This document shows, in pieces, positions 1 to 64,000 of a stretch of DNA of 64,000 nt. A program made the position numbers and the translations under genes. Every line of letters begins with the position of its first letter. Position 1 is the stretch's first letter. Under the pieces are notes generated by a model. That model had not been told where the DNA came from, made no database searches, and saw only the letters and a list, made by a program, of their open reading frames with translations. Source of the stretch: Catajapyx aquilonaris (Eukaryota); the NCBI GenBank assembly GCA_000934665.2, contig KZ537966.1, forward strand, positions 124,001 through 188,000, in the 5' to 3' direction.

Positions 1-3000
1 TACAAAATGCGTATGACCCACTTCAAAGTGTCCTTATGTTTCGGAGAGCAAAAGCACAGGAAGTGGCCGTAGTCATCCATGTGTAGCAACACAATTTGGC
101 AGACACGTGTGGGTCATAAACGCGGATTTTTTTATATATTTGGAAAATACTGGTACCATAGTGCCAGGCTATACAAAAGTTGGCGAGTTGCACGACTAAC
201 AACACGGACACAAAGGCCACCTGCAAATTTCGGAACTGCAAGAAAAAAACTGCGTCAACACAAAGCGTTTCATCCCGTTACGGACAGCTGGACCAGATTA
301 CAGTTAAAAATCCTATTTTCCTTTCGGATTTGCATGCAAGAATTATTTGCACAAGGATCAAGCCCGCGCGCGCTGATTGGACAAACCCATAATGAAATCC
401 AACATTTGCCCAGAGCATTTTAAATTAATAACGCCATTTCCTGGGAACACGTCGCCCCAAAATTGATTGGTCACACAACAGGTACGATTGATAGTGTACC
501 GGCGGCGCAAACGTGCCGGCAACTGCCATTTGGCTTATTTCTCCCCCAGCAATTAGGTCTCTCTCCTCGACAGGCCGTGGAACAGAAACGAGCTCGGTTT
601 GCAGTCGAGAACTCTTTAGCTTTCAGTGAATGCTGGAAAGCGAGCCCAGGCTCAGAACCCGGCTGCGGGAGGGAATTAAACCATCATTTACTGTCACTGG
701 AGGCGATTGCAGCTGCACATACGATCCGGGGGCCCTCTCCACGTCACTTACATTCGTCGGGCCCAGCAGGTGACAAATTAACCGACACATGCTCCTTTTT
801 GGGATCCAAGGCGCTCCCTGGTACAGGCCCAGATCGCATTTACTTATCGCCTGGTTTTCCAAGCGGGCAACGGGGCTTTATTGTATCTCTCAGCCAGGGC
901 CTGGAATGGGTCAGGAGGATCGATCTGGCTTGGCCTGGGCGCCCTCAGAGCAAAGGCAGGTGTCTCTGATGAACCTACCGATGGCCACGCTACAACTGAC
1001 CAAATGTAAGGTCATTTGCCCTGAATGTCCATGGTTACATGTGCAACATCCTGCGTCGAGGTACCCACTTAGCACTGTACTCATGTAAATCAACGTGCAA
1101 GGAATTACGCTAAACCGTGCATACTTAGCTGAGCCGTAATTAGATGGCGGCCACATATACACTGCAGGCTAATTAAAATACTGCTAGAAATGCTTTTAAA
1201 ACGCGTACCCCTGCTAATACTGTGAATCTTGCATTAGGCCAGCCCCCACACAAAAACAGACGGAAGACAACTAAAAGCACCTGCAATGTTAAATGTGGAG
1301 GTTTGGCAAATGAAAAGATTTTCAAGGATCCGCACGTTGTGCACAACAGAGCGCAAAAAAACCCAGGTCCAATCTGAATTCATGGCATCCAATTAAAGCG
1401 CGTGGCACAATAAATCCTTTCCGCCTCTTCGCACTGACAACCAATATGAGATTTCATTTCTGCGTAATTCCATTCCCTTAACGACGTCAGTTTCACAGCT
1501 CCAACCATGTGACTGACGTGAACGCAGTCAGTCGGAATTCTGCTGTAACTTCCGTTTTGCACAGCTTAATAATGCGCAGTGATTTCTAATTAAAATCAAC
1601 AGTCTGACTGAATTTGGGGGGAGTTTGAAAAATAAAAACTGACATTTTCCAGAGATTCGGAACTGTCTGGGGACTTCACATCATTGATTAACCCCCTATG
1701 GGATGTCAGTTATTATTTCCCGTTATTGTCATATGCTGATGCCAGTAATGGCCGCATCTATTCGTGTGGTCAATCCTTCATCCTGACCTGTTATGCAACC
1801 GCACTCTTGTATCATATGCGGCCCAACCTGCAGGCGCAAGAAGGACAAGCGCAACTTTTCGGCGAATCATTATGTGCCATGTGGCACTGTAGTTGCGTGG
1901 TCGTGTTAGTAGCGCTTAATTTTGTGTAACAGACCCGTTGGTTGAGAGCCGGGTGTCAATAACAACAAAGCAACTAAAAATAACAAACCACACCTAAAAA
2001 TGTCCCCATTCTCCCCTACATAATGCTGGTTTGGTCAGCCCCCAACCCACTAAATACAGACCAAAACTGTTGTTCATAAACCTTACAAGTGCTACAATTA
2101 CAGGGTGTTGTGGGATAGTCAACGGATTTTTTTTTCAGATTTTGAAAAGAATGCAAGATGTTGCAGGAGAGGCTGGGACATCCGGATAATGTTATCCTGC
2201 CTAGGGCCGTACCTGTAATCCTATGTGATTCTGGGATTGACGGAGTCAGTTGTGGCGGACGCCTATATATGCACACACCGCCCGCCAACCGATGTCATCT
2301 CTTCCCGACCATTCCGCCACATTGGCATCGAATAAAGAATCACCTTGGCCTGTCTTCATGCCAGATAGGATTTATGCTACGCAATCACCACATAGGCGGC
2401 TCCGGGGCGCACACCTGTCCCAAGTATGCATGTAGTCTTTCTAAGTCATTTTAAATTTTCATCACAGAAAGAAACCCGGACCTTCGGAGGTCACTACCTG
2501 CCATCCTTCAAGTAATGTGGTCAACCAGGGCCTTCCAACGAGATGCACACTCCTTATTTAGTACCATAACTTATTTATAATTCGCCTTAAATCCAAGAAA
2601 TGTCTGACTGCCTCTACTACTTTCCTCTACTCCGTTTTCATGATTAATCTTACAATGTTTAATAATCTGTTTGTACATTACAAGAGTGATTCAATGGGGT
2701 CAGGCGCTAAACAGGATGGTACAATAAACTACCACATGATATGGCATTGCATTGGTGACCGAGAAATGCATAGTGTGTAACGCGAGTATAATGTCAATCG
2801 ATATGAATATATCTCATCTAGATCTGCAAGTATTCAGCTGGAGTGTGGTCAATGTGGACGAGCGATTGCAACACGTCATTCCCCCATGACACGGTGTGTC
2901 ATGGCAACTACAACGCTTCCTTCCGCCATAATGACTAATAATAATTCGCCTAAAAATAAGATGACTATTGTGACTATAGGAGAGTGAGAGAGAGTCGCAC

Positions 3001-6000
3001 CCACCCTGTCAAACACAATGAACTTGATAATAATTTACACCGTGTCCAATATTTTTCAATGCTTGCCACAATGTAGTGCTTCCATAATACCCATTACATT
3101 ACTATTTCAAAGCACAATGAAAACAAGGTGGAAATTTGATTTTGGTGTCATCTGAATTGTGAATAACTGAACACCACCAGCAATTCATTAATTGGAAATG
3201 ACCCTGTTTTTCTAACTTTATTGAAGGTTTCAAGAAACGCTTCGTATTTAAACATTAAAAATTAATGGTGTAAATAAAAACACAGCGTAATTAATCAAAT
3301 CAGTTTGACTAGTTCTCGTGCACTGGACAGTTCACATCCAAGAGTACTCCATCTGATGAATCAATATTTATGCGGGTAATGTTGATACCGCAACCATAAT
3401 GTATTTGTTCCAATTCGAAAGTTTACGGAAGCCAACAATGGAGTCATAATAGCAAAATGATCAGAGAGAATAACATTCTGAACCCGCGTGCAGGTGCTGT
3501 CACTGTAACAAAATGCCAAAGCGATAACTGTTATCTAATATCCGGGAAACTGAGAAATGACTGACGTCACTTGCTTTGCACTGATAATGCAGACCTTGGA
3601 ATTCAACGTAGTGATATATACACACGTCTCCTTGGAACGATCGCTTATCTTCTACTTGTAATGTGCCACTGAAATATATATCAACCCTCCAACGGGTTAC
3701 AGCCAGTAATCTGGTTTATAGTAGCGCGAACAACTGCCTCGTGTTACTCGCTAAAGTTAGTACAGCCTATCCATTACACTTTACCATTCATCACACATTT
3801 TGTCCACATTTGTACAGAATCTTCCCTCATTTTTTTTTTTTTCAAACCCAAGGAAGCACCATATCGAGCTTTGGGTCCAAAGCGCACGACTCCCATAAAT
3901 GGTTGTTCACCCGACCAGAAGAGACGTCAGATCCCAACTGAACCGTTCTTAGTTCAAATAAAGCGCGATGAAAAATGCTCCCCATCCCCCGCAGACATGA
4001 ATATTCCAAGCATGCGGTCGTAAATGCAACTCCGGTCACCGGTGACCTGTGTTGCCGGTGTCACTTGAAAAATCAGAGGGGCTATCCCTGCAATATTGAT
4101 GCCGCAATCTTAATACGCGCGTGCTGCTGGAGACTGAAAGGCTGGCATCAGCTTGAGAGCGAGAGACAAAAATAGTGCCAAAAAAAAATAGGAGGCAGAC
4201 CTAGAGGGAAAAGGTGTTGCTAGAAACGTAGGGGCTGGGAGCTGCCACATAAACCTGGCCGAGCTGATAAGGGATTTACCTCTTATCCAACGCGCGCTGT
4301 AATGTGCCGGCAATAAACCACACGTTATAAAACCATTGTCTGGCCTCTAAGCACCGCACGGCCCTGCATAATTAACAACAAGGGATAGAATGAGATTTGC
4401 GCTTCTTAACAATTCTACGCTGTTCAACTATTTACGTTCCACAACCTCTCATTTGAGGCCCTCCTGGGACTTCCCTCCCACGACCTCCGAATTTACGGGG
4501 GGGCTTCCCCGGTCAAACAGAAAGGGGGGTTGAGTTTATATTCCATTCCGGAGATTGGTTGCAACATTTTTGTGACCCCCCTCCTGCTTACCAACCACCC
4601 GGGGGAGACCCTCTCGGCTGACCCCTGCCTCATTTCCACCCTCACAAATCCCCAAGTTCAAGCCGGAGATGACTAATTCCGTCATTACGCCCCGAAAATG
4701 AGGCCGTAAGGGATGATTTAGCCCTTCCACCTAAGATCCCTTTCAAATCGGTCTGGCATCCCCCATTATAAGCCTTCACAATGCCAAGTGATGCCACTGT
4801 ACCGCTGTTATATGGGGAGAGAAATGAGGCGCCGCTGCCTCGTGGAATATGCCCGCCATTTCCTCGTGTACAATAATCTGCCTAACAATTCCAATTAAGG
4901 AATTAACAGCATTAGGAGCGGTCGGCGGCGTGCTTGTCTGCTAGTCATTAATTCATGCCTCTGGATTAGGCCGGCCCTCATTAGGCCTCTCTTGCTAGGG
5001 GGGGAAAAAAATGACTGAGTGGTCATTCCGCCCTGGACTGCGTGACGTCAGACTTCTGAATTCGCAAGTTTCTTCCCCGAGGGAACAACTGCCTCTTAAG
5101 CCAACGAATGCCGAAAGGCCACTCTCCACACAGCGTCGAAAAGCCCCTCGGATTCCTCTTTTTCCCCTCCTTTTTATCAAAGCCCTGGGATTGGACCAAG
5201 GGAGCTCGTTGCCTGGGTCTCATCTCAGCCTGCTGACTGACCTCAGCTCAAGTATCGACCTAAGCAGGCCCCGACCATCTGGGACTTGCACAAGTCCACA
5301 ACGCATCCTGTGATGCAAACCGGAGCCAGACTTTATAGGGTGTCATCTTCCCAGCTCTCCCGAGAGACACCATCAGTTTATCGAGACCATGTCAAGCCTG
5401 TCTTCATGCTGGAGCCTTCACTGCGAACTACTGTTGCATTGTGTTATCAACAGCACAGTAACTGTAGCGACAATCCATTGACCCTCACATTTGCTTTTCC
5501 TATATAGGCTCATCGTCACATTTCTGTTATTGGAAAGGACCACTACGAGAACGCAATTCCATTAGCTCTGTGGTGTGACTAAAACTCCACATCATGTATA
5601 TTCTGGTGCGGCCATAATTGAATAATTTATTGCCAAAACCTACCAAATCAATTTTGTCGAAAATTAGCAAGCCCATGGAGCACTTCTCCATATCAATTAT
5701 CACGCTCTATATGCTTCACATGTATCAATATCTAGCTGTCCCATATTCAGGACAAAAAGGAAATGAATGTATGAGTGGGGGGTAGGGTATTTGGCCATAA
5801 AATTAACCCTCTCATGTAATGTATAATGATTTTAGCCTTTTAAAAGCACAATTATAATACATCAAAACATCTCTATACCCGAATCACTCCGTTCCGCAAT
5901 CCTTGCTTCCCTTTATACTCCAAAAATACACAGGATCGGGCAAAAATTCCAGAGAGGACAAGTTTCTGCTGAACCTCGATCAGACTGTAAAACACCATAA

Positions 6001-9000
6001 GTTAACTCGAGTCATCAAGTATACGCACTTGATTCGCTCCGTCTGCCACTAGATATAAATTGCATTTGGGGTCCCTTTTAAAAAATGCAACTCTTGGTGT
6101 CTTTTGAAGCCGTGTGGGCTCTGCTAAAGTTGGGGCAAATCCAACCTCCCATTGATATGTAGAGCGTGGTTTTACTCCTTCTGAAAGGGCCGCTCTTGTG
6201 CAGATCCAAAGCGGAGGACATCTCGCAACAAAGGCATCCACGCCTAAAAAGAAGCCACCCACTCCAGAGAGCGTTTTTCCCTCCCAAGTCCTTCGAGCTC
6301 AGCTTTCCATTAAGACTTGGGTAAAGAAAGGGCTAGCTGGAGGTCACGGTTTCAATTCCACTCCTGCCACCTGACCGTAAATCTTGCTCATCGCCATCCA
6401 TTTCCTCTTGATTCATTCCAAATGAGCCAAAGTCAGCGGCCAACAATCAGTGTCGATTAATCAGCATGAATAAATGAAGGCAGCACGAGTCAGACCCCCT
6501 TCTCAAAAACCCAAAAAGCCTGACCCCCTTTTGTGGCACACAAGTTTTTACTCTGAAAATGTCTGCAGAAAATTCTGTAGATCACAAACTGCAAACCAAA
6601 AAGGCATTGATTTGTAAAATCCATTATTAAAGTTGGCAGTTCCTCTGGTGCGGCTCACGTAACTTTTTTCTAATGCCGCAAGGTATGAATGTCGTTACTT
6701 TGGATTGGATTGGTTTTGCTCCAGCTTTTACAAAGTTTGGATCGCTCTCAGTCTTTCAAAATAACTTGGCTTTATTGCAGCACGACACTCGCTAGGGATC
6801 ACTTTAAACTGAACTTCTAACAGCAAACATTAGGTCAATCATAGTCGCAGCAAAAAGAAAGCCGAGCTGATTTGCACTATTCGACAGTTGCTATAGATCT
6901 TCTGGTTTGCCCAGTGGTTCCAGTCAACAAAATGATTAGCCTCCTAACTTATCTCATAAAACATTTGGTCTTATAGACACAAAAAAATTACTTGAGCACT
7001 GATTAGTGAGGCCGTCTGAAACAGTGCCTTTTGTCAAACCACTGGTGATTAAATGCCCTCATAGAGCTACACAGGCATTAAACCCACAGCACAACTCTCC
7101 CTCACTCCCCCATCCCCACGCTCAAATAGGCTATCCACCCCCAGATCTCGCAATACCCACATCTAGAGCACATTATTGCAGGCTTTATAACCTGAATGTA
7201 ACCTACAAAACGACAAGTACTGTTATAAACCAAATAAGGCAACTGTAAGATCTGCGTTGTTTTGTCAACTGCGTATTATATTTCCAATATTTTAGACATC
7301 CTGCTTCCAATATTGGAAGTGAGGTGTACTGTACAAGGTAAGACGAGTGCATCTATTCTGATCCCATTTCGCGACGCTCCAAAAAAAAGAGGGTATTCCA
7401 AGAATACAGTAATAAGAACTTCAATAAACGGAACATTTCCGAAAGTTGTATTTCTTCTCTCGCATCCTAATCTGTTCATCTATAGGCGAAACCCGGATTC
7501 ATCTTTCAGCTCCCGAGAACTTGATGTATCATTGAGTTTGAGTGTTACGCTTTTAGTCCTCACAAGAACGCCTATACATACCTGAACTGGTAGAAGAAAC
7601 ATTCTTAAGTTGCCGCTAATTTAATTTTGAACGAACTTGGTATGTGAATTTCCTTATGCGTTCAGTACAAACTGGATGTGTAAAAAAATGCCTCACATAT
7701 GATAAATCTCCTCATGATGGTAACGACGTGATTCTTGACACACTCTCAATCCTTCTCTCCTACCTGCAAACGCACGTATTTCACACTTTGACCGTCCCTC
7801 TGGAGGCAGATCAAGGACAGCAACAAATGACCACCGCAGTGCAAGACACTATCACGCGGCCCGTATCATATTACGATACTGGATTGTGTCCGACTCCGTA
7901 CCAGAAACGGCCACGCACTACATACACGAAACGACGCCTTCACACCATGGCTATATCGCTTTCTCCGCTCCTCGCCCCTCCTGATTTACTACGTGTGGCG
8001 CATTTGATAGCGCGTAAGTACCGTCCCAACGGAGCAATGAACGACCACAGCACGCATCCTACAAAAAAAGAATAAAAATAAAATAAAAAACAGTCCGAAC
8101 CGGTCACATGTCCCCATCCCAACTCGTCGGATCAAGCCATATTGGTGCGAATTCCCTACACGCTCGCATCATGCCCACCTCCGGAGTTCATTTCGACAAC
8201 CACTCCCAGTCAAATGACGTCTATCCAGGCCCGTTCTGAGGTCCTTTCGACGGTCCTCCTTTTCCCGCCATCTCATCTGTCCCGGACGCGATTATCGGCG
8301 GACCCAGCCTGAAAAATGCAAAGGGATCCGGAGGGGATTCGCCGTCCGTCCAAGGCGAGAGAGTGAGAGAGAGAGGGCACATAGGGAAAGAGAAGGCAAA
8401 ACCACCAACAGGGACCCCCCTACCCGGATAAAAGCCAGCCATGGGAATTTACGGCCTACCCGAGCTCCTTCTTGACCCAGGCAGTTTGTATTTTCGCCAG
8501 GATTCCACGCTGCCACTCCTCGACTCTCACTTATTCAAAAGGGATCTACGATTATTGGGTATTGATTTATTGGAAGAGGTAATCCTCTCTAGTTTAAAAA
8601 AAAAGGAGAGGTGAGAGAGGGAGCCAAAGTTATGGGTATTGATTAGTCTTCACCTGCGTTTTGATGGCCGAGGATTATCTGGGCGTATCTGCACAAAGGG
8701 TGCCAAAAATACCGGTAATCGTTATACCTGTGGCCCTCCTCTTAATCTTGATGATGGCGGCTGGGTCTCAGACATTTGGCCTCTGGCGTTCCCGTGTCTC
8801 TGTGGCGCTCATTTATTTCAGTGCATATTGGAGTATAAGAACTGCCATAACTTTGTCATATCGCTCTGGAACCATCAGTTATTAACTTTGATCTTGCCTG
8901 CCATCTGCCGGAATATCTGTCCAGTGACGCATATTTATCATATGACGCAGCGTTCAGAACTACAGTCATACAAACAATGATTCTAAAGACACATTTGTCA

Positions 9001-11738
9001 TGTCTTGTCGGTGTACTGTACCAGCGAAGAACCAGCGAAATTTTGATCAAACCGGACCTACGTGCACGAAAGTTGTACATTTTTGCCCATTCACGTTTCA
9101 GCACTTGTTGCCATTCACTAACTTTTTCTCATTAAGGTACAGTACTTCTAGAATGTAGAAGCGAGGTCTGTATAAAACTTGTTTGTCTCCAGGATGCAGC
9201 TAATTTGGAACTCTGAGATAGTGGGCGTGCAAAATGTCACCTTCGCCTTGTATACTGTAAGTTTGGATTTACGTCACAGTACCCGTCACAGTTCATCTCG
9301 TATTCCAACTTTTATGGCCTGGCGTATAACTCAAACGGTAATTCTACCCCGTCGTAAATTACGTAAGAATCATGCATATACCTCTTGAGAAGATTGAAGG
9401 GTTGTCCACTGAGCAGATTCTGGTGGGGACCAAAAAAAAGTGTCTCCTTTTGAGGGACAGAAATAATCTCGCAGGTGTTGTTATTTTGCGGATAATCCGC
9501 AAGGTGACTAACCTCGACAGAAAATAACCCTCGTACTATCACTTCCGGCGTCACATCTGCACATCATCGCCTACCAATTCGTCACTGTCAGGCTTTGAAG
9601 GTATCGAGTTCGAGACTCGGCATTTTGGCGGTCAACATGTCCACTACATTCTCTTGGCAAGTGACATGAAGTTCATAGACTCCACAGTATTCACGTTCCG
9701 ATATAGGTGACTGAAAAGTGTCACAAAGTATCGACATCAATATTGGCTTCAACAAGTGATATTAATAATGGGATTAACACTCTCATGACATAGCTCCAAG
9801 TCTTATTAAAAACAAGGGAAAAAATTCATAAGTGAGTAATGACCTCGTAATGGACAGGGGCTGCCAATAAAGTTCATATCGAAGTCAGCATGTCAAAACA
9901 TCAATGCTTACTGACAGGTTACTGGACGTCACCGTCAAAAGTCGACAAGTCATTGTCAAATTAGCTAAATAAAACATGTCAACTACCCGCGGACATATGG
10001 TCCGGGAATTTTCAATCGATTATAAATCTAAAATAATCATTTTGTGACGATTGGGTTCGTAACAAAGATTTAAATCCTGAATAGATACGTATGGAATGAA
10101 GTACTACACCAAATGCATCAAAAACCATGGGGCTCGGATAGGAAAAACTAGCAGGACTCAAGATGCAAAGAAAGATAAACCGGGTGTGGTCACTGCATTT
10201 AGAGAGAGAAAAAAGGTCGGGTCACCCAATCAATTGAAATATATCGCCCATTTAAAATTAGCTCGGAAGTAACCAATGTATCATGATATTGGCCCACTAA
10301 ATTTCGGCACGAGTCTGTGCACTTTATGAGGCACTTTACACGAAAAGGTAACAGGTGATACGTTACGTAATGCATAAATGTCACTCGCCTTCAGGAACCT
10401 AATCATCTCAATTAGCCCCAGCTCCTTTTTTTTTGTTACTCAATCTCCCCCCTGTAATTCCAATCCACGTCAACATCATCTCCCTGAACACAACTTAATT
10501 CCAACTATGTTCATTCCTGGCCCCATAATTACAGAAGGATCAATCCAGCGTGTCAGTTAAACTTGTCATTCCTTTTCTCCTCCTTTTTTTTAACTAAATC
10601 CGTTCTAAAACTAATTAAACTGCCTTTGGGTAACCCCCCTGTAACAGCTTGTCGGTCACAACCATAAAGGTCAAGTCAAGGAGATTCATCATGGTTAATT
10701 AACGTAGTAGTTAAATCCTCTACCCACCACACCCCATCCGAGTTGGTCCCTAACCCCTCCCTAAAACTCCCCACCCCCCCTCATCCCAACAACTTTCCTA
10801 CATACTCTTGTCACGCGAGCTGGCCCTGGATTGGCTCTCCTGACTCTTTAATAGGTTGTAAGCATGCGCGCACATTTTCCCTAACCGGTTCCAGACTGGC
10901 AAAGGTCACGGGCCTTACCCTGCCCGCCTCTATCAAGCACCCTTCACATGTGCTGGCTTCCATTATTTCTGCCCCTTGGAGGATCCCAGGTAGATATCCC
11001 TCCGGATTTGATGCCACCAACCCACCTCCCCCTACCATCCTCTGGTATCCTTATCACATCATAAAACTCCAAACACGGAGCTAATGAAGTCCCAACTCCC
11101 CGACCCAACTTTGAAAAGAATTTGCAAAAGCTGAAGAGGAGAGGTCCCGGATGGAGGGGGGAGGGTGGGGGGGAAGATGGGGGGGAAAAGCCTGCAAGTG
11201 CTCCCGCCATTCTTCAGCGGATTCCACCCCATGCCATCAGTCTTCATCGACATTCCGCCCGGCAAGCCTTCCTCTGCTTTCATCCCGCGGCGAATGCTAA
11301 ACAGACGCTACCACCCACCATCTAACCCAGCTTTCAACAACAACGAAGGAAAAAAAAAAAATGACGACGACGACGACGCATTTATTTATTATATCTTTCC
11401 CTCAACCTGCACTCTGCCCACAATCCTCAGCCCAATTATGGCCTTATCAAGCCCATTTCCTCAACAGCGACCGTCTTATCCGCTTCTATAAGCTCACAAG
11501 GGCGCGCAGCTCTCTCACTTTTGATGCTTGCGGAACGTATTACGTCGATGTTCGCTTACAGCACACTTTCATTTCGGAAACTCAAATCTAGAGCGGATAA
11601 TAATGCGGATTTGATATCACTTACCCCCAGAGGACTTGTGCTTCGTTTGTTGTCTCGTGACTTCAGGCAAAAAAATTCTAAGCTGAAGGACGTTCATAAT
11701 TTATTTTTTCATGAAACCTACGAGCAGCATGAAAAAGT

Positions 11739-11946
11739 AGGTCATTAACTCATTATCAAAACCAGGCAGTCTAATGGTGTCTCAAATGTGTTAAATCCTA
11801 TTTCCAATAAATTGATCATTTTCACCTTGGGTCCATCTCCCATTGGGCAAGATCACCTGGGCTATGAAAAGACTCGCTAAATCTGAAATTCATGTTTTCA
11901 GAAGGATTCGTACTGAAGCATATAGCCTGGTTTTGATAAATGACCT
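11739..11946. mobile_element. Small MITE-like element
   Basis: aggtcatt(aactcat)tatcaaaaccaggc at the left end pairs with gcctggttttgataaatgacct at the right end. Confidence 0.55.
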
Positions 11947-14900
11947 CAAATAAACAGGCCGTGATGCAATATCATAGAAATTGCGTCCATGTGTAGAGAT
12001 CAGTGACCTCTGCCCCCACTTGGCTACCAATAATTGATTTGTCACATGGTTGGAGAATCGTGGTGGTAAATAGCCACCATCCTCTGATTACCCGCGGCTT
12101 TCCTTCCTTTGCCAAGAACTTCTTCACGTCGCGCCCAACTCCAATTCTTCAGATTATACCGGGCGGGGTCACCTTCACTGGACTAGTTCGTTCAACATAC
12201 TGACTCGACAATTCTATGGTTGCATAAGGGCACGATGCAGGGGTTGAAATATAAGCATTGCCTGATCGCCAACTATGTTTTGAAAAACCTTTTGAACGCC
12301 CCTCGAACATATGCAAATAAGTCTGCCATATCGCAATAATAATCTGACAAAACTATCAGTATATTAATTAACTTCATGAGGATGTTTTATTCAGTTAAGA
12401 AATTACTAAGTAATTATTAAGTGCAGGCGATAATTACTGCGAGTAAGCCAACTCGTCAGTATCAGAAAAGCCATCATCTCCTGATACGCGTATATAGTTT
12501 AGTCTTAAGCAACCAATAGGTAAACTTACATAATTAAAGCAAACAAGCGGATGGATGAAAATTGTAATATGGTGCGAAGTATAAAGTGACTCCATAATTG
12601 CCAGAGGAAGAAAAAATATTACGCCAACGGGTCTCTATATAGCTAATAGCATCCTGCCAAACTGCCATAGTGCCTTTAATCCGGGAGTAATCCATTGTAC
12701 ACGGATCGTAGGCATAATAAAAGTCGACCAGAGGTTTCCAATGTGAGATGTAAATGGTGAGGTGTATGCAATTGGACATGAACATGTTTTTCTCGCAGCC
12801 GAACCAGGGTAATCATCATCAAGCAAAGAGGGATCAGGAAAAAAAAAACACACGGAGAGAGACCTCAACTTGAGTGTGACAGAGCAGAAGGGGAAGAGAT
12901 ATTTTAACCCAGATCTTTGTGTAATAATTTAATTATTTGCAGTTTAATTTCCAATAACGATGCAGGCAACTCTCTCCCACCAACGAAGGTCAAAGGCAGA
13001 CGTAAGTGTCAACAAGTTTTCCACAGACACGATCATACATCTTTTTAGGAACGCAATATAAAAATTTTATTGGTGTCTTCCCAAGTACATATAGTCTGGT
13101 TAGGGCCAAAAGAGGCCGAAACTGTAATTATGCAAAGAATTTCCCTCCAGTCAGCACTTTGCACGTGAAACTTGTTTCAAGTCTGGTATCCAGCCTTCTG
13201 GCATTTCTTTGATCGGGCGGATTAGGTCCATTGACGCAAACCAGGCTCATTCAAGCGGGCCAAAACAGCCAAGAAGTCTTCAGTACTGGGACAAGTTACC
13301 CTTCAAAAACCTCAAGAAAAAATCCCTGATGTAGAAAGCGGAAATCGATGTTGTAGTTATACGCCATGTCATCGTATTTTATTTCAGAAGAAAAAGCACA
13401 ATCTGCAACAATAAATTGTTATTATTGTTATTATTTCCAGCCTCACGCGTATGACGTTAGCACTGACATAATTTCCAATAATGGAACACTGCAAGTTTAT
13501 TTAATTAGTTGTTAAACCAATGTGTTTCCATTCTCGTCAGGTCGTAACATAAATGGGGATAAATGGACATACATTCGGTCAATAAATTATATTCTCCCAA
13601 TACATGCCTCGTACATAGTGGGACCCTCTATTATGTCAACAATGTATGTGAAAGTTTAATTTGCACACGCCTACCTAGCCCATAAATCCGGGGAGCATCA
13701 CGCAGGCTGTTAATAGGTAAACCTCGGGAGCAAGCTAATGGAAGAGAGTCATTTCAAGATGACGCGTGACTAGCCCTATATACTAGGTGCTTTTAGCGGT
13801 ACTAGGCGGCGTTTAGCAGCATCCCATTAAACTGTTGTTCCGCAATAAATGACACAAGTTTGCCAAACAATGTTATCATTTATTTTCCAGCTCTGCGTCG
13901 AATTGAGTGAATCGCTCGCGTGGGTATTAAATGAATGGTTAGGCCTCCAAACGGATAAGCCCTAAATTCAAATTAGCCAGCGTAGGCATGCATAAACATG
14001 GCAATTTCCTAACAACCAATGGCACGCCAATCATGTGCCGCTGATATTAACACGCGTGGAGTTCTGCGGTCATTATGTTTACATGTATATTATCCGCATT
14101 ATCATAACCGAAAACATTTGCCAAACATTAACTGCATCGACTTTTACCACGTACATACAGTTGCAAGGCAGCAGCACGAAAGTTTCAATTACACGATTGG
14201 GGGGGAGGGAGACAATAACTTAATTGTCCTCATTTCCACCCTAATGAACAGAGTCAGTAAGTGAGAGGAAGTGCAATTAAATTTCGTTTATCATGCCTTT
14301 GGCATACCTCTTCAATAACAAGCAGAAATCTTGCTTTGGTAATTGCCTCCCTCATTATGCACAGCTCAGTTGGCTGCGTTTAATTTCCGTCCCACATCAG
14401 ATAGGGGCGCCTGGAATCGAATCCAGCGTCGCCTGCCAAACCAAAGAGACTCTCTTCTCTCCCAGCACACACATTCCTGACTGGGACCGCTGCCTGTCCC
14501 CCTTTTATAGGCTCGGGTTCACTGCCCAAAATCAACGGACAGCCACACGCACACCCTATCTTACACCCACCCAACGCATACTTCCGCCAATTAAAGGGGC
14601 TTACCAACAGGGGTGACAGAAATTAGGGGGAGTGGCAGGCCTATTTCTCGGTACTCAGAGTCATCAAGGAAGCACGAATAACTCGATTAAAATATCCTAT
14701 GCTATTTTCTGGGCGTGACAGATATCCACCAGTCGTGGCACAGCTTATTTCAAGTGTAAATGGACAGATCCGATGCAACTCAAATAAATTTATCCAGCAG
14801 ACCTCGCTTGGGGGGATATTTTCCAGAAGGCTATAAAATAGCTTTTAAAGAGACATGTACCCTGACATAATAACTTTCTCAGGAAAGTGACGTAAGCCTC

Positions 14901-17900
14901 CAGGAAATAACTCAATAAAACTCATGCGACCCACATGCAGAACATGTGCATAAATTATTTTTTTTACTCGAGACCCATTCTGCACAAGATTACAATCAAG
15001 ACTGAAAAGCACATCCGTAATATTTCTTTTATCTCCGTTACAATTACAATTCTTCCCCTTCATTGTACTTAACCAGGTAAGATATGTGGTCACGTACGCG
15101 CAATAAAATATGAAACATTGAGCCTTTTAATGTCAGAAAAGTACTTTCGAGTGAAGGGGAGAAAAAGTCTTCTTTTTTTTTCCAACAACGTCGGAAAAAG
15201 ACTTCGCCTGAGGGGCGGTTTTTTTTAATCCATCGATTTCCGTGTTTAAAAATGTGTACAGATTAGTGTTTCACGATAGTAGTTATGTCGCACTTCTGAC
15301 CTCTGGCTGCGGAGAAATATACCAGGTAAGGTTATCACAAGTTCATCGCATAGTAATTACTCTATAAAGAAGCACACATGTCCGCAATAATTTCACTCAG
15401 AAGTTATTTACCAGCAAACAAGCGCTCTTTACAACGTAATTAGAAATCATGCGGCTATAAATTCGAATAAACCCTCTCATTAAAAACTTACATAACGAGC
15501 AGAACACTACAAAATAATGTACCGTACGTCACGCAAAAAATACAGAGCAATGGAATATGCCACATTATTATCGTCAGGTTATCTGACCTAGTATATTATT
15601 CACAAAATGTCACCTATTTTTCGACACTGCTAATGCAATAATAGTCGTGCAATCGGCAAATAAAAAGCCCGCTTTAATCTCAGCAACAAAAAAAAGGCCT
15701 TCCCACACGCAACATCTCCAGAGTACACCTTGCTTTGTATTCACAATCGATATTCAATTCCTGCTCACTATATCCAAACAATGCATGGCTCGGAACGCGA
15801 CTGATCTGTTTGGGTATGAATCTACACAAGTTTAACAATGCGAACACGATCGCTACATGAAGCTTAGTGCCCAAGTTAATTGCATCCGATTAAAGAAACA
15901 CCTCGTAGTCGTCCTGGTTTTATGGCGACGACGACGACCACATTCGTTAAGAGTAATTAGGGGGCTCCCGGAGAGGAAGCTGCATTCGGAAACTAGCCGA
16001 AAATTCTATCCCTATAGCCCACCCCTCACTCGCCGGAACCGATCTCCAAAAGCGATTTCGCCACTGCTAATTTGCTTTCCCTCCTCCTCTCTCTTCATTT
16101 CTTTTGCGCACGCACCAAAGTCTATAGAGAGAGTGAAAAAAAAAACTTAGTTGGCATAGAACTTCCCACCTTGAAAGCTCCCAAAACTTGAGCTTATTCA
16201 TTCCGAGGGACCAAGTCATTTCTAACTGACAAGCCCCACTTCTTCTGCAGCCTCCATTTGCTCAACTCAGCGTCTTTTCGCGACACAGGAGAAATGCCTG
16301 AATGCGAATTCCTTCCCATTAGCATATAACACGGTCTGTGTTGCTTTTGAGAGTCGGCCTCTCTCTTCTACTTCCGGAGAAACACAGAAGAGGAGGAATT
16401 GGTTTTTCTTGGTGGATCCGCGCCTCTTTTCAAAATCGAAAGCACTTTCCAAGAGATGTCGGCACGCATCACATGTGAAGGGTGTTTCATACCAAATGAC
16501 ATGGTAGCCAGGAATTCACTATTTGCTTGTATGAAGCATTATGTAACACCTTGTACAGAATTGTGCCCCCAGAGCATGCCAACCATTTTAATTTGTCGCC
16601 GAGGCACATTGCTCATTATATAATGATGTCCGAAAGATAACATCAAGTGTCATTCCTGGTCGCATGCTTGACATGAAACATCAACTGCTACAATGACAAA
16701 ATAGTGTTCACAAGCACCTTGTATTCTTGCAGGATACTACGCAATTAAAAAACACTGCTCCAACTTTCAAAGATGTTGACTTATTAGCAGCAGACGGCGT
16801 AAAGAAGGAAAACTCGAGCAACTTTCCCATGTCTCGGAGCATTACAAAATTATTCAGCTATGCCGTAAGCGATAGAGTAAACACTACAGTGGATTTATAC
16901 GGCTTATTAGGAGGTCGCGTAGTTCTGCTTGTAAGGGTGAAGTAATCGAATTACGTCACAAAACGCCTAAACTTTTGAACACTTTGAGAATTAATGTACA
17001 GTCAAATTAAATCAAATCTTCCCATGCATCCGGCGAACTTGTTTCTGGTGAATTCCGCCCTGGGGTAATTCGCCCAAAGTCCATATAATGATTAGGAAGG
17101 AGCCTTACAGTTCGGTATTAATTATACTCCGCCCTGGCTTGCAGAGAGGGGGGGTAGGGACAACACGAAGTGCAATTTCATGTATATTACATAGGCAAGC
17201 TAGAGGCAGTTTATCGACGCCACATATATGGCGGGGATTAAATGAGGAAGTGAAAAGCAAAACCCAGACCCCTACAGAAATATAGCTGGATATAATTATA
17301 GTAAGGGGGAAATTTCTACTGTTCGGGAACCGATTTATGCCATTATGGCAGTGATTTCAGCAATTCCCCATAGATTGGCCTACGCGATCTATTCAACTGT
17401 CTGCAACATAAATGACCCCCCTGTCGACGTCTCACTCTCCCACGACTACAGTACTGACTAATCACGTCGACCCAAATAAATCGTTGACCTTATGTCTAGT
17501 GAACTCCCCGAGAAACATTGTTATACGTATACAGCAACACCGCTTTTTTGTTATGACAAAGTACAGGATTTGACGCCGGATATATGCAAATCGCATCCGA
17601 TATCGCGAACAGTGGATCGAACAAGTTATAAAAATGGATGAAAATACGCCAGTCTATTTCGAGCATACCTTTTTGTGTGGGAACACTGCATACTGATACA
17701 ATCCGGTTGCCCATATTTGTGCTTTACACACACAAAAAACTGATACTCTTTCAAGCGCATTTCCAGTACCGTTCTCTCTCCATTTTTAGGTACCTCTCTA
17801 TATACATTTTATCTCTCATAATTAAAAATCGATGAATCATAGTCCTTGCGCACGTCTGGAGATCGGAAAATCATCGATTAATATTACGAATTCAAAATTC

Positions 17901-20900
17901 GATAGCAATTCCAGTGGGCAAGTATTGACCTTCCTAAAAAGGATGGGCCTCTGCCGAGACTGGCATGAAACATTTCTGCAGAAACCTGAATGTAATCTTT
18001 TTATAGAGAGGCCTCCCCCTCCCTTAAAATATTATTCCCTCGTGCATTATGTAACGTATGAGTGGGTTGTCGCTCCCCCCATGTCCAGGATAGATTGACA
18101 TAATGTGCGGGGGCCCAATTTGCTCCCATATTTTGCAACTTATCCCAAAGCCAGTGTTATTGATTTCCTTCATTCAATCTCGTTTCCATTCATTCCACGC
18201 CACACGCGAATGTTACCGGTCCAAACATGTGACCACATGACACTAAAATCGGGGCTTGAAATGACCCCTGTAGACGACATCACTTAGAAACCCATTCTCA
18301 TCAGACCCACGCATGACATAACCAGGGTGTGGTTATGTCCTTTTCCCTTTTTATTCCCCTAGTACCTATCTGCCGTAAACGTGCTCCATTCGATTCTCGC
18401 CCACTACCTGCCTTAATTACCAGCACCAGCCTTCCAATATGCATTACAATCGGCCGCATGTGTGTGCCAAATGTTCTTTTTGTGGGTTCCCATTCTGGGT
18501 CCCTTCGAGTCCCGTGAGCTGAATTATTTCCCCTCTTCCATCCGCCCCCTCATCATTCCAAATTGCCTTACGAGTACTTAGCACGAGGTTGGTCCCCAGG
18601 TAATGTTAACTATAGTACGATATCTGTGTGGTAATGCACAAAATAAAAGATGTGTCGCACCTATACAACCATACCAAAATCACTATTCAGAGTTATATCC
18701 ACACATAAAAAATTTCTCTCATCTCTTCCTTTTCCCCTCATTTCCGAGTATTTACAATTCCCTTTCCTTCGCCACATTACCCTTTTTGAGTGCCGGATTT
18801 CCCATTCGGCCTTAATCTGCTTACCGATTTTTTTCCCCCCCTCTTCCCTTCCCCCACCTCCCAGCTTCCACCGTGAAAAAAAAAAAAAAATCAATGCGCT
18901 GAACAGCGTAATGCCTTTATTATTCTAAAGCACTTTTTCTTCATCAGTGCGTGGAAATAATTTCATTTTGACTTGAAACACTAACGGGCACACCATCGCA
19001 ACCACGCAGGTATTGAGCCCCACTCACTACAGGATATTCGTGTCAGTTGGCCACACTGTACACTAGAAACCGACATACTGTAACATATTTCTCCTAAAAG
19101 GCTTATTCTCTCCGTCGGATATTTGTCCGACCTGATAGTATCACTATCTCTCGCACGCCCCTGAGGATGGCAGGAATGTGCGCCATCTATGAGCGAAGAA
19201 TAGTACTACATTGTAAATCGGCGGGCATCTCAGTCACTGTCATGTACTGATTATATATTTCGCCAAATTTTTGCGAAGGGTTTACTATAGTTGATGCATA
19301 TTCACCGAAATAATTTCTGGGCTAATCAAATGTGGCCCCAATCCATAAAATAAAGATGTTTTTATAGACCTTCCTTTCCTATCCTCACCTTCCCACATTT
19401 TCCCAGGCGCCTAACCGTCAAGGGAGCCCGGCATTAAGGCGGACTATATATCGCGTCAGACAGGAGCAGCAGCCACTCCTTTTAAAAGGATTTGTTGGTT
19501 CAGACATCATCGTCGATATGTTCGCCTCCGCTCCTCCACTAAGGGATCTGATTGGAATGTCAACTCCGCCTCTTGGCTGCTCTAAAATGCTGACCGTCCA
19601 TTTGTTAAGAACGCCCCGATTTTTTTGGATCTTTTTTCTTTCTTTTTTCAGATGGGAGTTGAGGATGGGTTGGGTCGGTTTAGGTTGGGTTGGACCCCCG
19701 AACTACTCTCTTTCCCTCTCTTTCCCCCCTCTTGGCCTGCCATCGACGTGAAGCCAATCCCAAATCATGTCTCCGGAAATTCCCTTTCCCCCCACGAGGC
19801 CCTCTAACGGGACTGCTCCCAACCTGTGCCTGGCTACTGGGACCCACCAGCCCATTAGGAACAGACTAATCCAAAGGCCCTTTGAATTGACTTCCGTTCC
19901 TTCTCTCCAACACTCCCTCTTCGGCTTGTCATCCCATACCATGTACAGGATCAGGAAAGAATTGCAAATAGGCTTGCCCTATCGCCCCTTTTCTCTAACA
20001 CTATTAAGGAGCTTCTTCCAAACTACTGTATACTGTACGAGAAATAAATCGTGCAATATTGTAAACCCATTGCCCCTTCCAACCAGGCAACTCTGCACCA
20101 ATCCACCCACAGGGTTTGCCTAAATGCAAGGATGAACCACTTGGAATTGCCTGGGGTCATGTCGAGTTTCTGCGTCCCCTTTTTTTCCCTAAAAACCCAG
20201 GAATTTCCGATGTCAAATCAACTGGAAAATTGCCTAACGCAGAGGAAATTATATGCAAAAAAGGGTACCCACTTGAGATACCTAACGTCACGTTCAACCT
20301 GTCCGCCAACGCTAGTATTCGTTTGCACCCGTCAAGCCATCCTTCGGATTAAATTATTAATCCGCTTAATATTTGATTAAGGGCACCGCCCAAAGTCAAG
20401 CCGCAAGGTACAGCATCTCATAACAAAACAAAATGTTGGAGCTCCCAGACAATGTAATGCATGCTCTCTATAATCACTAAATTGCTTATCATTGACACGA
20501 CAATATGTGCAGTGTGACAATGGTGGGAAATTGATCCACATGGAATGAGGGTGTGATACATGCATTTGTGCATGTCAATTTGCTGTATGCAATGCATGCA
20601 TGAATTGTTCAAGCCATCTTCAAAGGTTTCGCATTAAATTAGCCTAATGATATATTAAATATGCATATTGTCCCTTCTACGTTAGCGTGCGATTGTATGT
20701 GGAAACAACGGGCTGTATATTCCCACTCAAGTAACTGGAATTATTGCACAAAAAGTACAATTCACAGAAGACTATTGCAAATATAATAACGTTGGTTGCA
20801 CATAAAACAGCTGCAGGACACTCGTGCAGCAATTGCGCAATAAAAGCTTTACAATACGTCCGCACATACGTGTAGTCCTCCAGCGGGCAATAATGCAGCT

Positions 20901-23900
20901 GAGCCAATTCTGCCACTTCAAGTGGAGGAAGGGGAGTTTTTTTTATTTAGTACGGCAGAAACAGGGTGACATAATATGCTAACGTGTACTGCTCTTGAAT
21001 GGGGCACAATCTCATATCTTGTTCTGCTGTGTGTGTTTACCCATCTAATCATCAGTTACCTGGTATCACTGCATCATAAAAATACTTTCATTATTGTCCC
21101 AAGTGCAATATTATATCATTATCATTAGACAAATTGCGTGTTTGGACAGCATTACATTACATTAGGCCAGAGGCACCCAGGAGCGCCCTAACCACATGTA
21201 GCTATGCACCGAAAGCTTAGCACCTTGGACATTTCCTAGGCAATAATGTGTATTACGACCAGTACCCATTTTTATTATGGAAGCCATATTCTACAGTACA
21301 ACATCCAGTTCCGTTCAGCCATTCACTTACGTAATAATGTGGTGATAATTATTCCCATACAAACAATAAAAATTTGTATATGACATCATACAACTTGCAG
21401 TGTTCTTCTAACATGAGAGGATTTGTAAATATTAAGTAAATCGTTCGCAATATATTGTGCCATACTCTGACTGGTATCGGGCATGTGCGGCCGTTATTAC
21501 ATGTCGGATAATTAATTAATTAAAGCCACTGGAGCACACCTTTCACGGCTTTTACTTTTATGAAGCCACAAACCTGACAGAACCGTCGTCTACGCAGACT
21601 ACCCAAGCCAGATCATGTTTGCTCATTCATTTTTCAGAAAATCTCATGGTAGAGCCTTGGCCAAAAATCGATTCCAATAGAGTCACTCCAATAAAGCTCA
21701 TTTAATTCCCCAATCTCAATACTGACCCACTACATTTCGACATCTCATAAATTCGGTACGAATGTCCACCCAAATACTATAGGAGAATTGATGATTAATA
21801 TCTTAACTGTTTATGAATAAAATACACAATTCCGGGGGCACAAAGGCTGCTGGACATACTCAGGTGAACACATTCGCTCTCCTTGAATGCAAGACCTGCC
21901 CAGCCAAAAGTATGCTTCCAGGCTCAAGCACATTCAGGGCATACAGGGTAATACCAATCATGAATTATTGATGACTGCAAAAAAAAATAGCACGTGCATC
22001 ACATCTTGAGAGGTTCATGATCCTATCCAATAGTGAACTGTTTCGGCAAAACCCGGACCCCTCATGAATGTTTGAATCTCGCGGTAAAAAAGCACAGGGA
22101 AATTCTAGAAAATGTCTGGTAACGACACGCAATAATAATAATAATTTGAAAAAAAGCCAGCCCATTCCGCCAAGCCCCCGACATAGCAACAAACGAGAAG
22201 GCCAACGACTATCCAACCACCCTCCAAAAAAAAAACAGTGTTTGTAGAAGAAATCAGGCCCTAGGGGGCCTCCAGCATGGAAAAAAAAAGGGGGGGGGAA
22301 GAAGGCACATTTCCCTCAGTGGCAAAGAAGCAACTAACTCTTCTGGGGCAGAGGTAATAGGGGCAGGTTTCTGGGCAATCCCGTTCCGGATAAATTCGCC
22401 CCGTTTGGATATTGCAGCACACCCTCCACAAAAAGCGCCGCTTTTTGCCTTCCACAGAAAACTAACTCTTCCCTTTTCCCTCGCTCATAACGGCTTTGAA
22501 GAAGGCTAACTGCTGCACTTGGTCGGCCCGAAATGCTCTGAAAGCAAGGGTTGTATACAGTAACCCACGGCCCTTCTCAAATTGCACATCTCTACACCCC
22601 CAACCAAGTTTCAGCATCTATTATGAGCCAGGGAAATGAGCTCCACCGGGGCCTTCAGACGGCCCAAAACTACAACACAACAGGACTTGTCATTGCCTCG
22701 ACCTAGCCCCCTTCTCGTTACCACGGGACTCTCTCAAAACTATTTACTGTCCACCCCGATAATCGAATTTCTAATCCTGAAGGGCCGCCTTGAGTCTTTC
22801 GGCCCATAACGATGTCGTCCTGGCCCTCCAGGAAATGATTGCTAACGTCACGACGTCATAGATTGAAGCACTCTGTGACAAAAAAAAAAAAAATGTAAGC
22901 GATATTTCTTAACAATAAGTACTAGAAGAAGAAAAATAAAACTAGTGCACAAAACATTTCCTCGAGTGCTTAACGGGTCGTAAAAATAGTTGAAGATATG
23001 TAACCTGGCACGTCTTAATGGTGTTTGCCTCGTTGATATGTCAGCTTTTTACTGTGGTGAGCGGAAACATTTCAAGATTCAGTAATGAAGAGGATGCATT
23101 TTCATAAGGGTACTTTACATACAAATCCAGACTCTCAAGGTCTTGGAAGCAGCAAAAAGTGACTTACTTGTTTGTTTTGCAGACACACACAAAATCCGGA
23201 TCTTTTTTTTTAAAGAAATCATCTCTACATGATAAGGACTGTTAAATATTTCAGTTGGCGCTACGAATATATTAGGCTATATGCTGAGCAAGTGGTATAA
23301 ACTTACAATATTAAACAAATCGACGCAATATTAAGCAACGTGCTTTCTCATTGCTTCCTAATGTGGACATTATTATTTTTATCAGCACATGTTGCAACAT
23401 TATAATGCATGCATCCATGTAGAAATACAATATGTAGAGTACCAAGATTAGTATTATCTTATCAACTTCTTGATAAAAAAATTGTACTTATCATCCTTTT
23501 TGACAGGAAAATGCATGGCACGATAAGTACTTACATTTATCAACATGTTTGTCAAGTAAGAAGTGTAAGTACATCACGCACATTTGTCTTCCGGTACAGT
23601 ATACAGTTGTCTGATCCTTCCAGAAGCATGTGGCTTTGGCAACGTGGACCGAGATGCTGCGGAGGCGGAGGATTTATCCCAAAAAATTGCCCTCTTTTTT
23701 TCTCTCTCTCTCTCTCTCTTCTTCCTCCAGACCGACCTTCAGCAAGAATCGATATGTTCTACGGCGTGACCGGACCAAAAGAACAATTATTGAACTCCCC
23801 GGTTCGAGACACACCCGAGAGATCAACGCCAACGTCACACGCCATCAGAAAAATATATACACAAGCTAAATAAATCATGAGTTCCCACAGATTCGAGCTG

Positions 23901-26900
23901 CGGAATGTCAAATCTAATTCCACAGTCACGGCAGCTTTGCCAGGACATGAAAGTCTACACATTCCACGACTGTTTTTTTTCGCGGTACGTCAGATTAACA
24001 TGTAGAAAATTGACCGCAAAGTATACAGGGAAAAGTCCCTCACCCCGACGCGACAGTGTCTCTACCTTGAAGTGGTGGTGGGGATTTGCGTTTCTCCCGT
24101 GACCCCAAGAGCTATGCCGGCGGTAGCTAAGTTTACGGGAGGTGCCACCCAAGTCAGGTCTTTGGGATAGGAGACAGACTCTCTTCGTTTCTGTCTCCAT
24201 CTGCCCCACCTTTGCATCTTCTGATGGCCAGATAGCCATAGTTGGTTTGGCTTCTTCATAATAAGCCTAAACCTAAGCAGGAAATTGTTTTTTTTTTTTG
24301 TACGAATTCGGTCAGTGGTGCCATCTCGTATTGTTTTCAATATTGTCGTAGTTTTCCTCACAAGGTGGCATAGAAATGTACATGGGGAGTCAAAAGTGGG
24401 TCACAGTACCCCCAAGGGAAAGGGGGGCCAGAGTATCCCCACCATTTTGCAGGGAATGAGACCCAGCGCCTGAAACTGTTGATTTATGCCAACTACGTTT
24501 CACTACCGGACCCAGATACAGTGCACTTAATATACATGACGTTAAATTCCCCCAAGCTGTATTCCCTCGGGTATTGTTTCCGACTGCGGGAATAACGGAA
24601 GCAGTCAAGGTAAGAATAAATTCTCCGACACAAGCCTCCGGGTCCGAAAAGCCGCCTTATCTTGACTCCCCGAGAGAAGTTCCTCATCTGTCAATGGTGG
24701 CATTTCCAACTGGCTCTAATTCCCCCACAAAACCAAAGTTTACAGAACAAACAAGTGCGCATTTCAACTGATAGGGACTAATCCGCCACATACGAATTTC
24801 CACTACTATATGATGGTGGTAAATCTGGCCCTACTTGTCTCCTCACATTTTGCTCTAGAAGGATGCCCACTTATTTGCATTTCAGATAACCTTCCCTCCC
24901 CCCATCAAGAAAGCCAGTAATGATATGGGGGACTATAAATGTGTAAAATCTTGGGGGCTGAGAAAACCCGAAGGATTGTCCCAAGAGGTCATAAAAGGGG
25001 AAGAGTGAGATTTGCAGGAGTTATGGAACTTGGATCTTCAACGCCACTTGGCTGTCCTGATGGCACCCATTTCGGCAGTAAGTTTCCTCTCGGATGAAGA
25101 AAAGGAGAGAAGACGAGTACCCAAAAAAAAAAAAAGTTTTGCCAACTAAGAAAAGCCTCGGTCACGTCCATCAGGCTGGGAAATTACATTCAACTTAATT
25201 ATAAGAGGAAAGAAACAACTCAACTTCATTTTTTGGCCCGGTTTCAGTTTCAGTTCAAAATTTTTTAAGACTTTTGCCATCATGTACCGACATCGCCGTA
25301 CCGTACAAAAAAAGGGGGGGGTCTCACAAAATTAAACCCTATTAGATTAGGACGCATGGCAACAGATCTCTTTTCCTCGCCAGCTCAAATTTTAAAAAGT
25401 CATTAAAACGTCCATCTCATCCTGCGCCTAAATTAGGGTTAACTGTGACCAGCCCCCAGTTTTTTTTTCTCTCTCTCTCTCTCTCTCTCTAAAACCCTAG
25501 TCCCATGCCTGCTATATATAACTTCCATCAGGGTGAGCACGAGAGGAGGTCATTTCCATTACCAATTTTAACATTTTCATTAGGGAAGAGACTGCACTCA
25601 CTTTCCATCTCCTGATCCCCGACCACCAAAAGCCGTTAATTAACTAGGGAAGATTCCTCACGTCGTAATTAGCGCCCACTTGTATTTACTGCACTGACAG
25701 CATAGTGCATACTTTACTTTTAGACCCAAAATACAGCTTCGTGCTTCCGTGAATATCCGATACCCTTTTTCCACGAGAGAGATGGTCACAAAAGTTCGTG
25801 AGGTGTCGCACTTTATCAAACCCCGTCACGGTATGACATTTTGCACAAAAAAATAATAATAACAATAATAACATGATGGGTGGAGGCTAATATGCATCTA
25901 CGGAATGAACATCTCTCCAAAAAGTCCACTTTGAACGATGGAAAATATAATCAGTCCCCCTCAAGAAATTCCGCTCTACTTTTCCAACCAGGAAATCAAT
26001 TAAATGCCAATCTCCGGTAGTTAAATACCATAGTGCAATCTCTCCTTTCGGATACAATATTGTATTGAAGGGGGGGGAAAAAGAGTGTCGTGATTTTGGT
26101 GCTAGCTCCGAATTTTTTTAAAAAATAAATAAAAAAGTTTTGCCGGACCTGGCAAGCTTCATTCCAAAATTAAACCCCATTCATCCCCCCAGCACCAAGT
26201 ATGAAAATCCTTCCTTCCCACAGCAGCCTTAACCGCAGAGATCAAACGGCAGAGCAACTTTGCCAAGTCTTCGGATTTACTTTCTACCTTATCCCCCTCG
26301 AGAGAGAGAACCGAAAGGAAAACGTCCCCGCCAGCTGACTCCTCTTCAGGAAGACGACCCCAAAAAAAATGTTTTTTTTTTTTCAAAAAAAAAGGACCCC
26401 AACCTCCAGCATCCGAACGGATCATTCGGCAAATGCTTAAAATGCAACCAGGTCTATCGGGAGAACTTCAATGATTGCTTTACTATCCAGCCATTATTCC
26501 CTTTTCCTTAGGAAAAAAAAAAAAACTCGGCTGACTCCAACTGCTTCAATTGGGAATCACGTGGCTGCGAATGAGACCGGCATCCCAATGGGCTATCACT
26601 CACCCTGTGTGAATGCAGTCAAGATCACTAAATTTTTCCACCGTTTTCCTTGTCGGATGAGGAAATTCCCAGGTTTTCTCAGGAATCTGCCTGTGAACCA
26701 CTTCGGTCCTATTCGGGCTCCTTCAAAATGTGCAGTCAAGTGTGTAGAATGCCAAACTTGAATAGGTGTGGGCATAACACTTGGCATCTGCGTCGTTGAA
26801 TATCTAGCACAATAACGTATGTAACATAACAGCTGCAAGCCTATTAAACTCTTCCTCATTGACTTTTGCAAGTGCGTCACATCTGTTTTCATACACTAGA

Positions 26901-28244
26901 AAACTAAAATAAAAATTAATATACAAGCGTCAACCTGCCGTGTTGCAACAAAATGCGAAAAACAAGTCCTGCCGCATTCTTTAATCCAAGGTTGTATCTG
27001 CGAGTAAAATTACCTAGCGTAATGAAATTAGGGGCTGCAACATTCCCTAAGAATGAAATGTGCACCGGCCAGAAGTTACATGCCTGTACAGTGCAGGTCT
27101 CAGGAGGCATCTCAACTACTTATGCTGACATTTCTCTTAATTGTTGGGCATTGTTTCCTTGCTCACATTACACTTGCATCGTGCTTTAGTGGACCGGAAA
27201 GGGCAAAATTAGGTCGCGCTAGTGGAGCAAATGACAAAATGTAGGGACAGTTGAGTTTAATTTTGCGGTGTTAGCCAGAAGTTGGCAGAGATAAGACCTA
27301 ATCAAATTCAAGTAGCACTGCAGAATAACAAGCCAACGGTCCCAAAGATTTGCGAGCAATATAATGCACGATTATTAATGGATGTTACTGTTGTCCTTGA
27401 TCAATTGACATGATCGATTGATTTGGCACAATTGCCCTCATGACTTGGCATCATACACACATACAAATCAATGTAAGATGATATCACCTTCTTTATCTAA
27501 TACATTTTAAGCCACCCTACATTTAAGTGTTCAACTTTGCATTTTGAATCACTTGTCTGTATTCAATAATCGTTCATTAAATATATATCTCATTGCACTG
27601 TACTTTCTCTGCACATTACAATGCACCCCAACTTGCCACACCCATCCGTAAATTAACATCCTGCTTCCTGCAACTCTATGACTCGAATGTTCAACTGTCG
27701 CACAAATAATGCCATCAAATTGTTCAACACATGATTGGAAAATTGCCATTTGTTACACGAATAAACATGTGGAATACATTTAGGCGCATTCATGAATTCA
27801 CCTGCTTCGTACTACACTGTCGTACAATATCTCAGATGTCGTTCAAATGTGAATAACAACTTCAATTTAGCCGATACGACCACTCTTGAATGACACGACT
27901 GAACATTTCATACGATGCCAGGGAATGACCACAAGCGGAACACTGCTGCTGCGAATCAACCAAGCGAACGCCAGTGTGCAAAACTAATCATCTCCCTTGG
28001 CTGCCAGCTGACTCAACCCCCCCCTCAAAATATTCCAAAACGCTACACTGTAACAAGATAATCCGTTATTTGCATCCAACACCCTTAATCCGTAAACCAA
28101 GTTAGCATCCGTGGAGTACGAAGCGCACGTTCCAAGTGCTACGCCAACACCCAGGTGCGGCCTGCTGTCATGCAAAAAGAACAGCAGAATCTGGAGCAGA
28201 GAAGCCTAGGCCTGAGCAAGTAAAGAGGAAGGTTGGGGACTCAC

Positions 28245-28640
28245 CAGTTCTGACAGCACAGGTGATCCGAGGTCAAGGGTTGAAACCATCAAAACTGTGG
28301 GTCTGTAAATCACAATGTTTGTCTCTCTCTCTCTCTCTCTTTTTTTGTGTGTGTTGTTTCTTCTGGCGGAATGGGTGCGGGGGAGGGTGGCAGGGGCAGA
28401 GGATCTGCACCCCCAAAAAACCAGCCCAGAACCAAAACACGCCGCCGCAAAATTTCGCCTTTTCGCAAATCGGCCGCGTTCAGTCTATCCGCACCTATCA
28501 GGTTGCTTAACGGATCCGGTTGACGTCACGATGCTAGACCAATCGGGCGGCTGGGAATGGCTGGCGGTTAGTAAACGGATGGACCTGCCGGGTGGCGCGA
28601 CTGAACGCGGCACGTTGCAAAAATTTTCAGCGGCGACGGC
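28245..28640 (-). promoter_or_regulatory. Putative promoter and non-coding first exon of a leftward gene
   Basis: CpG-rich patch with TGACGTCA (28521-28528) and CCAAT (28539-28543), followed on the minus strand by a GTGAGT donor at 28239-28244. Confidence 0.4.
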
Positions 28641-28801
28641 GTGTCATACTGTAATCAATGCAGCCTCAATCTGAAGGGAAGTTGTAATAAATTGGGGCAG
28701 TTGACCAAAAATGGATTCTGAAGTGTTGCTGGATGGACCGCTGCTTCAGGCAGGGCTCGGCATTGCAAACAGTGGTGAAGATCATACTCTTCACTTACTG
28801 T

Positions 28802-29196
28802 AAACAGCGAACCATAAGAGCATTACTAGGGAGTCTCCCATAGAGCATCAATTTTTAATGCTCTTGTAATGCTTTTTTGTTGCTAAAAAGCATGACAAGA
28901 GCATTTAAAATTGATGCTCCATTGCTTTAAAAAATGCATCAGAACAGCATCACAAGAGCATTAAAAATTGGTGCTCCACTGCTTTAAAAAAGCATTAAAA
29001 ATTGACGCTCCATTGATAAAAAGCATAACTAGACCATCACAGGAGCATTAAAAATCTATGCTCCATTGCTTTAAAAAAGCATTAAAATTGATGCTCCATT
29101 GATTAAACGAACATCACAAAATCATTACAAGAGCATTAACAATTGATGATCCATGAGAGACTCGGTTAGTAATACTCTTCTAATGGTTTCCAGTTT
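28802..29196. mobile_element. Foldback-like element: long imperfect inverted termini around internal tandem repeats
   Basis: gagtctcccatagagcatcaatttttaatgctcttgtaatg is mirrored by cattacaagagcattaacaattgatgatccatgagagactc. The interior has repeated agagcattaaaaattgatgctccattgctttaaaaaa-like units. Confidence 0.7.
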
Positions 29197-29689
29197 GCTC
29201 ATTGGACCGCAAACGTCACCCATTTACCTACAATCCTAAATAATCACACTTTTATGTACATGCACGGCATTTAATTACACGCTTCACAATAACATTTTCG
29301 CACACCATCTACCATCAGGAAAATTTATCTACACAATAACTTGGAAGCACTATTGAACCATCACTTATACACAATAAGCAATTTGCAAGAACAACAAAAC
29401 CTAAATTGCGTTGTGCTATTATTATAGGAGTGCGGATTCTACATTGTTGATAAACATACAATTTGGAGTATAAGTACAGAGAGGAGCCAAAAAAATATGG
29501 TAGAGCTAACTGGGGATTAACAAAAAAAAAAAAAAAGCACTGGGATTAATATCTTGCCAATGCTTTTTTTGGCTTAATAGATATGCATTTTGCAACTCAG
29601 ATTGTACACCATTCATTTCCATTCGTCTCGACTTGTCGCATTGATTTTTAACAGATTCGTTACCAGGTTACAGATCTTGGAGAGGATTC

Positions 29690-32361
<2,672 letters not shown>

Positions 32362-32793
32362 CTATAAGGCAGGGGGTAGTGTCCGCCCCTGGGCCGCCCC
32401 TGGATGCCGCACAACGGGCGAGGCCTGGAATCGAACGGGGGAAATGCCAACCCGGTCGAGGCAGGAAAAAGGGGGGCGTATCACAAGGAACAGCGATCGC
32501 ATCACGGTTACATTCTAACCGCTGCTTTCACCCCCATCCCACATCCCACGCAAGCTACAAATAGCGCTTAATGCCATCCTTTCTTATCGGCCTGTTGGCA
32601 ACACTGTGCGGTTGGCAACACTGGTCGAACCGTCCGCTAGAGGCGCTGGTTGCGACAAAAAAAGGAATGAAGGTCTGATTGCGCCGATTTGCGACTCGCG
32701 AAATTTTGGCACGGAACAAAAAAGGACTGGTCGTACCGGGTCATACAGTAAGTACGCTGCAATCAGAGCACCGAGCCTGCTACAATCAACACT

Positions 32794-32893
32794 GGGTGGA
32801 ATTTTCGTCCCACTGATAGTTACTGCTAGCTTAGCAGTAGCAGTGTCGGAAATGGTACTGCTAAGTTAGCACTAACTAACGAAAATTCCACCC
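32794..32893. mobile_element. 100-bp MITE with ACT target-site duplication
   Basis: TIRs gggtggaattttcgt and acgaaaattccaccc, with ACT at 32791-93 and 32894-96. Confidence 0.7.
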
Positions 32894-32908
32894 ACTGTTG
32901 GACACCTT

Positions 32909-33104
32909 GCACTTAGTAACTCTTAGTAGCAGGTAGTTAGTAACAGTCCGTAGGGTATTCTAAGACCGTGGCACTTGTTAGTAGTGGGTGCTCTTAATGA
33001 CACGTTAGTAGTAGCTCCTTAGTAACCCTTAGTAGCAGGTACTTAGTGACACGTTAGTAGCAGGTACTTAGTGACAGTCGTTGGCAGTGGGTGCTTAGTA
33101 ACAG
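32909..33104. repeat. Degenerate minisatellite directly upstream of the CATIP-like ORF
   Basis: Repeated cttagtagcaggtacttagtgacac / ttagtaac units. Confidence 0.7.
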
Positions 33105-33144
33105 CAATGCGGTGTGACGATTGTTGTGTTCCAAATCTTGAGCC

Positions 33145-34197
33145 ATGTCTGAGTACAGCCAGGATGGGAGGAAGATCTTCCGGTCTGCTGTGCCTGTTGA
33201 GAAGCACCCGTGCTTTTGCTGCTGCGGGTGTGAGGATGAGTTGGTGCGTTGCATGCTGGGTTTTGAGCCGGAGGAGCTTGAGGAGGTGGCCTACACTCAG
33301 AGCCTGACTACGTACACTTTGACCAAGGCTAGTGGACAACACAGCGTGAGGGTCCACCCCATCCAGTACAACTTGGAGCCTGCGCTGATGGTACGTGTGG
33401 AGACGTACGCTATAACGCCCAGTGCCAGCTATGCCATGACCAGCATCGGATGCGTGTCAACCTCGCTCATAACGTTAGAAGAATACACTATTGAGCTGCA
33501 GGACGTGAAGGACAAGCCGGAAGAAACCTTCACCCGTCGCACGTTCATGCTGCGTGAACGAGACGGCGTGTACCTTCACAGAAAGTGCACGCAAGGAGGG
33601 ATTGATGTGACTGAATACCTGGAAATCCCATTCCGAGCAATGAAGGGATTTGTGTCAGACACCCTTTCCCATTTGATTGCATATCTGCTCGGTCGCAGCG
33701 GGAAGGTGAAAGCCTTTCAGACCAAAGGGTTTGACATCTTTGGAGAGCCGGCTACACAGTTCTTTAATGTGTCACTTCCTACATGGCGACAGGTGGATCC
33801 GTTTGTACGTGTGAAGGTACGCAAGGTGACACGGAAGATGGGCAACTTCAAGTGGAAGTTCACGTATGATGTGGAGGGCAACCTTTTTCAAATGGGGCTG
33901 CCGTGTGGGGTGCCCATGTCAGCCACAACCTTTCCTTGGGAAATCCAGACGTTGCCATCTGGTACCACCGTGCCTGCACTCAATTGGGAAAATGACATGG
34001 AGCTGGTGTCCAAGTACCTTGACTGTAAGGAGAAGGTAGCAGCAGAGTCACGCAGCTACATGGAGGACCATCCCGAGCTGTCCCACGTCCTGGCTGACTT
34101 TCTGCAGGCAGCACTGCTCCTCCAGCCAACGGATGTGTACGGCTTTGCACAAAGGTGGTTTATGCCTCTCCTTGCACGTGCATCCAAGCGCTATTAG
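33145..34197 (+). CDS. CATIP: Ciliogenesis-associated TTC17-interacting protein (CATIP)-like, single-exon ORF, 350 aa
   Basis: Uninterrupted 350-aa ORF. The C-terminus LNWENDMELVSKYLDCKEKVAAESRSYMEDHPELSHVLADFLQAALLLQPTDVYGFAQRWF resembles the CATIP C-terminal RIIa-like docking region (L.WE.DM.L.SK.LD.KE....SY...HPE......DFL...LL.QP.DV..FA..F). AATAAA at 34284-34289. Confidence 0.8.
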   Translation: MSEYSQDGRKIFRSAVPVEKHPCFCCCGCEDELVRCMLGFEPEELEEVAYTQSLTTYTLTKASGQHSVRVHPIQYNLEPALMVRVETYAITPSASYAMTSIGCVSTSLITLEEYTIELQDVKDKPEETFTRRTFMLRERDGVYLHRKCTQGGIDVTEYLEIPFRAMKGFVSDTLSHLIAYLLGRSGKVKAFQTKGFDIFGEPATQFFNVSLPTWRQVDPFVRVKVRKVTRKMGNFKWKFTYDVEGNLFQMGLPCGVPMSATTFPWEIQTLPSGTTVPALNWENDMELVSKYLDCKEKVAAESRSYMEDHPELSHVLADFLQAALLLQPTDVYGFAQRWFMPLLARASKRY

Positions 34198-34654
34198 TCT
34201 TCCAAGTGCAGCCGCAGCAGCAATCTGATTTCGTCAAGTTCAAATGAATGGAAGTGGCAACCTGTTAAAACTAACATTATTGGAATAAAGCAATTGTTTT
34301 AAACCACAGCTTGCAAAAATAAGCTGTGTGTTCCAGTAATTAAATACTGTATAATTATGTTTGATTACACTGTGACACACAACAAAATTTGTATCCACAT
34401 TTTTTTAAACTAGTGATATTATTCTTGGCAGTACTTTCAGTGAACTCAGTCTGAAGAGAATCAGAGTAGCCGCCTGTGGCCAGTTGAATGGATTCTTACA
34501 TAGCAATGAACTGATAAGCAGGTCTTGCTTAATCGACCTTAGGTTATCTGAGATCCTGCCTCATCTGGCATGACCACAAAACATAGCAAATGGTGTAGGC
34601 TATATTTGTATTATTGCATTACTAATAGTTACATTTCCATCCAGGTGAGACGCC

Positions 34655-35811
34655 ATGACTGACTCAGGCGAAACAAAGACGCCAGGGAAAATAAGGCAAG
34701 ACTTGGTTGGATCAGCAGTGAGATTCCTTGAAAACCCGAGAGTGTCTGAAAGCCCTCTTGATCTCAAGCGCAAGTTTCTTGCTGCGAAAGGCTTGACCGA
34801 AGAGGAAGTTGAAGAGGCCTTCAGGAGAGCCAAACCCTCACCTGCATCACAGCAATCCTTGGCGCTACCTACTCCACCACCTGTCCCTCCTCCGTACTAT
34901 GCACCCGCACCCTACCATGGCCCTCCTTCCTTTTGGATGCAGGTCCGAGACTTTCTGAATGCCTTTGCGCTCATCTTTGGTGTGTCATATGGAGTATATT
35001 ATATCTATAAGGTGAGATGGGGGGCTTATAGTCCATTCATTTCGTAAGGGAGTAGTAATAAGCTGATATTGTCAGAAATTGGCCACTCAGTATTTTACTT
35101 TTGAATGTAAGCGATCTGGAAAGTACAAAGGGATTGGATATTGTTATATGACACAGAAACACGTGCGGCAATGGCTGTTTGATTGTCCTGCGGAGAAGAG
35201 TCAGGAGAAGGCGGTAGCAGAGCTGATACACAACTTGAACCAGTCTGTCCAGGAACTGAAGGAGTCGGTAGCAGAGCTGAAAACGGCAATGGAGGACAAG
35301 GACCAGCGAATTAGTGCCATTGTCCAGGAGGAGGTGGCCAATGCCATACCCACACAGAGGATCAACGACATCAAGAGTGAGGTGGCCTCTGTCAAAGGTC
35401 TTCTGCTTGGCAGGTGAGTAGTCTCCTACTAACTTGGCGATTAATTCAGAAGTATTTGTCCAGCAAACCAGGTTTCCCCAATCCATATTGAACATCCCAT
35501 TCCAACCTTGCAGGAAACAATTTCCTCCAACCCCATCAGTTGCACCCGGTATCCCTGCATGGCAGCTTCCTTCCGCCTCCAAGAAGGACAAAGACGAGAA
35601 GAACGCGGAAGATGAAGACGGTGAGGAAACGTTTGAGGAGGAAGAGGAGGAGAGGGTGGTGTCCATGGGCAGCACCAATGGAAGTAGCTCTTGTGAGGTG
35701 GTCATGATGAGCAGCAAAAGTGAAAATAGTGTGGGGGTCACAGGAGGTGTCGCAGTTCCGGGAGGGGGAGGCAGCGATACTAGTCAGGGAAGTGCTGAGA
35801 TGCCGGAATGA
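34655..35811 (+). CDS. PEX14: Peroxisomal membrane protein PEX14 (3 coding exons)
   Basis: Exons 34655-35011, 35157-35413 and 35514-35811. Pex14_N domain IRQDLVGSAVRFLENPRVSESPLDLKRKFLAAKGLTEEEVEEAF, then a proline-rich linker, a hydrophobic segment, a coiled coil, INDIKSEVASVKGLLLGRKQFP, IPAWQL and an acidic tail. Confidence 0.95.
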
Positions 35812-38141
35812 ACTGGCTTCCTTTTTTTTTTTAGCATTCTTTGGGTTAAACTTGCGGGATACTTAGGAGTTCATATGTGATTATTTGGGAGACCTGAGGG
35901 AGGCGTCTTTCAATTTCTTGGGAACATGTAACCTTCATGGATAAATAAACAATGCATGTTTTTTTAAGATATCCAGGACTACATTTAACAATGGCAGGTT
36001 ATATACAGCACACTATTTTTTCATGATTTCCTCTTGCTTGGTTTTGTACAATGCCTGCCTAGCAGAAATCTTCCGTTTTTGTGGTACAATACCAGGTCTT
36101 GAGTTGCAACGAAGGGTGATGATAATTAAAAAGTACATAAGTGGCAGTGGTGGGTGGTGCGCACCCCAAAAAAAAGGCATTGTCATGGTTTTTTGCCTCC
36201 CCAATCTAATAAGCCAACAATAAATCATTTGTCAATTGAAGATGAAGAGAAGAAAAAAAAAACATGGGAGTCACTGAAGATATCATTTTAAAAATCTTGC
36301 ATGACTTGAATATATTCTCTCAGGTACCAAAATGTCAACAATGTGCTTTTTCCCTGCTTCGAGCAGAGAGCACATTTGGGGCTTCACATCAAAAACAAGG
36401 AAAATAATTTTTGTAACAAAAAAAGGCATCACAATGTGTGAACACATCACCAATTGTAAACAATTTGTCAGCCTAATCTTCTTTTTTTTTTAATTAAAGA
36501 AGTAATAACAATGAGAACCAGGCCGGTGATTTACGGGACTACAGAAATAATATTATTTCTGATGTCAGTCCCATTATAACAACGTTGGGAGGGAAACCAG
36601 CTTCAGGAACTAAATATTTTGCTGATTATGAAAAATTAATCATCTTCAATATGTATTAATGTCTTGCCTTGACAAAAAATTTGTATTATCCAAATTTCAT
36701 GTCACATCATGGTCCCAAAATCAGTGGCAGGAGAAGGACATGTTATTTCTTTTCTCGCTGCTTAAAATAAGCCACATATGTACTTTTTTCTATGTACAAT
36801 AAATGCACATAAAATATTTCATTTGAAACAAGAGTACCACTGGAAATTACACCTGATTTTTTATCATTTTTCTTTTCTTTTCTGACAAGCACAAGTTTAA
36901 GTACATTCAAGGACTTTGAAACTATAATTTGATTTTACCCTGTACTCAAAACACACCACAGGTTTGTCTTGGGGAGGAAATGAAACAACGAGCTTCTTTT
37001 TTAAAAAAAATTAGACACAACAGACCAGCCAAGCCAAAATAGTTTTTGGCCTGGAAATCTACATAACATGCACACGTCTTTTGTCTTATTAAAAAAAGAG
37101 GAAAGGAAAAAACGCTCCCTGTTTTTGTTGTCTGGTATAAATCCAATCACACACGAATAAAAATAGTTCCTACGTCAATTTCTTCCAAACAGGAGGGTTT
37201 AGAAGAATAGTGTCTTATTTGTGTGTGTCTGTGTGTGTTTTAAATATCTGTATACAACCCAATTTTTTTTTTCCCTGGTTTGTAGTTTTTGTCTGTTGCA
37301 AATTTAAATGACTATACAACAATCATCAGTTCGCTAGTTAAACTTTGTACAAATTGTACAATAGGTCGAAATGACCAACAATTCATGTCCACCTGATGTG
37401 AACCTGGAAAACGAGGAGGGGGAAAAAACAATGAGCCTTCATTTCTTCCTTCTCTAAATAAATTAATTGTTGCGTTTTTTTTCCCTTGTTCGATCTTTTT
37501 TTTTTGTCACACAACTTCTTTAAAATGATGCACCAAATAACTTTTTTTTTGCTGTCAAACAACAATCATGTAAAACTGTGAATCACATTGGGGGAGAGTA
37601 AATGGTTCAGGAAAAAAAAAATTTAACCAGTACTGTCCATACCCACTCGCAGGCCCCTAGAACGGACTCCCTATTTTGTATCCCGAGTGATGTACACAAA
37701 GCGGGGATGGCTTCTCTCTCCCTCCTCCTAAACCACCCACCATTTATCTCACGGAGATTAAAAAACTCATGAACGGACACATACTTGCGGGGATAAGCAC
37801 TATGCAAGTCACTCCTCCAATATGACTTTTCCACTCCTCCCATCCGAAAATGGAAGCACAATATTGTCACTGTACAAAACACACAATATGTACCAAAACT
37901 TTTTACCTAACCAGGCAGCGCCGCCAACCTGACATCTACAAGGATTGCTCGCCTAATCCTCCGCAATCAGCATTCCTGAAAAATAAATAAATGTGCTAAT
38001 AAATAAGTAAACCTGGTCTCGCTCTGTTGGCGCCATAAGCTTATCCCTACAGCACATCCGTCCTAGGGGCCACGATTCGTTTAAAATGAGAAATCCTTCA
38101 AGTGGGGCTTTTGGTCTTCGTTTACATACCTACTGGTGTTG

Positions 38142-41100
38142 CTACCATAGGCGGTGTAAGTGTAAGTTTCGACTTAGAACACTGCGGACGTCCTGTGTGA
38201 ACCTGAGGGCGTCCAGCATGGGAAGCAGGTTCAGGAGGGCCGTATCCATGGGGTCACTGAACCATGACTTGATGGGGACTGCATTGTCTATTTGGAAGGA
38301 AAAGCAATATTATCATTCAAAGTAAGTATGAAAGCACTCATCTCAAAATGTCAGGGCCTGACTATAAAAATAATTTACGCAATGTTTGGCCTAATCGGAC
38401 CTGTCATGGGTTGGTATTATGCCAACTAGTTATGCAGAAAATTGTGTTGTTTCCATTATAGTCGTGCACTTGCACAACATACAGGTTGCCTATTTTCGGA
38501 AGTGATCCTGCCAATGAAAGTTTCAAACTAGGGACTCTCCCCAATTGTTGAATTACTTATTCCATTCTACAATGTGCAGAAACTTGAGCACTAGATTCCT
38601 CCTCCGTGAAGGACTTGCAGGAAGCAAAGCCCAAAGGTTAGAGCCTGGTTCATATCATTCTTATGAGCAAATGTTGTCCTGATGCCAGTTTCTCTAATTT
38701 TATACTTGCAGGCACATTACAAAGCGCATTGCCTTGGCAGCCCATCACTTAAAGGAGTCTCTGACCTGGCAACACATAGTGTAGGACTAAGCAATTATAC
38801 CTGGAAAATGTAGAGCAGCAGGTTTATTACTAGCTCTCGGCACTGCACAAGACTTATGTAAATCTTCATAAACTATTACGCTGTAGCATCTGTGGACATG
38901 AATGGTGTCAAACAATATCGCATGAGCAGATGTGCTCACCTGGATATGCCCTGTAGGCTCCAGGTGAATTATCCAATATAAATACGCAGGATAGGTCTGC
39001 ACAAATGGCAGTGAGATCCTTGGTGTAGCTGCCAAAGTCCAGCGTGCAGTGCTGGCGATAGTATCTTCTCCTGAGGATCCCTCTGTTGTTGTCCAGCTTG
39101 TCTGCTACTGCTGCCCCGTAAATCTCCATGCTGGCAGTGAATACAACCAGTTCGTACCACTGAGAAACCTGTAAAAAGTTCTTGATAAGTAAATGGAGCT
39201 CCTGATGTTAAGCACTTTTCTGGTCTAACAAAAATAAACTCACCACATCTAAGAAAAAGTCGACATGTGGCCTTTTGTGCACGAAGAATCTGACTGGGTG
39301 ACGATCTATTGTGACTTTCAATACAAAGTCTGGTGGTGTCCCCGGTTTGACTGTTTGTCTCAGGACACCATCATGGTGGGAGTGGATCAGCGTCTCGTCC
39401 AGGTCTAAAACTAGTACTTTCCGCTTCACTAGACCTGCAAATGACATAGGCAGCACCGTCCTGTGTCAGCACCAGGCTAGATCTATTTTTTTTCAAGTCA
39501 AGGATATAGTAATACGTAGAAAAAGAAAATGACAACTAGAAACATTAATTAGTATGCATTGAAATAAAACAAAGCAAACTTACTTAATCTGTGCTTGGAA
39601 AGAGGTGATAAGGGAAATACTTCGTATTTCACTGTTTGATGCTGGATGACCTGGAATAGACGAAAAATATTATTAGCTTGTAAACAAGTTCGATTAGGAA
39701 ATTAAATCCTAGTAATACCACTTTTCGTGCTTCATGGTCTGTGATATTAATAATCAGGCTTCAAACACTAGTCGAAAAGGTCAAAAGTTTATCTTTGAAT
39801 TTCTATGTACTGCCAAATGCGTTAAATATTACTGCATTTGTAATCTTGCTCGTATCTATCGTATATCACAGCACACATATACCATAATCACACTGGAATA
39901 TAAATGCTACAATTCATTTTACTTCGGCCAATTAAAACCAGGTGTCACAGCATTTCCCTTGTCATGTCTACACTTAAACTCTGGGCAGAGTGACAAGACT
40001 TGTCAAACTGGCAGCCAACCAAAAATTTCCTCCCTCAAAAAGAAAAGAATCCTTGCACTTGACCTTGGCCAAATATATATCACAATTCTGTCACACTTTT
40101 TGCCCAGAAGAGTTAACACCTGTGCACATCTCACCTGTTATAAGCCAACGACCCCATTTGCCCTGGACCTACACCATCCGCAGATCTTAAATAGCCCACA
40201 AAATTCTGAGCCGCAAGTTACCGCCAGTAAAGAAATCTTGGGCTTATCTCTACAATGAAATTTCGTACCAGAAACTTACTTTCTTTGAATGCGTACACTG
40301 CACGTTAAATCTGTCTACATGCTGGGGGCTTCCACTCTTAAGGATTTGCCAATTTCGATAAGACTAATGCTAAAACTGCCTGTATGTGGACTAAAAATTA
40401 GTTACAATTCCTTACTGCAAAAATTATGTAATTTTAATCAGTTTAAGAATAGTAGTCAGACTCATGTTGAATTTACAGATAAAATGAAACAAATGGTTTA
40501 TTGGTATTCACAAGATGACCAGGCTCTGGTTGTGTATATGCCACGATAAAATGACACTCTGGTGATGAATTGTATTTCATAATTAACCTGCCAATCATTG
40601 TGAAGTGTGTAAGGGCAAATCAATAACACATTTACATTTTAAAAGTACACTAATTCATACAAATAGACACACATTGACATTTTAATCCATTCAAACACGG
40701 GAGCAGAACGAAAACCCTAGAATAACTCTTACAGGCTGACCAATGTAGGAGAAAAGAAAAATGTTATTTTGGCTGGAAGCCTTGCAACAACACCTTTATA
40801 AACATGACCTTGGACCACATATCAACAACCTCTTCAGCACTATAATAAAACCTGTCAGCTGGTAAGATCTTCACATCTGCACAGGTGCAATTAAAGCATG
40901 CAAGCTGCTTTCCTAATTTAATTGACAAAGGACATGCTCCAGGTCTGCTACTGCCATGCCACAAAATAAGTTTCGGGGAGGTTGTTCCTCGTAATCATAG
41001 ATGAAACAAGAGTTTTCTCACATCTATGCTTGGGTTTCAAAATTCAGAGTAAAAGTACAATCTTGTAATAGCAACCAACTGGATTCTCATGAGTGGGAAT

Positions 41101-41896
41101 GGGCCTAGGAACACTCCGCAAATTTAATGTAGCAACATTAGATAAACACTGGTTGTGCTATTTCCCAACAGGATCCAAAATGCAAGTTTTTGATGGTCTC
41201 GATTGAATTTTTGAATTTGAGAAAAAGGTGACAATTCATTACACTTACACTTCTATTTGAGACTCACGGTCAATCCCAAGGAATTGGTAGGAAAACAAAC
41301 CTTCATTTTTAAATGCAATATTACTCCGAACAATTATTGTCCAACTTGGCAAAACTAACCCTCACAGGTCTACGGGCGATCAACAGCTGCATATTTTATT
41401 ATCATCAACGTTTTATGATTGGTTCTTATAGGTTGAGAGCTGACGCTCTACACACCTCTTGTTGGCATGATTCAGTATATTTCAGAATAGACTCCTGCAT
41501 TGGCTCCTGACTTCACCTAATGATGCCTGGTGGCTTATAACTGCATGACTGGTGGCAGTGAATTTGATGTCGGCTGAGTTATGAACATTGCAAATGAAAA
41601 TCAAGGCTATTTTCCACCGCACAATGATAAGCAATGAATGACACTAGGACAATGCGTCGTAAGCGCATTGAAACTACTATTACTGGTTGTACGTTTATGC
41701 CAAGCGACGCTTACTCTCAACGGCCACATTGCCTTGTGCCACGAGTGATGTCGTCTGCGGACATGTCAAAGCGTGCGTGTGCGCTGGATATACTCACGGT
41801 GCGTATTTGCTTCCTGAGTATGTAGCAGACGAAGCTCCATATTTTGGAGGCGAGCAGTAGGAAAGCGCGAAGGCCCATCTGAAGTTGCTTCAGCAT
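38142..41896 (-). CDS. CTDNEP1: CTD nuclear envelope phosphatase 1 (Dullard), 5 coding exons
   Basis: Exons 41896-41798, 39650-39584, 39434-39244, 39168-38940 and 38287-38142. HAD motif [43 protein letters not shown] and C-terminus [16 protein letters not shown]. Confidence 0.96.
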
Positions 41897-43549
41897 TGCC
41901 AGCTCCTGTGATTGGCTGGCCCCTCTCCTTTTTATACACACACACCCACAACAACAACTCGTGTCCCTCTTCACTCCTTCCCCTCTTTGCCCCTTGTCCC
42001 CTGCACTATCCTAGTGTGGACCACACTCTTGCGAAGGGGAGAGGATCCTCCTCACATAATCTCAGGAGCTGGCAGGGTCTGCAAACAAAACACAGCAAGA
42101 AGACGCCATAATCGATGGACGGGGATGGTGGGGAGGGGGGGGGGAGGGGGAGGGGGAGTGCCACTGCGCAGCCACACACGCGCACCACGCAGGGTGGCCA
42201 GCTGCACTCCTCTCCTGCACACCCCGACCGGAACAATACGGATCTAATTAAACTACTGCTAATTAGTCCACCCTTTCCGTCATTAAAGGTAGTCATGTTT
42301 GTGTCATAAACGGAATTGTTAGTTGGGCTCATGAGAGGAGAGTACTTGCCGGTGTGCACCTCTGCGTCTGGCCACCACGAATCAAATGCCGATATCGAGG
42401 CGGGGTGTTCAAACGATGGACACCGCGATTGATTTCAGGCCACAGTTGCCTCCAAACTGCACTTATTATCTGAATGTATGCTTCTAATTGTGTAGCTATA
42501 CACAAATATGATTCTCTACACCCTCATGCAATTATTACAGGCTTATTGAACTTGCCCTCAAAGTTATATTCACAATAGCGAAACGTAAGCTACGATGGAA
42601 GTACTGGTTTGAAACGCAGAGCTTACAAGAAAGATGATTTCTCTTAAATATGAACAACCCAAGTTGAGAGGCCAGCTGGGCAACAGCCAAGCACATTTCA
42701 CAGCTCATTCTAATCAGTCAACACTAGCGTTATAAACAGTCTCGAAGATGAAACAGTTGTCAGACAGCCAACATGGAAAGGAAACGATTGACCAGAAAAT
42801 TACGTGTAAGCTCTTGTTATTTACCTCACATGACAACTCCATTCATTGGAACATTAAAAGTCAATTCACGTGGATTAAATGGCAATCTTGTTGCAAGCAC
42901 ACACCTGCAGACTACACTTCCTGGCTTGGCTGCAAGTCTTAAGATACATATCTTTAAAGCGCCAAGAACACTCAAGCCGCTATCATTCTTAATGTGTATT
43001 GCTTAATCAGGAATCTATTGCGTACAAACTGAAACATACGAGTATAAACATCCAACAACTTACCCAACTAAAGCTGAAGGTTCATTATCCACTAGCTTGC
43101 TTATCTGATGAGCAAGGGCTTTTATCTACCCTCAACAGGACAACTCTTGAGGTAGTTCTGATAAGGGATGAGCAGGTGACTTGAATCACAACAGTCTCTG
43201 TCAATTCCAAATGACAAACCTTTGTCCTTTCATTTTAATGTTATTCTTAAGGTGCTTATATTCGTTTACAAATGCTGCTGACACTATTACATTTTCTTTG
43301 TTCAGTTCCTACTGGGTAGCAGCTGGCTTTTGTTAATAATCACAAAAGAAGTCACATAAAACACACACAATGGAAACTGTGTCCAAATGTTCCCAGATCC
43401 TCTGACAGGTGGGGGAGGGAAAAAAAATCACTCAACGGTGTGTGCAGTGACTCAACTTACAGGAAGAAATTCAGGAGAGAGGAAAAAATTGGGTCGTCAC
43501 AACAACATGATGGAAAGGGTTATCAAGAGCAGCATCCACGATGCAATCT

Positions 43550-46500
43550 TCACATCCTCCGGTAGAGGTAAAGGTAGCCCAGATCCTTTGGAGGGTTTTC
43601 CGAGAGGGCCACCTTGTTGTCGTTGTAAATAACCCAATGGCCGTCCCGGAATATGTGGCAGACGTAGTGACCAACCATGGTGGAGGTTCCCATATGGGAG
43701 ATGAACGCCTGGAGTTTGTAGACTGGAAAAAGTATTGCATGTGGATCAGTCTTGTATTTCTATTTGGTGTAAGTCATGTTACAACAAAACATATTGCCAT
43801 GACACTGAAACCGACTCTAACAGTATTCAATAGCTGGAAACGGGCATGTCATAGTTGAGGCTAAGTTGGTGAAGCTCAATCACTGCCACCCTTCTCCTGC
43901 CCAACAACAATTGCTCATAACACCAGTTTCCACTGCCTTCGTAAATAAAAAGTCGTGATAAGTAGTAGTTTTCCCTTATCACTCTGCCGATACAGTTACA
44001 TAATGTAATCAGCTCTGTTGGCCACTTCCTAAAATCAATATTTGTTAAGTGCTTTCTTTTGGCAAGTGTTTTCTGCCCAGCTACACAATCAAAACAGATA
44101 ATTAAAATTTCACTACTGTGTAGCACCATTTTTTTTTAAGTCGTAGATAACAGGCCAGACAAGTAAAAATTGCCATGATAAGGTTTCCCTACTGAGAAAA
44201 CTTTATCTCATTAGAGAGGGGAGCCTCGTTTCCTTAACCCCAACCTTCTCAAGAGGAATCTGTGCACTTTTAGTGGAAGACACTGTAATGGCCCCAGGGG
44301 GGTAATAAGTCCAACTGCTAGTTGCTACAAAATTGTTTAGGCAGCCCCAGGGATGAGATAAACTTGACAGACTTAAACTTGGTGCATCGTTCAAGCTCAT
44401 AACAAGAAACTATCGTGCTCCTTAAATCAAAGGTTCACATTCATTTTGCATAATTATTTCAGTTTCCTCAGGGAATGTAAGCCAAGTAAACCATGGTGGG
44501 AAGCTAGGGTGTGCAGCACAGTTATCAGCAGTGCACTATGTTCATTTACAAGGTGGGTCAAATATTAATGGAACTGATTTTTTTAAAGAACATTCCTTAT
44601 TACACATTGACTTCTTTTACATGTCACTCTTCAAGAACTTCCCACTGGCTACTGCACATTTTTCCAGCATTCTGGTAGTTGTTTCATCCCCTTTTCAAAC
44701 ATGCTTTTTTAGGTTGTGGGAGTATCCTCTCTCGAACAATTGCCATCACAGCATCGTTGCCTTCACACTGCGCACTCCAGCTGCATCCGACTTAAGTCTT
44801 CCAAACAGGTAGATTATCACTTGAGCTCATATCTGGGATCAAGAGTGGGTTTGGCAGGAGGTCCCACCTTACTTTTTGATGGTATTTTGGGGCAGTGTGG
44901 GGTCTTGTGTTGTCTTGAAGGAAGTAAATCAGTTTTCCTCCAGTCTTACTCTTGGATCGGATTTGTTTCTTCACCTCTGTTAAGATAATGGCTGAATAGT
45001 ATTCTGCAGTGATTGTTCTGCCTTCTCCTAACAAATCAACAAGAATAATTCCCTTCCAATCCCCCAAAAACATCGCCATAACTTTTCCAGCCAGCTTTTC
45101 GGGTCTTGAGGTTCTCCACTCTCAGAGTTCCCTTTCTCAAGGCTTTACGCCACACAAACACGTGGGTTCGAGATAGACACTCTTCCTCATACAGTTTAAC
45201 TCTCTGCCAAATTTCTAATCAATTGACGTATTCCCAACGAGAAATTTGATGATAATGCGTTGTTCTACGCTCCGTGATACTTTCTGCTTGGTTATCGCTC
45301 CTGGAAATTGCAGACAAAACTGAGAAGGATCCCCCATTTGCTGAACAGAGGGGATGCGTTTAGGCTTCAATTGTGCAATAATTTGTTGGGCGGGTTTCTT
45401 TGTTCTGAAAAAATCAGTCCCAGTCATATTTGAACCCCCTTGTAGATTAGAAACATTACTGGCCACCTGGACCTAATGAGGCGAGCCCAAACCTATCCTT
45501 AACTATTTGTAAAGTAAAAGGCTCTCCGCAATGGTACAAAAATATCGAGCACTCACTCCCAGTTCCATCACGGTATTGTGGTCCATCAGGTACAGCGGCC
45601 ACAGCAGCCTCAGCATCATCCTTGTCCAGCTCATCTTGGTGGCTGAATATCCAGTCAATGGCCCTCTCAATGGCATTATCAGTTGCCTTCAGTGCTTTGG
45701 CTGCTTGTGACCGTGTGAATCCCATGGCCATTATGGTGGCGACAGCTCCTTCGTCTGGCTGGAAAGAGGCTCCTCCAGAAGTGCCACCATGTTGGAATGG
45801 GTCATTGATGTCTGCATCATCCAGGTGCTGCATCAGCCAGTTCGTAGCCTCCTCAATGCCAGCACCAGCAGTATTGTAGGCTGCCTTTTTGCAGGCCTCA
45901 GAATTGAAGCCCATGTCCATTAGCTGCTGCACTACGGCCATGTCCAGCATTACCTAGATGGTCATGGACAGTCATGATCAGAAAGGTCAACAAATATTGC
46001 AGAAATGCCCAGCTGCATATGGTTTCCTGGCTCATCATAATTAATTCGAGAAATTCACACATGTTTATGAGAGCAGTTGGTCAAGATCTTTATGTACAAG
46101 GACATCCATAGCATGATAATTCATTCTGATTTAATCAACTTCCCCAACACATCATTGCCTGAGTTTATATGCATAGAATGACATTTAAAATCACCTGAGG
46201 CTGCTGCTGCTGCTGCTGGCCTTGCCCTTGAGCCTGCCCCTGGGCAGGGACATCAGGGAGCTCCAGCTCTCCGGCTTGCATCCCATGAGCACGTAGCATA
46301 GAAATGTCCATGACTTCAGGCATCTCCACAGCCACATCCAGCTTTTTAGGCTGCCAATCATCCCCTACAGTGAACTTTTTCAGCTGGATCATGAGGTAGT
46401 CAGGAAAGGTGGCGAGGCGTGTGGTCTTCCTGGCAAGGGTGCGAGCATTCACTGCAGTGCTGAAGAACTCTATTATTTCCGGCTCAGAGAAACTCTCCAG

Positions 46501-49500
46501 GCAGGCATCCAAAGTTATGTGGGGGCGGACTAGCTGATCGGGGCTAAGCCTCTGACCCTTCGATTCTGCATCTGCCTTTCGTTTTTCATAAGCTGCAACT
46601 TCATCCTGTTGTACGCATGAAAATTATTCATTGCGATATACATGCCATTAATAATAACAGTAAAAACGTCACCAGTTAATAAAACGCAACCAAGTGATTT
46701 AAAATCTTTGGCAAACACCTCACGTTGAAGGCATTAGCCAAATTACTGCATTGCGCAAGCTAACCTTATTTGTAGCTGACTCCAGTGGAATGGGAAGTGG
46801 AAGCGATGACTCTGTACGATGTGCATATTTAACCTTCCCTGATTTGGTGCATTGGACCTTGTCCTCTACCCGAAACTTAAAGCAATCAGCCGGATTGGCC
46901 TGATGGCGACTGTTCCTCTGCAAACCAATCAACAAGACTGTTACTAAACAACATGAGGACATGTCGTACACCTCAATTGGGATGAGCATACCTCAACTAC
47001 ATTTATAAGATGAAGAAGAAATTCCTGGGCATCCTGCTGCTTCTTTGTGGAGAATTCTGGGTGGTCTTTCCCAATCAACATCCGGAAACGCTTGGGACTA
47101 ACGCCAGGCTGAGACTCATTGGCATCCATATCAATAGAGTTGCCGTCAGCAGGAGGGGTAGAGTACTTACCACTCAGAAGACCTGTACCAAGTTTTGCCC
47201 TGAAACAATATTCAGAATAAGTTTGTGTACTATGACTGGCAATTATTTGACGATTGTCACAGGCTACACAAATGTTGTACAATGCTAGTGCAGTCGCTAA
47301 TACTAATAGTATGACTGAGGACACGAAAGTCAAGTGGCATAGCTGTGATGACAACATGGCGAACTTATTTAACCATAACTTACATCTGCACATTGAAGTC
47401 GCCCACTGGGTCATTGTGGCCATCAAAAATTGCCTCAGCTCCATCAACAAACCTCTGCTGGAAGTCAGGTATAGTGAACAAGACTTGCATGACGCTGTTC
47501 AGGTAGCACGAATTTCCCAAATTGGCCAGACCAGTGTACCCGGGACCAAACATGGGCTTCAGGTGACAGCCAGCCTCCTGCAGGGTGGCCCATTCTCCCA
47601 CCCGCTGGTTCATGTCAATCTCCAACTCAGCCATGGATTTGTCAGTCTGGAACAAAAAAGGAATTAACCTCCAGAACATCACTCTATTTGGTGCAATTCG
47701 TACTTTCATATGGGGCTTTTCTTATGCCTTCATTATTAGGGCATTCCAGTATCACAATTTATCTCAGCAAATTAGACGACAGCAATATTAATCCGTAGTT
47801 ATTTATCATTTACCTTCTCCATCTGGGAAATGTTGATGCCAAAATGGGCAAGGTGTTGCACCAGCTTGGGATCCTCCACCATGTCATCTTCATCGTAGCT
47901 GTACACATCTGCCTTCCCATCTGGAGTAATTGTGCCCAGCTTCACTGCTAGTGGGTAACCTGTCTTTTGGAAGTGTTCCAAAGCATGGTTGTTCCCACCC
48001 GAGCCATCAAAGAAGCGGCGGCCACAGAGAACGCATCCATCTGTGAGGTTGAGCCAGAGATTCTCTGTCATGTCGCAGTCCTCACACTTCCAGCCACGAG
48101 GAGGAATCTTCCTGCCATCATTAATTTGGACGAGGTTTTCTGCATGCCTAGGTAAGAACAGGGAATTAAATTATTTTTTTGAAGACTGGGTTCCTAAAAT
48201 CCGAAGATTTCATACACATTCATTCATTAGATCATTACATTCTGCCAATTTCAACAGAAAACTGCTCTCAAATTACTTACTTTGAAACCTTTCGTAGTTC
48301 ACCATCCCATGTTGCATTTAACGCTTGGATCTCATCAAGCTTACTGGCAGAATCAGCTGCAATTAATGCGGCAGCAGCTAACTGCACCTGCAATTGGATT
48401 ACAATCTCTTATAATAAAGCCTCAAAATGAACATCAGGGGTCCAAAAGACAAGCAATTTATTCATCTTATGTGGACTGTGCAATCTTCACCATTTGTGTC
48501 ACCCATACTGTACCATATCTATTGTGCACAACAATAGTCTCAATATGGACAAATGGTCAGTTCTACATGGTGACCCAAAAGTCTGGACACACAGGTAATT
48601 GTATTTTGTTGTTGGTTGACAACCATGTGTCCAGACTTTTGGATCGCCATGTAGAAGTTGTCATTTGTCCATATTGAGGCGATTGTTTTGCACAATTTGG
48701 TACTTTTTAGAATAAAAACATGAAAAAGCAAACCATACACGTTCAGGAAGCTCTGGATTAGGAAAAGACGTCTGCGCAAAGTCCGGCAGAACGACCAGGT
48801 TGAAATGCTCATCGTACTCATACTTCTTGGCCGTGTCCGGATTGAACCCTCCTTCAACCCCGATGGCTAGCCGCGTTATCTTCTTCTCCGGCCCCTCATT
48901 GTTCCCCTTCTCCAAAGGTATCTCCTTCTTGTACCTCTTCACATGAAGGAACACCGAGTTGCCTGTCTTCCTTTGGTAACGCTCCACATACTCACGTCCA
49001 AGCCCCAGGAAAGTGCTCATGCACACATACAATCCATTTTCCGATTCCTAGAGAGAGAGAGAAATTCATTTCAAACATATGGGAACGTTTGTTTGTTCGT
49101 TCACAGCAAGGGTCTCCATGGCAGCAAATTGGCCATGCAAAGAATGGGCTCCGTTGCTAGTCTACCATAAAAACTGTCCCCTGACTGTTGCCACGGACAA
49201 ACAAACTTTACAAAGGAGAGTTTGCCCATGCCAACGGTTCTTCGCATAGCCTGTGTCCATCCTTTGATGCCATGGTGAGGACCGTTGCCATGGGCAAACC
49301 AACATTCTTTGTATAAGAAAGTTTGTTTGTCCATGGCTACAGTGAGGGGACTGCTGTTATGGTGGCCATGGACAATCTTTCCCTTACAAAGTATGTTGGC
49401 CCATGGCAACGATCCTCACCATGGGTACAGGGCCATGGGAAGAATGGGCTCTGCTGCTAGTCTACCACAAAAATGTCCAATTTGACAAACTTTACACGGG

Positions 49501-50012
49501 AAAGTTAGTTTGTTCATGGCAACGGTTCTTCGCATGGCCGGTGTCTATGGTTTGATCCCATACTGTTGCCATGGACAAACATGCTTTGTAAGGGAAAGTT
49601 TGTTTGTCCATGGCAACGGTCTCACCGCCGCATCAAACCATGGAACACAGGCCATGTGAAGAACAGGCTAGTCTTTTACACACGAGGGAGAGCTTGTTCG
49701 TTCGTCCATGGCAACGAGGTCACCATGGCAAACCGGCCCTCCATGGCAACTACTGAACCCTGGGCAACAGGCAGTGAAGAGAACGACATGTCATCCGCCC
49801 CATGGTGGAGCAATAATAAAAATAGGAATCATGACAGTGCATTAAAAGATGACCCCAGCCAAACTCGGCCGTGTTCCGAACGGAACGCGTGCTGAACTCA
49901 CGGGGGTGTCGAAGGAGTAGACGCACTCGTCCTTGTAGATCTTGTCTCCGTGGGCTGGGATCCGGATCTTGGACAGATGATGCGGCTTCAGGAGATCACA
50001 CACGGCGGCCAT
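43550..50012 (-). CDS. USP5: Ubiquitin carboxyl-terminal hydrolase 5 (isopeptidase T), 10 coding exons
   Basis: Exons 50012-49902, 49047-48739, 48387-48281, 48147-47814, 47646-47384, 47199-46992, 46917-46765, 46605-46195, 45953-45557 and 43722-43550. Motifs: [13 protein letters not shown], ZnF-UBP ([27 protein letters not shown]), Cys box [16 protein letters not shown], two UBA domains (MDMGF, MAMGF) and His box [17 protein letters not shown]. Confidence 0.96.
44549..45442 (-). mobile_element. Decayed, internally deleted mariner transposon in the last intron of USP5
   Basis: Imperfect TIRs caaggtgggtcaaatattaatggaactgatttttt and aaaaatcagtcccagtcatatttgaacccccttg, flanked by TA on both sides (44547-48, 45443-44). 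Broken transposase fragments on the minus strand: EQRIIIKFL, and [23 protein letters not shown]...[11 protein letters not shown]...WDLLPNP..PDMSSSD (mariner DD34D region, YSPDLAPSD degenerate). Confidence 0.9.
48521..48696. repeat. Inverted repeat (about 70-bp imperfect arms), MITE-like, in USP5 intron 2
   Basis: ctcaatatggacaaatggtcagttctacatggtgacccaaaagtctggacac pairs with gtgtccagacttttggatcgccatgtagaagttgtcatttgtccatattgag. Confidence 0.75.
49085..49790. repeat. Degenerate repeat array rich in GTTGCCATGG / CCATGGCAAC in USP5 intron 1
   Basis: About 10 copies of gttgccatggacaaac / gtttgtccatggcaac-type units in both orientations, plus a repeated agaatgggctc.g.tgctagtctacca block. Confidence 0.75.
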
Positions 50013-50306
50013 TTTCGGATCGGGGATCTCATCAAAGGCCGGTGGGGGAAGGCGGGGGCTGGACAGGGGAAGGGGAGGGAGGGAAGCGGATGTGGCGGGA
50101 AGAGGGGCGGGGAGGAACTCGGCCAATCAGATGGCAGGGAGTGGATCACGTGACTCACAATTTTTAAATTTTGAATTTTAAAATACGAAATTAAAGCCGC
50201 TACACGTTGTGCCGTGTTAAATTCGGATTAATTGAGAGCGGTGTGTGCTAATTAGGTGGGGTTAATTAAACCAGCTGGCTACCTTGCGATGACAGCAAGA
50301 AGCAAG
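50013..50306. promoter_or_regulatory. Bidirectional promoter USP5/DCTN2
   Basis: The divergent ATGs are only about 295 bp apart. GC box ggggcgggg (50104-50112), CCAAT (50123-50127) and E-box tcacgtgac (50146-50154). Confidence 0.75.
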
Positions 50307-50509
50307 ATGGCCGATCCCAAGTACGCGGATTTGCCTGGAATCGTGAGTTAAATTCGACTCTTTTTATTAGGGCGTGGCTGTTTAATTGCTCAAATTGCGT
50401 TTCATTTGCAGGCGTATGACCAGCCGGACGTGTATGAGACCACGGATCTGCCAGAGGCTGACCAGGACTATGACTTCACCAGTGTGAGTGAAAGCTGCAG
50501 GGTTCTTCC

Positions 50510-50576
<67 letters not shown>

Positions 50577-52252
50577 ATTGTACAGTACTCCCGATTATCC
50601 GGGTGCGGATTATCCGTGCATCGGCCCGAAAAAAATTCAATAATATGTTCGTCAACAGAAGCGAAAGACTTTTTCCAGAAGACAACTAAAAATCTATGGT
50701 AAATTTTATTATTTCATTACACATTATTTAAAGCAGCATACACTATGTACAGTAGTACCATACATAAATCTCTTAATGGCTCATTTTTACGGTATCTATA
50801 ACCATTTCCGGATTATCCTTGTTTTTCTGTTATTATCCACCCGTGCAGTCATTAGCCCGGATAATTGGGATACTGTGTGATGATGATGACCGTAATTGTA
50901 CATAATCAGTGCTACAGAAATGTACATCTCAGCGGCTGTAATGAGCCAGAAGAATAAATCATTATCGCCTTCGTCGTCATCACAACAATAATAATGAGCG
51001 TAATTGTACAGCTGTAGGGATCCATAAATATGCGTACATTGGTACATTATAAAATAAGTCTTACTATAACATTTATTTAGAAATGACCTTAACTTCCATT
51101 TGTTGCCAACTGTTGACAGGACGAAACGTGACCTTCACCATTTCATTTCAGGATCAGAGTGAATCGGTTGAGCGACTGCATATTAGTCTGAGCGATGCGT
51201 ACGGCAAGTTTAAGGATAAGAGCCTGACCTGCAATAGAGTTGACTTCTCCGACCGGATTGCACAAGGGAGGTTGCACCAGCGTGGGTACGATGTGCCGCC
51301 GCCTGGTGGGAGTTGGGAGGTTGTGGGGGTCGGGGAGAAGGAGACGCCGCTGCAGAAGTACCAGCGGTTGCAGTGCGAGATTCACGAGCTGATGGAAGAG
51401 GTGACGCAGCTGAAGGGGACTGTCAAGGATGAGACCAAAGGGGAGCAGCCATCAGCAGTACTTCTGGCAGCTCAAGTCGAAGGACTGCAAAAGCAGTTGG
51501 AGTCTGTGAAGCTGGAGGAGACCCTAGGTTCGGAGGTCATTGGCAACTTGGCTGATCCGCATGGCACGCAGCAGAAGAAACTGTTGGCCCAACTGGAGGC
51601 ACTCCGACAGATCAAATCGAAAGAGGCGCCAAAGGGTGGGAAGGCCACCGAAAAGGGAGGGTCAGTCTACGAGCTGTACCACCGTCCAACACAAACCCAG
51701 ATGGCCGAGTCGGCCAAAGCAGCCGAGCTTGAGAAGAGGCTGCAACGCATGGAGACAGTGGTTGGAGCCACACCCGAGAAGCTGTCAAGCCTAGCTGCCG
51801 AAACCAATCACAAGTCGTTGCTGGGCGCCGTTGCCGTGCTTGATGCGAAGTCGTCTCTGCTTGACCCAGCCCAGCTAGACCACATCGAGCTGCGTTTGAC
51901 AAACCTGGTCCAGAAGTTAAACCAAGTAGCGGAGAGGAAGCCTGTTGAAGACTCAGAGAAGCAGAGCCGGGTGGCCGAGCTGTATGATCTGATGAAGAAG
52001 TCTGAGGCGAACTGTGGCGCTTTGCCTGACATGCTTCAGAGGATGTCTGCCCTGAAGGAGCTGCACGAGCAAGCCCTGCAGTTCGACAAGGCTTTACTGC
52101 AGTTGGAAGCAGCACAGCAGCAGGTCGCAGCGAATCAACAGGCACACGAGCAGTTGCTGCAGGAGTTACAAGCTAATATTGCTAAAGATTTGCAGGCTAT
52201 GACCAAGAACATGGCTAGTCTTGACACCAGGGTGGGAGCTCTAAAAAAATAA
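50307..52252 (+). CDS. DCTN2: Dynactin subunit 2 (p50/dynamitin), 3 coding exons
   Basis: Exons 50307-50342 (MADPKYADLPGI), 50412-50483 (AYDQPDVYETTDLPE...) and 51152-52252 (KETPLQKYQRLQCEIHEL..., coiled coils). The N-terminus is the diagnostic dynamitin sequence. Confidence 0.96.
50511..50575. repeat. (AAT)n microsatellite
   Basis: About 21 perfect AAT units in DCTN2 intron 2. Confidence 0.95.
50583..50875. mobile_element. pogo/Tigger-like MITE in DCTN2 intron 2
   Basis: (ta)cagtactcccgattatccggg at the left end and cccggataattgggatactg at the right end form imperfect TIRs starting CAGT. A related end (tacagtagaaccccgatcatccg) is near 31850. Confidence 0.65.
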
Positions 52253-52350
52253 ATTGCGCAGAATTTCACTGTATTAAACAGCATTAATAAAAACAGGATG
52301 GCACGTTTCTTTTCCCTTTTTTTTATTTATCCAATGGGTGACAGCAGAGT

Positions 52351-53137
52351 TTAGAACTTCAGCTTCTGGAAAAACCACCTGTTCTTTCCCAACTTGTACC
52401 TGCAAATGGGAATAGGTATTAGCAACATGGTAAAAAAAAAATTATCACTACCTCCTTACCTCTCCTCGAACTTCATCTTGACAAAGTACCTCGCCTTCTT
52501 CCTCTTGACGGGGTCCTTCAGCGCCTCCTTGCTCACGGTAGTCTTGTCAAGTGCGATATCAACAGAGTAACGTGTGGGCATCAAGTGATTGTAATTGACC
52601 ACCTGGAAGACAATCAAGTACATTTATAACGATGCCTACTTGGACTACAGGTCATAAAATTAATGCTAAGCTCTGCTACTTTCTTTGGTTTGTTTGATTG
52701 GAAAGAATCAAAGGCAACTACAAGTATCCAGCTATCTACGCATCATCGATAGGTCCACTTTCTTTAGTAACTGCATGTGCTGCACATTAACTTCAAGTTT
52801 TACAAATATCAGCCACTACTCGCTTAAGTACGTAAGCAAGAATTTATGACTTAATTTCATGGTAATTGCACATGTAAGCGTGATGAGATTGTCGTCGTGA
52901 CAGGCACATTATCATTACCTTAACGAAAGGCTTGATCTTGGACCTCCGATGCACCTTCTTCTTGCTCATGCGCTTGGTGACCTTCCTCGGATACCTATCG
53001 ATCCCAGCCACCAGGGCGTGCCCGTACGGCTTGTCCGACGTCCCCTCATCGTTATTCTTGAGGACAATGGCCTTGCGTCCAGCGTACCGGCCACCAAGGA
53101 CCAGCACCACCTTCCCCGCCTTCATGATTTTCCCCAT
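52351..53137 (-). CDS. RpL27: 60S ribosomal protein L27 (eL27), 3 coding exons
   Basis: Exons 53137-52919, 52602-52460 and 52399-52351 give [23 protein letters not shown]...[12 protein letters not shown]...[19 protein letters not shown]. Probable non-coding first exon with a GTGAGT donor at 53505-53510. Confidence 0.97.
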
Positions 53138-53238
53138 CTTGGGACTGCTGAAAAAAGGTTAAAACATTAGCAACACGGCCAGTTAGCAAGGCCAGTTCAT
53201 TTTTTTTTGTCATTCCACGACAACTGGTTGCCATGGTC

Positions 53239-53310
53239 AGTTTGTTCGTTCGTTTGTCCATGGAAATGTGTTGCTATGGTAACTCCCATGGACAAACGAA
53301 CGAACAAACT
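53239..53310. repeat. Perfect 25-bp inverted repeat enclosing an X-box, in RpL27 intron 1; related to the 49085-49790 array
   Basis: agtttgttcgttcgtttgtccatgg (53239-53263) pairs with ccatggacaaacgaacgaacaaact (53286-53310). The loop contains GTTGCTATGGTAAC (53270-53283). Confidence 0.8.
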
Positions 53311-53510
53311 ATTCGAGACACATCAGCAGTGTTCTGCGAGTTCAGGGCACATGGTATGCGGCCCGATCATCTGCCCTAGATTGCGGCCCGGTGTTCCCGA
53401 GTTGCGTGCTATTCGGGTGCGGGAAACACCGTGCGTCTGCCCCGTACCGTTTGGGCGTACCGGATGGTTCCTGGCTCCCGGATCGAGACGGATTTTTCCA
53501 CCGTACTCAC

Positions 53511-53950
53511 CGACTTCCGAAGTCTTCGGCCCTGTTGGCTAAGCAGGGTTGCCAGGTTGGGCGCACACTCGCCTCTCCACTGGCCGCACTGTTCGCTTTT
53601 CACAGCAGATTTTTAATGATTTAATAGCGTCTAAATTCGGGAAATAGCCAACAAGTTTTATTTATGTACCGGTATCATTTTAATTAATGTGAAATAGGCG
53701 CTGGCACCCTCGTAAATATAAGCCATCTGATATGACGTTTTCTGATCAACGGTTGCAAATTAATCCGTGGTGGCGCTGCACACCTGCTTACAATTTCTTA
53801 TAGCAGGCACCCCCTGATGCAGTGCCTCTAGTGGCGGATTAAAAAACACGAGATAAATGACAATTAAAGTTTTTCATTCCGCTCACGTGATTCCACTGTG
53901 GCTGACCTTGGATCCCAGAAGAGGCTGCCTTCCATTACTGGTTGGTCAAA
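53511..53950. promoter_or_regulatory. Bidirectional promoter region RpL27/WRN
   Basis: Head-to-head gene arrangement. The RpL27 non-coding exon donor is at 53505-53510 (-) and the WRN acceptor TTTCAG ends at 54204 (+). Confidence 0.55.
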
Positions 53951-54052
53951 ATTAGTTTTATTTTCCTTTACATTTTGCATACTTATCATGAAGACATTAC
54001 CATTATTCGGTGCACGATGGCTTTGTATTAGTCTTTGGCTGCCACTTGTACT

Positions 54053-54146
54053 GTACTATGGGCGCCAAAAGAATTGACCGGAGTTGATGGGTATATAGCG
54101 CCATATACCCATCAACTCCGGTCAATTCTTTTGGCGCCCATAGTAC
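54053..54146. mobile_element. Perfect 44-bp-arm palindrome / mini-MITE with TA flanks
   Basis: Arm 54053-54096 (gtactatgggcgccaaaagaattgaccggagttgatgggtatat) is the exact reverse complement of 54103-54146, with a 6-nt loop. TA at 54054-55 and 54144-45. Confidence 0.8.
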
Positions 54147-54263
54147 CTGTGTTGTTGCTTGGGCTAATAAAATGCTGTCTGAAGTGGACTTTTTCATTTT
54201 TCAGATCTGTGTGGGGGGAAAAAGTGTGCGGCATTGGTGCAATTCTAATGTGCCACTGTGGTG

Positions 54264-57200
54264 ATGCCTACATCAGAAGACATGGAAAAGTCGGTGTCCA
54301 AGGAGGTAGAGGAGGCGATGGCAGCGTTTGCAAATGATGATGATGATGACGACGATGACTGGAACTTCAGTGCCATCAATATAACAAGCAGTCCGGTAAA
54401 AGAGACCAGTGACAAAAGTAGATCAGATGATAGTTGTATGTTTGATGAGTTGGATGATGCAGCTGATGATGCACTTCTTAGTGTGAGCATGGAAATTTTT
54501 ATTTGTCTTCTTTTATTTTAGAAACCTCGGATATCGCTTTTACTTTACTGACACATTTTGATTTTAGGCATGTGAGGAAGCGGAGAAGTCATTGGAAGTG
54601 TCAGGTGATGGAGAAGAAAGCGACTCCAGCCATCTTTCAGGTTTTTATACAGTTGTGGTGTGTACAATCAGCAATCTTCTCATTCGCATTCTTTTAAATT
54701 CTCCAGGCATACCAGCACCTAGCGAGGATCACTTGAAAGTGCTGCAGCAATCCTTTGGGCATTCAAAATTCCGTCCTCATCAGTGGAAGATCATCTATAA
54801 CGTTATAGAGCAAAAGAGAGACCAGTGTGTCATTATGGCAACTGGTTACGGGAAGAGTCTTTGCTATCAGTTTCCCCCGGTGTATGCTAAAGGCTTGGCC
54901 ATTGTCATATCTCCACTGATCTCGCTTATGACTGATCAAGTCCTGGCATTGGAGGTGATGTACTGAAGAATTTTGTTACCTATTTTCAGTATACTGATGT
55001 ATTATGGCGTTTTCAGATGGCAAACATCAGTGCTTGTTTTCTCGGCTCTGCTCAAAAGGAAACCAAGAGTACAGTGTCAAAACTCCTGGCTGGTGAATAT
55101 CGTGTGGTGTACATGAGCCCCGAGTTCTGCAATGGTGATTATGGTCACGATCTGTTGGACGAGATGCATAAGAAACTGAGTGTTACGCTAATTGCCATTG
55201 ATGAAGCCCACTGTGTCAGCCACTGGGGACATGACTTTCGGTCATCATATTTGTAAGATTTTTATTTTGTACTTTCTCCGTAGTTTTTGCAGTTTTAAAA
55301 AATTAAGTATTGAGAAGTCACGTTTAGTATGAAATTTCAGTTGCTTTATTACACAGCCACTGAGTATGGGCCGCTTATTTGCCATTGCTTTGAATCTTGA
55401 TGTTGCTTGTGTTAAGTGAAATTAATTATTTATTGTTTATGTGATGAATGTATGTGTGTTTGTACTATTACAGGACCTTGCATAAATTGAGACTGAAGTT
55501 CAGCCAAGTCCCATTCTTGGCTCTGACTGCCACTGCTACACCAAAGGCCAAAAATGATATTTGTGCTGCTCTCAGATTGCGGTGCGTCCTGTCATAACAA
55601 GCTTGCAATTCGTAGTTTATCAACATCTCTACTTTTGCAGCTCCCCAATACTCACTTGCACCAGCTTTGATCGTCCCAACTTGTACCTGCAAATGAACCG
55701 AACTGGTTTTGGCATTATGGCTGATCTGAAGGAACTCATGTCAGAGAAAACACCTGGAGTTTGGGGATTTGATGGTCCCACCATCATATACTGCCCTACC
55801 AAGTCGAGAACTGAGGAGGTAGCTCTGGCACTGAAATCCAGCAAGATTGACTGCGTGATATACCATGCTGGCATGACTCCTACCCTGCGAAAGCAGTCTC
55901 ATGAGCAGTTTGTTCGGGATAAGGTCCAGATTGTGGTGGCCACAGTGGCCTTTGGGATGGGCATAGACAAGCCAGACGTTAGGAATGTGGTGCACTATGG
56001 GGCTCCAAGGGACATCGAGTCATACTATCAGGAGATTGGGAGAGCTGGACGAGATGGATTGCCAGCCAGCTGCCATGTCTATTGGGAAAAGAAGGACTTT
56101 AACGTACACATGTGAGTATTGGCACATTTGGAGTAATGGTAGGGTGATTTGATGTGTGAATATCCATGCATTATTCACATGCATGAGACTTTTCTGACTT
56201 ATTATGCTGTATAAGCATACTTGCTACACCTTCACAATGTGGGAATAAATTTCGCATCTTAATTTTATGATAAACTTATTTAATAGTTGCAATTGTGTAA
56301 AATTATGAAGATGACCAGTTTTATTCCCACATTGTGAAGGTGTGGGAAGTATGCTTATAGCACATGTCTAATGTAAAGTTGGAACACTTGCAAAATTTTG
56401 TTCAAATGGTTGTAACAGTTAACGACAAAAAAAAATTCGCTTGTAAAATTTATTATGAAAAAATGCAACTTTGAAAAGTGCTATGAAACAAATACGGTAG
56501 TCAGAAGTTGCAGGAAATAGATTATCATGGTTGGAAAATAACATTACCATACTCAGTTTGACCCTTTAGTAAATATTGGAGCATTTACATAATGTTAAAG
56601 ACTGTAAATGCAATGATTGTATTCCCTTAATACAGGTACTTCCTGAAAGATATCGAGAAGGAATCATTCCGCGAATACCGGCACTCCATGATTGAAAACA
56701 TGAAGAAATACCTTTCCATCAAGGGATGCCGACGCAAATTTCTCCTGGAGCACTTTCAACCTACAGTGCAACTAGAAACAAGCTCAGGAAATTTACGCTG
56801 CTGCGACAACTGCACAAGGAATGTCCTGCAGCTTGGAAGTTCCTCTTCTGGTAGAGGGGATCAGGTTGACAGCTCTGAAGATTTCACTCAGGATGCCATA
56901 CTCCTCTTGAAGGCAGTTAATGTCTTCAACGGTTACAAAGGCATCAAAGCTTCAGTGCTGCTTCTGAGGGGATCCAAAGCAAGTCAGTTGGATGCCCGCT
57001 ACCACAAGCATGCGCTGTATGGTGTTGGGAAGCAGCACCCAGACCAGTGGTGGCTAGCACTTGGTTAGTAGCAGATGTCTCGTGTGGTAACATCAGTAAA
57101 AGTTCTGTTGACGTTTGTTGTAATTCTAGCTGACATGCTGACTGATGCAGGGTACCTGAAAAAGACTCTCAAAAAGACCAGTGCATACTCCTGGGTGTCT

Positions 57201-60059
57201 ATCACTGTTGCAAAAAAAGGCAGTGATGCTTTGTTGAAGTAAGAGTTACTACTTGTATAAAATGTGAAGAATATATGGACAGTCTTTGTTATGCCACCAT
57301 TTGTTGTAAGACTAATCCCTAACAAGTTACCATCCGGTAACATTTGTGTGACCTAGAATTTGCCAATGAATGCACAAATTCTTCTCTCCGTCCTTCTTAC
57401 TTTGTTTTGCATAATGATAAATAATGCAACATGTATAATTCATGTACAGTGCATGTCTGTCTTTGCCTCTGTGTGGCATCGAGAACTTTGAAAGGGTGTG
57501 CACTTCATTTCCTTCATCCATATGCATCATGGCATCCAAAAAGCACAAGAATGCGCAATGTGCACCTGCGAAAAATAAAATCATGCATCTGGCCAATATG
57601 CCTTAGGATTCATGCCTGGTGTTGTGAGATGGCAAAGAATGCACCATGAAGCGGCTTTTTCGTTATTGCTGGCTACCTGCTACGTAAATAAGTTTTGATG
57701 CAAATGAATGAATGAATGAATGAAAAGTAAAACTACTGAAGCACTTAATGGCAAGCTTTTTTTCCTGATGAGAATATGATACACAGATTTCCCAATATTG
57801 CCCTCATTTTTGCAACATGACATGGTTTTATAACAAGGACTTCCTGTACTCATTAACTTAAATGTAGTTGTGGTACCAACTAAGGCTCCATCTTTTCAGA
57901 TGTGGAATTGGAAAGGATTCTATAAAACTAGAGCCAAGTGAAGAGCTCCTGAGGTTCTCTTCAGCTACTGTGCCAAAGAAGGATGTTGGAACTTATCATC
58001 CACAAAATTCCATACGCAACCATATACCTCAACCATACAACCCACCAACTGTGTATGGAGAATTTCTTTCTTCACGTGGCATGACAGTACAATATAATTA
58101 TAATACAGAGAGTGTTTCACCAGGAGAGATTCAGTATTACTTGGAAGATGTTATTCTCCGTTTGTCTCCTACCCCAAAAAGACCTTTCCCATTTGGGTGA
58201 CTGCCAGTAGACAAATCTACCCCCAGGCACTTTGTGCTAAAAAAAATATTGAACTACTACTAGGGATATTTCAGTTGGAACTGATATAGTAATTTATCAT
58301 CCCATTCTCTGCAATTTCCCTTTCCAGGACACTGCCAACTGTAAAAATCCATGACTACCCAACCATTGAAGCTGCTCCTTCTCGAGTAAACACACAAGCT
58401 AAATACCTCGAAGAGCAGAGCATGCTGTACACAGAAATAAGCCGTGTGAGAGGTGATCTGGCATCACAGTATGACTGTATGCCTTATATTGTTGCCAGCA
58501 ATAAGACAGTACTCGAACTCGCCAAGGTGCGACCGTCTACTGAAGCGAAAATGCTTAAGGGTAAGTGCACATCTTGTGTGTGAGATAATTATGCTGTTGA
58601 GACTTTACTTTAGTATGTGGCATGAAGGTGTTGGCCGCAAAGAATTCAGATCAATCAGTTTGCAGGATGCTTGTTTTTTATGCATCTTACATCCAGAATT
58701 GTATGCCTTTCTTTAGAGCAGGGCTTCTTAACTGGAGGAGTGTGAGCGAGGTCTGGGCTTAAAGACCATTTTGTCTGGACTTCTTCCCTGCCCATATTCA
58801 TCCAGAATACCAACAATCACGGCATTTCTCTATGATGGGGTGGCCATCCTTCAAGCTTCATGTAGTTCTAGTAATACAGTTAAACTTGTGGGAGACCAGT
58901 GTAACTTTTAAATGCATCTTGTCAGTCTTTGGTTATTCTCCAGTGTAATCTGCAAATTCTTGATTTCTGTTGCAGTGGAAGGAATTGTTGCCGCCAAGAT
59001 GGAGAAGTTTGGCAAGCCCCTGCTCCAAACTCTCCTCAAATGGTGTGAAAAGAATAATGTTCCTTTGGACTGTTCTGAAGAAGAAGAAAAGATAAATGTG
59101 GACAAAGACGCAGAGCAGAAGCTGATTTTCTTGAGCACCACCGAAAGAGAAACATACCTAAAGCACTCACAATCTGGGCTTGACGTTGAGAACATAGCAA
59201 TTGAAAGGTGCATGTCATATATTTTCCTGCCATATCATTGCACATTAACAGCTTGAAGTCTCAATGTAGTCCAATTGAGCATTCCTCCTATTGAGTTGTG
59301 ACGTTTCAGATTGAAAATTTCCTCAGATTAATTCCTATTCTTCTGCAGTCTGCAAGTGTATTGAAGTTATGCAGAAGCTTAACTGATATGTCATGTCCAT
59401 TCAAGGTGCTTTTCAAGGACCACCATTGTTGCACACCTCATCAAGGCCATCGAGCTTGGACTGCCTGTGTCGCTGAAGAGCTTGGGTATTAGTGACACAG
59501 TGAAAGACGCCATTGTGAAAGCCATCAGGTCACCTGAAGTTGGTTCAAAGATAGACAGGCTTACGCCTATCAAAGACAATTGCCCTGAACACATCACCTG
59601 GGATCAGATCAAGATTGTGCTGGCAGTCCTGAAATGGGAGTATGGAGTTGGCAGTTATCAATGCAGGGATGAGGGCGTTCAGGTATGACAATTGGCATGT
59701 TGCGGGCAATGAACGATTTGTTATCTTTAATGTGCATGGTTTAGGTGGCTGCACCAGTGGCACAACCAGCTGCACCAGTGGCACAACCGGAATCACCAAA
59801 GAAGATGCAGCAGACGACACTGATTGCTCATCTATCACCAAGGAAAAAAGCGGAGAGCAACAGTAACACTCTTGATGGCTCGGCTGTGGGCGGAGGCAAG
59901 CCCAGAGTGAAAAAAAGCACCATTCAGTACCTGGACGATGCTAAAGAGGAGGGGGAATCACCCCGCAAGAAGAGGAAGCTACCTGAATGGCTGTCAGCCA
60001 AGACTATCGCCAGTTCCAAGCTTAAAGGCTGTAAGAAAGCCAAGAATCTTCACTTTTAA
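54264..60059 (+). CDS. WRN: Werner syndrome-type RecQ helicase without N-terminal exonuclease domain (about 13 coding exons)
   Basis: Proposed exons: 54264-54482, 54568-54640, 54707-54954, 55017-55252, 55474-55581, 55641-56111, 56636-57063, 57130-57238, 57900-58196, 58328-58560, 58976-59207, 59406-59682, 59745-60059. Motifs: [66 protein letters not shown] Zn site ([10 protein letters not shown]...CCDNC), HRDC ([10 protein letters not shown]...VRPST), a C-terminal HTH and a WRN-like tail KRKLPEWL. The start codon and some central exon ends are less certain. Confidence 0.88.
56210..56359. repeat. Inverted repeat (40-bp arms), MITE-like, in a WRN intron
   Basis: tataagcatacttgctacaccttcacaatgtgggaataaa pairs with tttattcccacattgtgaaggtgtgggaagtatgcttata. 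Confidence 0.75.
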
Positions 60060-60666
60060 GAATAAGTTCAAAGGTGTACAATTTCCCTGCCAGTTGTATG
60101 TTATGCGGTTACATTGAAGGTGTACTACTGCTTGCATTTTCGCTTATTTAGTCTAAGCCACATGTATGTGAAGGCATACTAGAGTAACAATGGAGCCTGA
60201 AGTGTCTGGTTTTTGTTTGGAAAAATTAAATCCATTTCTGCAGTTCTAGGACTGAAAGGAGACTGAAAGTAACTGCATAACCATAGCTTATTGATTTCCT
60301 GACTTATTTCCCGGGAAATGTAATTTTTCTACAATGGCATTGTGACTTCATGCTCAATATGCGGAATAAAAAATTGTTAGTTCATCTTTTCTTTTCATTT
60401 CATATAAATTATTTCATGGAGATGATAGGGTATGGATTGTACATGTAAAATGAGACTACTACACCTAATACCAGGAAGAGGCTAGAATGGTTTCACATCA
60501 GATGCAGCTACCCTTCCTCTGCAAATAACAAGTGCTCCAAACAATACCTAGCAAAGAAACAGCTCAAATGTTGAAGGGTTATAATTACTTTTTATTTGTA
60601 AACACCATCTAACAGGTAAAATAACTTTGCATACACACGAATGAGAGGGTAAAAATGTTGTCCTGA

Positions 60667-61086
60667 TCATGTTAGCCCTTCTCGTTCTTTCCAAGTCTTC
60701 TTCATTTCTTCCTTCTTTTTCATCCGTCTCTCTTTCTCTGCCCTTTTCCTGTCCTCCGCTCTCTTCATTTGAGCTGCCACACTCATATCTCCATTCATGA
60801 CTGAGTCGAGCTTCTCCACCATTAGCTTCCTGGCCAGCTTCCTGTTTTGGTCCTGAGACCTGGTCTGGACACACTTAACACCGACTCCACTTGGTATGTG
60901 TTTCAGCCACACGCAGCTGGAAGTGGTGTTGATTCCCGAGCCCCCCGGTCCATGACCTTTCACAAACTCCTCTTCCAAATCCTCTTCCCGAAGGACAGGA
61001 TATCTGGAGTAATCTATGTGTTTAGCACGATGCAACAGTCGGCAGCAATTGCCGAGCCGAAGAAGGGGCACTCTCCACAGAGCCAT
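60667..61086 (-). CDS. MTRFR: Mitochondrial translation release factor in rescue (mtRF-R / C12orf65), 139 aa, GGS instead of GGQ
   Basis: Single-exon ORF with an Arg/Leu-rich targeting-like N-terminus, LREEDLEEEFVKGHGPGGSGINTTSSCVWLKHIPSGVGVKCVQTRSQDQNRKLARK (C12orf65 signature) and a basic C-terminal tail. Minus-strand AATAAA at 60591-60596. Confidence 0.92.
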   Translation of the reverse strand: MALWRVPLLRLGNCCRLLHRAKHIDYSRYPVLREEDLEEEFVKGHGPGGSGINTTSSCVWLKHIPSGVGVKCVQTRSQDQNRKLARKLMVEKLDSVMNGDMSVAAQMKRAEDRKRAEKERRMKKKEEMKKTWKEREGLT

Positions 61087-61596
61087 TCATATAACACGTT
61101 TCTTCGCAATGAAAGTCAGCCCTTTCTGAAAGTTGATAAGTCAGTGCTTTAGGATTATGCTGTACTGTTCATAATCAAGGGCAATCAGCCAATAATTATA
61201 ACCATGATTATAACACTCAGCAGGTAAGTTCACGTGAATGTGCTAGGCCAGAAAGAGATTACAATGTCACCACAATATTATTGTCGTATATCTACGTATT
61301 ATGTACCACTTTTATGGACATGTTTTTCCCTTCCTGAGAAGCAGACACATATTAACAAATCTTGTAAAATATCTGATTGGGAAGAATGAATGGAAATTAT
61401 GCTCCACGCATGTATGCTATACCTCGTATTGAAACCGTATATCCTCGTCGCTTGTGATGTTCCTGTTCTTCTCGAACTCCCTCCTGACCCTCCTCTGGAA
61501 GAACTCGTTGTCCGTGTACCGCAGACCCTTCCCGTACCGGAGCAGGTTGCGATAAAGCCTCACAACTTGCATCGGACTAGGGATGCAAGCGGCCAT
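61087..61596 (-). CDS. LYR-family microprotein homologous to AltMIEF1/AltMiD51 (L0R8F8), 70 aa, 2 exons
   Basis: Exon 1 is 61596-61423 (MAACIPSPMQVVRLYRNLLRYGKGLRYTDNEFFQRRVRREFEKNRNITSDEDIRFQYE). A phase-0 intron spans 61422-61126 (GTATAG...TTTCAG). Exon 2 is 61125-61087 (KGLTFIAKKRVI*). The pattern LYRxLLR...LRYTD...RREF.KN...EKGL.F matches my recollection of human AltMIEF1, which is also 70 aa. Confidence 0.88.
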
Positions 61597-61982
61597 CTTT
61601 GATCTCTCAGGTAGGTCGCATTCGAATCCACACCAAACCCTCATCTAATCCCAATTTTTTAAAAAATTCAGCAATTGTTTAAAATGGTAATGTCAGTAAT
61701 TTTATTGTTTTAATGTTTTAAAATGGATTTTCATATTGAGCAGCCAATTTTGATGGCAGTTGGATTCAGCATTCCATACCTGCGTGACGTCAGAAGCAGC
61801 TGATCTCCTATTTTCGTTGAAATTGCGTCAGTTTGGTTCGACAGGTACTGTAAGTCAGCAATTAGTGTCATTGCAGGGGTAATTAGAGAGCGTATGGCTG
61901 GATGAAACACTTTCGTTGTTGCATTGCAGATCTAGTCAAAATTATCTGAAGTGGATGCCCCAGGCCCTGTTGGAGTAAGACC
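61597..61982. promoter_or_regulatory. Bidirectional promoter LYR-mtRF-R / DnaJ
   Basis: The divergent start codons are about 390 bp apart. CCAAT motifs and a CRE palindrome TGACGTCA at 61785-61792. Confidence 0.65.
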
Positions 61983-62596
61983 ATGGCTAGTAAGCAGGCT
62001 GCGGATGATGACTACTACCAGATACTTGGTGTTCCACGGGATGCGACTCTTGAGGACATCAAGCAGGCGTAAGTTCAGGAGTTCATTCCCTGTCACTTGT
62101 ATATGAGAGCAGGCTAATCCGGTGCTGCTGCTTATTGGGGTAAGGAGCAGGTAAATTAGAGATGGAATAGTACAGTACATAAACAGTAAATAGAGCTGGA
62201 AAGCCCAGTGCAAGACTTTCTTACATCTGCTTGCCCCGTCATGTCATTCTTTACTGATGTGCACTGGCCTGCAAACGAACAGACATACTGTGTGTAAAAT
62301 TCCAGCCTGGCATGCACGCTGAGAGGATCTTGCATCTGGAGAGCCACTAAATATTTTAAAGAATATTTCTTATTAATCCTCAATGTCTTCCTCAATATTT
62401 CCTCAATATCCGCTGGCAACCCCACATCTGTTTGTGAAACGCTGTGAAGATGATGATGATGATCTCTTATTTAATGTTATTTATAGGTACAAAACCCAAG
62501 CACTTAAATGGCATCCTGACAAAAACCCAGACGACCAAGAGGGAGCCACCAAGCAATTCAAGGAGATTTCTGAAGCTTACCAAGTTCTTACTGATG
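61983..62596 (+). CDS. DnaJ/Hsp40 co-chaperone, DNAJB6/DNAJB2 (Mrj)-like, first two coding exons (continues beyond window)
   Basis: Exon 61983-62068 ([29 protein letters not shown]) joins exon 62487-62596 ([36 protein letters not shown]), giving a J-domain with the HPD motif. [10 protein letters not shown] is typical of DNAJB2/6. Confidence 0.88.
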
Positions 62597-62756
62597 GTGA
62601 GTTATTCAGTAACATCAACAGTTAGCATATTAGGAGCTGGCTGGATTATATTGAAGGTAATATGAGTTACTCCATTCCTAATTTTTTTCTCTTGGCTGTG
62701 CCCTTATTATACCAAAATCAACTATTAAATTTGAAAACATCACGTATAAACCAAAT

Positions 62757-63308
62757 GAGTACGTTTACATGGGACTAAAAATCGGCCTGACCCAGGCTTC
62801 CTCAGCAAGGCCTATCTACGCAAAGCCTGCTCCCACTTTTGCCACTGCTACATGGGACTGACCTGTGGGACTGACTATACCGGGCACTACATGGGACCGA
62901 GGGGGTGAGCCGCCCGAAAATAGTCCCTACCATGCCGGGCCATACTCCGCTCCTCACAGCAAAATGTGCAATGTGTGTAGCTCTGCAGCTACCGCATGGG
63001 CTGCCTGTGATAATTAGGCAGTTGAATTACATGTACCAGCACTGTTTATTCGAGAAAGCCACAGATACGGGGGGACTATTTTCGCGGCCGGTAGTCCACT
63101 CAGAAGCAAGTCCTGGGCTGTCCCCTAGCAGCCAATCACCGCCATCGCCTTAGGTAGACCACCCGATCCAAAAGGCTTGGGCTGCGCCCGACAACGGATC
63201 AGATAAGGCCGGTCTATCGTAGGCCCAGCGGCTACATGGGAGTAAACCGGTTCGCCTAGCATAGGCGGCCGTAGCTAGGCCGATTTTTAGTCCCATGTAA
63301 ACGTACTC
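62757..63308. mobile_element. Non-autonomous TIR DNA transposon (MITE) with AAT target-site duplication
   Basis: Perfect 32-bp TIRs gagtacgtttacatgggactaaaaatcggcct and aggccgatttttagtcccatgtaaacgtactc, with AAT on both flanks. Internal tacatggga repeats. Lies in an intron of the DnaJ gene. Confidence 0.85.
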
Positions 63309-63914
63309 AATGTTGGAAAGTACAATAGGTGACAGGGCTTCTTTGTACCATTAACGGTTAACCTAAAAGATTCTGTCAGTACTTGCAAATGAGAAAGCCT
63401 GTACCATATGCATCATTGTTACAAAAATGCACTAGTATAGTCAGTCCCTTTACAAATACTGGACGTGTAGCATTTTCAGCACAATAATGGACACCTGTGA
63501 TGGACACTACATGAGGAAAGGTGGAATAGGCTCTCCTTTTCAGTCATCTTCTTTATTTCATTTGTACCATTGTACATTTCAGGAAAAGTAATGCAGCAGG
63601 ATTAGCCTTGCTTTAGGTCATGCTATTATGGACATTCCACACAGAAAAATTTTATTTATTTATTTTACCCCGTGCTAGGCATCAAGGGCCTCTTTGGGGG
63701 GTGGCACACCACCATCAGTTTTCTGAATCACTTTTTCTTTTTCTCTCCGGTGCAAGGGAAGGATAGGGATATGAGGGGGACACACTGGTGCTAGTGCATT
63801 GTCTATATGTTGGGGGTCGTGTGCAGTCCCTCGGGGGGCCCGTTCGCCAGAGATGACCCCCTAGGTGCGGGATCAGAAACCCCCCCACTGACCCCGCACC
63901 TCCTCAGGGATGGG

Positions 63915-64000
63915 ACAAGGATAGGAAGGGCAGGAAGCGGCTGTGGCCTGTTATTACGGAAACAACTCCGGGATTTCCCTGGGGGGACCGTGGGAAACCA
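63915..64000. mobile_element. Probable SINE body fragment, truncated by window end
   Basis: ggaagcggctgtggcct...ccgggatttccctgggggga...ggaaacca resembles, from memory, the body of widespread tRNA-derived insect SINEs. The tRNA head is not visible in the window. Confidence 0.35.

What the first reader, a model, noticed from the sequence alone, without database searches (positions are those of the whole stretch)
60937..60945. mtRF-R has GGS instead of the catalytic GGQ motif
Seen in sequence: the minus strand reads GGA CCG GGG GGC TCG GGA ATC AAC = G-P-G-G-S-G-I-N, where C12orf65 normally has GPGGQ. TCG differs from CAG at two positions, so a single sequencing error is unlikely, and the rest of the ORF is intact. 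Established knowledge: GGQ is near-invariant in class-1 release factors and the Gln is N5-methylated. Small substitutions at Gln in bacterial RFs keep part of the hydrolysis activity, whereas Gly substitutions abolish it. Inference: this is either a methylation-independent or attenuated rescue hydrolase, or a non-catalytic factor that may work with the co-encoded LYR protein in mt-LSU assembly or anti-association.
Basis: partly seen in the sequence, partly recalled or inferred. Interest (0 to 1): 0.75.

Follow-up and report, generated by a model that had tools for sequence, protein, structure and literature searches.

The report
Mitochondrial rescue factor with GGS motif
An arthropod gene for the mitochondrial ribosome-rescue factor mtRF-R really does carry serine where release factors normally have their catalytic glutamine, and the same swap turns up in many other arthropods, sometimes right beside a normal copy.

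Summary
Window 60667-61086 (-) is an intact 139-aa RF-1 domain protein. Its best solved relative is human mtRF-R/C12orf65. It reads GPGGS, with Ser codon TCG at 60937-60939. A spliced contig from a second sample and study carries the same codon, so this is not an assembly error. The upstream LYR ORF (70 aa after splicing; its stop TGA abuts the RF ATG) is closest to AltMIEF1/L0R8F8. In the human structure 7A5H that protein sits on the same split mt-LSU as mtRF-R. A conserved 70-codon uORF on the fly orthologue CG30100 was already reported in 2008, so the dicistron is not new. GGS is not private to this genome. Of 209 homologues fetched, 181 have Q, 22 have S, 5 have a Q fragment followed by an S domain, and none has another residue. 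Named GGS carriers include bugs, aphids, beetles, a moth, a sawfly, stick insects, a springtail, a mite and a horsehair worm. A single GGS clade is rejected (AU p 0.0003). GGS proteins keep both glycines and all other invariant columns. Both Ser codon families occur. Locus L008 and a flea beetle hold adjacent GGQ and GGS copies (L008 pair dN/dS 0.16). Whether GGS still hydrolyses, and whether this genome has a GGQ copy elsewhere, could not be tested.

The parts
60667..61086 (-). mtRF-R-type ORF, 139 aa including stop codon; single exon
   Evidence: ORF list; Pfam RF-1 E 1.9e-20; best PDB sequence hit human C12orf65 7a5h_C E 3.1e-33; AF2 model pLDDT 79.8, best fold hit 7a5h_C, TM by target 0.81, rmsd 2.0 over 106 columns
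60937..60945 (-). Gly-Gly-Ser codons (GGG GGC TCG) at the place of the catalytic GGQ
   Evidence: Direct reading; residue-by-residue alignment to human and mouse C12orf65; identical in the spliced contig of run X5 from another sample
61018..61086 (-). N-terminal 23 residues before the conserved H-I-D-Y-S block; presequence-like (inferred mitochondrial targeting signal)
   Evidence: First 25 residues hold 5 R/K and 1 D/E; pLDDT below 50 at residues 1-3 and 7-19; inference only, no targeting predictor was run
60679..60780 (-). C-terminal Lys/Arg-rich helix (residues 103-136)
   Evidence: DSSP on the AF2 model gives helix 103-136. Duarte et al. [quoted passage not shown]
61423..61596 (-). LYR protein coding exon 1 (58 codons from ATG 61596)
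   Evidence: Translation; Pfam Complex1_LYR E 1.4e-11; best PDB hits MIEF1 upstream-ORF protein/AltMIEF1, 5ool_v, 70 aa, E 6.1e-9, then trypanosomatid L0R8F8 chains, ahead of LYRM4
61126..61422 (-). Intron, 297 nt, GT..AG
   Evidence: Joint 61125|61423 'skips 297', ends CT..AC on the + strand, in one contig of X5; absent from X1 and X4
61087..61125 (-). LYR protein coding part of exon 2 (12 codons plus stop TGA at 61087-61089); the stop is directly followed by the RF start ATG at 61084-61086 (UGAAUG)
   Evidence: In-silico splice and translation gives a 70-aa ORF. Its C-terminal K-G...L...R-hydrophobic-hydrophobic ending resembles the complete LYR ORFs of L003, L004 and L007
60591..60596 (-). 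AATAAA, candidate polyadenylation signal about 70 nt after the RF stop
   Evidence: Sequence only; not tested, and the X5 contig ends at 60625, before it

Best explanation
This is a genuine, expressed, selectively maintained mtRF-R (C12orf65-type) gene of an arthropod in which Ser replaces the catalytic Gln. It is the second cistron of a spliced dicistronic mRNA. The first cistron encodes the 70-aa LYR protein that corresponds to AltMIEF1/L0R8F8, the LYR subunit of the MALSU1-L0R8F8-mtACP anti-association module. The two human counterparts sit on the same split mt-LSU rescue complex. The LYR start has a strong context (A at -3, G at +4) and its stop abuts the RF start (UGAAUG). From this I infer that the RF is made mainly by termination-reinitiation, with some leaky scanning. 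The GGS state belongs to a wider arthropod pattern in which mtRF-R genes switch between GGQ and GGS or keep both side by side. Most likely mechanism (inferred, not shown): the protein still binds the A site of split, peptidyl-tRNA-bearing mt-LSU and inserts an intact Gly-Gly turn into the peptidyl-transferase centre. There it promotes ester hydrolysis through backbone positioning. Without the Gln side chain and its N5-methylation, this would be a methylation-independent hydrolase, probably slower or less water-selective. Shown: sequence, splicing, homology, conservation, and the recurrence of GGS. Inferred: mitochondrial location, mode of translation, and retained hydrolysis.
For: The sequence is real and is seen in a second sample's spliced contig. 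Homology to mtRF-R holds by sequence and by fold. The LYR cistron matches AltMIEF1/L0R8F8. A review (PMC8786322, passages) states that the split mt-LSU with mtRF-R and MTRES1 (7A5H) also carries the MALSU1-L0R8F8-mtACP module.

Constraint: in 22 GGS rows against 80 GGQ rows, the same columns are invariant in both groups. These include both glycines (22 of 22), the preceding G-x-G-P, and the N, H, P, K, R, N, A, L, D, N and S columns.

The substitute is always Ser. Of 209 homologues, 181 have Q, 22 have S, 5 have a Q fragment plus an S domain, and 0 have any other residue. All single-base neighbours of CAA/CAG encode residues other than Ser.

Ser codons come from both families: TCG (window, L003), TCA (L004), TCT (L007) and AGC (L008). 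L004, L007 and L008 encode proteins of one all-GGS springtail-like clade.

The L008 tandem GGQ/GGS pair has dS 0.84, dN 0.13 and dN/dS 0.16 over 98 codons.

Gly mutations abolish release, whereas the Gln side chain has a packing and water-orienting role (PMC5799190, passages). [quoted passage not shown]
Against: No activity data exist for any natural GGS mtRF-R. In E. coli, mutation of each GGQ residue is reported lethal (PMC9589212 passage citing Mora 2003), and another paper says GGQ mutations render RF1/RF2 inactive (PMC8131318 passage). A conserved GG-S loop would also suit a factor that only binds the PTC. In at least four lineages a GGQ copy or fragment lies beside the GGS copy: Psylliodes, Cylas, Timema and L008. 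That arrangement would let the GGS copy give up hydrolysis. My belief that small side chains at the Gln position keep much of the hydrolysis rate is recalled from Shaw and Green 2007, which I could not open. X5's library type is not on record. The pairwise dN/dS cannot be assigned to the GGS branch alone.
Confidence: 0.55

Rival explanations
1. The GGS protein is a non-hydrolysing paralogue. [quoted passage not shown] A GGQ copy or ICT1/mL62 does the hydrolysis.
For: GGQ and GGS copies lie side by side in Psylliodes: consecutive accessions on one 100.9-Mb contig, with 3 differences in the roughly 95 residues from H-T-L-D to the last K-K-K. The same holds in L008, with 150 nt between the two ORFs. 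Cylas and 4 of 4 Timema models hold a GGQ fragment before the GGS domain. The gene is co-encoded with the L0R8F8 orthologue. Reports that GGQ mutations inactivate bacterial RFs also fit.
Against: LYR linkage is shared by GGQ genes (P0054, P0094, P0138, P0093, L001, L002, L006), so it does not mark a new role. In the tblastn with 9 RF queries, the window showed no second RF-1 domain in 64 kb. Its upstream neighbour is a head-to-head DnaJ gene. Other RF-1 derivatives reported as non-catalytic have lost the motif altogether: the extra tick ICT1-like protein (PMC3472500 section 26) and MRPS35 (PMC6514570 passage). Here G-G is kept in 22 of 22 and only Ser is ever used.
Confidence: 0.3
2. Relaxed constraint. 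On split mt-LSU the Gln side chain is simply dispensable, because ICT1 or other factors back it up. Ser is then a tolerated, near-neutral replacement with no function of its own.
For: The state changes often on the tree: 11 changes on the ML tree of 102 rows, and at least 3 forced by well-supported branches. The rest of the protein looks the same in both groups.
Against: Neutral drift from CAA/CAG should first yield the single-base neighbours (H, K, E, R, L, P). None is seen in 209 homologues, and only Ser, which is two or three base changes away, occurs. Ser is kept across a switch between the TCN and AGC codon families within one clade. The whole springtail-like clade is GGS, 7 of 7 rows.
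Confidence: 0.1
3. Artefact or pseudogene: a sequencing or assembly error, or a decaying copy.
For: None found. The only caveat is that X1 and X4 may be the very data the window was assembled from.
Against: The same codon stands in a spliced contig from another sample and study with 0 differences over 563 nt. The ORF is intact and aligns end to end with human mtRF-R. All family-invariant residues other than Q are kept. GGS recurs in many annotated genomes.
Confidence: 0.02

Closest known systems
Human mtRF-R (C12orf65/MTRFR), PDB 7A5H chain C, and mouse 2RSM
   Same: RF-1 domain only, with no codon-recognition domains. It has a C-terminal basic helix. Identity is 56% over the 106 columns aligned by fold. 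Sequence E-value is 3.1e-33 over nearly the full length.
   Different: Ser in place of the catalytic, N5-methylatable Gln. It is 139 aa against 166 aa. It is encoded as the second cistron behind an LYR ORF.
Drosophila CG30100 with its conserved 70-codon upstream ORF (Hayden and Bosco 2008, PMC2276209; Marygold et al. 2016, PMC5354226)
   Same: It is the arthropod C12orf65 orthologue. It carries a conserved peptide uORF listed as 70 codons long and conserved as far as Ixodes (table passages). This matches the 70-aa LYR ORF here.
   Different: I did not see the fly sequence. Dipteran-like homologues in my set are GGQ (P0058 and its clade; the dipteran label is inferred from a UniRef accession pattern, not from a name). 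The passages seen do not call the uORF an LYR protein or L0R8F8.
AltMIEF1 / MIEF1 upstream-ORF protein / L0R8F8 (PDB 5OOL, 7A5H and others)
   Same: A 70-aa LYR-motif protein that is the best PDB match of the upstream cistron, E 6.1e-9. It too is translated from an upstream ORF of a dicistronic mRNA.
   Different: In the PDB naming its host gene is MIEF1, whereas here it is the mtRF-R gene. Binding to mtACP and MALSU1 was not tested here.
Engineered GGS-mutant RF1 of Thermus thermophilus on the 70S ribosome (PDB 9MTR; the GGD mutant is 9MTQ)
   Same: The same residue swap at the same motif. The mutant chain scores 35.6 bits against the window's loop segment, versus 33.7 bits for the wild-type chain.
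   Different: It is a laboratory mutant of a codon-dependent bacterial RF. I could not open the paper behind the entry, so I cite nothing about its activity.
ICT1/mL62 and bacterial ArfB (YaeJ)
   Same: Codon-independent RF-1 domain rescue factors with a basic C-terminal tail (PMC3472500 and PMC6514570 passages).
   Different: The window protein is far closer to C12orf65. The PDB chain 2jy9_A ('Putative tRNA hydrolase domain'), which I take from recall to be the ICT1-type domain, reaches only E 4e-4 against 3e-33. ICT1 acts on 55S with an empty A site, whereas mtRF-R acts on split LSU.

Membership tests
mtRF-R / C12orf65 orthologous group | RF-1 (peptidyl-tRNA hydrolase) domain and nothing else: no PCRF or codon-recognition domains | tested here: met
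   Pfam RF-1 is the only family, residues 32-127 of 139
mtRF-R / C12orf65 orthologous group | Closer to C12orf65 than to ICT1, RF1 or RF2 | tested here: met
   7a5h_C E 3.1e-33 and 2rsm_A 1.6e-26, against the best RF2 at 1.8e-12; the top two fold hits are the same two entries
mtRF-R / C12orf65 orthologous group | Basic C-terminal alpha-helix | tested here: met
   Model helix 103-136, rich in K/R
mtRF-R / C12orf65 orthologous group | Catalytic GGQ tripeptide | tested here: not met
   GGS, with TCG at 60937-60939. It is therefore filed as a GGS variant of the group by descent, not as a canonical GGQ release factor
mtRF-R / C12orf65 orthologous group | Mitochondrial matrix location | tested here: inconclusive
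   The N-terminus is presequence-like (5 R/K and 1 D/E in 25 residues, disordered in the model); no targeting predictor was available
mtRF-R / C12orf65 orthologous group | Binds split mt-LSU carrying peptidyl-tRNA together with MTRES1 and releases the chain | not testable with these tools
   Needs biochemistry or cryo-EM
Class-1 release factor catalytic site | Gln that is N5-methylated (by HemK/PrmC-type enzymes) | tested here: not met
   There is no Gln at the site, and Ser cannot carry this modification (established chemistry; methylation of the GGQ Gln is described in PMC8131318 and PMC5799190 passages)
Class-1 release factor catalytic site | Two glycines with glycine-only backbone angles | tested here: met
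   G-G is kept here and in 22 of 22 GGS rows; their role is from a PMC5799190 passage
AltMIEF1 / L0R8F8 LYR protein (upstream cistron) | Complex1_LYR domain with L-Y-R motif, about 70 aa | tested here: met
   Pfam PF05347 E 1.4e-11; 70 aa after splicing
AltMIEF1 / L0R8F8 LYR protein (upstream cistron) | Closer to L0R8F8 than to other LYR proteins | tested here: met
   Top 7 PDB hits are AltMIEF1/L0R8F8-type chains (6e-9 to 8e-4), followed by LYRM4 (7e-3) and complex I B22. Only exon 1 (58 aa) was used as the query
AltMIEF1 / L0R8F8 LYR protein (upstream cistron) | Forms the MALSU1-L0R8F8-mtACP module on mt-LSU | not testable with these tools
   The partners are not in the window and no complex job was run

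The most novel reading that the evidence does not exclude
Arthropods (and perhaps other ecdysozoans) run a two-state mtRF-R system. GGQ and GGS versions are repeatedly generated or kept side by side, often as tandem copies behind the L0R8F8 cistron, and selection holds the single Q/S difference. The GGS form would be a specialised partner that engages the PTC of split mt-LSU without normal water-selective, methylation-tuned hydrolysis. It might, for example, hold nascent chains, gate MTRES1 action, or use another nucleophile. The window's species would then be a lineage in which the GGS form sits alone at the ancestral dicistronic locus.
Probability: 0.25. Interest if true: 0.8.

Novelty: new variant of a known kind. 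Interest (0 to 1): 0.62.

Why it matters
GGQ is treated as universally conserved in peptidyl-tRNA hydrolases of the release-factor family. The family review I read says the C12orf65 group retains it (PMC3472500, section 20 passage). Here an intact, expressed mtRF-R has Ser instead, and the same replacement recurs under constraint in many arthropod lineages. In some of them a GGQ twin sits alongside. That makes a natural experiment on what the catalytic Gln and its methylation are for during rescue on split large subunits. It also yields ready-made matched pairs for assays: the Psylliodes pair differs at 3 residues, and the L008 pair is also available. The dicistronic link between the mtRF-R gene and the L0R8F8 orthologue ties the rescue factor genetically to the anti-association module that cryo-EM later found on the same particle. 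Four literature searches for a natural GGS form or for this link found nothing: searches gave no relevant paper among 6 and 13 hits, and searches gave 0 hits. Subscription-only papers are not covered.

Tried and rejected
- **Whole-genome search for a GGQ paralogue.** Within the window, tblastn with 9 RF queries at E up to 10 found only the one locus.
- **RNA evidence.** The look-up of sequencing runs listed 5 rows and no RNA holder, which says nothing about expression. X5 covered 15 of 30 bins; the uncovered parts prove nothing.
- **Search for relatives of the LYR exon.** The search for homologous proteins found no candidate, a limit of its word index with a 58-aa query.
- **A single origin of GGS.** Rejected by the AU test (p 0.00033; the tree with the 22 GGS rows held together is 144.6 log-likelihood units worse). 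However, gene conversion between tandem Q and S copies would also make gene trees follow species. The test therefore does not prove many independent substitutions.
- **'LYR linkage marks the GGS form.'** Rejected. Of 7 fused LYR+RF protein models, 3 are GGS (P0003, P0139, P0128) and 4 are GGQ (P0093, P0094, P0054, P0138). Of the 8 arthropod-like metagenome loci L001-L008, 6 show an upstream LYR ORF: 3 GGS (L003, L004, L007) and 3 GGQ (L001, L002, L006). L005 has too little upstream sequence, and L008 has a GGQ ORF upstream instead.
- **Residues co-varying with S.** None is obvious in the column table.
- **Earlier notes of this scan.** Nothing was found by place, sequence or words.
- **Papers not held.** Shaw and Green 2007 and the presumed paper behind 9MTR.
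- **Not done.** The supplementary table 1 of Duarte et al. 2012, which may list motif departures, was not opened. No protein-complex job was run.
Full report
**1. What is in the sequence.**

The minus strand at 60945-60937 reads GGG GGC TCG, which is Gly-Gly-Ser inside G-H-G-P-G-G-S-G-I-N. The surrounding ORF, 60667-61086 (-), is complete from ATG to TGA at 139 aa. It carries one Pfam family, RF-1, at E 1.9e-20 over residues 32-127.

Against all PDB chain sequences, the best hits are human C12orf65 in the split-LSU rescue complex (7a5h_C, E 3.1e-33, query 3-134) and mouse C12orf65 (2rsm_A, 1.6e-26). Bacterial RF2 follows at 1.8e-12 and RF1 at 5.3e-10. In the printed alignments the Ser lies exactly opposite the Gln of GPGGQ.

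An AlphaFold2 model built on a 20-row alignment has mean pLDDT 79.8. It shows three strands, a long helix at 78-101 and a basic C-terminal helix at 103-136. Its best Foldseek hit is 7a5h_C, with TM by target 0.81 and rmsd 2.0 over 106 columns.

**2. Is it an error?**

One stretch search found 5 run rows from 2 studies, and three runs were laid. X1 and X4 come from one sample that may be the source of the window. They match without differences and are not independent.

X5 comes from another sample and study, and its library kind is not on record. It gives a single 563-nt contig that covers 61484-61423, skips 297 nt with GT..AG ends on the gene strand, and continues over 61125-60625. It has no other letters and no indels. 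The joined form is absent from X1 and X4.

So the TCG codon stands in a spliced, RNA-like contig from a second sample. An assembly error is very unlikely. Two-base RNA editing back to CAG is not seen in that contig. Contigs cannot show rare variants, and no run on record as RNA was listed.

**3. The upstream cistron.**

An ORF starts at ATG 61596, with A at -3 and G at +4, and runs 58 codons to the splice donor at 61423/61422. After the 297-nt intron it continues for 12 codons to TGA at 61089-61087. The total is 70 aa. The next three bases, 61086-61084, are the RF start, so the junction reads UGAAUG.

Between the two starts the spliced RNA has one in-frame ATG (codon 9) and one out-of-frame ATG, 4 nt before the RF start. 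Exon 1 is Complex1_LYR at E 1.4e-11. Its best PDB relatives are the 70-aa human 'MIEF1 upstream open reading frame protein / AltMIEF1' (5ool_v, E 6.1e-9; the same sequence is in 7a5h), the mouse equivalents, and trypanosomatid L0R8F8 chains. All rank ahead of LYRM4.

A review states that the split mt-LSU bound by mtRF-R and MTRES1 (7A5H) also carries the MALSU1-L0R8F8-mtACP anti-association module (PMC8786322, passages). The two cistrons therefore encode counterparts of two proteins that sit on one particle in human mitochondria.

**4. The dicistron is old and already partly described.**

Hayden and Bosco 2008 list CG30100 among fly genes with a conserved peptide uORF. They give it a length of 70 and conservation to an Ixodes EST, labelled 'Arthropoda' (PMC2276209, table passages). 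Marygold et al. 2016 name CG30100 as the fly orthologue of C12orf65 (PMC5354226, passage).

In my data, 7 gene models fuse an LYR N-terminus to the RF domain. They are Rhynchophorus P0003, Psylliodes P0139, Mythimna P0128, Blattella P0054, Eretmocerus P0094, Microctonus P0138 and the unnamed P0093 (names).

Among 80 metagenome loci, the 8 arthropod-like ones are L001-L008. Six of them have an LYR ORF upstream of the RF ORF on the same strand. Complete LYR ORFs end 32 nt (L003) and 45 nt (L007) before the RF start, or overlap it (L004). I found no paper that calls this uORF L0R8F8 or links it to mtRF-R: the search for MIEF1 + LYR + C12orf65 gave 0 papers, and AltMIEF1 + mtRF-R gave 0.

**5. GGS elsewhere.**

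I fetched 209 RF homologues through. The set is redundant, with many mammals and 14 near-copies in one cluster. At the motif, 181 have Q only and 22 have S only. Five have a Q-bearing partial repeat followed by an S-bearing full domain. One (P0143) has Q plus a spurious second regex match. No other residue occurs.

Named GGS carriers:
- Nezara, Sipha, Rhynchophorus and Folsomia
- Cylas and four Timema species, which have a Q fragment followed by an S domain
- Psylliodes, Mythimna, Orussus, the mite Brevipalpus and the nematomorph Gordionus

Named GGQ carriers:
- Panulirus and the vertebrates
- Limulus, Bacillus rossius and Cryptolaemus
- Blattella, Eretmocerus and Microctonus
- a second Psylliodes gene

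The window's own organism is an arthropod by homology. Its intronless dynactin-2 is 51% identical to Periplaneta and 46-49% identical to other insects and crustaceans. Its RF is at most 58-60% identical to any homologue.

**6. One origin or many?**

I built a tree of 102 rows (22 S, 80 Q) on 115 columns with the motif column removed. The rows I chose were:
- the 101-row protostome-like clade of a first FastTree overview of 169 rows, except the Cylas Q fragment P0044a
- P0011 and P0023, added here, plus P0066 and P0087, which lay outside that clade in the overview
- 5 outgroups picked as vertebrate-like (one of them, P0133, fell inside the ingroup)
- the S parts of P0044 and P0045
- the window protein

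I left out most mammals, the fungal and other distant clades, near-identical cluster members and the two Q fragments.

The ML tree needs 11 changes of state, and branches with SH-aLRT of 95 or more force at least 3. Forcing all 22 GGS rows together costs 144.6 log-likelihood units, with p-AU 0.00033. The tree follows taxonomy loosely. A springtail-like clade is 7 of 7 S and a mite-like clade is 3 of 3 S. Orussus (S) is nested in a 15-row clade with 14 Q rows, two of which are named Hymenoptera. The beetle clade mixes S and Q. With so few columns, many forks are unresolved.

**7. Tandem Q/S pairs.**

- *Psylliodes.* P0139 (LYR + GGS) and P0167 (GGQ, fused in the model to an unrelated SAP-domain tail) have consecutive accessions on one 100.9-Mb contig. 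From H-T-L-D to the final K-K-K they differ at 3 positions, one of them the Q/S site.
- *L008.* A 5'-truncated GGQ ORF at 1-297 is followed, 150 nt later, by a complete GGS ORF at 447-947. Over 98 codons the two share 77 residues and 233 of 294 bases, with dS 0.84, dN 0.134 and dN/dS 0.16. The GGQ copy is the sister of its GGS neighbour (99/95) inside the otherwise all-GGS clade.
- *Timema.* In 4 of 4 species models, a 33-residue GGQ segment directly precedes the matching GGS segment.
- *Cylas.* The RefSeq model joins a GGQ N-terminal part to a full GGS protein.

These cases fit two histories: old tandem pairs homogenised by gene conversion except at the selected Q/S site, or repeated duplication followed by the same change. 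I cannot tell which.

The window shows no second RF-1 domain in 64 kb. The next gene upstream is a head-to-head DnaJ gene. A GGQ copy, if there is one, lies elsewhere, and no genome is held to look.

**8. Constraint on the GGS form.**

The GGS and GGQ groups share the same invariant columns. Both glycines are kept in 22 of 22 GGS rows, as are the G, G and P before them and the N, H, P, K, R, N, A, L, D, N and S columns. No residue stands out as co-varying with S.

Ser codons at DNA level are TCG (window, L003), TCA (L004), TCT (L007) and AGC (L008). The last three belong to one clade. Ser has thus been kept across a switch of codon family, which points to selection for Ser itself.

From CAA/CAG, Ser needs two base changes through Pro or a stop codon, or three changes to reach AGC. 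In L008 the two codon pairs read G-CAG-CA and T-AGC-AA, sharing AGCA offset by one base. A compensated indel path is possible, but this is speculation.

**9. Mechanism.**

From what I could read:
- Glycine mutations abolish release because the backbone angles are glycine-only.
- The Gln side chain packs in the PTC. Together with its main-chain NH it orients the water, and methylation fixes its conformation (PMC5799190, passages).
- GGQ mutations lower efficiency or loosen nucleophile choice, and are lethal in E. coli (PMC9589212, passages).
- Another paper calls GGQ mutants inactive (PMC8131318, passage).

I recall from Shaw and Green 2007 that small side chains at Gln keep much of the hydrolysis rate, but I could not open that paper. 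The PDB holds an engineered GGS-mutant RF1 on the 70S ribosome (9MTR; title, score shift). I could not read its paper.

The strict retention of G-G-S, and of every other contact residue, argues that the loop still enters the PTC. I therefore favour a methylation-independent hydrolase, probably slower or less selective (0.55). A non-hydrolysing PTC binder is next (0.3), then neutral tolerance (0.1) and artefact (0.02).

**10. Comparison and novelty.**

By descent this is an mtRF-R-type gene. By the family's catalytic definition it fails one feature, GGQ. Duarte et al. 2012 describe the C12orf65 group as 'retaining the catalytic GGQ motif'. The only motif loss they discuss is an extra ICT1-like protein in ticks (PMC3472500: abstract, passages and section 26 read; supplements not opened). 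Burroughs and Aravind 2019 treat C12orf65 as active (PMC6514570, passages).

Searches for C12orf65 + GGS gave 6 papers, of which I opened two; in both, GGS was a journal abbreviation in a DOI or a linker. The search for GGQ motif + GGS + mitochondrial + release factor gave 13 papers, none relevant by title or abstract. The search for GGS + GGD + release factor + peptidyl-tRNA gave 0. None reports a natural GGS mtRF-R. Subscription journals are largely outside the library.

I rate this a new variant of a known kind. The gene and the dicistron are known. The recurrent, constrained Gln-to-Ser state and the tandem Q/S pairs appear not to be.

Noticed in passing
L012 and L025 (metagenome loci): RF-1 domain ORFs with G-P-G-G-M (codon ATG) in place of GGQ, in two separate metagenome contigs. 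The origin of these contigs (bacterial or eukaryotic) was not examined.
   Followed up: no
L008:1-947: A GGQ and a GGS mtRF-R-type ORF lie in tandem 150 nt apart on one 1163-nt contig (dS 0.84, dN/dS 0.16). The Q and S codon pairs share the letters AGCA offset by one base, which hints at a compensated indel route between CAG and AGC.
   Followed up: partly
window 51083-52249 (+): Dynactin subunit 2 (Pfam Dynamitin, E 7.9e-97) lies in one uninterrupted 389-aa reading frame, so it is apparently intronless here.
   Followed up: no
window 31954-57068: Neighbouring genes by Pfam on long exons: CATIP_N (33142-34197 +), Pex14_N (34649-35047 +), a USP5-like deubiquitinase (zf-UBP, UCH, two UBA; 45456-48170 -) and a RecQ-type helicase (54568-57068 +). 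The ORF at 31954-32361 (-) had no Pfam hit, although by eye it resembles the N-terminus of an adaptor-complex medium subunit.
   Followed up: partly
window 62383-62625 (+): A DnaJ-domain exon lies head-to-head with the LYR/mtRF-R gene, about 0.8 kb from the LYR start. The two genes may share a bidirectional promoter region.
   Followed up: no
P0084, P0167, P0193 (proteins): Several public gene models of this family look mis-joined. P0084 has an insert after P-T-G that reads like a retained intron. P0167 fuses the GGQ domain to a SAP-domain tail. P0193 has a long unrelated N-terminus. Database annotation of this small dicistronic locus is unreliable.
   Followed up: no
window 61644-61597 (-): An in-frame ATG lies 48 nt upstream of the LYR start and would add 16 residues (the 75-aa ORF). 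Its context is weaker, and the X5 contig does not reach it, so the true start is not settled.
   Followed up: no
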